Shown: positions 1 through 64,000 of the stretch, piece by piece
Position numbering within the stretch: the first letter of the stretch is position 1
Layout: each line of letters opens with the position of its first letter
Source: a virus
Virus record (IMG/VR): IMGVR_UViG_3300042197_004116
Coordinates: 11,464 to 75,463 of that record
Reading direction: 5' to 3' (one strand)
Length of the DNA: 64,000 nucleotides
Notes under the pieces: model-generated
Databases searched by the model: none
Seen by the model: only the letters and a program-made list of their open reading frames with translations
What the model was told of the DNA's origin: nothing
Program-made: the position numbers and the translations under genes

Positions 1-1
1 A

Positions 2-598
2 CCTGCTAGAATCAATAGAAATGTAATTGAACCTCCTGTATTATATGAAGTAAGCATACCTGGTCAAAAATTTTATCCTTTTTGTTATATCAGTAACATT
101 GAAGTAGACTTTAAAGGCTCAAGAAGAGAATTAGAGTTTAATTTAGATTATACTAATACAGTTCTAAACGATACCTTACCTGTACCTTTAACTGGACCTA
201 CTCAACCAGGTACTCCACCAGAATCTTCTATAAAAGATATTAAAACTATAACTGAAACAAAAAAATTTCGTACAATAATTCCAGACGCATATGTAATTAG
301 AATAACCCTAAAAGCCCTCACAGCAGAAACAAGAAATTTTATGGCTTATACAGTATTGGGACCATCAGCAGGCACCGCTGCTGGTTCTGTTACAGATTTA
401 GACAAATTAACAGAAGCAGTTGCAAAATCATTATTAGGCAATTCAGCTAATGGTCCTTCTGATGGAACACCTGTTAATTATGGTAATAATCCAGTCCTAG
501 GTAATGGACAAACGTTTTATACAGGCGGTACACCCTTCTTCGATGAAAGAACTGGGTTACCTACAACTCCTGAGATTTCCGCTCCTGCGCGTAGATAA
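2..598 (+). CDS. 5'-truncated baseplate/tail-tube junction protein (T4 gp48/gp54-like)
   Basis: Frame is open from nt 2 into the listed 341..598 ORF (IEPPVLYEVSIPGQKFYPFCYISNIEVDFKG...IIPDAYVIRITLKAL); lies just upstream of the gp53-like gene. Confidence 0.5.
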   Translation, partial: PARINRNVIEPPVLYEVSIPGQKFYPFCYISNIEVDFKGSRRELEFNLDYTNTVLNDTLPVPLTGPTQPGTPPESSIKDIKTITETKKFRTIIPDAYVIRITLKALTAETRNFMAYTVLGPSAGTAAGSVTDLDKLTEAVAKSLLGNSANGPSDGTPVNYGNNPVLGNGQTFYTGGTPFFDERTGLPTTPEISAPARR

Positions 599-618
599 CC
601 TCTATATTAAATAATAAT

Positions 619-987
619 ATGGATTTAGGTAACTATCAGAAAAATATACCTGACCTTCAACCTCTTAACAATTTTAGATATGAAAATATTTTTAAAATGT
701 ATAAGGAAAACGATAACGACCAGTTTTTTTACAACATTACTAGAAAAATTGTATTACCAAAAAATTTAAATCCCGATCAATTTATATATTACCCTATAAG
801 AAAAAGTATGCCTTGGACTATGGTTAGTTTTAATCTCTACAGCACTATAGAATTATGGTGGTTAGTTTGCTTAGTTAATGATATTAGAAACCCGGTGCTC
901 CAGCCCAAAGCAGGTACTTTTGTAAAAGCACTCAAAGCTGATTTAGTTAATAATGTTTTAAATAATATTACCTCTCAGCTTATATGA
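619..987 (+). CDS. Baseplate wedge protein, T4 gp53-like (LysM-type)
   Basis: WTMVSFNLYSTIELWWLVCLVNDIRNP matches the gp53/LysM pattern; size and context fit. Confidence 0.8.
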   Translation: MDLGNYQKNIPDLQPLNNFRYENIFKMYKENDNDQFFYNITRKIVLPKNLNPDQFIYYPIRKSMPWTMVSFNLYSTIELWWLVCLVNDIRNPVLQPKAGTFVKALKADLVNNVLNNITSQLI

Positions 988-2558
988 GCGAATATCTCCC
1001 AGCAACATCTGAATCTAAATTCAGTTCATTTTCATACTTAATTAATAATAATTTTTATGATTTTAGAGTTTTTATAGGTTCTTTTGATGGTAGATTAAGA
1101 CCTATTAGACCTTCAGCTGTTAAAATGCTTAACATTGAAGATTCTTTAGATAACCCTTTTCATCAAGGTTATATTGTTTTAGATAATAGCCAAGATGTAT
1201 TAGAAAGTTCTTACGAAGAATCCACAGATCAATCTAGCCCTGAATATTATATTCCTAACTACCAAGATACTGCTAAAACCAACAGCGCTTATATGTTTAA
1301 CGGTGACTGTAGAGATGTACTTATAGTGCAAATTATACCCAAACTTTCAGTACCTGATGTTACCATAGATGATAAAAATGTATTGAAATATTTCTTATTA
1401 AAATTTGATTTTGTAATCTATAATTCTGAAGAAATAGTAGACAGTAGTCAAGATGGAAAACTTAAAAAGTTATATTTTTGGGAATTAGATTATGAAGTAA
1501 TGAGAGAAAAAAATTCTTATTTTTCTACTGCAAATTATGTAAAAGCTGAAAATGTTTCTGATTTATCTAATGATGAAAGAGGAATACTTACAGGAGCTGC
1601 TTTAAGCGCCTGTATAAATGAAGCTCTAGATAAGAATGATGGATTTAGTCCTGCATTTGCAAATTTTGAATCTGGATCTACAAAGATATTTTACTCTTCT
1701 CCAGGAAACTTTAAGTATATAGATTCTGTAAATTATATTTTAGATAGACATGTAAGTTCTTTAGATAGTAATTTTAGTCCTAGTGTATTACAGCATGATA
1801 GATACCCTAAAACATATTCTTTAGTTAGCTATTATAATATTTTTAAAAATGCAGTTAATTTTGAAAGCAATAAAATGCTAGCAGGATTTAGATATATTGA
1901 AACATTTAAAATAGCTGGTTATAACCGTACCTCTCAAGATAACTTACCCAGGTTTAACGTTCAATTTGTACCTTCTTTTGCACCTTATTTTCAATCAGAA
2001 GGAAATTTAGATGTATATAGCTTTGATACAATTGCAGGGGCTTATTCGCAGTCTAAAATTAATTCTAAACCAGTACATTTTTATGACTATGGTAGTAAAG
2101 AGTTTGATATAGATTTTTATAGAAATAGTATAGAAGAATTCTCAAAAGCAGCTTTTAATAACTATGTAAAACCTTTTGGGCCACAGGGTATTAAAACATT
2201 TCAAACAGGAATATACAGAGATTCAAACAAAAATATTTCTAATGAATTTTCACCTATAGAATTAGATAAAAATCAGAGACTTGCTTTAGGATTAGGAAAA
2301 AATTTATATAATTATGTTTATTTAAATAATTTTGTTACCTTTAAAGTTCAAGGCAGTACTCATAGACAGGCAGGAGATTTTATAGGTATTACTAGAGAGA
2401 CAGATAAACAGCCAACCGTTTTTGATAAAAGGTTTCTAGGTGTATATCTTATAGTAAGCGTTAAGCATATGTTTCAAGATGCAACGTATACTAATGAATT
2501 AGTATGTGTTAAAACCTATTTGCCTCAAGACATGTTTTTAAATAAAGTAATATTATGA
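984..2558 (+). CDS. Putative baseplate hub protein (gp27/gp44-like)
   Basis: N-terminal LNIEDSLDNPFHQGYIVLDN and C-terminal VQGSTHRQAGDFI...GVYLIVSVKHMF...YTNELVCVK resemble hub proteins; follows gp53. Confidence 0.55.
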   Translation: MSEYLPATSESKFSSFSYLINNNFYDFRVFIGSFDGRLRPIRPSAVKMLNIEDSLDNPFHQGYIVLDNSQDVLESSYEESTDQSSPEYYIPNYQDTAKTNSAYMFNGDCRDVLIVQIIPKLSVPDVTIDDKNVLKYFLLKFDFVIYNSEEIVDSSQDGKLKKLYFWELDYEVMREKNSYFSTANYVKAENVSDLSNDERGILTGAALSACINEALDKNDGFSPAFANFESGSTKIFYSSPGNFKYIDSVNYILDRHVSSLDSNFSPSVLQHDRYPKTYSLVSYYNIFKNAVNFESNKMLAGFRYIETFKIAGYNRTSQDNLPRFNVQFVPSFAPYFQSEGNLDVYSFDTIAGAYSQSKINSKPVHFYDYGSKEFDIDFYRNSIEEFSKAAFNNYVKPFGPQGIKTFQTGIYRDSNKNISNEFSPIELDKNQRLALGLGKNLYNYVYLNNFVTFKVQGSTHRQAGDFIGITRETDKQPTVFDKRFLGVYLIVSVKHMFQDATYTNELVCVKTYLPQDMFLNKVIL

Positions 2559-3733
2559 ATAATGCTCCTCCAGTAACAGATACAAGTGCGAGAGACGATT
2601 ACTGGGCTTCATTTGATGCAAGACTAAAATCACAAACTGCAAATTTAGCAGCTCCACCTAGTGTTTCAACACCTACTATTTCTAAGAGCAATTCTGTATC
2701 TCCTCCTGTTAATAATCCTGTAGGCCCTACAGGTCAAGCACCCACATTTTCAACGGTTCCAGAATTTTCAGCAAAAAAAACCAATACAATAGTTAATAAT
2801 GAGTTTTCAGCAAAGAAAAAAGAACAGCTAGTTAAAACTTCATTACCCAAATTAGCTGATTTAAATTATACTGAGTCAGTTTCAATGTTAAAGCAAATTT
2901 CAAACTATTTAAATTTAATTAATGGTTTAGAAAATGAAGTTCAAATTAGTTTAGATTATTACTCAGCATTGCAAAAAACTGATGTTGTTACAAGCCTTTC
3001 TAATTTTTACAGTAATTTAAATTCATCTAAAATGCCTGTTTTAAGAAACGAATTTGTAGATTTTTGGGTTAAAAGATTCAACTGTACGGCTGAACCTTTA
3101 AAATCTTTTATTACAGGTAATTTAAAAACTGACAGCAGTTCTTTCTTTACTGAGCTTAGCGACTCTATTGGTATTCTTGTAAATAGCAGAGGTCTTTTAG
3201 ATGACTCTACAATACCAGTAACAGATATTACTACAGATATATATTCTCCACCAAACGTCATACCTGTTCAATTAAAAAATAAAATATCAAGCACTACCCT
3301 TAATGTTTCTTATGCTTTAAGCAGATATAATACTGAATTAATGAGGCAGAACCTAAAAAGAGTTTATTTTACTTCAAATGATGCAAATCCTTATGCTTAC
3401 AGTACAGATCCTCATGGTAGCAATTTGGTTTCAGATTTAAACACTTATATTATTATTAATAATAATCTTCAAACTTATTATGATAAAATAAAATCAAGTT
3501 ATAATAGAATATTTTCTTATATTGAATATATAAGCAATATAAACAACAGTGTAGGATACAATCCTAGAGATATTTCAGGAAGTAATCAACAAATAATTAC
3601 TGACCTTGTATTTTCTCTAGATGTTGAAAAATTTAAAATAAGTGTTGATTTACTTCAAAGAAAGTTTAAAAGCCTTCTTTCTTATAAAACTATTCAAAAC
3701 ACTCTTAGTAATAACACTACAATAAATACTTAA
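2555..3733 (+). CDS. Hypothetical protein, probably structural
   Basis: 392-aa ORF coupled to the upstream gene by an ATGA overlap. Confidence 0.6.
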   Translation: MNNAPPVTDTSARDDYWASFDARLKSQTANLAAPPSVSTPTISKSNSVSPPVNNPVGPTGQAPTFSTVPEFSAKKTNTIVNNEFSAKKKEQLVKTSLPKLADLNYTESVSMLKQISNYLNLINGLENEVQISLDYYSALQKTDVVTSLSNFYSNLNSSKMPVLRNEFVDFWVKRFNCTAEPLKSFITGNLKTDSSSFFTELSDSIGILVNSRGLLDDSTIPVTDITTDIYSPPNVIPVQLKNKISSTTLNVSYALSRYNTELMRQNLKRVYFTSNDANPYAYSTDPHGSNLVSDLNTYIIINNNLQTYYDKIKSSYNRIFSYIEYISNINNSVGYNPRDISGSNQQIITDLVFSLDVEKFKISVDLLQRKFKSLLSYKTIQNTLSNNTTINT

Positions 3734-3734
3734 T

Positions 3735-4325
3735 ATGGCAACACCAGCAGACGAATCACCTAGTTACTTAGCCTACTTAAATGACCAATATAGGCTTGTA
3801 AATTTTACAAATGGTAGAGTTGGTGAAATAACAATACAAAACCCGGATGGTTTTGAGCCAAAATATTCAAGCATACCATCTGTTAACGACTCTAGATTTA
3901 ATAATTTAAACGAAATAGTTTTCAAGGGTAACGAAGGCTTAAACCCATTTAACAATTTTAATCAAAAAAATCTCATAAGTTCATTAGGTTGTGTATTTTT
4001 GGGCGGTCAAAATATAGGAAATGTAATAGGCAATTTTGCTAATGGGTTTGCAAACCAGGCTCAAAATTTATTATCCTCAGCGCTACCTTCATTTCTTCCA
4101 CCTGTTCTACCTACATTAGGCAGTATTTTTAATATTGGTATTTTTAACTCTGGTTTAAAAAGACAAGCAATATTACCTAAGTCAGGTGGATTTTTATCTG
4201 CTTTTGGTCCATTAGGCGGTATCGCTGGTGTATTAACTAATATAGTACAAAGTTATGTAAGCCAGATTACAAGCCCTGTAACATCTTTCTTAAAAGAAAT
4301 TAATAAGTGTATAAGAAACGATTAA
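3735..4325 (+). CDS. Hypothetical protein with a hydrophobic/Gly-rich C-terminal half
   Basis: 196-aa ORF with TAAATA 6 nt before the ATG. Confidence 0.6.
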   Translation: MATPADESPSYLAYLNDQYRLVNFTNGRVGEITIQNPDGFEPKYSSIPSVNDSRFNNLNEIVFKGNEGLNPFNNFNQKNLISSLGCVFLGGQNIGNVIGNFANGFANQAQNLLSSALPSFLPPVLPTLGSIFNIGIFNSGLKRQAILPKSGGFLSAFGPLGGIAGVLTNIVQSYVSQITSPVTSFLKEINKCIRND

Positions 4326-4783
4326 TCTTTTATTTGCTCTGCTTCAGCATCTATAACTTTTGCATTATCTATTAAAGCTTTAAAAATTTGCTCTCTTGTA
4401 GCAAGAAGCTTAACATTATTTTCTTCTTGCTGCATTTCTTTCTTAGCTTCAATATCCATTTTTTTAACCCTGACAACTGTTTCAGACTTTTTATCAACAA
4501 CAACAATTTTGTTTAAAGTATCAATAGCCGTGCTTGTTGCAGCAACTAAACTTGCAAATGCATCTACGTCTTTTGCTTCAGGAGAAGATAATATATAATC
4601 CTTTACGTTTTTTAACATTTCAATACTTTCATCAACAAGCTTACCACCCTTTTCAACAACAAATTTTTCTAATTCTTCTTTTTTTAATGGGTTCTGTTCT
4701 TTTTCTATTTCTTTTGCTTTAGTCTGAGCATCATTTAGCTGGCTAAGTAGGTCACCCACCATCTCATTTAACTCTTCACTCAT
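4322..4783 (-). CDS. Putative terminase small subunit (T4 gp16-like)
   Basis: Helical ~150-aa protein; GGKLVDESIEML...SPEAKDVDAFASLV...NNVKLLATREQIFKAL follows the gp16 layout; start moved to ATG 4783 because TAAATA lies 5 nt upstream. Confidence 0.5.
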   Translation of the reverse strand: MSEELNEMVGDLLSQLNDAQTKAKEIEKEQNPLKKEELEKFVVEKGGKLVDESIEMLKNVKDYILSSPEAKDVDAFASLVAATSTAIDTLNKIVVVDKKSETVVRVKKMDIEAKKEMQQEENNVKLLATREQIFKALIDNAKVIDAEAEQIKD

Positions 4784-4801
4784 AAATTTATTTAATATAG
4801 A

Positions 4802-4829
4802 TTGATTTTTATCAAACATATAGCATAAT
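4802..4829 (+). promoter_or_regulatory. Sigma70-like promoter TTGATT-N16-CATAAT
   Basis: Ends 6 nt before the dUTPase ATG; the same geometry recurs at other loci. Confidence 0.55.
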
Positions 4830-4835
4830 ATTATT

Positions 4836-5300
4836 ATGAGTAGTAATGACGTATTTGATCCTAATTTAGCTTATTTACCGGTACTTAAATTTGAAAAAAC
4901 GCATCCTGATGCCAAGCTTCCTACAAAAAATCACTCTTCTGATACAGGCTATGATGTATATTCAATTGAAAATAAGACTGTACCTGCAAAAAGTAGTGCA
5001 GTAGTAGGAGTTGGTTTAAAATTTGCAGACATACCCGAAGGTTATTGGATTAGAGTTGAAAGCCGTAGCGGTCTAGGGTTTAAGCATGGCATTATGGCAC
5101 ATCCAGGTATTATTGACAACGGATATAGAGGAGATGCAGGTATTAAGCTGTACAATCTCACTGATTGTGATTATGAAATTAAATCAGGTGATCGAATTGC
5201 ACAGTTTGTAGTTTATATGAATATTAGCATGGGAGTTGAGTTTGGTAAGGTTCAAGAAACTCAAAGAGGTGAAAAAGGGTTCGGTTCTTCAGGTAAATGA
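4836..5300 (+). CDS. dut: Trimeric dUTPase
   Basis: Motifs GYDVY, RSGLG, GIIDNGYRG, GDRIAQ, RGEKGFGSSG. Confidence 0.97.
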   Translation: MSSNDVFDPNLAYLPVLKFEKTHPDAKLPTKNHSSDTGYDVYSIENKTVPAKSSAVVGVGLKFADIPEGYWIRVESRSGLGFKHGIMAHPGIIDNGYRGDAGIKLYNLTDCDYEIKSGDRIAQFVVYMNISMGVEFGKVQETQRGEKGFGSSGK

Positions 5301-6253
5301 CAATTAATAATTTTAATAGTCTTTGGTGCGAGAAGTATAGGCCTAAGAAGCTTGAGGACTATATTGTTTCACCTAACAATTTAGACTTAATTCATTCGTT
5401 TGACAAAAACAAACAAATACCAAATTTATTATTTGTTGGTACACCAGGTATAGGTAAAACAACTCTTGCTAAAATTATAACTAATCATATTTTAAATTGT
5501 CAGTATCTTTATATAAATGCTAGTGATGAAAACGGTATTGATACTATAAGAACTAAAGTAACTAGTTTTGCACAGACAATGAGCATAGACGGTAATTTAA
5601 AGGTTATTATTCTTGATGAATGTGACGGTCTAACCATGGACAGCCAAAGAGCATTGAGAAATATAATGGAAGAGTTAGCTAATATAACTAGGTTTATTTT
5701 AACTGCTAACTACAAATACAAAATAATACCCGCGCTTCAAAGTAGGTGTCAGAGTATTGATCTTACTCCTCCTATTGATTTAATTGTTAAGAGATGTGCA
5801 TTAATTTTAAAGAATGAAAATATTAAAATTGAAAATGGACAAAAATCAAAATTAGTTGAATTGGTTAAAAAACATTACCCTGATGTGAGGCTATGTATTA
5901 ATGAGCTCCAGAAATTTTCAGTCTCGGGTGAGCTTAAAATACTTGAATTTAGTTCAAATAACTTCTTAGGATTACTTTATAAAGAGATAAAAAGCAAAAA
6001 TATTAATTCACTTCGTAAAACATTAATTGAAAATGAGCAAATTTTTAATTCTGATTATGTTTCTCTATTAAAAAACCTCTTTAATTATGTAGATGAAAAT
6101 GAAAAAGATTTAGACTGTAAAAAGAAATCATTAATTATTATTGCAGAACACTTATATAGATCTGCTTTTGTAGTAGATCAAGAAATTAACTTTTTTGCTT
6201 GTCTAATCTTACTAGCTGATAATCAGCTCTTAGGCAAATATTGTGCTGTATAA
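5297..6253 (+). CDS. Clamp loader AAA+ subunit (T4 gp44/RFC-like)
   Basis: WCEKYRP, Walker A GTPGIGKTT, NASDENGID, Walker B ILDECD, SRC motif. Confidence 0.95.
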   Translation: MTINNFNSLWCEKYRPKKLEDYIVSPNNLDLIHSFDKNKQIPNLLFVGTPGIGKTTLAKIITNHILNCQYLYINASDENGIDTIRTKVTSFAQTMSIDGNLKVIILDECDGLTMDSQRALRNIMEELANITRFILTANYKYKIIPALQSRCQSIDLTPPIDLIVKRCALILKNENIKIENGQKSKLVELVKKHYPDVRLCINELQKFSVSGELKILEFSSNNFLGLLYKEIKSKNINSLRKTLIENEQIFNSDYVSLLKNLFNYVDENEKDLDCKKKSLIIIAEHLYRSAFVVDQEINFFACLILLADNQLLGKYCAV

Positions 6254-6834
6254 CTTGCAGGGTCTTTATGATCTACTGCAGGTGAAGCTGGTATTTTGAC
6301 ATTTACATCTTTTAGCTCTCTATCACCTTTAGATAATTTACCACCTACATCAGAATTATAGTTTTGTGAAAAAGGAGCCATTGGGTCTTTTTCTCTACCT
6401 TTAAGATAGTCTTTAGATGTTTTTGGGTCTATATTAACTTTATTATCATATTTAAACTTGTCAGGGATAGGAGGTAAATTGACACCATCACCTTGATGTA
6501 CTAGAAGATTAGCAGGTACTACCACAGTTTTGTTTATATCGTATCTACCAGGAGCAATTTCAGGTACTATTTCAATGGAAAAACTAAAACCAAAATCATC
6601 AGGATTACCTGCACCCATTACAGCAGGCATATGAGACTTAACATTTCTGACTCTTAGATTAACACCTGAATTTATAAGCTCTTCAACCATAGCTTTAACA
6701 GATTCAGGTTGGTCTTTAAAGAAATCATTCTTTAATACATTATCAACAAATTTAACTCTATCGCTTGTTAGAAACCCGCCTCTCATAAATCTTGATAGAG
6801 TGGCTTCATATAGCTTTGTAAATTTCTTTTCCAT
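6223..6834 (-). CDS. Hypothetical late protein
   Basis: 203-aa ORF, TAAATA 6 nt before the ATG, N-terminus MEKKFTKLYE. Confidence 0.65.
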   Translation of the reverse strand: MEKKFTKLYEATLSRFMRGGFLTSDRVKFVDNVLKNDFFKDQPESVKAMVEELINSGVNLRVRNVKSHMPAVMGAGNPDDFGFSFSIEIVPEIAPGRYDINKTVVVPANLLVHQGDGVNLPPIPDKFKYDNKVNIDPKTSKDYLKGREKDPMAPFSQNYNSDVGGKLSKGDRELKDVNVKIPASPAVDHKDPASYTAQYLPKS

Positions 6835-6881
6835 TTAAATTATTTATTTTACCGAGCACGTTATTCCTTCTTATTTTTTAA

Positions 6882-6889
6882 TATAAATA
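6882..6889 (+). promoter_or_regulatory. T4-type late promoter TATAAATA
   Basis: Exact T4 late consensus 5 nt before the gp25-like ATG. Confidence 0.7.
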
Positions 6890-6894
6890 TAAAT

Positions 6895-7374
6895 ATGGCA
6901 AACATTAGAATTGATAGTTTAGCCCAGAAACCAGTAACAAATACAGGCTTTACCTATTCTGATATTAAGCTAGATTTGACGTTTAATTATCAAAACACTA
7001 ATGAGCTGTTAAAATCCAAGGTTATTAAGGATTCAGTAAACAGCTTAGATTATGATGCTATTAAAAATAGTATAGTCAGCTTGTTTACTACTATACCAGG
7101 CCAGAAAGTATTGAACCCATTTTTTGGCTTAAATTTAGCAAGATACTTATTTGAACCTGTAAACGAAGATGTTGCCAATACTATATTACAAGATGTTTCT
7201 AGAGGCATAGCAACATATGAACCAAGAATACGTGTAAGGAATATAAATGTTGGTTTTAGTATAGACAGACAAGAGTATGTTATAAATCTAACCATCTCTG
7301 TTCCAAGTATAAACAATACCGCTTTTAATCTTGTAGGAACATTGAGTAACTCAGGTTTCTTTTTAAATAATTAA
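6895..7374 (+). CDS. Baseplate wedge protein, gp25-like
   Basis: AIKNSIVSLFTTIPGQKVLNPFFGLNLARYLFEP...YEPRIRV. Confidence 0.92.
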   Translation: MANIRIDSLAQKPVTNTGFTYSDIKLDLTFNYQNTNELLKSKVIKDSVNSLDYDAIKNSIVSLFTTIPGQKVLNPFFGLNLARYLFEPVNEDVANTILQDVSRGIATYEPRIRVRNINVGFSIDRQEYVINLTISVPSINNTAFNLVGTLSNSGFFLNN

Positions 7375-7376
7375 AT

Positions 7377-9236
7377 ATGGCCACTTCAAACGAATCATTT
7401 CAGTTAAGCGTAGACAATTATGCAGCGTTTGATGCTTTGTCTCTTAAAAGCCTTATTATAAAAAGATTAAATGAAAGCGACGTTTTTACTGATCAAAATT
7501 TTGAAGGTAGTAACATCTCTGCAATTATTGATATTATTGCTTATGCATACAACGTACTTTTATTTTATCTCAATCAAACTGCTTCTGAAAGTACATTTAG
7601 CTCAGCTACTATATATGAAAATATTAACAAAATAGTAAAGCTTTTAAATTACTCGCCTGTCGGGTTTCAAACTGCATTGCTTCCTTTTAAGGCTTATGCA
7701 AACTTTCAAATCGAACCTGGAACCTACACAGTACCGCGTTATTCGTTTTTTACAGTAAACGGGGTTAATTACAGCTTTAATAATGATCTTACTTTTACAA
7801 AAACTATATCTGGAACTGAATATTTGCAAAATTTTAGTGAGTCAAATTTATTATACCAAGGTACTTATACTGAGTATCCAAAATATTTTGCAACCGGAGA
7901 GCCTTTTGAATTAATTACAATGGTTCTGGTAGATACACAAAATCAAAATATTATTTTAGATCACTTTAATATTGACGTTTATGTTAAAGACAACACTGCA
8001 GTAAACCCTAGATGGGATAAATGGGAACCGACACAATCACTATTCTTAGAAAGACCTAATTCCTTATCTTATGAGATACGTTTAAATGAAGACGGTAGAT
8101 ATGAAATAAAGTTTGGAAACAATGTAAACGGTAAGCAGTTAAATTCTGGAGATGAAGTTCTTATATATTATCTTGCCTCTGATGGTCAGAGCGGGCAAAT
8201 TGGTGAAAACACTCTAAATGGTAATACTTGCTTTTTATATAGTACTGTTAATTTCTTGCAAGTAAAAACCGACACTACACCAGTAAATCTTGAACTTTTA
8301 AATCAGAATCAACTTAATTTATTAAGCTTTGAAAACCCTGAACCTAGCACAAAATTTATAAATGCTGAATCAGTAGATAATATAAAAAATAATGCTACTA
8401 ATACTTTTAGAAGTCAATTTAGATTGATTACAACAGAAGACTTTAGAAATTATATCTTAAAAAATTATAGTAATGTATTAGCTTCTGTACAAGTAGTTAA
8501 CAACTGGGATTACCTTTCCCAACACATGAAGTACTATTTTGATCTAGGAATACAAAAACCTAATTTAGAGAGCAGAGTTTTATTCAACCAGGTAAAATTT
8601 GCTGATTCATGTAATTTTAATAATATATACGTGTATGCAACTCCAAAATTAGAAAAACTAAACTCTCTAAATACTAGATCTAACTATTTAAATTCTGCTC
8701 AAAAAGCTATTATAATTAACGATACTAACTCTACAAAACTAGCTACAGCTGAAATTGTCTTTAATGACCCTGTTTATATACAATTTGATCTAGGGTTTAG
8801 AATTAATCTTGATCCAATTACTCCTGAAATATCTAATTTTTGCTTCTTAGAAATTACCAGAGAATTAACCTCTAAGAGAAACCCTGAAGCTATTAGAAAA
8901 CAAGTTGCAGAAATATTTCAAAATTACTTCTCTACAACAAACGACAATTTAGGTAAATTAATTTCTCTTACTGAAATATCTAACCAAATTAATGAAATTG
9001 ACGGTGTTACAGATATTAAAACTGTTTATATTAACAACAATGAAACATACTCTACCCAGGGTATAAGCTTTATTGCTTTTAATCCTGTCTATCCAACCGC
9101 AGATATACAATTGATAGCTCAAGACACACAGCTACCATTCTTCAAGTTTCCGTACCTAAATAATTTAAGCAATTTCATAGATAGGGTAAGAGTTGTAACA
9201 CCTTCATTACAGCAGCTAACTGAAAGAGAATTCTAA
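7377..9236 (+). CDS. Baseplate wedge protein, T4 gp6-like
   Basis: [43 protein letters not shown]. Confidence 0.9.
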
Positions 9237-9240
9237 TGCC

Positions 9241-12200
9241 ATGCCCACCCCTCTCTTTAATTACATTTACATTGATGTAAAAGACTACACAAACAGACCT
9301 TCGCTTTCTACTTATACCTTAGATATAACCCCTCTCTATTTTTATCCTGATTTATCTACCTCTACAGTACTTTCTGGTGGTGCATACTTAGCAAATAAAA
9401 ATGTTAAGTGGGATTTTGGAGACGGTACACAATCCTATAGCATTACCGCTGAACATAGGTATAAATGGCCAGGTAAGTATAATGTTAATTTAACTGTTTA
9501 TGATAGTAAAGGAAATTCATATGAAAATATTTTTGTACCCAGGATAGATGTGTATAATGTAGTAGAAGATGATATTAATTTTAGAGATTACGGAAAATTT
9601 ATTTATGATGTTCCTGCAAGTAAAATTATAGACCCTCTTGTAGTACAAAGAACAAACAGTTTTCAAACATATGAAGCATTATCAGGTGGTAGCTATACAG
9701 TATTCTTATACGCTTCTGGTGCACTAGGTAGTTATATTGATTTGAACTCTTATTATAGTGACAAATATAGTCATTTAAGAAGTTTGTCAAGATTTTACGA
9801 AAAACAAATTATAGGCAACACTGAATCATTTACAATCGTTGATGCTGTAAGCACAATTGACACCAAAGTATTTGTTAGAATAGAAAATAATAGGCTTCAG
9901 CTATGCAAAGAGTCTGATCAAGGCTCTGTATTTGCAGGCACGACTGGTTATGCAGAAATTTATTATGTTGATGATAGAACTAAAAATTTCACTACAAGAG
10001 AAGCGCCAATTTTTGTTTTTGCATCTACTGATAGTTCAAAGTTTTATGATCAATATGTATACTTAAACAAAATTTATGAAAATGTAGAGCCACCACCTTA
10101 CAGCTTTCAAACCAATAAAGTTGCAGTACAGCCTATTATTAAAATACGACATAACCCTGCAAGTGAGCTATCAATTACAACAACAGGTATTGATGGTGAG
10201 GGCACTCTTAGCTCAACTAAATTTGATATTCCTAAAATAAGCTGGCAGTTTACAGAAATTCCTTTTGTTATAAAAATGAAGGATAATGAAAATTATACCA
10301 CCAGAACTTATCCAGAACTGTACTGCGGTAAAATAGACAATATTAACCCCTCTATATCTACATTTAATTTAAGCCTAGACTTGGTAGGACCAAGCGGTAG
10401 GATAAGTGATGTTTACTTTAACAATGATTTTAGTAATAGTATTCCTAGATCAATAGGTTCATTCTATAAAGGATATTTTGTACCTAAAACTTCATCTTTA
10501 AATTGTAAGCTAACAGCTGGTATGTTTATTATTGATCCTGTAAACTTTCCTAAGGATAGTTTGTTAGGGTGGATATGTGAACCAGACTACAAATTTTTAA
10601 AACGTATTTTTAGAACCGCTCTTTATGATACTTGTTTTGGATCAGTAACTTTCAATCTCTCTGGTAAGACAGGAGATTTTAGAACACCTAACAGTCCTAA
10701 TTCATATTGCGTTTCAGTTGCACCTTCAGGAGCAGGGTTTGGTAACGACTACCAATCATGGGTAGGTGATGGGTTTGTAGATAGAATTTATAAAATAGAT
10801 GTCTACGGTGAAGTTTTATCATCATACAACTTATCTGCATATCCAGTATCAGGTACTACATGGTCAGGACTTGTAGATTTAAGGTCACAGGAAATTTCAA
10901 GTGCTGCACCTAATAGTATTTGCTTAGATGGTAATAGTGATATATGGGTTTCACTATTTGATTCTGTATCAGCAATTAAATTGCAAGGGACAACCGGTAT
11001 ATGTTTAAGATCAGCATATCCTGATGCAATTAATATTGCTTATATTTTAAGTTCTACCTATACCTTACCTGAGTTGAGTGGATTCTCTGGTGAAAATTCT
11101 TTATTACCTGCTTCTATTGATACTGATCAACAGAATAATTTGTGGGTAGCCTATACACACCCAGTGAGCAATTTTCTAGTAAAATATGATACCTATGGTA
11201 CTATTCTAACTGCTGTTCCTTTACCAAGTTTAATTTCCCCAGTTGAACTTGTTGCAGATAGAGATGAATTTGTCTGGTTAACAGCCTTAAACAATTTAGT
11301 TAATCCTGTCAACATAAACGACAGAAATGATTTCTTGTACAAGTTCAACACATTTGGTAATATAGTTTCAGGATTTCCTCTTTCAGGGTTTAAATTAATT
11401 GGAAATATTACTGTTGATGGTAAACAAAACGCTTATGTAGCTCATTCACAAGAAACAATTACTAGAATTAAAAACGACACCGGTGAAAGAGTAGATTTTA
11501 TAGCAGGGGCGGGTAACAACGATACAAATTATATTTGTAGTATAGGTGGTATAGCTAGTGATACTGGGGAATATATTTGGGCTATTAATAATTTTGATAA
11601 TAGATTATACTTTTTTGATGTTATAAACATGAATGTACCAGTATTAACAGCATCAACGTACATAGATCTTCTTTTTCCCTTAGATACAGACCCTACAAAT
11701 CCTGTTTCAGGATTCTCTGAAAGAATCTTTCAAGCTTATGGAGATTGGAATGGATCAAGATGGATTAACAAATACATGGTTCCATATACAGTAACTAGAT
11801 ATGTATCTGGTGAATCAGCATTATTCAATATTTTTGAAAACACGGGTGTATATAATATACAAAAAATAAATGAAGATTTTGATGCTAATTCTTTCTATAA
11901 TAATTTAAGATATCAAGAAATATTAATAGATAGAAAAGCTTTTTTTGACGATTTTCTAGGCAATATAGTAGGCAAGAAGAATGCATTACCAGATTCACTA
12001 GGAAAAGTTGTATATGAAAAAATTTCTAATTTTACTAGTAATGTTGCAGATGTATTTACTTGCAATCTAGATCAGTTATTATCTTTTTGCTATGAATTAG
12101 GAGTACAGTTTGAGCAATATAATTACCCATTTCCACCAAAACTACAAAGGCTTGTTAATATGCTCAGTATCAAACACAAAAAACTATTTGGAGAACTTAA

Positions 12201-14934
12201 CAAGTTTAATTTAGATTTTAATAAAAAATTTACAATTAATCCTAAAATAGGTAAAAATTTAGGTACAGAACTATCTATTGTTTCTTCTATTATAACCCCA
12301 GGGGTACCAATTATTGCCAAAGAATTGTTCTCAGATACTTACAAATTAGTAAATTTCAATAATGTTTCACCTACAGATGTAAATGCTACTTATGGATTAA
12401 CAGCCACTAAACCTTTAAGTACATTTGAATATAACTGGAAATGGGGATTAGTAGCACCAAGAAGCATATCAGGAATAGAAATTGCAAATTACTATAAATT
12501 TTATACATTTATATCCAATACAAACGAGTTTTTAGAAATTTATAATAGTATAATCGATTTTAATAATCCTCAAAATCTTTTAAATTATTATGTCTCTTCT
12601 TATTCTGATTGGTCTAATAACAACGGTATAATGCAAAATGTTCTTAGTTATTCTCTAACTGATGGCTTAGATTTATTTGTTGACCCTACAACTTTACCTA
12701 CACCTACCCCGACTCCCATACCTTGTGGAGAAGTAATTTCTATTGACGGTCAATCATTTGTCCCTAACTGCTTTAATGGTACATATACAGTTTTAAGCTC
12801 TGTTTCTTCTTTCAGATTCTATGTAAGCAGCAGTGAATTTGTTGATATATTACATGCTTATGATATAAATAGTTTTCAAAATTGTTATTTGTCTGGATAT
12901 AATTTTAATAACATGTTACCTTACGGGGACGACTTTACATATATTTCAGATAACTTAATATTATCATCTGTTAATTCTTATTACTCACTTTTCTATGCAG
13001 GAACAGGTTCTTCTATAATAGAGTATCAAACCCTACAATTTGCACCTACACCTACTCCTACGCCTACCCCTACTATTACCCCTACGCCTACTATTTCACC
13101 AACACCTACCATAACACCTACTCCTACACAAACTATCACACCCACTCCTTCTCCTACACCTACTGCAACTCCTCAACCTACTGCAACACCTCAACCCACA
13201 CCAACTTCTACACCAACAGTAACCCCAACTATAACACCTACTCCAACTATTACACCTACACCCACTATAACTCCTACTCCAACCCCTACCATTACACCTA
13301 CGCCAACTATTACTCCTACCCCAGGTCCTACCTCTACCCCTACAGTGACTCCCACGAGAACACCCACACCTACACCCACACATACTCCAACTAGAACACC
13401 TACCCCCACTCCCACACCTTTATTACCTCTTTATTATGATTCTGGTGATAACTATTCAACAACATGGACAACTGGTTCAAATGGTGGAGTAGGCTTCCAA
13501 CCTTGGGTATTATATACAAGCGTTGGTGCAGGACAAGCAGGCTTCTTTATAGCTAATCCAACTTTAGTAGGTTATACAGGACTAGGTACTAAAGCATGGG
13601 GTATAAGTGCTTTCCCTTCTGGCACTCCTGGTAACTTTGCTGATGCTGAAAGACCGCTATTATTAACACCGCTAGGTACTGGTTGCGCTTTATCCGGTCA
13701 AGTTGGTGTATGGTTTGGTAATGGAAGCAAAGGATTAACTGTTTATGCTAATAATGCGTTTGGTCCTGAAGATGCAATCCTTAACTTTAATGTAACTGGC
13801 AGTACAAGCTACTTTATACAAAATAGTGCTACAGGTTTTTCTTATTCTCCAAATTCAGTATTTGATTTCTTAGTCTACCAAGGTTCAAACTTTGTAGAAT
13901 TGTATATAACCAGAGGAGGAACAACATTTAGCAAACGCGTCTCAGGATCTTCAAACGGTGGAGTAGGTGTTACTGGTATAAAATTCTATTGTAATAATAC
14001 TGACAGTGATATTCCAGAAAATGCACTTTATATAAACAATTTAGCTTATACTACACAACCACTTCCACCAACACCCACACCTACTAGCACTCCAACTATT
14101 ACACCTACACCTACTAGAACCCCTACACCCACACCAACAATATCTCCAACACCCACCAGCACTCCTACAATTACACCCACTCCAACCATTACCCCAACAC
14201 CGACTATTTCACCAACACCAACTATAACACCTACACCAACTATAACACCTACACCAACACCATTTGGCGATGTAGCTAGTAATTATACTCTTGCTACTTG
14301 GATTAACGGGTCAAATGGCGGAACAGGTTTTGGTACATGGAATCTTTTTGGTGAAAGCATATCAGACCCTGAAGCTGGTAAAAATATAACCACCACACCA
14401 GTAGTATTTGGTAATATAGGATCTACAGTTTTTGCCATGTCAGGCGAAACTACTAGCTATATGAACGGCATTAGAAATCTAGGCTCAGTTTTAAATGTTA
14501 ATAGCGTATTTTCATGTGAAATGGCTGTAAACTTCCGTAACGGCAATAAAGGTGTTGATCTACGCAACACACCTGGTGATACTATAGCCAACATTAATAT
14601 TGGGGGAAATACTTTTACACTCTCTGCTGTTGGTATTCCATCTAGTATTGATTTAGGGTTAGCACCGTATAATTGGCAATATTATGCAAATTGTGTTATT
14701 GGTGTAAGTGCACAAAGAACCAATATTTCTAATACCTTTGCGTTATCAGTAGTACAATACTCAGGTGGCTCAATTGTCAATACACCATATATAGGTATAT
14801 TAAATCTACAAAGTAATTTAGCAGGATTTAAATTCTACTGTGGTGGTACTGATTTAAACCCAGGGTATGATCAAAGAAACAATGATTTATATTTTAATAG
14901 ACTCTTTGTTACTTCTAGACCTCAACTATATTAA
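9241..14934 (+). CDS. Large virion protein: PKD domain, beta-propeller repeats, PT stalks, two copies of a C-terminal beta domain
   Basis: WDFGDG...[17 protein letters not shown] (PKD); repeated D-x-x-x-x-[IL]-WV blades; PT tracts. Confidence 0.75.
13045..13419 (+). repeat. Pro-Thr repeat tract
   Basis: About 125 codons of [10 protein letters not shown] with degenerate codons. Confidence 0.95.
14065..14262 (+). repeat. Pro-Thr repeat tract
   Basis: Separates the two duplicated C-terminal domains. Confidence 0.95.
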
Positions 14935-14970
14935 AACTTTGTAATATATTAATTTAAATTAAATACTTTA

Positions 14971-17900
14971 ATGGCTAATATTACCAGGTTTATAGATGAA
15001 AAGCTTCCTAATTCTATAACATCTACAAATACTGATTTATTAGATAAAAATCACCCTTTTTCTTTTGTTAGATGGATAGAATACAATAAAATCTTATTTA
15101 CGGACATATCCGATTTATTAACTAGGTATAAAATATATGTACAAAACTGGTATAAACAAAAAGAGGAAGTACCTGTAGCTGATTATATAGAAGTTAGAGA
15201 TCTCTATATCAATCTCTTAAATGAAATTATAATAAATTACTCTACTGCTGATGAGAGAAGGTTTTTAAAGAATATAGATACAAGTGATAAAAGAGATTTA
15301 GCAGTAGCAGTACCTTTCTTTTCTGAAAAGATTAAAGATATTTGCTTATATTATTCCACTTTAAGAGATAAACTACCTAACACAGTTGTTGAGTATAATT
15401 TAAAAGGAAGTAATTTTGGACTACAGAGTTTAATTTATAATGAAATTTCAAAAGCGTTGGAAGCACAAGATCTAACAGATTTAATTAAATCACTCAACCT
15501 GTCAGTTTCTGCTGTTAGAAACAACACTACCATTGAAATAGAAGAGTTTTATGATGAAACCAGAAACTATCTAGACCTTGGAACTCTACCTCCCTCGGCT
15601 TATGGTGTTGATACCGGAACACGTAAAGAGTTTTACAATATTAATACTTACGATATACAGCCTGACCTGTTTATAGATTTTGATAGAGAAATTATAGATG
15701 CAATTAAAGCATACCCGTTTTACCTTATAGAATTAGGAGATAATAATTTTAGTGTAAATGTAACTACTACAAGCAATGATTTACAATTTTTAAAAGACAA
15801 AGATTTTCAAAACTTAATTAACAATAATGATAGAAACAATCTTTCATTAAACTTACAATCTGAACTTACTCAAAAATATATGGGTACAGATTTTTACTAC
15901 ATCTCTACTGGTAGTACAGGCAATGAATATGTTTCAGGTCTTTTATTTGAAGCAGATAGTCCTTTTGCAAACTATTTAAATAAAAACACCCCTACTGTAG
16001 CTGCCATAGTAAATGAACAAAATACTAAATCTCCTGAGCAAATAGGATTATTCTTTAAACCAGATAAGATAGGCCTTTTAACATTTGCAAATTTTAGCTT
16101 TACGTACTCTCTCAGTACAGAAAATTTATCTAGCAATTCTCTTTATATTTTTCCTGATCCTAATTTATATGGTAAGGTATCAGGTGGTACAAGACAAGAG
16201 CAACCTTCTCCACTAACTTTTACTTCTGATAATAATGCAGTAAAATATGATTTAGCTGATGGATATAAATTTGGTGAAGTTGTTTCTGATCCATTATTAC
16301 CAACATATAGAGGGTATCAAAGCAGAGAACAAACATTACTCTATTCTAATCAAGGGGTTTCAAGATATATAGATCCTCAAGACTTTTTTACAGGCATTAA
16401 GAAAAACTTATGGGCTAACCCAGATGTTTACCCTCTTATTCCAGAAATAGAATTTCCATTAGATAAAAGAATACAAACTCTTTTACCTCTTAATAATAAG
16501 ACGTTAGTTCAACACAAAAGTGATATTTACGGAAATGATTATGGGTTATATAAGATTATTGCCCCTCCAGTAGACACTATTAAATCTGTAGATGCATTAG
16601 AGGAAGCTATAAGACTCTCCTACTACAATTGCTTGATAGTGGATGGTTATAAGTTTTTTGACCCTGTTTACGGTTATAATTTTGATTTTGTGAATAATGT
16701 ACCTGGAGAAGGGTATACATATACAGGTGTAATCTTGAGAACATCTACTGCAGTACCTCCTGGCACAGGCTACTATCTTTTTGGATCTAATCTTTGGACA
16801 CCCTCACCATTAAGTGCTTCTCTCTACAATAATGGAGTACCTAGCTTCTTAACTCCTATTCCTACTGTCATAGCCTCTTACGGTATGAGCGTTGAATCAT
16901 TTTGTAAAGACTATCTTAAATCAAGTTTTGTATGTAATATAAGAGATGGATTTACTTTTGTATCTTCTGCATCTAGCTTATTGCCAGATTTTCCCTCAGA
17001 TAATATTGAATTTAATTCTAATATTCAGGTTTATTATGATATTTTAGCTGATGCAGGTTTAAACCCTCAGGGCCCTAGTTATAGAGCTAACAATGCATTT
17101 GAAGGTACATTTATCTTTCCACCACCTTTAAGTACTACTGTTTATGATTGTAGTTATTTTGTCGTAAGTAGTTTTTCTGAAGTTGATGAGCCTTGTGATG
17201 ATAGTTTTGTTAATAAGTCAAGTCTATTCTTAAGCAATTATTATGATAACAGAATTTTTAACTTTAGTATGACAGAACCTGATTTAACACCCTATCCAAA
17301 CGTACCTAAAAAGACTATCTACCAAGTACGTAATAGTGGGTATGGTGATTTTTATTTCAGAAATTCAAATTCTTCTATTGTTGCACCAGTATCCTCTGCG
17401 CTTTCTGCTACTTTTATAAAATATAATAACACGGTTAAGAATGAAATCTTTACCAAGCTAATAAACTTTGATATGTATTATGATACCGTTCTATATGAAA
17501 CTGAAAACTTTGTAATATTTGACAGATTTAGCTTTAATTATGATACTAATACTATTGAACCTTCTCCTTTTAATGACCTGTATGTAGAAAGGGGAGGTAA
17601 TAAACAGTTTGAAAAACTATCTACAGTTTGGTTTAATGAGAAAAATAATGAATTAATTTTTGCTAAAACAACCCTTTACTACTTGAACAGCACCACTAAC
17701 TTTAAGATTGTATATCCAACAGTATACTCCTTTGATTTAAGTAAAAGCACATTAAAGAAAATCTACCCAACCAACGCTCTTAGCTTAGAGGAACTAATGT
17801 CATTTAGCTTATCTGGAACAAATCTTAATATTGATTTTACCCATATTGATAAGCCTATTATTACCTATAGTAGTGATACTAATCTTTACACTCTAACCTA

Positions 17901-18123
17901 TGTGGCTAGAGATACTTCTGACTTATTCTATATCTTTATTACTACCTTCAAATATTTAAATGGGGTATTAAGTAACATAAGAAATATTATGTATAAACCG
18001 GATATAGATATTATTCATAATAATTTTAGTAACCCAGAAGGTTTCTTTAACTATAACACCTATAACATAGCTGGTAGTAGTGCAGGAACAGTAGCGGAGG
18101 GCGAGTTTATCTTCGCAATTTAA
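14971..18123 (+). CDS. Large structural protein, baseplate-associated
   Basis: 1050-aa ORF in the structural run; TAAATA 5 nt before the ATG. Confidence 0.6.
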   Translation: MANITRFIDEKLPNSITSTNTDLLDKNHPFSFVRWIEYNKILFTDISDLLTRYKIYVQNWYKQKEEVPVADYIEVRDLYINLLNEIIINYSTADERRFLKNIDTSDKRDLAVAVPFFSEKIKDICLYYSTLRDKLPNTVVEYNLKGSNFGLQSLIYNEISKALEAQDLTDLIKSLNLSVSAVRNNTTIEIEEFYDETRNYLDLGTLPPSAYGVDTGTRKEFYNINTYDIQPDLFIDFDREIIDAIKAYPFYLIELGDNNFSVNVTTTSNDLQFLKDKDFQNLINNNDRNNLSLNLQSELTQKYMGTDFYYISTGSTGNEYVSGLLFEADSPFANYLNKNTPTVAAIVNEQNTKSPEQIGLFFKPDKIGLLTFANFSFTYSLSTENLSSNSLYIFPDPNLYGKVSGGTRQEQPSPLTFTSDNNAVKYDLADGYKFGEVVSDPLLPTYRGYQSREQTLLYSNQGVSRYIDPQDFFTGIKKNLWANPDVYPLIPEIEFPLDKRIQTLLPLNNKTLVQHKSDIYGNDYGLYKIIAPPVDTIKSVDALEEAIRLSYYNCLIVDGYKFFDPVYGYNFDFVNNVPGEGYTYTGVILRTSTAVPPGTGYYLFGSNLWTPSPLSASLYNNGVPSFLTPIPTVIASYGMSVESFCKDYLKSSFVCNIRDGFTFVSSASSLLPDFPSDNIEFNSNIQVYYDILADAGLNPQGPSYRANNAFEGTFIFPPPLSTTVYDCSYFVVSSFSEVDEPCDDSFVNKSSLFLSNYYDNRIFNFSMTEPDLTPYPNVPKKTIYQVRNSGYGDFYFRNSNSSIVAPVSSALSATFIKYNNTVKNEIFTKLINFDMYYDTVLYETENFVIFDRFSFNYDTNTIEPSPFNDLYVERGGNKQFEKLSTVWFNEKNNELIFAKTTLYYLNSTTNFKIVYPTVYSFDLSKSTLKKIYPTNALSLEELMSFSLSGTNLNIDFTHIDKPIITYSSDTNLYTLTYVARDTSDLFYIFITTFKYLNGVLSNIRNIMYKPDIDIIHNNFSNPEGFFNYNTYNIAGSSAGTVAEGEFIFAI

Positions 18124-18125
18124 TT

Positions 18126-21100
18126 ATGGCATTTGTATTAGCAGCAACAAACACCTTTTCAACCGGGTTAACCTCAGTATCAGCTTTCTTTTTACCTACA
18201 GGTCATGGGACAGGTAACCATATAAATTTTCTCTCAGGTACAGAATATTTTACAACAGGCAATCAATATACTGTTGGTAACTCATTGTATATAGAAGATA
18301 CTTCTCCCAAGATTAACGATGTTTTAAATATTTACTATGGTCTTTTTTCTCGTGGTAGTGATTCCTTAGCACAGACTATTAATTTTGGTCTTTTCCCTCA
18401 ACTTTCAGGCATAGGAGCAGAAGGTGTACAAAATGTACAGATAGTAGATTTGAGAAGCAATCCCCGATTTAGAAATTACACTGGATGGGGTGGCGGGGGA
18501 CTTAAAACCTTATTAATCGACAACCTGCAAAACATACAAGGTATTGATACAAGACAAAGTCAAGTAAGAGAAATTAATTTATCAGGAACAGTTGCAGGCA
18601 GTATTAATGTAAGTGATTCACAATTATCTGCTTTTTCTATGTCAGGGTTTATTACAAATATGTATGCTGGTATGAATTTGTGGAATGCCAGGTATGTTGA
18701 TTTTAAAGACTGTTCAGTTTCCTTTTTAACAGGAGTAAACGTTTTAAGTTTTAATAGATGGAACAATTTTTCAGGTATTACTAATAGACGGTTAACATCT
18801 GTTAACCTAACAGGCCCTCTAAGCTCAATTACAAGATTAAGTGTAGCTCAAAACCAACTTACATCTGTTGAAATACCTTTTCTACCAACTCTTAAAGACT
18901 TATATCTAGGAGATGTTGGCTTAAGAATAGAAGGATGCCCACCAACAGCTCAAAACACTCTACCAGCTAATAAAATTATTTTTAATTCACTTACAGGGGT
19001 AGAAACTCTTGAATTAGCAGGTATTGGACCTATGAGCGGTATAAACTGTATCACTGGTATTAGCCAGCTTTCAAGTTTAAAAACTCTAGACATCAGTCGT
19101 AATTATGAAACAATTGGTGGGGTAAGTTTTAGGGATTTAGATTTATTTGAAATACCAAGTAGACAACTTTATTACTTGATAGCTACTGACAACTATAACT
19201 TAACTGCAATTAATTTTGGTTCACATACCTTTGATATTACTAATTCATATATATCGCTTAACAATAATTTCAATCTCCCGTCCCTAAATTTATCACCTCT
19301 TACAGGTGTACATTCAATAGATATAACAGGATGTTCGCTTTTAAACGAAAGTAACATAACATGGCCTTCACCTATCAATAAGGTTACTTCTCTTTATTGC
19401 ACTAACACAGATATAAGAAATTTAGATACAACACTCATACCTTTAAATTTAATAATTTTCTCTTATACAGGCTCCGGTTTACTTTCATCTCTCAATCTTG
19501 ATCAATGCTCAAGAATGCTTTTCTTTACTCTAATAAATTCAGGTGTAGAAACACTAAGTCTCTCTAGCTTATCAGCAGCCCAAGATTTTACATTAGACAA
19601 TAATGATAAACTATTAAACTTAGATTTTTTAAAAAATATAGGTCTTACTAAACTTAGACTTACAAACCATAACGCCCTCTCCGCTCTAACTAATACCAGT
19701 TCATTAACATCTTTACAAGAATTAATTATCACAGGCAATGGAAAGATAGGCACTATTGATTTAAAGGGATTAAGTGCTCTAAAAACACTAACAATTACTA
19801 CAAATACACTTCTCTCTTCACTAGATACTGATTTTAGATTTCCTAACCTAACTGGCATTAACTGGCAAGCAGATAATCCTAGCCTTTCAACAATTGAAAT
19901 TAAAAACTCTCCACTTTTTAGAGAAGTAGATATAAGAACAAATGCCCACTATTTAAATTTTGATAACAACCCTCAATTACGCAATTTATATATAAATCAA
20001 ACTTCTCTTTCAAGGTTAAGCTCTTTCAATATAATTAATGCACCTTCTTTACTTGGTATAAGAATTAATCCTGGTATTACACTTGCTTTTAATACTGAAA
20101 CATTTGACTCGCTTTCATTGACAAGCACAAACCTAGTAAGAAGTGTACGTACCAACTCTACTGCTCTTACTAGCTTAAAATTTTTAAACGAAACACCAGC
20201 CATACAAGAACTTTCTGTAACTAATGATTCTTTTATAAACAGAAATATAGTAAGTAATATTTCAGAAACTACTAAACCCGCATTAACAAGTATATTATTT
20301 TCTACAGCACCAAACATAGCTAATATTGATAATATTAATTTTGCTAACCTAACTAATTTAAAATCAGTAACATTTTCAAACTGTGGCTTATCCTCAATAA
20401 ATCATATTTTACAAAATTTACAGAATAAGGATCAAATCACTGAATTAGTTTTTAGCAGTAATAATATAGGTCAAAACCAAGGCTTAAATCTCTCAGTTAA
20501 TGGCTATCTTTTATCTTCTTATAGTAGATTACAAACATTAAATTTTCAAAGCAATAGAGGCAGTTATGTTGATTGGGATTCAGTAATTTATGGGTTATGT
20601 GCTAATTCTGACTTTGGAAGATTTGGAAGCTGTACAATTAATACTGCAGGTGGAACTCAAAGAAATACAACTCGATCAAGAGCAACTAATGCAGAATATT
20701 TTACTCTAACCGGTAGATTTGCACAATACGGCAATGGATTAAATGCAGGTTCAGGTAATATTACCCCTTCTGTAAGAGCTAGACCTACATTAAACAGCTC
20801 TTCACCCCTTTCAATACAATACACACAAACAGGGGCAGTAATACCAGATGCAAGGTATTTAAATAAGCCAGTAACAACCTACACTAGAGTCGTAAGTGGA
20901 CCCGGTGTACTTGTTTCTCCAACAATAGTACAAGCAACTTCTTCTAACGGTACTATTACAGTACTTTTAAGTACTATTAATGATAATATTGACCTAACAC
21001 AAAATAATGGATTTTTTACAGGCTATTATGCTTCTGTTTCATCTTACGTTCACATACCTCTCACCAAATTAGATATATCTAACAGTATTTCCTTTACCGG

Positions 21101-22310
21101 TCTTAACAGAGTATACTCCGGCGGAGTAGTACCTGCATCTTCTTTTGCTGTCGGTTATCCTTCACTCACGATAAACAACTATTATTTTTATGAAAATGAT
21201 CTTACAACACCTGTTTCACCAATCAACGCAGGCTTTTATACAGTAAGCGCAGTAATAGTGGATGATTTATATGAAGGTTCAGCTACCGCCCAACTTTCAG
21301 TATTAGACCCTACTAATTATTATACCTACCCTGCTTCTGCTACCAGCAGTACAATTTATTTTAATAAGTTCTGTGATACTAATAATGATATTGTGGTTTC
21401 TTTTGACTATGCATGCTTTGGTCAAGAATTAACTGGCACAGAAGGCTTCTGTGTTATGTTTGGAGATAATACACAATTCTTTACCCCCATCTCTGGTGGA
21501 GGAGCAGGAAGAGCGTTAGGCTATACTTACCTTAACTTACTATCAGTAGATAATGGTTTCTTTTCTTTTATAAGCAACCCTGAGAGATATAAAGGGGTAT
21601 TAGGAATAGGGTTTGATTTAGCAGGTAATTATGGTGTTTCAGGACTAGGAATAGAAGGATTTTCAGACCGCAAAGAAAATAGTATTTGTATAAGAAGCCA
21701 GTATTTAAGTAGCTTTAAACCATACTACCGTTCTGAAAATCTTTCAGTTTCAGGGTTTAAATTATACCAATATAATCCAGATCCTATTATCTACCCTGTT
21801 GAATATAAATCAGTAAGAGTAAGAGCTACAAATTTTGGTAAACAAATTATTGTTGACTTAAAGAAAAAAGAAGAAACTGAATATACCAATTATGTTAATG
21901 CTACTCTACCAGCTAATTTACCAGAAATTGTAAATGTAGGTTTAAACTTTAGTTCAGGTTCTAATAATCCTACATTCCGTATTAAAAACTTTAATTTAAA
22001 TTGCTTCCAAAGAGCAGTTACCGCCACTCCTTTTGACTTGTTTAATTGTTATTACCTTGGACCAGGTGTAGTAGGTGGTGGAGGTATTACCTTTACCACA
22101 GAATACAGTTATTATTTCTTCCACAGCTGTAGTGTGGTAACCGGATTACCTGCTTCTATGGATTTGTATGTTGATAACGTGTTTATTGGAAATGTACTAT
22201 ATGATTCTTCTTTTATTGGAGCTAAATTTGCCTTATTAAACAAAGATGCCACTGTATATGAAACTATATACGGTAACTTCTTAAGTGGAGCTAATTATCT
22301 GTATGGTTAA
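18126..22310 (+). CDS. Leucine-rich-repeat protein with MBG-like and L-type-lectin-like C-terminal domains
   Basis: Many LxxLxL repeats; [20 protein letters not shown]; EGFCVMF...[10 protein letters not shown]...[11 protein letters not shown]. Confidence 0.7.
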
Positions 22311-25300
22311 TTTAACTATTGGTACAGCTAATACAAATACCTTTAATATTAATTTAAAGGATTTTTATGATGCTCAGACAGGAATTGATCCTCTAGATAG
22401 TAACGTTACATTTACTGTTGCAGGTAATATTGGAAGTAATTCTACTTCAAATTATGCTATTGATACAGGTATATGGCCTGTAGGATGGAATTTAACGCTT
22501 ATAATCCCTCAAACTCAAGAAAATACTACATTGCCAGTTAGTGGTGTTGTAGCTGGTAAAGGAGGAAGCGGTGGTTACAATGGACCATCTTCTTCTAGGG
22601 AGGGTAAAAACGGTGGATCTGCTATTAGACTTTTACATGATTTAACTCTTTATAATTATGGAACGTTAGGTGGTGGTGGAGGGGGCGGAGCAGCTGTATT
22701 TCTTGAGCCACAGGGTGGAGCATGTGGCATAAGTCCAATATCTTGGAGTGTGGGTGGTGCTGGCGGTGCAGGTATTAGTGAAGGCCCAGGAATAGCATAC
22801 AATGCTTTCTATTCAGCTGTTGGTTATACAAATTATACTGGTAATAGCAGCACCTATCTATCTGGTGGTTCTTTATCAGCAAGTCCTTTAATAACTGGAT
22901 GCGGTGCTGACTTACCACCTGGTTATAGTAATAATGGTTATGGTGGAAATTTAGGAGAAAATGGAGGTGGTGCAACATCACAGAATGCTGGTGGAGCTTT
23001 TGGAAGTTACCCAGGAGGAATAAAAGGGTCTGCAGTCTATATGTCAGGCCAAACCTTATATCTTTATAATTACGGTTCAATCTATGGTGGTTATGATTTT
23101 ACAGCTGGTGGTACAGTTGTACAGTTGTTTCCTATACCAACAGTTACACCTACTCCTACACCTACTCCTACACCTACTCCTACTCCTATTTCACTAGGAC
23201 TAGCAGGTACAGGGATAAATTATTTTGGTGGCGGGCAAGTAAATGATGTAAGCTTATTTTTACCTGTTACAGGTTTATGGAATAAAATTAGCATAGGCGG
23301 TTATCACACATATGCACTTTCTGGTAATACGTGGTATGTTGCAGGTAGCAATATTTACGGTGAAACAGGTCAAGGTATAACCAACTCAACAATACTAACA
23401 TCTCTTACACCCTGTCTAACAGGAGGCTGGGATAATATTTTTAGTGGACTAGGTAACCATGTTTTCGCATTGTCTTCAAATAAATTCTATGGTTGCGGCT
23501 ATAATGCTTTCTATCAGTTAGGTTTAGGTAATAATGTTAATATAAATACTTTTACCCTAATTACTGGTAATTGGAGCAAATTTGCACCTGGTCATACCTC
23601 TACGTTTGCACTATCAGCAGATTCTTTAATTCCAAATACCTGGTTTTCTGCTGGATTAAATAATTATGGTCAGTTAGGTACAGGTGACAATTTAAGTACA
23701 ACTTCTTTCAGAAAACTAACAGGTTCTTGGGATGATATTGCACCGGGGCGCGACCACACATTAGCACTATCAGGAAACAAGTTGTTTGCAACCGGTGATA
23801 ATACATCTGGTCAATGTGGTCAAGGGTCAACCGTACCATTTCAATTTTATTCTTTTAAACAAATACCCGGAAACTGGGAAAAAATAAAAGCCGGTACACA
23901 AACAACTTTTGCATTATCTGCAGGCACAAACAGATGGTATGCTTGTGGTAATAACTCTCTCGGTGGACTGGGTTTAGATACCTTGCCATCAATTTTTTCT
24001 CTTTTAACACCGCTAACAGCAAATTGGGATAATATTATACCACTGAATACTAATTCAACATTTGCATTTTCTGGTAACAAACTATTTGCAACAGGGCATA
24101 ATTTTGCTGGTCAATTAGGACTTGGTAATACTATTAGTAATACAACCTCTTTTTTACAGGTTACAGGAAGTTGGGATACTGTTGGTGGGGGAAATGGTTT
24201 TGCAGCAGCTTTATTTTTAGACCCTACCCCCACCCCTACACCTACTCCTACACCCACTCCAACTATAACACTTACTCCCACACCCACCATTACTCAAACC
24301 CCCTTTCCTACTCAAACCCCCTTTCCTACTCAAACACCTAATCCTACAGTAACTCCTACCCCTACACCCACAATTAGCCCTACTCCTACTATTACCCCTA
24401 CCCCTGCTCCTACTTCTACTATAACCCCTACACCCACCCCTACTATTGCACCTACTGCTACACCTGTCCCTCCATTATCTGAAGTTCAAATAACCAAAAG
24501 ACTTCAATTCTTTGAAAACACCGGAATAGATTCTTTGAATTTAACTACTGCTTCTTTTAAAAATAAAATAAAAGTAATTTATGGTAATAGTGCTTCTGGT
24601 GATAATTTCTTGTTTTTTGACCCTACTCAAGAAATTTCAAGCAATTTAGCAGCCTTGGTACCTGGAGAAACATACTTGTTTATTTCTAAAGAAGTACCGT
24701 ACAGCTTTAATATAAATCTTTTTCCTCCTACTCCCACTCCCACTCCTACAATTTCCCCTACCCCTACCATTTCTCCTACGCCTACACCTACACCCTCACC
24801 TACTATAACACCTACGCCCACTATTACGCCGTCTCCTACACCTTCACCCACTATTACTCCCACCCCTACTCCTACTGTCACACCTACACCCACTGAAACT
24901 CCCACCCCCACGCCTACTATAACACCTACTCCTTCTCCTACGCCTACTATAACACCTACTCCTTCTCCTACACCAACCATTACACCCACACCAACGGCAA
25001 CACCGTCACCGACACCCACTATTACACCAACACCTACAGTAACACCCACACCAACTGCTACTGCTAACCCTATTAATATTGGCCCTGCAACAAATATAAA
25101 TTTAAAATCTACATATGATTCTACATTCGGTGTTCCTTCTGGACCAGTTAATGCAACGTTTGTTGCTGTAGGTAATATTGGAAGTTCATCAACAGGTACA
25201 GCAGCTTTAGATACAGGAAGCTGGCCTGCTGGATCAAACGTCACTTTAATTGTCAATGCTGGTGTGGGTGTTGCTGGTTGCGGTGGATCACCTATTTCTT

Positions 25301-25683
25301 CAAGCTGTGGTGGTAATAGTGACAGGAGTCAAGGCGGTGGAGCCGGAGGAAATGCTATTAATTTGAGTTATCCTTTAAGTATTACTAATAACGGTATAAT
25401 TGGTGGTGGAGGTTTCGGCGGTACATCATTTTGTTGGTGGGTAATGGGGTGTGTACCTCCTGGTAATACTTATGTTAATGGAAGTGGCAGTACAGGAGCA
25501 GGCATTAATGGTTTCTGGAATGGTTCTGGCGGTGGCCCTTCAGCACCTTCATATACTTTTGGATGCCATAATAAGACTGCTGGAGCCGGCGGAGCTCTTG
25601 GAACAAGTGGTGCAGCTATTAAAACAAACGGTAATAGTTATAGTGTAACAGGCAATTCTTTATTTGGTAGTGTAATACCTTAA
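22303..25683 (+). CDS. Modular adhesin: gp38-like Gly-rich domain, RCC1 propeller, PT stalks, second gp38-like domain
   Basis: GxNxxGQLGxG repeats; GNIGSxST...DTG-WP; NxGx[LI]GGGG; ATG 22303 preferred over GTG 22285. Confidence 0.75.
24223..24474 (+). repeat. Pro-Thr repeat tract
   Basis: Includes a duplicated TQTPFP unit. Confidence 0.95.
24724..25062 (+). repeat. Pro-Thr/Ser repeat tract
   Basis: [12 protein letters not shown] units. Confidence 0.95.
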
Positions 25684-25693
25684 ATACTAAAAA

Positions 25694-26938
25694 ATGATAA
25701 CAATTACTAAATTACAGCAGATAGTTAAGTATGATGCACCATACCCTACTAACCTAATTACTTGGCCGCAAAGAAATCTGGTCAGTAAAATTCTTTCTGT
25801 AGATGAATCTGGAGAATTTTATAGAGAATTTATACCTGATGCAAACCCTTCATTACAAGAAGGCAATTCACTATCCGCTTTAGAGCCATATGAAACATAC
25901 ATTTTTTATTCTAATACAATTCCTTATACTATTTTCGTTCAAACCCCTACCCCTACACCTACCCCCTCTCCTACACCTACAGTTACATCTACACCCACTA
26001 TTACCCCTACACCTACAGTAACACCTACACCTGAACCTACTTTAACGCCCACACCCACACCTACAGTAACACCTTCTCCAACACCTACATTTACACCTAC
26101 TGTTACCCCTACCCCTACTATTACCCCATCTCCTACACCGACCCTTGAACCTGAAGGGGTACCTGTAATATGGTTAAAATCTGATACTGATGTTACCACT
26201 AGTAATTCGAATGTATTATCTTGGAAAAACCAAACCAACGTAGGTGATATTTTACCTTTTTATAACGCAAGACCAGCATTGTCTTTAAACAGTCTTTTGA
26301 AGTTTCCTGCTATAAGATTTAAAAGAACAGGCAATTCCGGTCAAGGTATAGTGTATGATGGTGCTATTAATTTATTAAATTCCACTATGTTCGTTGTTTG
26401 TAAACAAAATTTTGACTATACCAGCACTAATTCTCAAGATGGATTAAATGGTAGAATTATTTCTATGGTACCTTTTGGTGGTGTAGAAGCTTCAAATGGA
26501 GGGTTGGCTCTTTACTATGAAAATGGATCTAATAACACTCTTTCAAACTTAGTAATTCAATCTAATAATATTAAAGCAACCTATAACATGACTCAAAAGA
26601 ACAAATATTCTTGGGCTATCATAGCTTACAGGATTAATACTCAAGGTAAAATAGATTTATACTATAATAAAACGCTTGTAGCTTCTACTACTAACCCAAA
26701 TATGCAACCACAGAATAGCCAGGGCCAAATATACATTGGAAACAATAGCAACTTATTTAATAACACAAGCTTGCTTGGAGATATTACGGAAATTATAGCT
26801 TATAATTCTTATATTCCTGATTATCAGTTTGAATCAGTAACTAATACACTATCTTCTAAGTATTTTCCTATACCTTTAATAAAGACTCAATCTGGTAATT
26901 ACATTACTACAAACGCAGAAGATAATATAGAAATTTAA
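25694..26938 (+). CDS. PT-stalk protein with a LamG/ConA-like domain
   Basis: WLKSD...VLSWKNQ...PAIRF...STMFVV...[10 protein letters not shown]. Confidence 0.75.
25943..26147 (+). repeat. Pro-Thr repeat tract
   Basis: Seen in translation. Confidence 0.95.
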
Positions 26939-26949
26939 TAAATATTTTA

Positions 26950-28605
26950 ATGGCTGATGTAAATATTCAGGAATTACCGTTAAAAAGCAATCCTGCAGGT
27001 ACAGATAACTTACCTATCACTGATGGTTCTACTACATTCAGAACACCTATTGCAAATTTAATTAACAACAATCAAATAAATGCTGATTGGAATTCAACTT
27101 CTGGTAAATCTCAAATTTTAAACAAGCCAACACTAGTTGAAGCATCTGATATAAATTCAATTCAAGCTGCTGTTTTTCCTCCTGCTGGATTAGGATTAGA
27201 TACAACAAAAACTGGATTACCTATTGACTCAGGTTCTTATGATGCATCAACTTTAATTTCAAAGGACAGACAATGTGTTTTAGTTACAGGTGATGGCAGA
27301 AGCTCAGGATTAGGAACTTCTTATTTTGGATATCATAACTACAGCAAAGTAATTCCACAAGGAAACTATCAACCATATAAACAATATTTGTTTGATTATT
27401 TGTTTAGAGGTTATCAATACTGGGCTGGTATTACCAACGAAAAAAGAGTTTTTGTAGCTGGTTACTGGCCTTATGGAAATGGTGTTGATGCCACGGTACC
27501 TAATAACTATGCAACTTACAGTACATACTATTCTATAGGCGCTTCAAATTTAGTTACTTTCGGAGGCGCAGCTCCAGGAACACAAATTGCATCACTGTTT
27601 GTCCCTGCTTATAATGGTCAAGGTAATTATGCTGCAGCTTTCATAAAGGGAACTGATAACCGACTTTATGGGTTTGGTTATGATGGTAACGGATGGATGG
27701 CCAATAATGGTAATAATAGACCAAGACTAGGCTATCTTGGTCTTGCAGGGGTAAATTATGTTCATGGTAGGGGATTAACTTTATTAGCATTGTTAACAGA
27801 TGGTACTATTAGAGGAATAGGCTATGGAGCTAGAGGAGAGATGGGAGATGGTACCCCTGGAACCAATAATAATACATGGGTTGTTGTATTAAAACAATCT
27901 GACAGTTCAATACTAAACAACGTAAAACAAATTCAAGTTGAAGGAGCATGGCAAGCACAATCTTGTTATGCAGTTACAAATAATGGAGAATTATACTCAT
28001 GGGGGTACAATGGTTATGGTCAATTAGGTGACAATACAGTAACCAATAGAGCAAAAGCAGTTTTAGTAGTTTCATCTGGAGTGAGTGAAGTAGTTACTGG
28101 TGGTAAAAACTACCATTCAGCTTTTTATATTACAAACGATAGAAGGTATCTTTATGCATGTGGTTATAATGGTTATGGTCAATTAGGAAATGGAAATACT
28201 ACTGCATTAAAAACATTTACCCAAGTTTTAGATGCAAATTCAGTAGGATCAACTATAAAGAAAGTTATTTGTATAGGTGACGGTTCTTATAGTACCACAT
28301 TTGTTTTGTTTGAAAATGGTAGAATTTATGCAGCAGGCTATATGACAGGTACTGCTGTAAACGTTATAAGTAATGATTCTAAGCTAGGTGCAGGTGTGGG
28401 CTGGAGAGAGTCAACCCCAGCTTTTGATTTTAATACAGAAACAGTAATAGATATAGGCTGGACAGGATATTCTAATCAAAATACAGTTTATGCATTATCT
28501 AATAAAGGAAATATGTGTGTAATGGGATATAATCATAATTGGAAATTAGGAATTGCATCTGCTAATCAAAATGCATGGGTACCCTACTGGATACAAGTAA
28601 GATAA
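26950..28605 (+). CDS. RCC1/BLIP-II-like beta-propeller fibre-tip protein
   Basis: GELYSWGYNGYGQLGD, LYACGYNGYGQLGNG; fibre-type N-terminus. Confidence 0.85.
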   Translation: MADVNIQELPLKSNPAGTDNLPITDGSTTFRTPIANLINNNQINADWNSTSGKSQILNKPTLVEASDINSIQAAVFPPAGLGLDTTKTGLPIDSGSYDASTLISKDRQCVLVTGDGRSSGLGTSYFGYHNYSKVIPQGNYQPYKQYLFDYLFRGYQYWAGITNEKRVFVAGYWPYGNGVDATVPNNYATYSTYYSIGASNLVTFGGAAPGTQIASLFVPAYNGQGNYAAAFIKGTDNRLYGFGYDGNGWMANNGNNRPRLGYLGLAGVNYVHGRGLTLLALLTDGTIRGIGYGARGEMGDGTPGTNNNTWVVVLKQSDSSILNNVKQIQVEGAWQAQSCYAVTNNGELYSWGYNGYGQLGDNTVTNRAKAVLVVSSGVSEVVTGGKNYHSAFYITNDRRYLYACGYNGYGQLGNGNTTALKTFTQVLDANSVGSTIKKVICIGDGSYSTTFVLFENGRIYAAGYMTGTAVNVISNDSKLGAGVGWRESTPAFDFNTETVIDIGWTGYSNQNTVYALSNKGNMCVMGYNHNWKLGIASANQNAWVPYWIQVR

Positions 28606-28650
28606 GTAAAATAACCTGTTAAAATATACTTTTTTCTTTAAATAATTAAG

Positions 28651-31600
28651 ATGCAAATTTTTAATTTGACAGAAACCAACTGTACACCGCTTTCTACACA
28701 TTACAACTTAGATAGTACAGTTTCCTTTAAAAAACATACTCTTTTTACTGAAAACAACATATTTTTTAATTTAGAAAATGTTTTTAAAGATCCAAACGAT
28801 TTTACCACAAACAATTACTCTAATCTCTACTTAACTAGTAAGAAATTTATTAATGATATTATTCAAATTAATTCTTTAAACTACATAGATGATACAGGGT
28901 TTTCTACCTCCCTTGCAGCAAATTCACTATTTGCAATTAACGAAAATTCAAAATATTGGGTATGTGAAGAACCTGAATATTACACAAACATTGCACAAGT
29001 AGCTGTTTCAGGTTTGCAAGCAGATTTTGATAACAGATACTATTTTGAATTAGTTTTTATTGATAATTTTACTTGTAAAATTTACCATGAAAACGATGGA
29101 GTGAAGAGAGTCTTAACCCTAGATACTACTGCTAATTTGAGTTTCTGTAAAGAAGATACTGATTTAGACTATTTAGGAGAATATAGCCCTCAAATATTTC
29201 TTTACATATATGATAGAGCACAGGATTTAATTCTTTTCTTTAAAAATGTAAACGATATTATCTATTATGTAACATTTAATAGTGTAACCAGTGACTTAAT
29301 ACTTTCAGAAGTACTTTCAGGAACTTCTCTTGATTTTACTAACAGAACTGTTTTCAGATGTGAACCAAGAAATGATTCTACTAATTTAACTTATCTTGAT
29401 GATCCTTATTTAGCCTACCAAAAAATACCTAACAGTTTAGAGGTAGATGAGAGTTTGAGCTTTGAAAACACACAAGCTAATTTTTTGCTTAATACTGAAT
29501 ACCAAAATATTACTAGTGGTGATAAATTAGATGTAAATGTTTTATCTTTAAAAAATACCAATACAGCTGAAAATTATCAATCAAGAGGCAATCCTATTTA
29601 TTATGATAGCAATGTTGTTAACCGTGATTATAAAAAACTATTCACTGGTTCAAACCAAGAGTTAGGAAATGATAATATTACAGTAGGATATGAAACCTAT
29701 ACGTCAAATGTAATCTTTAAAAAAGATAAGGTAACATATTTTCATGTTCCTCAAAACATTTACCCCTTACACCAACTTAACATTAATGACTCTAAACTAG
29801 CAGAGTCAGGTGCCATTGCTGGTGACCATCCTATGAAATCTGATAAAATTTTTAAGAAAAAAGCTGACTATAAATATACAAGTTATTTTGGTAATACTAA
29901 GTTGGAAAACATAGGTACATTTCTATGTTCTTGGCTTTCAGGAAATCAAGATATTAATACAAGACCTATATGGATGGACAGATATTACTTTCCTTCCAAG
30001 GTTTCTTTTTTAGGTGCATTATCATCAAATGATTTTAATGCTATTGAATACAGGTCTTTTTATGATTGTATTGCAGGTGATTTAACTCCAGATATTCATG
30101 TTTACGATAAAAGATCGGATTCTATATTTGAACCTGGAACTTATTATGCTTACCATCATTTAGGAGAAAAATATAGTTCAGATTTTATCAATTATTTAAA
30201 AGATAATCTAATTCAAAAAGTATTTTATACTTATAAAACAACACCACCAAATAGTTTTAATATTTCTCAAGACTTTAATAATCCTGAATACATCTTTAAT
30301 GGTAATAATTACACATTATCTGAAAATTTATCATCTATAGATGATAGCAATCAATTTACCTTAATAGCTGATATATATAATGAAGATTGGCAAAGCCCCT
30401 TTGGGTATCAAATTTTAGGTAATTATGTTAATGATGGCTTTGGGGTTTTTAATTGTAATGAAATTACTCCAGAATTGGGTTTTATATATAGTAATGACTC
30501 TATTGGTACCAATATTAATTTTGATATTATAAGAAAATTTGAAAACATTTCATTTTCTCCTTCTAACAGTGGTGTTGTAATAAAAACTGAAGGTTTTAGT
30601 GATTTTTTTGTTCTAGATCAAACACCTACTGATGCTACCTTTGCTAGATATGATATAAGATCTTCAATCATATACTTTATAACAGATAGCCGGCTTAAAA
30701 ATTTTTATGACTATGATTATGATTCTGAAAATGTATATGTTCTAGGCAGAGACAGTGCTACCTCAGACGGTAGATTGTTTAAAATATCCATGGTAGATGG
30801 TAAAATAGATGAAATATTTGACACAACTACAGCTTATAATTTATATTTCTTACAATTTCCATTAGACTCTATTAAAGATGCAAGAACCATTAACTTTAAA
30901 CCAAAAAACACTTCTTTTTATTTTACATCAGGTACAAAAGCTGAAAGAGATGATGACATTATATATTTTCAGACATTTAACAACTCAACAAACGCATTTG
31001 AAATTAATAAGTGGAACACCAAGTTTAATTCAACAAGCGCTGATAGTTATTTTGTCTTAATAAGCGCTTACAATTCAATCGAAGATTATGACATTGACTT
31101 AGATGAAAATGTTCATCTTTTATATGATAAAAATAGATATGCAGTCTTTGATAAAAATAATCAGTTAATACACAAAACTATTTTACCGCACCTTTCATCA
31201 GTTGCTAGAAGTACCATTGTTGATTTTGCATTCTTCTTAAGCGATGACAACAGCGGTCTTAAGAAATATACACTAATATGTGCTTCTTCTGCAAATGGTA
31301 ATAATATAGTATATAAAATAGATGATCAAAACAATATTATTCAAACATTTACCCCGCCATACAAAGGGTTTGTAAGAAATTCTATTACCAATTCATCTTT
31401 CTTAAGAAACTATAAATCAGATTTATTTCTAGGTGAATACTTTAATATAAAGTTAAAGTTAAAGAATTTTATAAATTTAAATGAAACTATAAGTTATAAC
31501 TGGTTTTACAGTCTATCTTCACTAACCCCTGGATACCATAATTTTGTCTTTAGATTTGACAGTGATTATGGTACATTTCATATGCTTGTAGATGGAAAAA

Positions 31601-32058
31601 TAGAAATAGAGGAATATTTTACACCTGACAAGTATATATTTTCAAACTTATTTACTAGACCATTCTTTTTTGGTACAGGTCCTTATTTTAATACTGTTCC
31701 TATTTTTGATTACCTAAAACTAGATACATTAAATGCAAAAGATATTAAAATGAAGAATGTATATATCTATAATAAAGCTCTTAATTATTTCGATATAATG
31801 TTTCACAACAAAGCAAATTCACAAATAAGCGACATAGTTTTTGATTTACCCAGTGGTAGAAGAAATTATTTAGAAGAAATTGAAAGGTATTTTAAATATA
31901 AAACACCTGGCCACAAATCTCCTCAGCTTAATGTTGTTTTAAAGAACACAGGTATTAATGATAATGTTTTAAGAAAAGAAATTGAATCAAGAATCTATTC
32001 ACTTTTAGATAAATCTCTTCCTGCTTATACAAAAGTTAATACGGTAAAATGGAGTTAA
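28651..32058 (+). CDS. Large structural protein with LamG-like segments
   Basis: GYHNFVFRFD...MLVDGK...FFFGTG...IYNKAL. Confidence 0.6.
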   Translation: MQIFNLTETNCTPLSTHYNLDSTVSFKKHTLFTENNIFFNLENVFKDPNDFTTNNYSNLYLTSKKFINDIIQINSLNYIDDTGFSTSLAANSLFAINENSKYWVCEEPEYYTNIAQVAVSGLQADFDNRYYFELVFIDNFTCKIYHENDGVKRVLTLDTTANLSFCKEDTDLDYLGEYSPQIFLYIYDRAQDLILFFKNVNDIIYYVTFNSVTSDLILSEVLSGTSLDFTNRTVFRCEPRNDSTNLTYLDDPYLAYQKIPNSLEVDESLSFENTQANFLLNTEYQNITSGDKLDVNVLSLKNTNTAENYQSRGNPIYYDSNVVNRDYKKLFTGSNQELGNDNITVGYETYTSNVIFKKDKVTYFHVPQNIYPLHQLNINDSKLAESGAIAGDHPMKSDKIFKKKADYKYTSYFGNTKLENIGTFLCSWLSGNQDINTRPIWMDRYYFPSKVSFLGALSSNDFNAIEYRSFYDCIAGDLTPDIHVYDKRSDSIFEPGTYYAYHHLGEKYSSDFINYLKDNLIQKVFYTYKTTPPNSFNISQDFNNPEYIFNGNNYTLSENLSSIDDSNQFTLIADIYNEDWQSPFGYQILGNYVNDGFGVFNCNEITPELGFIYSNDSIGTNINFDIIRKFENISFSPSNSGVVIKTEGFSDFFVLDQTPTDATFARYDIRSSIIYFITDSRLKNFYDYDYDSENVYVLGRDSATSDGRLFKISMVDGKIDEIFDTTTAYNLYFLQFPLDSIKDARTINFKPKNTSFYFTSGTKAERDDDIIYFQTFNNSTNAFEINKWNTKFNSTSADSYFVLISAYNSIEDYDIDLDENVHLLYDKNRYAVFDKNNQLIHKTILPHLSSVARSTIVDFAFFLSDDNSGLKKYTLICASSANGNNIVYKIDDQNNIIQTFTPPYKGFVRNSITNSSFLRNYKSDLFLGEYFNIKLKLKNFINLNETISYNWFYSLSSLTPGYHNFVFRFDSDYGTFHMLVDGKIEIEEYFTPDKYIFSNLFTRPFFFGTGPYFNTVPIFDYLKLDTLNAKDIKMKNVYIYNKALNYFDIMFHNKANSQISDIVFDLPSGRRNYLEEIERYFKYKTPGHKSPQLNVVLKNTGINDNVLRKEIESRIYSLLDKSLPAYTKVNTVKWS

Positions 32059-32059
32059 A

Positions 32060-33562
32060 ATGAATATTGAACAAGAAATAATTAATAGTGGGTTTATTTA
32101 TGATAGAACACCAGACCAGCCTTTAGTTTTACCATTTAGCCCCGAAGAACTACTAATACAAGCCAATGATAATGTAACTGCAGATGTAATAAACCTAAAA
32201 CTTAAAAATATTCATGACAATTTCTTGTATCTATATACAAGATGCAAAATTACGTCTAATTTAATTCCACTCAGCACCACTGGTATATTAGGACTAAGCT
32301 CTTCTACTAATCAAAATTTTTCATGGACTAAGGGCCTTACATCTAATAATTTCTTTAATTTTAGCATTACTTCCCCTCTTACTAGCTTGCAAATATGTTT
32401 TAATAATGCAAAAGTAATTTTTACCATAGCTAATAATGAATTGCCTCAGTATATTATGTTTCTATCTAACGGTAATTATTTAGCAGCTATTTATTCAAAA
32501 AATGAAGAGGAGGGACTTACAATTTCACCGGTAGTGTTTTCTGCATTTAATCCTAATTTTGTAAATTCTGATGTATTTTATGATATTGTTTCTATTACCA
32601 ACGGCCCTAGAAATACATTTTTAATACTAGATAAAGGCAGCAATAAATTATATCAATACATTTCTAAAGGTATTACTGAAAATAATAATATCTACAATAA
32701 CAACCCATACTTACTTTTACAATTAGACTCTTACATTGGAGAGTTTGGCGTCTCTACAGATAAATTAGGTTTTAATTCGCCCACTGATGTAATTACTTAC
32801 AACAATAATGTTTATGTATTAGATACAGGTAATAAAAGTGTTAAAAAATATGATGAATATTTAAATTGGCAATATACTTATATTTTAGAAAAAGATTTTC
32901 TCTTTGAGAAGCCTCTTAAATTAAAAGTTGATAATGAAGGTAATTTCTTTTGCTTATTATCAGGCAACAAATATTTTATATACGATAATAATTTTCAAAC
33001 TAAACAAGAAATTGAAATAGACTTCTTTAATAACTCTGAACAAGCAATTGATTTCTTCTTTTCACCAACTGATACAAATGTATTTTATATAATTACAAAT
33101 CAAAATGTATATAAAAGTTTGAGAAGCAATTTAGATTATCCAGTAGGAAGATATCTAATGTATTATATGAATTACGCTGACCCTCAGCTTATAAAAGGTT
33201 TTTGTGCGCATAAAAATGGTAAAAACGATAAAACTTTTATATTATCTGTAAATTCTACAAACAGTGCAACTATAGTAGGAGCATTTGCAGACAATATTAA
33301 TCTTTATGACAGTCTCATACAGCCTAGTTTTGATATCTATAGTTTTGATGAAATAAAACTCAATCCAGATGAATATGTTCAAAGCTGGGTTTTAAACAAG
33401 TCTATAAATAAAATTATTGCAAATCATATAAGATTAATGGATCAATTAATAGGTAAATTTACATTTAAGTATGATTATAGAGGAAATGCAGTTTTTAATT
33501 TTACAAAATATTTAACACAAGAAGAAAAAACCAATATACGTAATATTGGAGGTATTATATGA
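32060..33562 (+). CDS. NHL-repeat (beta-propeller) structural protein
   Basis: [28 protein letters not shown]; [13 protein letters not shown]. Confidence 0.75.
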
Positions 33563-34905
33563 CGTTTGATTTTAAAAATTTATTAGGCTCTAATGAAATA
33601 GTCACTGATGTTTCTCTAAATAGAGTGTTTAAGAGATTAGGAGCATTACAGTCCAGGTTAAATTCTATTTCTCAAGCCTCTTTTGGTGATTTATCTTCAT
33701 TAGATACTGTATTATTAAATTCTTTAGGAGCTACCCCTACTCCAACTCCTACACCTACCCCCACGCCCACGCCCACACCTACAGTTACTGCTACTCCTAC
33801 AGTAACACCTACAATTGTGCCTGGTGATACACCTACCCCCACACCCACACCTACAAGATCACCCACCCCTACACCTACAAGGTCTCCTACTCCAACCCCA
33901 ACACCTACAAGAACAAACACTCCCACACCCACACCTACCGCAACACCAGCATTTGAAACCCTTTCAATTAATATTGGCTCAGTAGATGACATGACTCAAG
34001 CAGTAAATCTTATAGACAGAGTTAGAGCAGCTACTGGAAGATCTTCTTTCTCAATACCATTAGATGTTACATTTAATGCTGTTGGGCCAATTATTGGGTA
34101 TAGAAATCAAGTAAATGTGGGTGGTAGTTTACCCGCTATAAGAACAGGTACAGGATGGCCTGCCGGTTCCAAGATAACACTGTACAACCCTCCTTTTGAA
34201 GCATCCACTGCAAACCCCTATAATACCATTGGTTTTGTGACGCCGGTAAAACGTGGAGCAATTGTTGGTTGGGGTCAAGACGGAGCATCAGCTCTATGGT
34301 TTTGTGGAACATGCTGGGGTGGCTCTACATGTACAAATTGGGCTCAATGGTATTCACCTAACTCTGCAGGAGCTTCAAGAGCTGGAGATGCTATATGGCT
34401 AGAAGATAGTAATATTGCTCAATTTAACGTTGATAACTATGGTGTAATAGGAGGTGGTGGTGGTAGTTCACCAGACTGTGGTTACGGAGGTCAACCTGGC
34501 GGCGGAGGCGGTGATAATACTCGAGGCGGCAATAAAACACAACTCTTTTACACCAGTGTAGGAAGAGGTGCTTATGGACCAACTAATGTTTACGGTGTAC
34601 CATGGGGAGGAACAAAATGCGACGGTGTAGGATGGATAACAATGCAAGGCGGTGGATTAACAGGTGGAGCTGGCAAGATCCATCCACCTGCAGGAGTTGG
34701 CCAGTGCACTTGCCGTTCTAGCGGCGGTATAGGTAATAATGCAGTTGGTAGATCTAACGCAGGTTACGCTATTAAGAAAAACAATACAGCTACTGTAATT
34801 AACTGGCCTACTACTAGCGGGAGAGTGGGTCCTGCAGGCGGTGGCACTGGAAATGGTGATCCCCGTGATGCTGGATACCCTAAAAACGGTATTATTGCAC
34901 AATAA
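33559..34905 (+). CDS. PT-stalk protein with a gp38-like Gly/Cys/Trp-rich adhesin domain
   Basis: PT tract, then [11 protein letters not shown]...GDAIWL...[10 protein letters not shown]. Confidence 0.7.
33733..33948 (+). repeat. Pro-Thr repeat tract
   Basis: [10 protein letters not shown] units. Confidence 0.95.
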
Positions 34906-34932
34906 CCACTATTAATAAATAAATAAATATAT

Positions 34933-35559
34933 ATGGCTAGTATTTCTGTAGTTAAATTAAAGATTAGAAGAGGTACTAATTCTGAGAGACTTCAAATTGT
35001 TTTAGACAATGGAGAATTAGGCTATACAACAGATTTTAATAGTAAAAGAGTGTTTATTGGTGATGGCGTAACCTATGGTGGTATACCTGTCGGTTCTAAG
35101 TTTTTTGTAGCAGATATATCAAGTTATTTTAATTATAGCAAATCTCAGGTCGGAGATATAATATATGACCCTGTAACTTCTGTTTTATATTCAGTTTCTA
35201 GTATAGACACATCAACACCTGAACCTTACCCTTTTGAATTTGCTCAGATAGCAAGAGTAACTAAGGTCGATAATTCAACAGTACAGTTTAACGGTGCAGG
35301 GCAATTACAGGTAATTAACAATAGCATAGGCGCTTCTAAAATTGCTTCATCTAGCTTCAATCAATCTATTTCAGGTGGCAATGGCCAGTCGATTGGTGTA
35401 AACTATGATAATAATAAAATTACTATTTCTGCTGGCAAACTTACTGTAAATGAAGCTTCGTTAAATCTTTCTCTCTTAGACGGCAGTACACTACCCTCAG
35501 TACTTCCTGGTACCCCAGGTAAATTATATAATGCAGGAGGTTTTGTTAAGGTAACTTAA
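34933..35559 (+). CDS. Short fibre protein with an Mtd-N-like domain
   Basis: KIRRGT...LDNGELGYTTD...RVFIGDG. Confidence 0.75.
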   Translation: MASISVVKLKIRRGTNSERLQIVLDNGELGYTTDFNSKRVFIGDGVTYGGIPVGSKFFVADISSYFNYSKSQVGDIIYDPVTSVLYSVSSIDTSTPEPYPFEFAQIARVTKVDNSTVQFNGAGQLQVINNSIGASKIASSSFNQSISGGNGQSIGVNYDNNKITISAGKLTVNEASLNLSLLDGSTLPSVLPGTPGKLYNAGGFVKVT

Positions 35560-35561
35560 TT

Positions 35562-37304
35562 ATGGCACTAGAAATTACATCTGATTCAGTAGTTAAAATT
35601 TTAGTTCGAAGAGGACTAGAGGCTGAGAGAAAGAATGTTTTGTTATCTGAAGGTGAGTTAGGGTATTCTATTGATACAAGTAGGTTGTTTATTGGAGATG
35701 GATTTACAACAGGCGGTAATCCAATAGGAATTAAAAATTTTGGCATAGTTGCTAATAAAAATGATGTTGCTCCTATAATGCTTCCTGGTGATTTAGTAAA
35801 AGAAAATAATATTTTATATTTCTTAAGGCCTGATAGTATTTTCGAACCAACTGCTCCTGAACTTTTTTTTGATCCTATTAGTATTATACCGACCCTGGAG
35901 TTTTTACCTTCTAATAATTCTTTAAGATTTAGCCTTTCAGGGCTTGGAGATGGTTTTGTTCTGCCTTATTCAACTGACCCCAGCACTTACATTAATAGAA
36001 CAATTCAAAGAGAATATGGTAAGATTAATTTTGATGCAAGATACATCTCTTTATGTGCAGCTAATAACAGCTGGTACTTAGGAAATATTTTTAACAAACA
36101 AGTTAAAAACAATTTAGATGCAACTCTTAACGTAGATACCAATATTTTTATTAATGAAATTAATTCTTCTCCTTATCAAATTCAAATTTATGCCAAGGAT
36201 CCCTCTGGAACAGCCAATTCATTAATTGAAGCAGTCAGCGGAAGTATGATTATAAGAGGTAAAACCGGTGTAGGGTTATCACAGAATTTACCATCTTCAA
36301 CAATTTCACAAATTTCAATAGCAAACAACGGAGGTATTACTCTAGCTTCAAATAGAACAGGACAAGGCTATGGTTCTCCAGGTAATCTTGTTAATGGTGT
36401 GACGAGATTTCTTTCCTCTGTATATATGGATCAAGATTTGTGGGTAGCAGGAACACTTTCTGCTGCAACATTAGTAGCTATTAATACAACCTCTACAACT
36501 ACTTCTGCCTTGAGTGTATTTACATTTGATTCAATTACTGATACCGCTTATATAGGTAATGGTAACCCTCTTAACTCTCAAAATATTTTAAGAGTAACAG
36601 GTGATTCAGGACCAGGTTTAAGAGATTACTTAATAGTAAAAGATGATTCAAAGGGCCTTGGAGGGTGTAATGTTCTTATTAACCAAGGAGGTAATCAAAA
36701 CGGCAATTATACACTAAGCCTTTCAGGAAGCTTGGGTGTTACTTCTACTGGAGCTGATGGAGCTGCATCTGATAGAGTTGATATTAGTACAGGTACACTA
36801 AAAACTAATGTTACTACTGGTAATCATTCTTACAGTACTTTAACTCTCACTGCTCCTACCATGACTCAGACTAATGCTACTTCACTTCAAATTACTACAC
36901 CTAATTTGCTAGTTCAAGGCGGTGCTTCAAATACAATTATAAGATCAAATGCAGGTGGAGTTTCAGATTATGTAGATGTTCAAGGTAATTTGAGAGTTAC
37001 AAGAGATATTACTGCTTACTACACATCAGATTTAAGATTCAAAGAAAATACTGAAACTATTTTAAATCCTCTTGATAAAATCTCTATTCTTAATGGTGTT
37101 CACTTTGACTGGAAAAAGATATCAGGTAAGGAAGGATCGAGCTATGGAATAATTGCACAAGATGTTGAAAAAATATTACCTGAAGCAGTTATAACTAGAG
37201 ATGATGGCTACAAAGCTGTAAATTACAATATGTTAATACCTCTTTTAATAGAAAGTATTAAAGAATTAAAAACTCAAGTAGAAACACTTAAAAAACAAAT
37301 ATAA
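35562..37304 (+). CDS. Tail fibre with an Mtd-N-like domain and a C-terminal peptidase S74 intramolecular chaperone
   Basis: LVRRG...EGELGYSIDTSRLFIGDG; YTSDLRFKEN...GIIAQDVEKILPEAV...LIPLLIESIKEL. Confidence 0.9.
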   Translation: MALEITSDSVVKILVRRGLEAERKNVLLSEGELGYSIDTSRLFIGDGFTTGGNPIGIKNFGIVANKNDVAPIMLPGDLVKENNILYFLRPDSIFEPTAPELFFDPISIIPTLEFLPSNNSLRFSLSGLGDGFVLPYSTDPSTYINRTIQREYGKINFDARYISLCAANNSWYLGNIFNKQVKNNLDATLNVDTNIFINEINSSPYQIQIYAKDPSGTANSLIEAVSGSMIIRGKTGVGLSQNLPSSTISQISIANNGGITLASNRTGQGYGSPGNLVNGVTRFLSSVYMDQDLWVAGTLSAATLVAINTTSTTTSALSVFTFDSITDTAYIGNGNPLNSQNILRVTGDSGPGLRDYLIVKDDSKGLGGCNVLINQGGNQNGNYTLSLSGSLGVTSTGADGAASDRVDISTGTLKTNVTTGNHSYSTLTLTAPTMTQTNATSLQITTPNLLVQGGASNTIIRSNAGGVSDYVDVQGNLRVTRDITAYYTSDLRFKENTETILNPLDKISILNGVHFDWKKISGKEGSSYGIIAQDVEKILPEAVITRDDGYKAVNYNMLIPLLIESIKELKTQVETLKKQI

Positions 37305-37313
37305 ATACATTAT

Positions 37314-37883
37314 ATGGCAAGATTACCTAGTTCAGGATCATTAAGTGTTTCACAAATAAACACTCTTAAAGCTTTAGGTACTGTGCAAACATCTCTTGAT
37401 GATAGGGAAGCACAATATATGGGTGATTCTGGCCGAACAGGAAATGCTAATGTCAACACATCGCAAGTATGTATGCCTAATGAAATCGTCAATGAAACAA
37501 CCGGTGCATTAGCTAAAAATACGCTTGGCTGGACTTATACAGGCCCTTCTGTTGCATGGAGACCAGTAAGAGTTAGTGAATTTTATCATGCTTATAACAG
37601 TTTACCTTCTCAGACAGTAACAAAACTTACAGCTTTTGTAAGTGCAACACAAGGTCAGATAAGAGTAGATTGCTCTGGAAGTGATGCAGGTGGTCCTTAC
37701 TATATATACTACAGTGCTACAGGCATTCCAGGAGCATGGTATACTGCTTCAGACATAGGCGGTGGCGTTTGGAGATATACCTTTACAGTCAATTCTGCAA
37801 ACAATCCTCATGTATTCAGGGTAAGAGATTCTGAAAATTGCGGTTCAAGCTTAGAAATCTCACAGTCCGTTAATTACCCTTAA
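37314..37883 (+). CDS. Putative fibre-tip protein
   Basis: LPSSGSLSVSQIN N-terminus, typical of genes following S74 fibres; TATAAATA upstream. Confidence 0.55.
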   Translation: MARLPSSGSLSVSQINTLKALGTVQTSLDDREAQYMGDSGRTGNANVNTSQVCMPNEIVNETTGALAKNTLGWTYTGPSVAWRPVRVSEFYHAYNSLPSQTVTKLTAFVSATQGQIRVDCSGSDAGGPYYIYYSATGIPGAWYTASDIGGGVWRYTFTVNSANNPHVFRVRDSENCGSSLEISQSVNYP

Positions 37884-37919
37884 CTGGAAATTTAGGTTTC
37901 AAATAATAAATTATATTTA

Positions 37920-39239
37920 ATGATTGGTATTAAGAAAACCGATAAAGAAATACAAGAATCTATTTTAGATAGAGCTATAGTATACTTAAAATACAGAGAA
38001 ACTGATAGTTTTCTTTACTGTTCATTCTTTACTAGAAACTTAGAAGTAATTAAGAAAGTATTTCCTGACCTTAATATATCATTTTCACAATATAAAAACG
38101 ACAAAATAGATGCTGTTGATTTGAGAACTGGAGATCTAAGAACTTTAGAGACCAAAGAACTCTCTTTTGGTTATTTTCCAGAATTTCCTTTTGAACTATC
38201 CCCTGTATTTCTTTTCAATCCAAAATATACTGATAAATTGTCTGCAAAAGATGTTATGTCTTTTCAAAAAAATACTATTACTCAATTAAAGAAATATAAA
38301 AATATAGCTTTAAAAATTAAAGATAGTAAAGAAAGAGAAGATTTAAATAAAATTATCTCACCTAAAGCATCTTTTCTTAAAACCATCTTACCAGGTTGTA
38401 GACTACTTGATGTAGCTCCATTAGATGCTTTTAAACAAGATAAAGTTTTAGTAAAGAAAGCATTTAAAAAATACCATGATGAACTTTTAAAGCATTATGA
38501 TTATGTTATAGATGAAATTAATGCAGAAAAAAATGTCCTGTACAAAAAAATTAAAAGAGGGTGTAAATTTAGTAAAGATTCTCTTAATGAGGTGTTAGAG
38601 TTAGAGAAAAAAATTAATAAGGAGCGTATAAGCAGTGGTAAGTTAAAATTTACCTGTATATACGAAATGCTTAGTTACTGGCCTGAATCCTTAATTCCTG
38701 CTCCAGACTATATTATTACTGACCCTAGTGAAGAATGTAAAAAAATAATTGCTACAGTAAAATTAAGTGTACCTAGAGATGTATTAGTAGACTACTATAA
38801 AAATTTATGCACTGTCATTAGTGATTGGAGTACATATGCTTTTACTTCTGAAAATAACCCGGAAGTATTTAAAAAAATTGTTGGTATAAAAGAAGAGGAT
38901 GAATTCATACACTTTATAAGCATACCTACTTATAATATATTACCTACAAGCTGTGATTTAAAGATTTTTCCAGGTAAGACTATTAAAACAAACGCTAATT
39001 TCATTCACTGCTATACATTTAAAAAAGACGAAGAGAAGGGCGATTATTATCTATTTTCTGATAATAATACTTCTATGACTAACCCAGATGCTATTAGATT
39101 AAAGAAAATAGATGATACCCATATTGAACTTATATTCAATCTTGATAATCAAGATACATTTAAAAGTAAGGGAACTAAACTTGAACCAATTACTAATACG
39201 CTTGAAATTTTAGATAATTTTATAAAAATAGCTGATTAA
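37920..39239 (+). CDS. Hypothetical protein, possibly a fibre assembly factor
   Basis: 439 aa; coiled coil followed by LSYWPESLIPAP. Confidence 0.5.
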   Translation: MIGIKKTDKEIQESILDRAIVYLKYRETDSFLYCSFFTRNLEVIKKVFPDLNISFSQYKNDKIDAVDLRTGDLRTLETKELSFGYFPEFPFELSPVFLFNPKYTDKLSAKDVMSFQKNTITQLKKYKNIALKIKDSKEREDLNKIISPKASFLKTILPGCRLLDVAPLDAFKQDKVLVKKAFKKYHDELLKHYDYVIDEINAEKNVLYKKIKRGCKFSKDSLNEVLELEKKINKERISSGKLKFTCIYEMLSYWPESLIPAPDYIITDPSEECKKIIATVKLSVPRDVLVDYYKNLCTVISDWSTYAFTSENNPEVFKKIVGIKEEDEFIHFISIPTYNILPTSCDLKIFPGKTIKTNANFIHCYTFKKDEEKGDYYLFSDNNTSMTNPDAIRLKKIDDTHIELIFNLDNQDTFKSKGTKLEPITNTLEILDNFIKIAD

Positions 39240-40176
39240 ATCTTTTAACTATATCAGAAAAATTGTTTTCTTCTTTTCTAGTTTCACAATTTCTAAGAAC
39301 ACCAATAAAATAATCCCTATCTGTATAAATCCTGTATAAAGACATTATAAACTCTTCTATATTATTTGCAGGCAGATAATCAAATTCACTCTTTTTATTA
39401 AGTATTAAGTTTTTGTCTTCGTTTAAGATTATTGGAACACCAGATTTAAATGAAGAGAACAATCTGTTACAATGCTTAAAACCGGCTTGAGGTTGATCAT
39501 AATTTCTAGAAAAAAAGAAGACATCTTCTTTACCTTGATTGTGATTATATTTACTTTCTATGCTAAATTTAGATTCATCTATATGTTTTAAAAAAAGCTT
39601 TTTATTAATTATTTTTTTTGCAATATTAAATTTTTCATTTGTAGTTGCTTTACAAAAGCTTAATAGCCACGGTGCTATATTTAACTCTAATGCGTTACAA
39701 AAAAACCTTCTAGGAGGAAAAACAGGATTACATTTCTTAAGACTTAAAGGCAAAGGCTCAGGAAAATAATTTATCTTTAAATTATACGTATAAAATCCGC
39801 CCAACCATGGAGTTGACTCCATAATTTCACCAGGCAAAGGCTTCTTTGCAATATCAAAACAAACAGACTTATCTGCAGATAAATACATATCACAATTAAA
39901 AATAGGTGGCTTATCACTTAAAATTTGTACTTTTTTATAACTACCTAAGAAGTCTATTTTGTGTCTATTGTCAAAATGAAAAATTACTGTATCACTATCC
40001 TCTATATTAACAGGGAGTTTGGAAACTAGGCTTATATTTTGTATGCCATTATTTTTAAGTATCCAATAAAGGTAAGACGAATGTACATCTTTTCCCTTAA
40101 AAGTTGACATGTCGTTATACAAGTCTGGAGAAAGAGCATAGTTTTTTAAAGGCTGATTAGTTAAAAAATAAATCAT
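39220..40176 (-). CDS. Putative GT-B glycosyltransferase-like protein
   Basis: C-terminal KHCNRLFSSFKSGVPIILNE...ANNIEEFIMSLYRI; ATG 40176 overlaps the upstream stop. Confidence 0.45.
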   Translation of the reverse strand: MIYFLTNQPLKNYALSPDLYNDMSTFKGKDVHSSYLYWILKNNGIQNISLVSKLPVNIEDSDTVIFHFDNRHKIDFLGSYKKVQILSDKPPIFNCDMYLSADKSVCFDIAKKPLPGEIMESTPWLGGFYTYNLKINYFPEPLPLSLKKCNPVFPPRRFFCNALELNIAPWLLSFCKATTNEKFNIAKKIINKKLFLKHIDESKFSIESKYNHNQGKEDVFFFSRNYDQPQAGFKHCNRLFSSFKSGVPIILNEDKNLILNKKSEFDYLPANNIEEFIMSLYRIYTDRDYFIGVLRNCETRKEENNFSDIVKRFNQLFL

Positions 40177-40988
40177 TTTTGAAGTAAAAATTCTGACCAA
40201 ACAACAGGAAGCTCAAAATTCTCTTGACCTGAGTGAGACTTCCCATAATCAGTCATTATGTTGCTATCCTTATAATAGTTCTCACATCTTTCAAAATCAA
40301 CATTTTGTCTTATTTTTTTATAGAAATGTTTTCTGTAATTTATAAGGTTAGTTTTAGAATAAACTAAATTAAATTTTTTTCTAAATTTATTTTTTAATAG
40401 AGCATACGTTATAGGTGCAAAATAAAATAAACTATACCACTTTAAATAGTTATCATTAATTTGTTTCTTATATTTTGATTCACAATTTAAATTTAAATCA
40501 AGTATGTAACATAAACCTCCAGGTTTTAAGATACGATATATTTCTTTTATTGTTTTTTCTTTATGAATAGAATGAGAAAAAGATTCAATAAAATATATTA
40601 TATCAAAAAAGTTATTTTTGAAGTTCGTTTTATTGAAGTTTTGTAGAGTAATTTTTGCTCTATTAGAAACATTATATTTTTTTATATTTTTATCTGCTAT
40701 ATTTTTTTGAACATTGCTTAAAGTTACACCATGTATAAACAAATCTTTGTTCTTTTTTAGGAAAGCAAGAGATAGACTGAAATCACCACAACCAGCATCT
40801 AATATAGTAACAGCATCTTTGACAAAGATCTTTTTATACAGAATATCATCATGCTGTTTTAAAAAAGGTGAAAATCTAAATGACTCTACTCTTCTATAAG
40901 TGTCTATCCACGAAGAGGTAGATGTGTTATAATAATCTCTTATTTTCTCGTAATGTAATTTTTTTTCTTTAATTAATGATGTACCCAT
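40173..40988 (-). CDS. Class I SAM methyltransferase (sterol/tocopherol-MT-like)
   Basis: ILDAGCG, GVTLSNVQ, FDIIYFIESFSH, RILKPGG. Confidence 0.9.
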   Translation of the reverse strand: MGTSLIKEKKLHYEKIRDYYNTSTSSWIDTYRRVESFRFSPFLKQHDDILYKKIFVKDAVTILDAGCGDFSLSLAFLKKNKDLFIHGVTLSNVQKNIADKNIKKYNVSNRAKITLQNFNKTNFKNNFFDIIYFIESFSHSIHKEKTIKEIYRILKPGGLCYILDLNLNCESKYKKQINDNYLKWYSLFYFAPITYALLKNKFRKKFNLVYSKTNLINYRKHFYKKIRQNVDFERCENYYKDSNIMTDYGKSHSGQENFELPVVWSEFLLQK

Positions 40989-41418
40989 ATCTATTATGAG
41001 GAGGTTCAGGTGAATCTTTTTTTACAAAAACAATATGTACAGGGTCATCATCTGTAATTTCATCTAAAGAGCTGCCTTCGTAAGAATTAAAATTAGAACT
41101 ATTAATTAAATGAGTTGTTTCTGAATAAACTTTTTTTACAATATTAGCCATATAAAACCCGCTTGTACCTGTGGGTGTTAATTCTAACGCTGTTGCACAA
41201 TTATCAATTATTGAAACCAGGCGATTTTCAACTACAAACGCTCTTAATGCTTTTTTTTGCTGCGGGGTAAAATTTAAAACTGTATTAGTGCCTATATATT
41301 CTTTTCCGTCATATCTTAAAGATAGCTTATTTCTAATAGGCTCGTCATTCAATAAAAAATGTTTATGACTTACATACAAGTCGTTCTTTTCTAGAAAATC
41401 ATCAGTAAATAAAAGCAT
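40969..41418 (-). CDS. Hypothetical protein
   Basis: 149-aa ORF with TAAGTA 5 nt before the ATG. Confidence 0.6.
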   Translation of the reverse strand: MLLFTDDFLEKNDLYVSHKHFLLNDEPIRNKLSLRYDGKEYIGTNTVLNFTPQQKKALRAFVVENRLVSIIDNCATALELTPTGTSGFYMANIVKKVYSETTHLINSSNFNSYEGSSLDEITDDDPVHIVFVKKDSPEPPHNRYGYIIN

Positions 41419-41465
41419 ATATATACTTACATATAGATTTTTAAATTCAATTTATTAAATTTTTA

Positions 41466-42149
41466 GTGTCAAGTATTTTAAGTGCTTTTTTAAAATCTGA
41501 ACCCGATTTAGACTGGTTTATTTTTCAGAGTTGTCTGCCTTGGATTAGGCTTAATATCAAAATACCATTTGATAAAATGTACGAAGAAGCTAAGGCATTA
41601 CTTTCTAACTTCATAGAATATCGGGAAACCAATAGTAAAGGGTGGAAATCAATCTGCATTCACGGTATATCTAGCTCTCATATATACGATTTTACATACT
41701 ATGATGAGTATAAAGACATAGATCAAAATGCTGTACCATATCGATGGACTGAGATTTCTAAAAAATGTCCAGTAACAACTAAGTTTTTAAAAAATAATTT
41801 TTTTAACGCCAAGTTTTTTAGAGTTAGATATATGGCATTAGAACCAGGCGGGTATATTTTGCCGCATACAGATATGCCTAAGAAAATACTTGCCCCTATA
41901 AATATATCACTAAACAATCCAGATAATTGTGTTTTTAAAATGAAAAATTACGGCATAGTACCTTTTAAGGCAGGCGACGCATTTATACTTGACACTAGTA
42001 ATGAACATGTAGTTTTTAATGATAGTAATGAAACAAGAATTCATATGATTGTTCATATTAACTATCCTATTTTAACTAAAATTAATCAAAAAAAATGGGC
42101 AAAATTATTATTCAATTCATGGAGAATTACGAATCAGCATAAAAGCTAA
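41466..42149 (+). CDS. Aspartyl/asparaginyl beta-hydroxylase-family 2OG-Fe(II) oxygenase
   Basis: RVRYMALEPGGYILPHTD...EHVVFNDSNETRIHMIVH. Confidence 0.85.
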   Translation: MSSILSAFLKSEPDLDWFIFQSCLPWIRLNIKIPFDKMYEEAKALLSNFIEYRETNSKGWKSICIHGISSSHIYDFTYYDEYKDIDQNAVPYRWTEISKKCPVTTKFLKNNFFNAKFFRVRYMALEPGGYILPHTDMPKKILAPINISLNNPDNCVFKMKNYGIVPFKAGDAFILDTSNEHVVFNDSNETRIHMIVHINYPILTKINQKKWAKLLFNSWRITNQHKS

Positions 42150-42681
42150 TACTAAAACTTATTTTATCTTTACTTGAAAAATTATAAACAGAATGCATTT
42201 TATTTAGAGGAAAAATTACATAATCACCTTTATTTTTAATTTCTTTATATTCATTATTTGATTCATAAAGACAGGCTCTATCCAGATCAAACAATAATAA
42301 ATGAAAAATAACAAAACCATTCTTTTTGTGTAAATGTCTAGGAAAGTGACAATGCTTGTTGAGTTTACAAAACTGCGCAGAATTTATAGAAATATTTTTA
42401 TTTTTAATTTCGTTTATAAGTGAAATAGTATTTTTAAAGTATTTAATTGAGTTATTTTCTACCTCTTTATTTACACCGCAGTAAATAGGCATAGATTTCC
42501 ATTCTATCTTGCTTGAGCCTTTTGAACTAAAAACTGCTTCACGGTTTTTATTTTCTACATAAAAATATTTTTCTAACATTTTAAAATTATCTACATCTGT
42601 ATATTCACTTATAATACTATCAATATTATTTTTAAATAAGTTTAAAAATTTAAAATAATTTATCTCATAAAAATTTTTCAT
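42127..42681 (-). CDS. AspH-like/cupin oxygenase (HxH variant)
   Basis: WKSMPIY, SAQFCKL...PRHLH...HSVYNFSSKDKISF. Confidence 0.65.
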   Translation of the reverse strand: MKNFYEINYFKFLNLFKNNIDSIISEYTDVDNFKMLEKYFYVENKNREAVFSSKGSSKIEWKSMPIYCGVNKEVENNSIKYFKNTISLINEIKNKNISINSAQFCKLNKHCHFPRHLHKKNGFVIFHLLLFDLDRACLYESNNEYKEIKNKGDYVIFPLNKMHSVYNFSSKDKISFSISFYADS

Positions 42682-43286
42682 ACATTTACTTCTACTCCAA
42701 AAGTAATTCTATCAGTAATAGATTTATTTTCAGCATAATGGTATAAAAACGGATTAAAGATAACATAGTCTTTTACGTCTTTCATACCTTTTTTTTCGTA
42801 GTAGGAACAATAATCTTCAAAAGTATTGGGATCACCATTATTACTTTCATCTAAGTATGTAAATGCCTTGCCATCAAACAAAGTAAACATATTAATATGT
42901 ATAATAGCAGTTTTTGTACTATGTTTATGATAAGGAATACTCTGATTTGATTTTAAACAAAAAAACCCAGAAAAATTTAAATTTTTTATTTTTTTTAATA
43001 TATTATTAGTTTTAACAAACTCATTCTTAAAACAAAATTTATCTTTGTACAAAGGTATTACAATCCAATTATTAGCATTTCCACCTTTCTTATAATAATC
43101 TTCATTATTTTTTTGCTGCTTAATCCACTCTACTGTTTTTTTGTGAGGTCTTATAAAATTATTATTCTTAGTAATAAAAGAATTGTTTTGTATAAAATTA
43201 TTATATTCACATATTATTGTATCAAAACTATCTAAGAGAATTTTAAACTGAGGAAAGTCATCTAGTGCTTTAAACAAACGATTCAT
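42678..43286 (-). CDS. AspH-like/cupin oxygenase (HxH variant)
   Basis: WIVIPLY, FSGFFCLKSNQSIPYHKH...HYAENKSITDRIT. Confidence 0.7.
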   Translation of the reverse strand: MNRLFKALDDFPQFKILLDSFDTIICEYNNFIQNNSFITKNNNFIRPHKKTVEWIKQQKNNEDYYKKGGNANNWIVIPLYKDKFCFKNEFVKTNNILKKIKNLNFSGFFCLKSNQSIPYHKHSTKTAIIHINMFTLFDGKAFTYLDESNNGDPNTFEDYCSYYEKKGMKDVKDYVIFNPFLYHYAENKSITDRITFGVEVNV

Positions 43287-43689
43287 TTTTGCTTGCCTCC
43301 TTTAGGCTTTTTTTCCAAAAAATTATAGCTTGTTTTAAGTTTTTTATTGTATTAATTCTAATAACACGTAATTTAACAAATTCTCCTTTTTTATATGCAG
43401 ATTTTTCATCATCATGTTCTTTTGTAATAGTTGCGACAGTATTAAACTCATTTTTTGTAATATCTTTAATTAAAGTTTTTGATTTAAAAACATCCTTGTC
43501 TTTGCATCTGCAGATTGTACTAACATAAATATATTTTTTATTTCTTTCCCACACATAATCAAAAACCTCCTTCTTTAAGCTTAGTTTATATGCTTTATTT
43601 TTAGTAAGAAATACAAAAAACAACTTATTACGTAAATGCTCTCTACGTATTTTTTTTGATGTATTTTTAATATAAATCTTTAAAAACAT
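43270..43689 (-). CDS. Lys-rich hypothetical protein
   Basis: Fills the gap in a minus-strand run; start uncertain (43689 or 43734). Confidence 0.45.
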   Translation of the reverse strand: MFLKIYIKNTSKKIRREHLRNKLFFVFLTKNKAYKLSLKKEVFDYVWERNKKYIYVSTICRCKDKDVFKSKTLIKDITKNEFNTVATITKEHDDEKSAYKKGEFVKLRVIRINTIKNLKQAIIFWKKSLKEASKNESFV

Positions 43690-44434
43690 AATTACTTTGC
43701 TTAGCAAAAGGTTTGCCTTTAAACAAAAAATCATCTCCTGTATAATACAATATATTTTTCTTATTCATTTTATAAATACTCAATTCATTTTTATTCGTTC
43801 TTTTATAAAGAAGAAAAGGGGCTTCTTTTTCAATCAAAGCAACCCCTACAGCATATCTTTCTTTATTTGATGTTTCTGCTGTATCTGAACCATGAATCAT
43901 CCTACTATGATACATAACTGCATCGCCTTTTTCTAAATCATTTAGGTAAACTTTATTATCAAATTTCTCCTCAAATTTAAAAGGAAAAGGAATATTAACA
44001 CCTCTTATATAATTTTTATATTTTAAATACGAACTTTCAACAACATAAAGCGAGTTATGATTTTTTTCTATTGTATGAAGAGGGAACCATAATGTATATG
44101 TATTATATCTCAATTCATCAGTAAAAGCAGGGTCTTGGTGCTGTATACTCATACTATTAGGACCTGGTATTTTTTTTATATAACTTATCAAAACTACTTT
44201 ATAATTAGGTAACTTATCTTCAATATGCTTTCTTAAAATACTATCAAGCTCTTTATAAATTGTTTTTTTCCATTCTATATTTCTCACATATGTAGAGCTC
44301 AAAAAATTTGAATTTTTAAAAAAAGGAGAGTCATTAAAGAGCTCTCTTTTAAGAGTTCTATCTACAAGCGATTTTACTGATGTAATTTGATCAATATTAA
44401 AAAAATTTCTTAGTACTGTATAGCCTTTATCCAC
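43667..44434 (-). CDS. Phytanoyl-CoA dioxygenase (PhyH)-family oxygenase
   Basis: KGYTVLRNF, QHQD, LWFPL, GDAVMYHSRMIHGS, ERYAV. Confidence 0.9.
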   Translation of the reverse strand: MDKGYTVLRNFFNIDQITSVKSLVDRTLKRELFNDSPFFKNSNFLSSTYVRNIEWKKTIYKELDSILRKHIEDKLPNYKVVLISYIKKIPGPNSMSIQHQDPAFTDELRYNTYTLWFPLHTIEKNHNSLYVVESSYLKYKNYIRGVNIPFPFKFEEKFDNKVYLNDLEKGDAVMYHSRMIHGSDTAETSNKERYAVGVALIEKEAPFLLYKRTNKNELSIYKMNKKNILYYTGDDFLFKGKPFAKQSNYVFKDLY

Positions 44435-44495
44435 ATTAAATATTTAGAATATTTTACTTATTTGCAACTATACAGAAAAACTATTAAATAAGAAT

Positions 44496-45278
44496 ATGTT
44501 TCTGGAAAAACATTTTTATACTCTTAATAATTTTTATAGAAAATTTACTTTTTGGTATTATAAACAAAATAAGTCTACCAACTTCAGAATAGAAAGTTTC
44601 ATGCCTTTTAGAACATACAGTAAAATTAATAAATTTATAATACAAGCTTCTAAACTTACCAACAATGAAAACTATACTTTTGCAGATTTTGGTTGCGGTT
44701 TAGGCATGCCAACAAAAGAAATTTCAAAAAAATTCAGTAAAAATAAATTTATTTTTGTTAATATTAATAAAGAGCAAATCAACTTTATTAAAAAAACTAA
44801 AAATACCTATCTTTTAAATGAAGACTATCATAATACTTCTATAAGTTCTAATAGTGTAGATACAATACTGTTTTACGAATCGTTTTGCCATTCATACGAT
44901 AAAAAATTAGCATTAAATGAATGTTATAGAGTTTTAAAAAGGAATGGTAGGCTCATAATTATAGATTATCTTCATCACGATTCTGCAACTAAAGAACAAA
45001 TAAACTCATACGTAAAAACAATGTCTATGTACCTAATTACTAAAAAACAAATGGAAACTTTAATAAATAAAAAGAAATTTAAAAAAATTATTTTTGATAC
45101 AAATATTAATAATTATTTTAAATTAAAAAATAGTAAATATGACGACAACTATATATACTACAAAAATAAAAAAAACAATTCTTTGGTTCTTTCGGATTTT
45201 GGTGAAATGATTAAAGACGTTGCACTGACTCAAGCCTTTATAGCTTTACCGTCAATTATAGTATTGGAAAAAATTTGA
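44496..45278 (+). CDS. Class I SAM methyltransferase, paralog of 40173..40988
   Basis: FADFGCG, VDTILFYESFCH, RVLKRNG. Confidence 0.85.
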   Translation: MFLEKHFYTLNNFYRKFTFWYYKQNKSTNFRIESFMPFRTYSKINKFIIQASKLTNNENYTFADFGCGLGMPTKEISKKFSKNKFIFVNINKEQINFIKKTKNTYLLNEDYHNTSISSNSVDTILFYESFCHSYDKKLALNECYRVLKRNGRLIIIDYLHHDSATKEQINSYVKTMSMYLITKKQMETLINKKKFKKIIFDTNINNYFKLKNSKYDDNYIYYKNKKNNSLVLSDFGEMIKDVALTQAFIALPSIIVLEKI

Positions 45279-45922
45279 TCTATTTCATTTTTGGTAAGCT
45301 TCCATGTTTTTGTATTTGAATAATAATAGCTAGTGGTTTTGAGATTTTTATCTTTTCCAAAGGAAATTAAATTAAAATTTTTAAATTTAAAAGGAGATAA
45401 ATTTTTTAAATAATTAAAACATGTAATAACAGCTATCTTTTCATAGCTTACAGTTCTATTGTTTCTTATTCCTCTACCTCTGCATATCTCAATTCCCGAT
45501 ACTGGCAAATGTATGTTGTATTCCTTTTTTAGTTTCTTTATATAGTTTTTATTCTTTGTGTACTTATATGTTCTTTTGTTATCTTCTTCAAACGCAATTA
45601 ACTTGTAATCTTCATAGCTCAAACCCTTCTTTATGTTTTTTACATTATAGTAGTATGCCAAAAAACATTTTTTGTTTATTATTTTTATAGCAATACCGGG
45701 TAGCCTCGTACCTATATCAGTCTTTTTTTTAAAAAAAGGTATATAATTAATATTCTTGTTAAGAAATTTTTTTACTATACTTAAAAAAATATCTTCTTTA
45801 AAAGTGAAATAGAGTTTTAAAGATGTTATTTTATTATCACAAATATTTAAACCAAAAAAACTATGACATGAAAGAGGATTTATTGTATAAGCTATTTTTT
45901 TAGCCTTTTTTATAGACATCAT
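45230..45922 (-). CDS. Hypothetical protein, paralog of 47004..47816
   Basis: Colinear motif match by eye (see findings). Confidence 0.55.
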   Translation of the reverse strand: MMSIKKAKKIAYTINPLSCHSFFGLNICDNKITSLKLYFTFKEDIFLSIVKKFLNKNINYIPFFKKKTDIGTRLPGIAIKIINKKCFLAYYYNVKNIKKGLSYEDYKLIAFEEDNKRTYKYTKNKNYIKKLKKEYNIHLPVSGIEICRGRGIRNNRTVSYEKIAVITCFNYLKNLSPFKFKNFNLISFGKDKNLKTTSYYYSNTKTWKLTKNEIDQIFSNTIIDGKAIKA

Positions 45923-46995
45923 AATATTTCTTTACCACTCATTTTGTTCTTATAAAAAATAATTTCATTTATTAATTCTCTATATTTTTTAATATTAGTT
46001 TTCTGAGTTTCTGTTGGATTTAAAAGTAGAAACTTTTTTATTGACATTGCAGTGTAAATTTCATCTATTTCTTCTTTTTTAAGAGCACTTAAAGCCATAC
46101 TTTCAGGAAACATTAGTTTATGAAAATAAACATTTGCGTTAATACTGTTAGCAAGGGTTATAATTTTATGAAGGTCTCGAATATTGCTTCCCATCACAAC
46201 TGTGCTTATTGTTAGTCTTTTTTTCTTAGCTTGTAGAATATCGCTTATCTTTTTAAGATTCTCGCAAACCCTATCAAAATTAGCATTAACTCTTATTTTT
46301 TCAAATAATTCTTTTGTACCTGCATCAATACTAACACCTACATCTATATCTAATTCTTTTAAATAACTTTCAATTCTACTATTATATACCGTACCATTTG
46401 TTTGCAGATAAAAATTAATTTTTAATTTATTTTCTTTACAATAGTCTAAAATCTTAAAATATCCTTTTATTAAAAACGGCTCTCCACCATAAAAATCTAC
46501 TCTTTTAACATAAGGTAGTATGCTAAACAATTCTTCATAAAACTTATCATCGTAGGGTGAAATATATTTAGGAAGCTTTTCTCTATTTTTTCTAATTGAT
46601 GAAGAATGTTTACCATTACACATTACACATTCCAGATTACAAATATTATCAAGCTCTAAATCCAACCTAATAGGATATTTTAGGGTTTTTGTAGTTCCTT
46701 TATAATCATAAAAAGGAATTTTAAGAGTTTCAAAATTACCACACTTTAAATTATGGCTACAATGGCCGCAACCAACATTAAACTTCATTTGCCTCATTTC
46801 CTCTCTCATTTTCTTTAATGGCTCACCATTCCATATTTCCATTATAGTCTGCTCAGGGTATGACCCTAATTTATAAAATCTATTAGCACAACACACAAAA
46901 AACTCTCCTTTTTGACCCATATAAAGGCTATTAAATGGAGCGCTACAAAGCATACCCTTCTTTTGTCTGTTTTTAAGGAAATCTACTTCCGTCAC
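45919..46995 (-). CDS. Radical SAM enzyme with an N-terminal SPASM/twitch-like domain
   Basis: CNLECVMC (CX3CX2C), GGEPF, QTNGT; N-terminal CSAPF...CC...CGHC. Confidence 0.92.
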   Translation of the reverse strand: MTEVDFLKNRQKKGMLCSAPFNSLYMGQKGEFFVCCANRFYKLGSYPEQTIMEIWNGEPLKKMREEMRQMKFNVGCGHCSHNLKCGNFETLKIPFYDYKGTTKTLKYPIRLDLELDNICNLECVMCNGKHSSSIRKNREKLPKYISPYDDKFYEELFSILPYVKRVDFYGGEPFLIKGYFKILDYCKENKLKINFYLQTNGTVYNSRIESYLKELDIDVGVSIDAGTKELFEKIRVNANFDRVCENLKKISDILQAKKKRLTISTVVMGSNIRDLHKIITLANSINANVYFHKLMFPESMALSALKKEEIDEIYTAMSIKKFLLLNPTETQKTNIKKYRELINEIIFYKNKMSGKEIL

Positions 46996-47003
46996 AGATG
47001 TAT

Positions 47004-47816
47004 TTACTTTAATAAAGAGTATGAATCTACAACACCCTTTTTTAGAAGGCTATTAACATTAGAAGGATAGAAATAAAGAGACACTATATTGTCACTGGTA
47101 TATAATCCCATATTTCTTACATAAAATCCTTTTTTGGTAAAAAAGCTAATCTTCTCTATTAAACTAAATTTTTTTAAATACTTTATTATTTTTTTCTTGT
47201 CTGTTCCTATGAAAATAACTTTCAATGGAATGCCATCTACTTCTGTATATTCAATTTTTTCAGACTTCAAAGGTATATCAGTTTCAAACACCTTACTAAA
47301 ATATTTTTTCGCTGGTTCTGATGTTAAAAATCTATAACATTTATGCTTTGTTTTATTTTTAGTGGATTCATAACAAACCCCTATTTGATCAGATTTACTT
47401 AAGAACTCATCTTGTATATTTTTAACCATGTGTTTACGAATAAAAATGCTCTTATAATATCGTCTTGTAGCAATAAAATGAAACTGATAAGTAAATTTTT
47501 TTCTTTCCAAATCATACTTTAACGCAAAGGTAACACCTCTTTTGCACTCATTTTTTTCAAAATTTATAAGCTTGTAATTTTTCATCAGAAGATGGGGAGA
47601 TGGGAAAAACTTTTTAATTTCTTCTCTTGTCAGCTTTCTAACCGTATTAAAGTAGAACTTAATAGTTTTTATAATTCCGTTTTTCCTTATATTAATAGAA
47701 AAAATATTACCTAAAGGATACTGGCTACCGCAATTTAGAGCCTTATAATTTTTGTAATATTCAGCAAATTCTTTACTTTTTATAAAAGTTGAAAAGCAGT
47801 TTTCTAGAGGTATCAT
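47004..47816 (-). CDS. Hypothetical protein, paralog of 45230..45922
   Basis: 270-aa ORF with a colinear motif match. Confidence 0.55.
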   Translation of the reverse strand: MIPLENCFSTFIKSKEFAEYYKNYKALNCGSQYPLGNIFSINIRKNGIIKTIKFYFNTVRKLTREEIKKFFPSPHLLMKNYKLINFEKNECKRGVTFALKYDLERKKFTYQFHFIATRRYYKSIFIRKHMVKNIQDEFLSKSDQIGVCYESTKNKTKHKCYRFLTSEPAKKYFSKVFETDIPLKSEKIEYTEVDGIPLKVIFIGTDKKKIIKYLKKFSLIEKISFFTKKGFYVRNMGLYTSDNIVSLYFYPSNVNSLLKKGVVDSYSLLK

Positions 47817-47824
47817 ATTGATAG

Positions 47825-48622
47825 ATGAATAATTGTATAGCTTATATTGTAAATAGCAAATACTTGCCTTTATTTAAATTAAGTATCTTTTCATTAATAA
47901 GATCTAACCCTAGACTTAATATAGACATTAACTTATTTATATCTGATAACATAAAAAGTGAGATAAAAAGCTTTCTTAAAAAACTTAAAATTAAAGCTAA
48001 GATTCACCAAATAAACAATAAAAAATATGAAAAGTATTCTTTTATTTCCAGAAGAAATTGGGATCTGTCACCTGCAACGAGATTAGAATTGTTTACTTTA
48101 TACAAATATTCAAAAGTACTTTATCTAGATTGTGATACATTAGTTTTAAAAGACATAAAAGAGTTGTTTGAATTAAAAGACAAAAACATTTATGCATGTA
48201 GGCTTCATCCTATCACTAACAGCTCTTATTTTGGCTCTCAGTTCAACGGGTTTAACGCAGGGGTAATATTATTTACTAAACCGTTTTTGTCAAAAAAATA
48301 TAGTTCTAAAGTAAGCAAACTTCTAGCCAATTCAAAATTTAGCGGTAACCAAGAAGCATTAAATCTTGTATTCAATGATAATACAGTTCTAATAGACCAA
48401 AAATACAACCTCACACTAGACTTAGCCACTTTAAGCAACTTAAAGGAAGCTGTTATTATTCATTATATTGGTGAAAAGTATTTTACAATTGATAGCAATA
48501 TAATACAAATACAAAATTTTAGTGACTATATAAAGAAAACAACTCACCCTTTAGTATTGACCAAGTTTAAAACAATAGTTAATGACATTAGCTTAGAGCT
48601 TAATAAATTTTTAAATGTGTAG
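47825..48622 (+). CDS. Glycosyltransferase family 8
   Basis: KVLYLDCDTLV, FNAGVILF, NQEALN, IIHYIG. Confidence 0.92.
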   Translation: MNNCIAYIVNSKYLPLFKLSIFSLIRSNPRLNIDINLFISDNIKSEIKSFLKKLKIKAKIHQINNKKYEKYSFISRRNWDLSPATRLELFTLYKYSKVLYLDCDTLVLKDIKELFELKDKNIYACRLHPITNSSYFGSQFNGFNAGVILFTKPFLSKKYSSKVSKLLANSKFSGNQEALNLVFNDNTVLIDQKYNLTLDLATLSNLKEAVIIHYIGEKYFTIDSNIIQIQNFSDYIKKTTHPLVLTKFKTIVNDISLELNKFLNV

Positions 48623-49901
48623 TTTTTATTTTACCAATAAATCATGTAGTAAAAAACTCCTCAAGAGTCAAAACTATTTTAGCTCTAAAAGAGGGCCAGA
48701 TAATACAACTATTATAACTGACAATAATTTATCCATTGTTCATAATTTACTATCTATAACAGGAAGTCCCACAAAGCAACCATTAATAGAAAATAATTTG
48801 TATGTTATGTTTAACGGTGAGATTTACAATTATAATAAAGGCAGATTTAAATCTGATATCTATTTTATTTTACACCTTTATAAAAAGTATGGTGAACAGT
48901 TTGTTGATTATTTAGATGGTGAATATGCAATAGTAATCTACGATAAAAATAAAAACTCTGTAATTTTCTGTACGGATATTTTTATGACTAAGCCGTTATT
49001 TTATTCTATTGAAAATGGAATTATTTCAATCAGTTCTTACAAAAGCTCCTTTGACAATGTAAATGAAATAATTCAAGCTCTACCCAGTACTTTATATAAA
49101 TTTAATATTACTACTAAATCTCTAAAAGAAAAAACATATTTTAAATTTAATACTAAACAATTCAAGAATAACTACAGTGATTTTGAATCAGCATTAAAAA
49201 AATCTATTTTAAAAAGAACTAAAACTAATAAAAAACTATTTATAGGATTAAGCAGTGGTTATGATAGCGGAGTACTAGCATGTATTTTAAATAAGCTTAA
49301 AATAAATTACAATGCATATACTATTTTAAGCAAAGAAAACATTGAAATTTTACACCAAAGAGAAAAATTAGTCAACAACTATACGCTTATAAAGCCTGAT
49401 TTTAAGAAGCTAACATACGCTAAATTAAAAATTATACAAAACTGTGAGCCAAGTAAAAACGCGTCTTTTGATTATGCTTCTGACCACGCTTCATCAGGTT
49501 TATATTTGATAGCAGAGAAAGGATTAAAAAATAATTGTAAAGTGTTTCTATCTGGTACTGGAGCAGATGAAATTTTTAGTGACTATGGATTTAATGGAAC
49601 AAAAATATTTTCAAACAGTAACTTTGGCGGGCTTTTTCCTAAAGATCTATCAACAATTTTTCCCTGGAAGAATTTTTATAACGGTTGTTTAAGAAACTAT
49701 ATAGATAAAGAAGAATATGTCTTGGGTGGTTTAGGTATAGAAGCAAGATACCCGTTTCTCGATAAAGATGTAGTTCAAGAATTTCTAAATCTCTCTCCTA
49801 AATTAAAAAACAACAATTACAAAGCCCCTCTTTACCACATTCTTAAAAAATATAATTTTCCCTTTGAAGAAAATATTAAACGCGGATTTAGCTTTATTTG
49901 A
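48615..49901 (+). CDS. Asparagine synthetase (glutamine-hydrolysing)-like amidotransferase, compact form
   Basis: Cys2, KRGPD, FNGEIYN, LSSGYDS, SGTGADEIF, RYPFLD. Confidence 0.9.
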   Translation: MCSFYFTNKSCSKKLLKSQNYFSSKRGPDNTTIITDNNLSIVHNLLSITGSPTKQPLIENNLYVMFNGEIYNYNKGRFKSDIYFILHLYKKYGEQFVDYLDGEYAIVIYDKNKNSVIFCTDIFMTKPLFYSIENGIISISSYKSSFDNVNEIIQALPSTLYKFNITTKSLKEKTYFKFNTKQFKNNYSDFESALKKSILKRTKTNKKLFIGLSSGYDSGVLACILNKLKINYNAYTILSKENIEILHQREKLVNNYTLIKPDFKKLTYAKLKIIQNCEPSKNASFDYASDHASSGLYLIAEKGLKNNCKVFLSGTGADEIFSDYGFNGTKIFSNSNFGGLFPKDLSTIFPWKNFYNGCLRNYIDKEEYVLGGLGIEARYPFLDKDVVQEFLNLSPKLKNNNYKAPLYHILKKYNFPFEENIKRGFSFI

Positions 49902-50088
49902 ACCCGTGCCTTATTCTATCTATAAAATAAGCCTTTAACTCACTTACATTACAAGACTTACAGCTGTTCATTTTTTGTAAAAAATTCAGTTTTTCTAAGT
50001 ATTCATTTCTCAAACTGCTACAATTTTTTATTTCCTCTGGACAAGGAGAGCTTAAATCAAAGAAAATTTCCAATAGATTAGAAGTCAT
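49894..50088 (-). CDS. Small four-Cys protein
   Basis: PCPEEIKNC...CKSC; paralog at 51881..52060. Confidence 0.75.
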   Translation of the reverse strand: MTSNLLEIFFDLSSPCPEEIKNCSSLRNEYLEKLNFLQKMNSCKSCNVSELKAYFIDRIRHGFK

Positions 50089-50911
50089 GCTTTAATAGAG
50101 CTAAATACTTGTTATACCCTCTTAATAGTTTTTCAGAAACAATGCTCGATTCACCATTAAATTTATGCTTAACCTCAGGATTATAATTTAAAATAACTTC
50201 TGTATCTACATTGTATTTTTTAACCTTATCGTCCTCCTTAACATATATTACAAAATTTTTATTTTTAGGAATTATGCCCAGTCCTATTGATATACGTGTA
50301 TTGTGTGTCTCAGGAGTTGAATAAGAGCCATGTATTACTCTTGGGTTCATTACCAAGACATCACCTGCTTTTAGGGGACAAACAAACTTAGCATTTTTAA
50401 GCAGTTTGTCTTTAAAATTATTAAGCCCAAGAGTAACCCCTACTCCTCTTATGAAATTTTTAAAAATTTTATGGGTCCCTGGTATAATATATAAAGGTCC
50501 AGATTTCTCATCAATATCATCCAATGCAAACCACACAGTATAAGATGAAACTGAAGAAGTTTCCTCTATTAATGATATGTCTTGATGGACCTTACATTCA
50601 TTCTCTCCACCAGGGTACTTTATAATATAGTTGCCAATTACAATTTTATAATTTTTAAAAACTTTATCTATTTTTGGTTGAAGCAAACCATATAAAAAAC
50701 TATAAACCGATTTTTTATACTCAATATTTTTACTCATCGCAGTATTAACGTGGTTTATGTTTTTGTCTCTATATATGTTAAATCCAGCAGTATCATTAAA
50801 ATCATTATAAAACTGTTTTAGTGAAGATAAATCATCTTTACTCAACAGTTGATTTAAAACAACATAGCCTTTATCTTTTAAATGCTTATTAAGATTAATA
50901 TCCTTGATCAT
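50078..50911 (-). CDS. PhyH-family oxygenase, paralog of 43667..44434
   Basis: KGYVVLN, VHQD, VWFALDD, PGTH, GDVLVMNPRVIHGS, RISI. Confidence 0.92.
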   Translation of the reverse strand: MIKDINLNKHLKDKGYVVLNQLLSKDDLSSLKQFYNDFNDTAGFNIYRDKNINHVNTAMSKNIEYKKSVYSFLYGLLQPKIDKVFKNYKIVIGNYIIKYPGGENECKVHQDISLIEETSSVSSYTVWFALDDIDEKSGPLYIIPGTHKIFKNFIRGVGVTLGLNNFKDKLLKNAKFVCPLKAGDVLVMNPRVIHGSYSTPETHNTRISIGLGIIPKNKNFVIYVKEDDKVKKYNVDTEVILNYNPEVKHKFNGESSIVSEKLLRGYNKYLALLKHDF

Positions 50912-51656
50912 ATTGAGTCTTATTTTAATTAATTATAACTTGACCGCCATTTCTCAAACTAGTTTTTTTCCTAAAAAAGACATTTTAAAATTTGTAAAAT
51001 ACTACAAATATGTAATTTTGTTTAATTCAGAAAGAATATTTTTGAAAGATAAAATATCTTTTGACCATTTTATAGGGCCTTGTTCAGGCTTTAAACCGTT
51101 CTTGGTTTCAGAACTTTATAATACTAACCCTAAATGTAAAATAACTTTTTTTGATTTTAATCAGTCACAAATTTATTTTTATAAAGCTTTGCTTAAGTGG
51201 AATGGGAAGAACTTTCAAAAATTTGTAGATGGTTTTTTTACAAAAAACAAAGAAATACTAAACAAGGTTATTGTAAACAATTTACCTCGTGAATATTTAG
51301 ACAGAAAAATGAAAGAGATATTATCTAATTTTAAAGATGAAAAATCCTTTATTGAGTCATGGAATAAATTTAGAAAAAAAGATATTAATTTTGTTTTTAT
51401 AAACGCTATTACTGATTATAAGAACATTATACCCCTTATAGATAAAAACTCAGTTTCTTATCTTTGGTTAAGCAATATATACAATTTTGAAATATCTAAC
51501 CACCGTTATGGTAAAGAAAAGTGCCTATCTGCACTTAAAAAATTATTAACAAGGCTTGTAAATAAAAATATATATATAGATTTAGAAACTGAAAACAAAA
51601 GCGGGGTTTTTAGTCCAAAATGTGCTCTAAAGCAAATTTTTAATCTTGATAAATAA
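50904..51656 (+). CDS. Hypothetical protein, possibly degenerate methyltransferase-like; start uncertain
   Basis: GPCSGFK, ITFFDFN, LWLSNI. Confidence 0.5.
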   Translation: MIILSLILINYNLTAISQTSFFPKKDILKFVKYYKYVILFNSERIFLKDKISFDHFIGPCSGFKPFLVSELYNTNPKCKITFFDFNQSQIYFYKALLKWNGKNFQKFVDGFFTKNKEILNKVIVNNLPREYLDRKMKEILSNFKDEKSFIESWNKFRKKDINFVFINAITDYKNIIPLIDKNSVSYLWLSNIYNFEISNHRYGKEKCLSALKKLLTRLVNKNIYIDLETENKSGVFSPKCALKQIFNLDK

Positions 51657-51679
51657 AAACAATAGGTTAATATATTTTT

Positions 51680-51880
51680 GTGTATATAGAAAAGTTTACA
51701 GCTCATGTTAGAGATTTGACTTCTAAAAAGTCTTTTAAGATTGTTTTAGATGAAAATGACCCTCAAGAGGCACATAAAAAGATCTATAACAAACTTAACA
51801 ATTATCAAGAAATTGTTAAACTCACTAATCATGATAATGAAGTTGTTTATAATATTGACTCCGGTTTTATAAATAATTAA
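51680..51880 (+). CDS. Hypothetical protein
   Basis: GTG start 6 nt after TTGATA-N16-TAATAT. Confidence 0.65.
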   Translation: MYIEKFTAHVRDLTSKKSFKIVLDENDPQEAHKKIYNKLNNYQEIVKLTNHDNEVVYNIDSGFINN

Positions 51881-52060
51881 ATGATATCTGAATTTTTTGA
51901 ATTAGAAAAACCTTGCCCAAACGAGATTAAAGACTGTGAACAGTGGAGAGAACAATACAAAAAGGATTTGGCAGAATTAAATCCAAGAGTTTGTAAACCA
52001 TGTGCTTTAAACAGCTTAAAAGCAAAATATATAAATATTTTTGCCTCTCAAGGTAAATGA
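51881..52060 (+). CDS. Small four-Cys protein, 59 aa, absent from the ORF track
   Basis: MISEFFELEKPCPNEIKDCEQWREQY...VCKPCALNSLKAKYI; TATAAATA 5 nt upstream. Confidence 0.8.
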   Translation: MISEFFELEKPCPNEIKDCEQWREQYKKDLAELNPRVCKPCALNSLKAKYINIFASQGK

Positions 52061-52374
52061 TAGATTTATTTTACTCTTATATAACTGCCCAGGCCTTTAT
52101 ATTATTCTGGTTTTATTCACCCCTTAAAACTTCCTTATATAAACTATTAACAGGTAAATTTAGTCTTAACAATGAAGATTTTGATACATACCTACTTTGC
52201 AAAAGTACTCTTTTTAAAGTTTTTACTTGTACGTTTTGTTTAGGTTTTTGGACAAGTCTAATTACCAGTTTATATTTTAATTCAGGTTTTGAACCTATTA
52301 TAGTAAGCTGGGCCTTTTCTATTACTTTCTTATATTTGTTTGAAAATTTTTTAAATTTCATAAAAAGGAGTTGA
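52057..52374 (+). CDS. Small membrane protein with a CxxCxxxW motif (DUF1360-like)
   Basis: FTCTFCLGFWTS between hydrophobic segments. Confidence 0.65.
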   Translation: MIDLFYSYITAQAFILFWFYSPLKTSLYKLLTGKFSLNNEDFDTYLLCKSTLFKVFTCTFCLGFWTSLITSLYFNSGFEPIIVSWAFSITFLYLFENFLNFIKRS

Positions 52375-52406
52375 TTAAGTAAAAATTAAATTTAATATAT
52401 ATTTAT

Positions 52407-52583
52407 ATGGATAACCCCGCAGAAGAATTCAATACAGATATAACAGTTGGTGATTTGAAGGTGCTGGCTAGTATTATTGAGCTAGCATCTTCGAAAGGTC
52501 TTTTTAAGCCAGCAGATCTAACTAACGTTGGTCAGGTATACGACAAGATTGTTGATGTTATTAAAAAATCATCAGTTAAATGA
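52407..52583 (+). CDS. Hypothetical protein, 58 aa, absent from the ORF track
   Basis: MDNPAEE...DLKVLASIIELASSKGLFKPADLTNVGQVYDKI; TTGATT-N16-TAATAT upstream. Confidence 0.75.
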   Translation: MDNPAEEFNTDITVGDLKVLASIIELASSKGLFKPADLTNVGQVYDKIVDVIKKSSVK

Positions 52584-52789
52584 AAATAGAATTAGTTACT
52601 ATACAAAAAACCCCAACTTCTACTCACGTTAAAGTTTTAGCAGATAATAAAGATGTGGGAGTTCTATATCTTGCTAACGATGAATTGGATGCTCTTTTGG
52701 ACCTAATTAGAAACGGTATTTCACGTAGTGATACTGAATTTGTCAATGGGCTAAATATTGATGACGGTGAAGAAGACCTAGACGATTGA
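52580..52789 (+). CDS. Hypothetical protein with an acidic tail
   Basis: Coupled ORF. Confidence 0.65.
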   Translation: MKIELVTIQKTPTSTHVKVLADNKDVGVLYLANDELDALLDLIRNGISRSDTEFVNGLNIDDGEEDLDD

Positions 52790-53619
52790 AATTACTAGTA
52801 ACAGGCTCAGAAGGTTATATAGGTAAACACCTTCTCAAACTTTTAGAAAATAAATTTGATATAGATAAACTAGACCTAAAATTAGGTGTAGATATACGCA
52901 AACCTTTTACAACTAACAGAGAGTACGATACTGTTATTCATTTGGCAGCTCTTGCCAATGTAAGCAAATCTACAGAATATCCTGAAGAATATTTTACTAC
53001 TAATGTTTCAGGTACTTTAAACCTTCTTAAAAGCTTTTCATTTAAACATTTTATTTTTGCTTCAACTGGATCCGCTGTTGGTTTAAAAAGCCCTTATGCA
53101 TTATCTAAAAGAATGGCTGAAATTATAGTAGAGGACTTCTGTAAAAAGCATAATAAAGATTACACTACTTTTAGATTTTATAATGTCACTGGGTCTGATG
53201 GATTTCCCCCTACTAACCCTGATAGTTTGTTTGCAAGTTTAATTGAAGCTGAAAAAACAGGAGTTTTTTATATTTACGGTAATGACTACAATACAAAAGA
53301 CGGCACCTGTGTAAGAGATTACACCCACGTTAATGAGATTTGTAAGTCAATTATTAAAGCAATAGATAAACCTGCAAACAATCTTGAAAATTTAGGACAT
53401 GGCTCAGGAACTAGTGTAAAAGAAATGGTAGATATTTATAAAAAAATCAACAATGTTAATTTTAAGGTTGAATTTAGACCAAGAAGGCCTGGAGATATGG
53501 AATATAACGTTTTAGACGATGTATCTAGTTATATGGAAAAAATATATAGTATAGAACACCTTCTAAAAAATATTAAATATATTAATGAAGGAGATAGACT
53601 TCATTCAGTCCATCTGTGA
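52786..53619 (+). CDS. NAD-dependent sugar epimerase/dehydratase (GalE-like)
   Basis: TGSEGYIG, HLAA, YALSK, FRFYNV, DGTCVRDY, RRPGD. Confidence 0.92.
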   Translation: MKLLVTGSEGYIGKHLLKLLENKFDIDKLDLKLGVDIRKPFTTNREYDTVIHLAALANVSKSTEYPEEYFTTNVSGTLNLLKSFSFKHFIFASTGSAVGLKSPYALSKRMAEIIVEDFCKKHNKDYTTFRFYNVTGSDGFPPTNPDSLFASLIEAEKTGVFYIYGNDYNTKDGTCVRDYTHVNEICKSIIKAIDKPANNLENLGHGSGTSVKEMVDIYKKINNVNFKVEFRPRRPGDMEYNVLDDVSSYMEKIYSIEHLLKNIKYINEGDRLHSVHL

Positions 53620-53809
53620 AGAGTTTACAGATATTATTCTTACAGATAAAAAGAAAAATACTGTAATTTTTCACTGTCCTACCAAATACTTTAACACTTT
53701 AAATAAAAGATTGACTGAAAAAGGATATGACCTCACTTTTAAGAAAAGCACAACAAAAGGCTTTTTTACCTGCTCTTATACTAAAGATAGTAGAAAAACT
53801 AAAAATTAA
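53585..53809 (+). CDS. Hypothetical protein
   Basis: TAAATA 5 nt before the ATG. Confidence 0.6.
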   Translation: MKEIDFIQSICEEFTDIILTDKKKNTVIFHCPTKYFNTLNKRLTEKGYDLTFKKSTTKGFFTCSYTKDSRKTKN

Positions 53810-53824
53810 AGCTATAATGTTTTA

Positions 53825-54493
53825 ATGCTTAAGTTTGATAAATTCAGTCATTGCTATAAAAATATACATACAGAGCAGGAATATACTTCTGCTACAACAT
53901 TCATTAGTAAGTTTAAAAAGAAGTTTGATGCAGACTTTCATGCAAAGAGAGTTGCAGAAAAAGAAGGTGTAACTCCAGAGGAGATTAAAGAAAGATGGAA
54001 GAAAATTAATTCAGAAAGCAAGGTAAGAGGGTCTAATATTCACTCTGCTATTGATGATTACAATAAAACAGGAGATATTGATACTGAGTATAAAGAAGTT
54101 ATTGAGTCTTTAGAATCACTAAAATTATATGACCGCAAAAACTCCAAATGTGAAGAGCTTGTTTACAACCATAACTATAAATTAGCAGGGACTGCAGACT
54201 GTATTGAAGACTGTGGTTCAACATTTAATGTTTATGATTTTAAAACTAATAAAAAATTTAATTTGTATTCACAGTATAAGTCTTTTTTTCTAGATCCAAT
54301 ATCTCATTTAAGTGAATGTGAGTACAACACCTACTCTTTACAACTTTCCTTATATGCATTTATGTATCAAAGTATGACTGGTAAGAATGTTGGAAAGTTA
54401 GGTATTTTACATTTAGATGCAGATAATAAATTTACTGTGTTTTATAGTCCTTATCTTCTTTCTGATATTAATAAAATGCTAAATTATGCCTAA
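53825..54493 (+). CDS. PD-(D/E)XK-family exonuclease
   Basis: RGSNIH, E...LAGTAD...VYDFKT, YSLQLSLYA. Confidence 0.85.
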   Translation: MLKFDKFSHCYKNIHTEQEYTSATTFISKFKKKFDADFHAKRVAEKEGVTPEEIKERWKKINSESKVRGSNIHSAIDDYNKTGDIDTEYKEVIESLESLKLYDRKNSKCEELVYNHNYKLAGTADCIEDCGSTFNVYDFKTNKKFNLYSQYKSFFLDPISHLSECEYNTYSLQLSLYAFMYQSMTGKNVGKLGILHLDADNKFTVFYSPYLLSDINKMLNYA

Positions 54494-54944
54494 GATAAGC
54501 TGGGAAAAGCATGCTCTGTTATTAGCGTGGGCAGCAACTCGTAGAAGTGAAGATCCTTATATGAAGGTAGGTGCTTGTGCTTTGGGTCATAATAATGAAG
54601 TTTTAGGAGTTGCATATAATGGATTGGTTTCTGGTAAAGAAGTAGATCAAGAATTTTGGAAAGACAGAGACAAGAGAAGACCTTTCATGATTCACGCTGA
54701 AGCAAACCTTCTTGCAAGAATTAGCTACGGTCAAGCCAAGACTATTGCTATTACTTTACAGCCTTGCACCCACTGTGCCCAAGCAATTGCTGCATATGGT
54801 ATAAAGAAAGTAGTTTATTCAATGAGATATGATTTTGATAAAGGTGGGTTAAACGTTCTAGATTTTTATAACATTGAACATAAATGTATTAGTAAAGATG
54901 AAATGCATGAGGAGGCTAAGAATTTAGTATATGAGATTTATTGA
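54486..54944 (+). CDS. dCMP deaminase
   Basis: RSED...VGAC, YNG, HAEAN, PCTHC. Confidence 0.92.
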   Translation: MPKISWEKHALLLAWAATRRSEDPYMKVGACALGHNNEVLGVAYNGLVSGKEVDQEFWKDRDKRRPFMIHAEANLLARISYGQAKTIAITLQPCTHCAQAIAAYGIKKVVYSMRYDFDKGGLNVLDFYNIEHKCISKDEMHEEAKNLVYEIY

Positions 54945-55371
54945 CGTTATAATAGAGAGTTCCCCTGTTAAAGAAGCTAAACTTTTTAACCCAGCTAAAA
55001 AAGCTCTTGAAAAACCAGATAGTGGGGTTACTATACAAAACCCTGCTGCATTTCACGTGATTAAAGACTGTGCAGGTATGACAGTTAAGTTCTTACCCTT
55101 TTATGTTTTTGGTTTGTATGCTCGTCCCTTTGATGATCTAAAAGGTAAATTTAATTTTCAAGATATTAAAGAATTTGTTGATGCAGCTTTTAGTGATGTA
55201 ACCATGAATCAATTATTAATTCTAATTTTAGATAAAGCAAAAAAACTTCCTTATGCTCCAATTCAAAATTCTAATGATCCTTATGGTGATTATGAGAGTT
55301 ATGAAGGGGTAAATGAAAAAGATGTAGTGTCTCTCCTCTGCAGAGTTTTTGGCACCCCAATTTTAAAATAA
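54931..55371 (+). CDS. Hypothetical protein
   Basis: 146-aa ORF. Confidence 0.6.
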   Translation: MRFIDVIIESSPVKEAKLFNPAKKALEKPDSGVTIQNPAAFHVIKDCAGMTVKFLPFYVFGLYARPFDDLKGKFNFQDIKEFVDAAFSDVTMNQLLILILDKAKKLPYAPIQNSNDPYGDYESYEGVNEKDVVSLLCRVFGTPILK

Positions 55372-55372
55372 G

Positions 55373-55681
55373 TTAAGCTATTTCTTTAGCAAACTTACCA
55401 ATATGTTTGAGGTCAAGTGAAAGAACAAAACTATTAACAGGTTTACCGTCATCAAATCTTTTGATGAATTCATCAACCTTTTTTGTTAATTTTGCTTTGT
55501 ATGCACTTGTTTTATTAGTCTTTTTATTTCTGGTAACCAGGTAAACATGACCAGGAAATACACCAACCTTATCAATATTGTGCATCTTATCCTTAATTGC
55601 TCTAGCAATTGCACAGTTTTGAGGGTTAGCTTTTTCTCCGTATTGTATATGCTTATCTTTAATACCTAAGCTAATCTTCAT
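55373..55681 (-). CDS. Hypothetical protein
   Basis: HIQYGE...NCAIARA...FIKRFDDGKPV. Confidence 0.65.
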   Translation of the reverse strand: MKISLGIKDKHIQYGEKANPQNCAIARAIKDKMHNIDKVGVFPGHVYLVTRNKKTNKTSAYKAKLTKKVDEFIKRFDDGKPVNSFVLSLDLKHIGKFAKEIA

Positions 55682-55716
55682 ACTTTAATTATTTAGTCAT
55701 GGAATAAATACTTTTA

Positions 55717-56076
55717 ATGAAATTAATAGCGCCGTTTATACAAATACAAGAGCAGCTTAGAATCTTACATTGGCAATCTGAGACATACGCACAGCATAAG
55801 GCTTTTGGCAAAGCTTATGAAAGCTTGATTGATCTAGTTGATAGCTTTGTAGAGGTATATTCAGGTAAGTATGGTAAGCCTAAAGCAAAATTAAAATATA
55901 ATATTACTCTAAGCAATTTTGAAGATAACTATATAGAATTTATAGATAGTAGTATTTTGTTTTTAGACGGGTTAACAGATGAATTGGATATCTCTAAAGA
56001 TAGTGATTTACTTAACATCAGGGACGAAATGAAAGCAGTATTAAACACTCTAAAATACTTGCTCACGTTAAAATAA
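55717..56076 (+). CDS. Ferritin/Dps-like four-helix protein (DUF5856-like)
   Basis: LHWQSETYAQHKAFG..YE...DSFVEVY; LLNIRDEM...LKYLLTL. Confidence 0.85.
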   Translation: MKLIAPFIQIQEQLRILHWQSETYAQHKAFGKAYESLIDLVDSFVEVYSGKYGKPKAKLKYNITLSNFEDNYIEFIDSSILFLDGLTDELDISKDSDLLNIRDEMKAVLNTLKYLLTLK

Positions 56077-56094
56077 CATATATAATAGCTAAAC

Positions 56095-56166
56095 GCCCCT
56101 GTCGTCTAAGGGTTAGGATAAGCGGCTTTCACTCGCTTGATACGGGTTCAAATCCCGTCGGGGGTA
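56095..56166 (+). tRNA. tRNA-Glu(TTC)
   Basis: Cloverleaf; anticodon arm AGCGG-CT TTC AC-TCGCT; T-loop TTCAAAT. Confidence 0.92.
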
Positions 56167-56183
56167 TGTTCTTTAAAACTTTA

Positions 56184-56266
56184 GGGCAGATACCGAAGTG
56201 GCCAAACGGGGGAGACTGTAAATCTCTTGGCTTATGCCTTCAGTGGTTCGAATCCACTTCTGCCCA
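56184..56266 (+). tRNA. tRNA-Tyr(GTA)
   Basis: GGAGA-CT GTA AA-TCTCT with a long variable arm. Confidence 0.95.
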
Positions 56267-56269
56267 TAT

Positions 56270-56341
56270 TGCTTGGTAGCTCAGCGGTAGAGCGGTCGGC
56301 TGTTAACCGATTGGTCGTAGGTTCGATCCCTACCCAAGCAG
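56270..56341 (+). tRNA. tRNA-Asn(GTT)
   Basis: GTCGG-CT GTT AA-CCGAT. Confidence 0.95.
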
Positions 56342-56348
56342 ATTTTAT

Positions 56349-56420
56349 GCCAGAGTAGCACAACGGTAGTGCGCCTCATTTGTAATGAGGGGGTTATCGG
56401 TTCAAATCCGATCTCTGGCT
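56349..56420 (+). tRNA. tRNA-Thr(TGT)
   Basis: CCTCA-TT TGT AA-TGAGG. Confidence 0.95.
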
Positions 56421-56425
56421 CATTT

Positions 56426-56498
56426 TGCCGTGTAGATCAATTGGTAGATCACCTGACTCTGGATCAGGTAGTTCTAGGTTCGAGTCCTAGCGCGGCAG
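56426..56498 (+). tRNA. tRNA-Gln(CTG)
   Basis: CCTGA-CT CTG GA-TCAGG. Confidence 0.93.
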
Positions 56499-56541
56499 AT
56501 TTAACTTGTATAATATTTTTTTTCACTTATAATATCTTTAT

Positions 56542-56615
56542 GCACCTGTAGCTCATCTGGATAGAGCAACGGATTTCTAATCCGTTGGTAGCAGGTTCGA
56601 GTCCTGCCAGGTGCG
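56542..56615 (+). tRNA. tRNA-Arg(TCT)
   Basis: ACGGA-TT TCT AA-TCCGT. Confidence 0.95.
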
Positions 56616-56649
56616 ATTGCATTAGTTTAGCAATTTTATAAATCATTAT

Positions 56650-56922
56650 ATGTCTGACAGAATAAATAATTTTATGAAAGATTGTGCATGGATAAGAGCG
56701 GCGTTGTATTTTTTTATTGCTGCTATACCAGCATTAATGGTTGACTTACAACAACACAAATCTTTTTCAGAAATTTCAGATATAACATTAGCAGTAATTA
56801 TAGCAAATTTTGTATTACAAGGTCTTATTGCTGTTAGAGCCTTTATTGATCAATCTATTAGTAGAACACAAAGAGAAAAGAAAGAAAAGAAAGTAGAACT
56901 ACTCAATGAAAAGACTAATTAA
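56650..56922 (+). CDS. Putative holin (two TM segments, charged C-tail)
   Basis: Hydrophobicity pattern; heads the cassette that ends in the endolysin. Confidence 0.5.
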   Translation: MSDRINNFMKDCAWIRAALYFFIAAIPALMVDLQQHKSFSEISDITLAVIIANFVLQGLIAVRAFIDQSISRTQREKKEKKVELLNEKTN

Positions 56923-56926
56923 TTAT

Positions 56927-57391
56927 ATGAATATATTTTTACCTTTTGTTTTAGTTCCGCTTTTGCTTGTTGGTTGTGCTACTAATAATGGTGGTAATGG
57001 TGGTTCAGATGTTGGTGGTACCACCCCTAAACAGGCTGTAGAGAGCGCTCTTCCTTATATTTCACCGGCAGTAACTTTAGCTTGTACAGTAGTACTTGAA
57101 CAGGCAGTATCTCCTGAAGATAGGGTTGAAAAAGCTAAAATGATTAATCATGTTGCAACTATAGTTGAGGGGTTAACACGCGGTGCAACTCCAACTCCTG
57201 ATCAGCTACAAAAAGCACTCTTAGATTATCTACCTGCTGAAAAAACCCACTGGGCAAAATATATTACAGTAGTGAAGGATATCTATGCTGCACAATTCTC
57301 AAAGCTTGACGGTGATGCAAAACTTGGTATTGATGTTCTCAATGCTATAGCAAAAGGCTGTAAGACAGCTACTGACGGATACGTAAACTAA
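56927..57391 (+). CDS. Lipoprotein
   Basis: MNIFLPFVLVPLLLVGC lipobox (alternative start 56906). Confidence 0.75.
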   Translation: MNIFLPFVLVPLLLVGCATNNGGNGGSDVGGTTPKQAVESALPYISPAVTLACTVVLEQAVSPEDRVEKAKMINHVATIVEGLTRGATPTPDQLQKALLDYLPAEKTHWAKYITVVKDIYAAQFSKLDGDAKLGIDVLNAIAKGCKTATDGYVN

Positions 57392-57588
57392 TGCCTGGTA
57401 TAGCTGAAGCAATCATAGGTGCCATTTCTGGGATATTTCAAGCTATAAACAACCTCTTTGGTCATAAAAATACCAAAGAAATGAAAGACAGACAAATTAA
57501 ACAAAAAGAAACTGACTTTCAAAATAGACTAGAAAAAGCAATTAAGGAGAAAGACATTGAAACTATTCGTAAGCTTTTGTCTGAGTAG
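57391..57588 (+). CDS. Possible i-spanin-like protein
   Basis: N-terminal apolar helix plus charged coiled coil; overlaps the next lipoprotein gene. Confidence 0.4.
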   Translation: MPGIAEAIIGAISGIFQAINNLFGHKNTKEMKDRQIKQKETDFQNRLEKAIKEKDIETIRKLLSE

Positions 57589-57973
57589 CTTTTTACTTGT
57601 TGGTTGTGCTACAATTACCCCAAATAAAGTAGAAGACGGAACTGCTTCCTTTGATTCAACTACACCTGTTAATTATGACAATTTAAACTCAGGAATTATT
57701 GGTTTTACTGAAGATGGTAGTGGAATCATAACAACCTTTGGTGTTGAACGTTATAACAACCTTATTGAACAGTATAAAATAAGATTTAAAGAGTTTAAAG
57801 GTGTAGAAATAAAGAAAAATGATGGTATTTCTAATTACGTAGATAAACATGGTAATGTTCTTTATAAGATAGACCCTCAGCATTTTGTATATTACGGGGT
57901 ATTAAATTCGTGGCGTAAGGATGGGGTAGAATCTGATTCACTCTGGGACAAAGCAAAAGACCTAGTTAAATAA
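57557..57973 (+). CDS. Lipoprotein, possible o-spanin
   Basis: FLLVGC lipobox. Confidence 0.65.
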   Translation: MKLFVSFCLSSFLLVGCATITPNKVEDGTASFDSTTPVNYDNLNSGIIGFTEDGSGIITTFGVERYNNLIEQYKIRFKEFKGVEIKKNDGISNYVDKHGNVLYKIDPQHFVYYGVLNSWRKDGVESDSLWDKAKDLVK

Positions 57974-57977
57974 TTTA

Positions 57978-58124
57978 ATGAAACTCATTTTTTTAATAGC
58001 TTTTTTATTGACTGGATGCTCTGAAAATAGCTTACCTCCTTCAAACCTTAATTCTTCTGAAGCTACACTTCAATCTGCTGAAGATGCAAATACTAAAGAG
58101 TTTACAGAAGATTCATTTAAATAA
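57978..58124 (+). CDS. Small lipoprotein, 48 aa, absent from the ORF track
   Basis: MKLIFLIAFLLTGCSENSLPP; TAAATA 5 nt upstream. Confidence 0.7.
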   Translation: MKLIFLIAFLLTGCSENSLPPSNLNSSEATLQSAEDANTKEFTEDSFK

Positions 58125-58130
58125 TAGTAT

Positions 58131-58733
58131 ATGGGGTGGTCATCTAGAGATAATAATTTACGTAGAAACAGTAAACCTACACCTTCTCCCTCTCCTATAG
58201 CACAAAAGCCTGTAGAGAAACCAGTAGTTAAGCAACCTTTAAACTCAGAAAAAACAGATTTAGCTGGGTTAGATGAAAGAAGCGCTAAAAATGTGGCAAC
58301 ACTCCATAATAAGGTACAACAGCTTTTTAGAAATTGGATTTTAGAATGTCAAATTTTAGCAAAAGCTCATGGTTATGAATATAAGGCAATTTCAGGTAAC
58401 AGATCATGGGAAGAGCAAGCTAAAATTTATGCACAGGGTAGAACAGCCCCAGGAAAAATAGTTACTAATGCTAAACCCGGTTATAGTAACCATAATTATG
58501 GAATTGCTGTCGATATGGGTGTTTTTAAGGATGGAAAATATCTAGATGGTTCTAAGCCTTCAGAGGCAGAAGCTTTTCATAGAAAAGCTGCTATAGTTGC
58601 TGAAAAGTATAGCATTGAATGGGGCGGTAGTTGGAAATCGTTTAAAGACTATCCTCATTTTGAATATAAAACTGGTAAAACACTATCTCAGCTTAGACAA
58701 TTGGTTACAGAAGGCAAAGACATATTTGCATAA
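58131..58733 (+). CDS. Endolysin, M15 L-Ala-D-Glu peptidase family
   Basis: RSWEEQAKIYAQGR, SNHNYGIAVD, WGGSW..FKDYPHFE. Confidence 0.92.
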   Translation: MGWSSRDNNLRRNSKPTPSPSPIAQKPVEKPVVKQPLNSEKTDLAGLDERSAKNVATLHNKVQQLFRNWILECQILAKAHGYEYKAISGNRSWEEQAKIYAQGRTAPGKIVTNAKPGYSNHNYGIAVDMGVFKDGKYLDGSKPSEAEAFHRKAAIVAEKYSIEWGGSWKSFKDYPHFEYKTGKTLSQLRQLVTEGKDIFA

Positions 58734-58741
58734 GTAATGGT

Positions 58742-58888
58742 GTGACATTTAAAGATTATTACAAGAAAATAAAAAAGAAAAAGAGCAAATTACCTCAAGC
58801 TAATAACATCCATACTGATACTAGTAATATGCCTAATACTGCTGCATTGCCCGCTGCATCAGGTGCAAATCAACCTAGACTTTCTTAA
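58742..58888 (+). CDS. Small basic protein, 48 aa, absent from the ORF track
   Basis: GTG start MTFKDYYKKIKKKK; TAAGTA 5 nt upstream. Confidence 0.5.
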   Translation: MTFKDYYKKIKKKKSKLPQANNIHTDTSNMPNTAALPAASGANQPRLS

Positions 58889-58909
58889 GGTATAAGTTAT
58901 AATAAAGGT

Positions 58910-59134
58910 GTGAATTATTCATTTAGAGATATTACATTCTCAAAAGAAGAATTTATAGAATTAAAGACTGTTGTAGGTGAGTTCAAAAGAATTTGTCATG
59001 ATCAAGTTTATAGATATGTTAAAGGCTCTTATGAACAGGGTGGTGATGCAGTTTCTCAGAAAAGATTAGAAATAGCTGAAAGCATTCTTTCTAAATTAAA
59101 TACAGCTGAATTTTTAAACAAAACTGTTAAATAA
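58910..59134 (+). CDS. Hypothetical protein
   Basis: TAGACT-N16-TATAAT 6 nt before the GTG. Confidence 0.65.
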   Translation: MNYSFRDITFSKEEFIELKTVVGEFKRICHDQVYRYVKGSYEQGGDAVSQKRLEIAESILSKLNTAEFLNKTVK

Positions 59135-59780
59135 AATTTATATCAATACCTATTATACTTCTATAACCTTCTAGGTTTGAATTATCCGGTATAATAGGTG
59201 TAACATCGTGGTAAAGATCTTTATTTTTATTTTCTTCTACTAATATACACCTTCCTTCTTTTATAATCTTACTAAAAATAGTTTTTTTATTTATAAAAAA
59301 TCTTGAAACTCCACCTCTTATATTTTTCCTCTCTACTACTAAACAAGGCACTAATATATCATAACCATCCCTATGTATACCTTCCGGAGAATTTGATGTA
59401 CCGGTATTTGATGCCTGTATTTTTACAAAATGAAAAATTACTTCAAGATTTTCTGTAAAAAATACATTATGTTTTTTAGCTTTATTTACAATAATAGAAA
59501 TAAGTTTATTTAAAATGGTAATTTGTTTCCTTGAAGGTTGGAATATTGAGAATTTTCTCTTTTTAGATCTCACATCACTGACATTTTGAGAAAACATTTT
59601 TTTGTTGTTAATAATTAGTTTGTTTTTAATTAATTTGGTAAATAAAATTTTTCTGCTTCTAAATGGAGCTATTTTATAGAGATCTATATCATTTTTATCA
59701 AGTTCAAGATCATTAAAAAATGTTTTAAGTGTGTTTATATTTAAATGAGGTTTTAAATTAAAAACAAAAATCTCATTCAT
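59127..59780 (-). CDS. 2OG-Fe dioxygenase (2OG-Fe_Oxy_2/BsmA-like family)
   Basis: NSPEGIHRDGYD, RKNIRGG, YHDVTPI, GYRSII. Confidence 0.85.
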   Translation of the reverse strand: MNEIFVFNLKPHLNINTLKTFFNDLELDKNDIDLYKIAPFRSRKILFTKLIKNKLIINNKKMFSQNVSDVRSKKRKFSIFQPSRKQITILNKLISIIVNKAKKHNVFFTENLEVIFHFVKIQASNTGTSNSPEGIHRDGYDILVPCLVVERKNIRGGVSRFFINKKTIFSKIIKEGRCILVEENKNKDLYHDVTPIIPDNSNLEGYRSIIGIDINFI

Positions 59781-60109
59781 TTTAAATTAATTTTTCCTTT
59801 AAGATTAAACCGTTTTTTTAAGAAATCACTAACATTCTTTACACTAAATTTTTTACATGAAAAAATATCTAAATGAATTACACCTGGGGCTACTTTATCC
59901 CATGAGTGTACACATATATGACTGGTTTTAATAATGGTTACAGAGGAAACTCCTTCGTTGCCTTTATCTTTTATATAAGTGCTATGTGGTCCGGATATAA
60001 TATTCATATCTAATAATTTTGCTATTTGATGTACAAATTTATCGTTCTCCTCAACTGATGAAATAGGATTAAAAGCTTTAAATACAAAAGATTTTTTTTG
60101 TATATACAT
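59777..60109 (-). CDS. speD: Pyruvoyl-dependent S-adenosylmethionine decarboxylase-like proenzyme
   Basis: GVSSVTIIKTSHICVHSW...LDIFSCKKF. Confidence 0.85.
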   Translation of the reverse strand: MYIQKKSFVFKAFNPISSVEENDKFVHQIAKLLDMNIISGPHSTYIKDKGNEGVSSVTIIKTSHICVHSWDKVAPGVIHLDIFSCKKFSVKNVSDFLKKRFNLKGKINLK

Positions 60110-60124
60110 ATAACAATTTAATGC

Positions 60125-60152
60125 TTGAATAATTTAAATCTATAAGTATAAT
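60125..60152 (+). promoter_or_regulatory. Sigma70-like promoter for the tRNA-Met/tmRNA unit
   Basis: TTGAAT-N16-TATAAT. Confidence 0.65.
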
Positions 60153-60157
60153 AATAT

Positions 60158-60230
60158 TGCGGGGTAGAGAAGAGGTTAACTCACCTGGCTCATAACCAGG
60201 AGATCATTGGTTCAAATCCAATCCCCGCGA
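60158..60230 (+). tRNA. tRNA-Met(CAT), initiator-like
   Basis: CCTGG-CT CAT AA-CCAGG; 5' TGCGGGGTAGAG, weak T1-G72 pair, A11-T24. Confidence 0.88.
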
Positions 60231-60242
60231 GTTCATTGACAT

Positions 60243-60649
60243 GGGGCTGAATTGGAATCGATTGAACAGTGTAGTTTATGAATGCAAGTACTGGGGCATG
60301 CCAGTATAAAATAGCAAAAAACTATTAAATGCCGAAGTCAACTTCGACATGGCTATGAGTCTAGAAGAGGCTGATGCAATTCTTGCAACTACTGGCTTTG
60401 TAGACGCAGAAGCCAAACTCGAGCTAGTTTAACTACTCGATCGTCTTATTGTAGATTGAGATTGGTAAAATAAGGCGTGTCACTAATCTCTGACTTGGTG
60501 TGTTATGGTAGTTATCTGCCAAGCGTATTAAATTACCATATAGAATGTGTTTTGCTTAGTTCTATACATTCTGAAGCTCAACTAAGATAAACTTGTAGTG
60601 TTTGTGAATAAAACTATTCAAGACCTGGGTTCAAATCCCAGCAGCTCCA
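60243..60649 (+). ncRNA. ssrA: tmRNA
   Basis: GGGGCTG/CAGCTCC-A acceptor stem with G3-U; 5' GGAATCGA; T-arm CTGGG-TTCAAAT-CCCAG; tag frame from GCC at 60331 after TAAAT. Confidence 0.93.
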
Positions 60650-60656
60650 TGATAAA

Positions 60657-61658
60657 TTATAAGCTTGAATATGCTGTAAATAATGTTGCTAACCTACTAT
60701 TAAGTAGAGTAAAATTAATATTTTCACCAATTGAATAAAAGAACGTTCTAAAGTCACTATAATTAGTTGGATTTGTTCCTGCTGCACTCTCATTTATAGC
60801 AAAAACAAAGTAATTTGCTGTTGATGGTCCTATAGAAGTATCAGTAATTGTTTGTTCTGTTGGTGTTGCTACCTTTCTCAATATAAATTCAGTACTAGAT
60901 GATCTTCTACAGCCATATAAACCGCTAAAATTAGTAATATTTGTTGAATAGTTAGTGGCTGACCTTACACCAGATATAAGTGTTTCAGTACTGCTGACCA
61001 CTTGTCCAGCTAGAAAATTTTCAGAACCTCCTACTCTTTGCCCTATAATTCCTTTTTGTGTAGTAGAAAGAAAAAAGTTATTTAAATATGCGCAAAAATG
61101 TAAGTTATCTTGAGGATCTGCATTTGCTGCTCTATTACTATTTAAATATTTTGTTGTACCGTTTCCAATAAGCCCTGTGGATCTGCTATAATCTCCCGCA
61201 ACAAAATTATTATTAGTAGGAGCAGTTCCCTTTAATGGTACTAATGCACCGTTTAATGTTCTAGCACCAGCTAAAATACATGAACTCTTAATTGCATTCC
61301 ATATATTATCTGCCTTGCACCCAGTAATAAAATTATCAATTGCTGTTTTTACAGAAGTTTCAAGAGCTTGACCATCAGCTGCTTCTACATTGTTAATATA
61401 GGTTTGTGCATCAGGATCAAAAGACGGCGTGGGCGTAGGTGTTATTGTAGGAGTAGGTGTTGGTGTTATTGTAGGTGTAGGGGTTGGGGTAGGAATAACT
61501 TTTAAAATCCCACCATCATTCCAAATAGCTCCAGGTTGAAGCCCAACACTTGATTCTGGTAAATTTACAAATGTAATAGAATTGCCAATAGCTCTAAGCT
61601 CTGTAGCACTTAAAGACCCTACATAAGTTGTTTGCTGTGTTTCAGTAATTCTAGGCAT
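60657..61658 (-). CDS. Virion appendage protein: short PT linker plus ConA-like domain
   Basis: PT tract, then DPDAQTYINNVEAADG...GNGTTKYLNSN; ATG 61658 preferred. Confidence 0.7.
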   Translation of the reverse strand: MPRITETQQTTYVGSLSATELRAIGNSITFVNLPESSVGLQPGAIWNDGGILKVIPTPTPTPTITPTPTPTITPTPTPSFDPDAQTYINNVEAADGQALETSVKTAIDNFITGCKADNIWNAIKSSCILAGARTLNGALVPLKGTAPTNNNFVAGDYSRSTGLIGNGTTKYLNSNRAANADPQDNLHFCAYLNNFFLSTTQKGIIGQRVGGSENFLAGQVVSSTETLISGVRSATNYSTNITNFSGLYGCRRSSSTEFILRKVATPTEQTITDTSIGPSTANYFVFAINESAAGTNPTNYSDFRTFFYSIGENINFTLLNSRLATLFTAYSSL

Positions 61659-61659
61659 A

Positions 61660-64000
61660 TTATACAAAATCGTAAAGCCTTACAGCTTTATTTACTCCAT
61701 TTATATTTATTAATAATACATTACCGGTGTCTGTTAAAGTAACAGGATTAGATGTTAAAGCAAGATTAGTTAATGTTAGGTTTCTAAAATAACCAATACC
61801 GCTCAAATAAAAATTATTAGTAACTTCTAAGCTATCATCAGTTTCTAATAAATCTGCAGAGCTTCTATACAGATTTGTATCAGTACCAAAGATTAATCCT
61901 TTAGCACTGCTAGTAGCGCTAGGAAGATTTACAGGGCCTGCATTAATGGTAACTGTATCACTATTATTATCCCCTAAAGTAGTATTACCGCTAACTCCAA
62001 AATTATTTGTTACAATTAAGCTGTCATCTGTTTTTAATTGATCAGCATTTTCTCTATATAAATTAGTATCATAACTAGTATTGCCTGACCCAAATAAAAT
62101 ACCATTTGAAGATGAGCTATCAGCTATTCTTGCTCCTCCTCTTATAATTGTAGTATCTGTATTTGCATCACCCAAGGTAGTATTTCCACTTACACCTAAG
62201 TTTAAAGTTACTATTAAGCTGTCATCTGTTTTAAGCTGATCTGCTCTTTCTCTATATAGATTGGTATCATAACTTGCATTACTTGTACCAAACTGAAGAG
62301 CTGTAGAACTGCTATCTGCTATCTTGACATTACCTCTTATTATAGTCTCATCAGTATTAGCATTGCCTAGGGTTGTATTTCCACTAACACCTAAGTTTAA
62401 AGTTACTATTAAGCTGTCATCTGTTTTAAGCTGATCTGCAAATTCTCTGTACAAATTAGTATCATAACTTGCATTACTTGTACCAAATTGCAAGGCTGTA
62501 GTGGAACTATCAGCTATTCTAACAGTACCTCTTAAAACTGTTTCATCAGTATTTGCATCACCAAGCTGTGTATTACCACCTACAGTGAGATTTCCACTCA
62601 AATTAGCTCTCTGTGTTCCTAAAATATCTCCATTTACATGCAGCTTAACTATAGGGCGGTTGGTACCAACACCAGTGTTTTCTTCTAAATAATTTGTTTT
62701 TCCAGCCATGCTTACGGTGCCACCAGGCATATCAATAGCACTCAAGCAACCATAGCAATAGATATGACCACTTACGCCTAGCTTTTCAGTTGAATCGTAT
62801 GTAAACGAGTGAGAAAAGGGTGTATTATACCCAATTGCCATATTACCCGTAGTAGGGCTAAGACGCATATACTCACCAAAATTTTGTCCATAGAAATTAT
62901 CAAATTTTCCAAATCTTAAAACATCTGTATTTTTTACTACGATGAATGCTTGAGTATCACCAGTTCTCCCGCCAAAGAATTTTAAGAAGTGATCAGGACC
63001 AGTAGCTAAAGAAGTACTTTTTTCAGATATTGATAAGTTGTAATTTTTTCCAACATCTCCACTTCTAAGATCAAACAACGACTGACCATCTGTATCTAAA
63101 TTAATAATACCAGGTGTACCAGAATAATCTACACCATCAACTCTTATATTACCTCCTGCAACATGAAGAGCAAAAGTAGATAATGGTGCAGTATTAATAC
63201 CTAATTTACCTCTTATTAAACTTGAAACTGTATCTATTGAAGCTCCTGATAAACCTAAGGTAGATAATGAATAAAAATTAGAGCTAGTAGCAGAAATAGA
63301 ACCTTGATCCATTCTGAAATTACCATTTCTCATGTGTAGTCTTTCAAGAGGTTCGTTTATGTTAATACCTACCAAGCCACCTGAAGTAACTACAAATGAA
63401 GTTGCACTAACAGGATCACCTATTGTTGTTTTATAGAAAATATGGGTCCCACCAGAAGCAAAAACATTGAATGTTTCATCACCAAAAGAAGAGCTATTAT
63501 ATTGATTGGTGTTGGCGCTTATTACAGTAGAGCCTCTGTGAACTGCATTTGCTTTTAATCCTAAAGCTGTAGAGCTATCTTTTGTAGCATTACTATTTCT
63601 TCCGGAAGCAAAGCTACTATGACCTGTGGCAGCAGAGCTTGTTCCTTGAGCATGACTGGCTTGGCCTTCAGCTTTTGTAGAATCACCCTCAGCATGCGCG
63701 TAACTAGCATTAGCAGTAGTGCTCTTACCCTCAGCGTGGGAATCTAAACCTGAAGCGGTGGTTGATTCACCTTCTGCATGAGAGGCTAACCCAGAAGCAG
63801 TTGTAGTATTACCTTCAGCATGTGCATTAGTATTATTAGCAGTTGTACTAGTTCCCTCTGCATGTGAAGCTTGCCCTGAAGCTGTTGTTGTATCACCCTC
63901 AGCATGTGAGAAGGACCCAGTACCTGCTACCGTAGATTTACCTTCTGCATGAGAAGCTATTCCTGAGGCTGTAGTATTTTGACCTTCAGCATGAGCATAA
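61660..64000 (-). CDS. 5'-truncated tail fibre with YadA-head-like SHAEG repeats and 65-aa shaft repeats
   Basis: Frame is open from the window end through 63375 (YAHAEGQNTTASGIASHAEG...SGGLVGININ). Confidence 0.85.
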   Translation of the reverse strand, partial: YAHAEGQNTTASGIASHAEGKSTVAGTGSFSHAEGDTTTASGQASHAEGTSTTANNTNAHAEGNTTTASGLASHAEGESTTASGLDSHAEGKSTTANASYAHAEGDSTKAEGQASHAQGTSSAATGHSSFASGRNSNATKDSSTALGLKANAVHRGSTVISANTNQYNSSSFGDETFNVFASGGTHIFYKTTIGDPVSATSFVVTSGGLVGININEPLERLHMRNGNFRMDQGSISATSSNFYSLSTLGLSGASIDTVSSLIRGKLGINTAPLSTFALHVAGGNIRVDGVDYSGTPGIINLDTDGQSLFDLRSGDVGKNYNLSISEKSTSLATGPDHFLKFFGGRTGDTQAFIVVKNTDVLRFGKFDNFYGQNFGEYMRLSPTTGNMAIGYNTPFSHSFTYDSTEKLGVSGHIYCYGCLSAIDMPGGTVSMAGKTNYLEENTGVGTNRPIVKLHVNGDILGTQRANLSGNLTVGGNTQLGDANTDETVLRGTVRIADSSTTALQFGTSNASYDTNLYREFADQLKTDDSLIVTLNLGVSGNTTLGNANTDETIIRGNVKIADSSSTALQFGTSNASYDTNLYRERADQLKTDDSLIVTLNLGVSGNTTLGDANTDTTIIRGGARIADSSSSNGILFGSGNTSYDTNLYRENADQLKTDDSLIVTNNFGVSGNTTLGDNNSDTVTINAGPVNLPSATSSAKGLIFGTDTNLYRSSADLLETDDSLEVTNNFYLSGIGYFRNLTLTNLALTSNPVTLTDTGNVLLININGVNKAVRLYDFV
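61830..62590 (-). repeat. About four tandem ~195-nt coding repeats
   Basis: ACACCTAAGTTTAAAGTTACTATTAAGCTGTCATCTGTTTTAAGCTGATCTGC is identical at 62192 and 62387. Confidence 0.9.
63640..64000 (-). repeat. ~14-aa [SA]HA[EQ]G repeats
   Basis: At least nine copies in translation. Confidence 0.9.

Follow-up and report, generated by a model that had tools for sequence, protein, structure and literature searches.

The window, a 64,000-nucleotide stretch of phage DNA, carries a one-piece tmRNA (ssrA) gene of 407 nt at 60243-60649 on the plus strand, and this RNA is very probably a real tmRNA with a translated tag of 33 codons. The stretch belongs to a 75.5-kb IMG/VR virus record, 35% complete according to CheckV. 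It represents part of a genome of roughly 220 kb from a distant T4-like phage, and its baseplate wedge protein shares about 23% identity with T4-like cyanophage counterparts. The sequencing runs with this stretch are freshwater and freshwater-sediment metagenomes.

The tmRNA and its upstream region

Relatives of the tmRNA were collected from IMG/VR in two ways. Motif scans with the ends of the tRNA-like domain gave four distinct relatives, and a degenerate pattern for tag codons 5-16 gave 23 loci. A further relative, L185, was found independently, and its E-to-Q change lies outside the search pattern.

An earlier note, made from the letters of the window alone, had recognised a tmRNA with an intact tRNA-like domain and a G3-U pair and proposed checks with ARAGORN and Rfam. 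Both programs place the RNA at this position, ARAGORN at 60243-60649 (+) and Rfam at 60243-60652 (+). The match to RF00023 scored 83.6 bits (E 6e-31; gathering score, 47 bits) and covered positions 1-374 of the 374-position model, and the tmRNAs of the relatives scored 82-92 bits. The acceptor stem has 7 bp (GGGGCTG/CAGCTCC) and includes the G3:U70 pair (60245:60646), which is kept in 19/19 relatives. The tRNA-like domain also has the discriminator A and a T arm, which together with the 3' strand of the acceptor stem occupies 60625-60648 (+) in the Rfam alignment. The acceptor stem and the T stem vary by compensatory pairs among the relatives, and in the T stem each pair shows 5-10 double changes (columns 390-406). 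The 3' CCA is not encoded by the gene, the bases after 60649 being TGA.

Covariation is seen in all the canonical tmRNA helices. RNAalifold with 19 family members predicted 92 pairs, and 35 of these had compensatory changes, which mapped to P2, the PK1 hairpin, helix 5, the PK2-4 hairpins and the T arm. For PK1-PK4 the scoring covered the hairpin stems, which are present, covary and are aligned by Rfam. The stop codon of the tag, TAA at 60430-60432 (+), lies in the loop of helix 5 (stem at about 60418-60441), and this helix covaries through CG/UA and GC/AU exchanges in columns 180-202 of the 19-member alignment. In every relative the tag stop is TAA or TAG.

Upstream of the tmRNA, a sigma-70-type promoter-like site (TTGAAT-16 nt-TATAAT) was found at 60125-60152 (+) by its match to the consensus at 10 of 12 positions. 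It ends 4 nt before a tRNA-Met (CAU) gene at 60157-60231 (+), which was called by ARAGORN, scored 64.5 bits with the Rfam tRNA model and ends 11 nt before the tmRNA. A site scoring at least 10/12 was present at a fixed distance in 15/22 family members, and only 6% of shuffled upstream regions reached such a score. It stands 18-24 nt upstream of the tmRNA, or about 5 nt upstream of the tRNA where one intervenes; members without an intervening tRNA-Met have it directly before the tmRNA. A CAU tRNA directly upstream was seen in 7 of the 22 members (the window, L036, L039, L040, L041, L043 and L044), and the tRNA-Met is probably co-transcribed with the tmRNA.

The spacer at 60232-60242 (+) is a 5' leader that directly adjoins the mature 5' end and contains the conserved motif GTTCATTGACAT. 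When the 22 members were compared, a leader of about 12 nt, GTTC(W)TT(R)AYA(A)(C)T, preceded the tmRNA in most of them, whatever lay upstream, with deviations in a few members such as L031, L005 and L006. This leader may be a precursor segment that RNase P removes. The sequence arrangement as a whole suggests that the host polymerase transcribes the tmRNA, probably early, and that the RNA is processed from a short precursor. A freshwater metatranscriptome contig of 187 nt covers part of the tmRNA of one relative, including the end of the tag frame, at low depth; it gives a weak hint of transcription, and carry-over of DNA is possible.

The tag frame and the tag peptide

The tag reading frame of 33 codons runs from 60331 to 60429 (+) and starts with the resume codon GCC. 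The Rfam alignment puts the consensus resume position at this GCC, just 3' of PK1, and among the relatives the resume codon is GCC in 19/19, preceded by A at -4 (19/19), A at -3 (19/19) and U at -5 (17/19). The upstream bases AAAT (60327-60330, +), conserved among the 19 sequences, include the A at -4 that corresponds to A86 of E. coli tmRNA, which sets the frame there (PMC2481249). No stop interrupts the 33 codons in any of the 24 pattern-derived copies or in L185.

In the window itself, ARAGORN reported a different tag. It resumed translation at GCA (60406-60408, +) and gave the eight residues AEAKLELV with the same stop TAA at 60430-60432, so that the 25 upstream codons would be untranslated RNA. 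The sequence UAGAC before 60406 resembles the E. coli upstream motif, a resemblance seen in the window sequence alone. However, this start is not conserved, as the codon at 60406 is TCA, TCT or ACA (Ser or Thr) in 10/21 distinct sequences and the base at its -4 position is A in only 10/19.

The upstream codons, moreover, evolve as coding sequence. Over all 33 codons, the four sequences obtained with the tRNA-like domain gave a pN/pS of 0.20 in frame and of about 1.5 in either other frame. For the 21 sequences together, selection was read only from the 13 codons 1-4 and 17-25, because the search pattern fixes codons 5-16. These are codons left untranslated under the short-tag reading, and their pN/pS was 0.33 in frame versus 1.4-1.7 out of frame, or 0.18 in frame when two hypervariable codons were left out; the out-of-frame values of both counts span 1.4-2.3. 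Predicted RNA pairs inside the tag frame showed 0 compensatory changes (RNAalifold, 19 members). The coding-type evolution and the lack of covariation inside the tag therefore indicate that the tag is conserved as a peptide and not as RNA structure. In addition, ARAGORN itself called the full 33-residue tag in the relative L007. We rejected AEAKLELV on these grounds and regard a resumption at 60406 as highly improbable.

The resume codon at 60331 and the stop at 60430-60432 had been proposed in the earlier note, and the Rfam alignment and the comparative data agree with both. No other resume codon was found to yield a short tag ending in AA, since the ARAGORN alternative ends in LELV and its start is unconserved. 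What the present analysis adds at this point is the rejection of the short tag with codons free of ascertainment bias, and the contrast between covariation outside the tag and none inside it.

The behaviour of ARAGORN has a practical consequence. This program, the standard detector, made no tmRNA call in L005, L006 and L008, though Rfam gives 86-87 bits for them; L007 was the only locus for which it gave the full tag, and for the window it gave the short one. Because ARAGORN misses or mis-tags most family members, phage trans-translation is under-counted, and surveys based on this program will miss or mis-tag the family with the 33-residue tag. Genome papers usually list phage tmRNAs and say nothing more about them.

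The tag occurs in 21 distinct DNA versions that encode 17 distinct peptides. Of its 33 residues, 22 are invariant, and for codons 5-16, which were fixed by the search pattern in 20 sequences, this invariance is partly ascertainment. Asp and Glu make up 10 of the 33 residues in the consensus, which lacks basic residues altogether; the copy in the window carries 8 acidic residues and a single Lys. The last three residues are ELV, never AA, in all 21 distinct sequences, and thus a terminal degron of the Ala-Ala type is absent from the tag. An AA end is typical of bacterial tags, not defining. The first nine residues of the consensus, AEDNFDMAM, resemble canonical bacterial tags such as GKSNFAMAA, and by sequence the whole tag looks like a canonical tag with its end overwritten and extended by 24 codons.

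AlphaFold2 with the alignment of 17 peptides predicted one helix at residues 11-20 with a mean pLDDT of 66.8. We had considered a UBA-like helix-turn-helix in the tag and dropped it, as the prediction gives a modest single helix and no domain. Pfam searches with the tag gave a match at chance level only, and searching the PDB by sequence with the tag profile yielded nothing meaningful. The description of the tag in the earlier note as long, acidic and ending in LELV therefore stands, with 33 codons, 8 acidic residues in the window copy and an invariant ELV, and the tags of related phages, which it proposed to compare, keep both the ELV end and the GCC resume codon. Its further suggestion that the tag is probably helical is borne out only in part, by the single helix of the AlphaFold2 model at modest confidence.

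The sequence comparisons indicate that the tag peptide is under purifying selection, and something therefore reads the tag sequence. Its conservation over the whole length argues for a specific reader.

Host dependence and the possible fate of tagged proteins

Searches for protein families in five related phage records, including a 229.7-kb genome to which CheckV assigns 100% completeness, found no SmpB, ClpP, Lon, S41 protease or CCA-adding enzyme, and the same searches were positive in bacterial control genomes. The earlier note had seen no SmpB gene in the window, and this holds also for the 75-kb record and for the 229.7-kb relative. As neither SmpB nor the CCA-adding enzyme was detected in the phage records, the RNA must use the SmpB, AlaRS, EF-Tu, RNase P and CCA-adding enzyme of the host; host proteases must also be required if the tag is a degron.

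The tag appears to be specific to phages. A degenerate pattern for the tag core found no match in 185,579 bacterial and archaeal species genomes, each species being represented by one genome, so the long tag, which by the earlier note would have spoken against its reading if shared by the host lineage, was seen in none of them. The 5' motif of the tmRNA occurs across many phyla, and all 15 sampled bacterial tmRNAs with a phage-like 5' motif encode 9-residue tags ending in AA. Identity over the whole tmRNA to these 15 bacterial tmRNAs was at most 49%, with the maximum in Saprospirales. That the tag is nearly unchanged in about 25 freshwater phage contigs and absent from the sampled bacteria suggests that the fate of rescued proteins matters to these phages, and its 33 residues offer a concrete peptide for finding the reader.

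A Bacteroidota host was at first favoured, on the tail-spike N-terminus, which resembles that of a Flavobacterium phage, and on the small number of Shine-Dalgarno motifs, a Shine-Dalgarno-like 4-mer preceding 9/46 long ORFs of the window. The conserved promoter of the family, of the TTGACA/TATAAT type, argues against it, whereas a second family of phage tmRNAs, Bacteroidota-style in its tags, has TAnnTTTG-type boxes (before L014, L015, L017 and L026). The G+C content of the window is 31.5%, and among the hexamers in the 25 nt that precede start codons TAAATA is the most frequent, present at 17 of the 46 long ORFs. The conserved promoter, the partnership with tRNA-Met and the argument on the host from promoter type go beyond the earlier note, as does a small ORF that accompanies the tmRNA family.

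This small ORF encodes a basic, beta-rich product of 64-75 residues and adjoins the tmRNA in 16/24 loci, in either orientation; examples are L007:8041-8262 (-), L005:2308-2532 (+) and L038:4367-4558 (+). All 18 contigs that encode it also carry the tmRNA family with the 33-residue tag. It is absent from the 75 kb of the source phage's record, belongs to no PHROG or Pfam family, and had no match with Foldseek (E <= 0.001) or VIA-align (Z >= 2). The idea that it is a CAP-Gly-like reader of acidic C-termini came from weak Foldseek rows and was dropped when VIA-align was unsupportive. We treat the small ORF as a lead only.

The explanation that we favour is a working phage tmRNA that runs on the trans-translation machinery of the host and carries a tag acting as a rerouting signal; taken as a whole, it seems to us evenly poised between right and wrong. 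Host RNA polymerase would transcribe the tRNA-Met and the tmRNA from the sigma-70-type promoter, RNase P would cut the 5' end of the tmRNA, and the host would add the CCA. The host AlaRS would then charge the RNA with alanine via G3:U70, and SmpB and EF-Tu of the host would carry it to ribosomes that stall on broken messages in the course of infection. The comparison shows that translation resumes at GCC 60331 and stops at TAA 60430, so that rescued chains would gain Ala plus 33 residues. The tag may direct these truncated proteins to some host protease or adaptor that does not simply read a terminal LAA as ClpX does, in the way that Lon reads the long mollicute tags, and the phage could thus keep ribosomes free without depending on, or loading, the normal ssrA pathway of the host. 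Given a real tag, the chance that it is a specialised recognition signal falls, in our estimate, a little short of even. We rank a degron read through a route other than plain ClpX highest, an ordinary hydrophobic-end degron in a long wrapper next, and a peptide that is not a degron or is read by the phage after these. The earlier note had offered rerouting away from ClpXP, a functional appended peptide and a counter to defences that cleave mRNA or tRNA as possible roles, and all three stay conjectural here.

The ordinary degron would have its nonpolar C-terminus read by the usual ssrA proteases of the host (ClpXP, ClpAP, FtsH and Tsp), with the extension tuning the rate or adaptor binding and the tmRNA boosting rescue capacity. 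The tag does end with two hydrophobic residues and a free carboxylate, and this -LV end may still make it a substrate of ClpX, ClpA, FtsH or Tsp. The start AEDNFDMAM resembles the canonical x-x-x-N-F/Y-A-L/M-A-A pattern, no phage protease gene was found in the related records, and a neighbouring phage tmRNA family has 23-residue tags yet keeps an ALAA end, so that lengthening alone implies no new fate. However, 22/33 invariant residues spread over the full length are more than a spacer for rate tuning needs, and the ELV end does not revert to AA in any of the 21 distinct sequences. We consider this reading unlikely, if reasonable. It is also rather unlikely that chains are rescued without being destroyed, the appended peptide keeping them soluble and harmless or binding a phage factor by which the products are marked, sequestered or sensed, with the small ORF as one candidate for the factor. 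The strongly acidic composition, the lack of basic residues in the consensus and the conservation as a peptide would suit such a role, as would the position of the small ORF beside the tmRNA and its restriction to contigs with this tmRNA family. The unrelated mycobacteriophage Bxz1 also has a long acidic tag ending in -LV, which hints at convergence on a common purpose. Generic solubilisation, though, needs no such conservation of sequence, and the small ORF, with neither a family, a fold match nor a demonstrated link to the tag, is absent from the source record, while its co-occurrence with the tmRNA may merely reflect the common ancestry of the contigs.

In a more specific form, the long acidic tag would be a phage-specific address that is read by a phage protein, perhaps the small basic ORF, to mark, collect or sense the products of stalled host ribosomes. 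We hold this to be doubtful; if true, unrelated phages such as Bxz1, with their similar acidic -LV tags, would have converged on one undescribed phage strategy. That the RNA acts mainly as a decoy, by titrating SmpB of the host or blocking its trans-translation, is very unlikely. The phage has no SmpB of its own, and the same idea was proposed for the domain-only tmRNA fragment of mycobacteriophage DS6A (PMC4131195), but conservation and covariation here extend to the mRNA-like domain, the pseudoknot hairpins and the tag frame, none of which a pure decoy would need.

Comparison with known tmRNAs

The present RNA shares most of its architecture with canonical bacterial tmRNA (SsrA, RF00023, the E. 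coli model): a putatively Ala-accepting tRNA-like domain with G3:U70, P2, the PK1 hairpin 5' of the resume codon, an A at -4, an Ala resume codon, a stop in the loop of helix 5, the hairpins of three more putative pseudoknot regions and a predicted dependence on SmpB. It differs in its tag: 33 codons against about 10, a highly acidic composition, and ELV in place of LAA at the end. Unlike the canonical RNA, it is encoded by a phage without SmpB, its 3' CCA is not encoded, and a tRNA-Met, probably co-transcribed, often lies upstream.

The novelty implied by the earlier note was overstated. Reviews give a range of 8-35 residues for tmRNA tags (PMC3968760), and 33 codons lie near the upper end of this range. 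The SsrA tags of Mesoplasma and Mycoplasma are long and are read by Lon (PMC9382460, PMC8403727); they have departed from recognition of the ClpX type and show that another AAA+ protease can use a long tag as its degron. The mollicute tags are cellular, have a YAFA-type end and co-evolved with the loss of ClpXP, whereas the present tag ends in LELV and belongs to a phage. Phage tmRNAs have been catalogued since the mycobacteriophage genomes, including cluster C/Bxz1 (PMC4131195), and were recorded in huge phages (PMC7162821). Long tags, ends other than AA and tmRNAs in phages have each been described before, and the present RNA is no new category.

The second phage family (L011, L014-L017, L024 and L026) also consists of one-piece tmRNAs beside tRNA arrays, with the same 5' motif and lengthened tags, here of 23 residues. 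These RNAs are 420-444 nt long and score 72-85 bits in Rfam (e.g., L017:5532-5971, -). Their tags have a Bacteroidota-style GEN start (GENPFF...ALAA), most copies keep the ALAA end, and the boxes before four of them differ from TTGACA/TATAAT as described above.

Two other viral contigs contained tmRNAs of unusual organisation. At L010:1402-1954 (IMGVR_UViG_3300033075_001751), a group I intron (RF00028, 83 bits, 1687-1924) appears to interrupt a phage tmRNA in the 3' half of its tRNA-like domain, and the open tag frame of about 37 codons starts with GNN and ends in AQAA. At L003:10757-11005 (-) (IMGVR_UViG_3300035180_000343, 129 kb), a permuted two-piece tmRNA (RF04321, 79.9 bits) was found, for which ARAGORN gives a 24-residue tag ending in RLAA.

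A close counterpart in kind is the tmRNA of Bxz1 and the other cluster C mycobacteriophages, which is likewise borne by phages among tRNA genes and has a long acidic tag with an -LV end in place of AA. When the Bxz1 tmRNA was run through the same tool, it gave a 25-residue acidic tag ending in -ALV. The features of this type, namely a phage-encoded tmRNA and an acidic tag of at least 20 residues with a terminal Leu-Val, are all found in the present tmRNA. The two RNAs have no detectable nucleotide similarity, however; blastn of the present tmRNA against 50,697 phage records, a set from which close records may be absent, gave no match, and by eye the tags agree only in composition and in their AE...LV ends. 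In contrast to Bxz1, the present phage is T4-like and from freshwater. From these sequence features, the tmRNA of the window would work like the Bxz1 type while standing outside the Bxz1 lineage.
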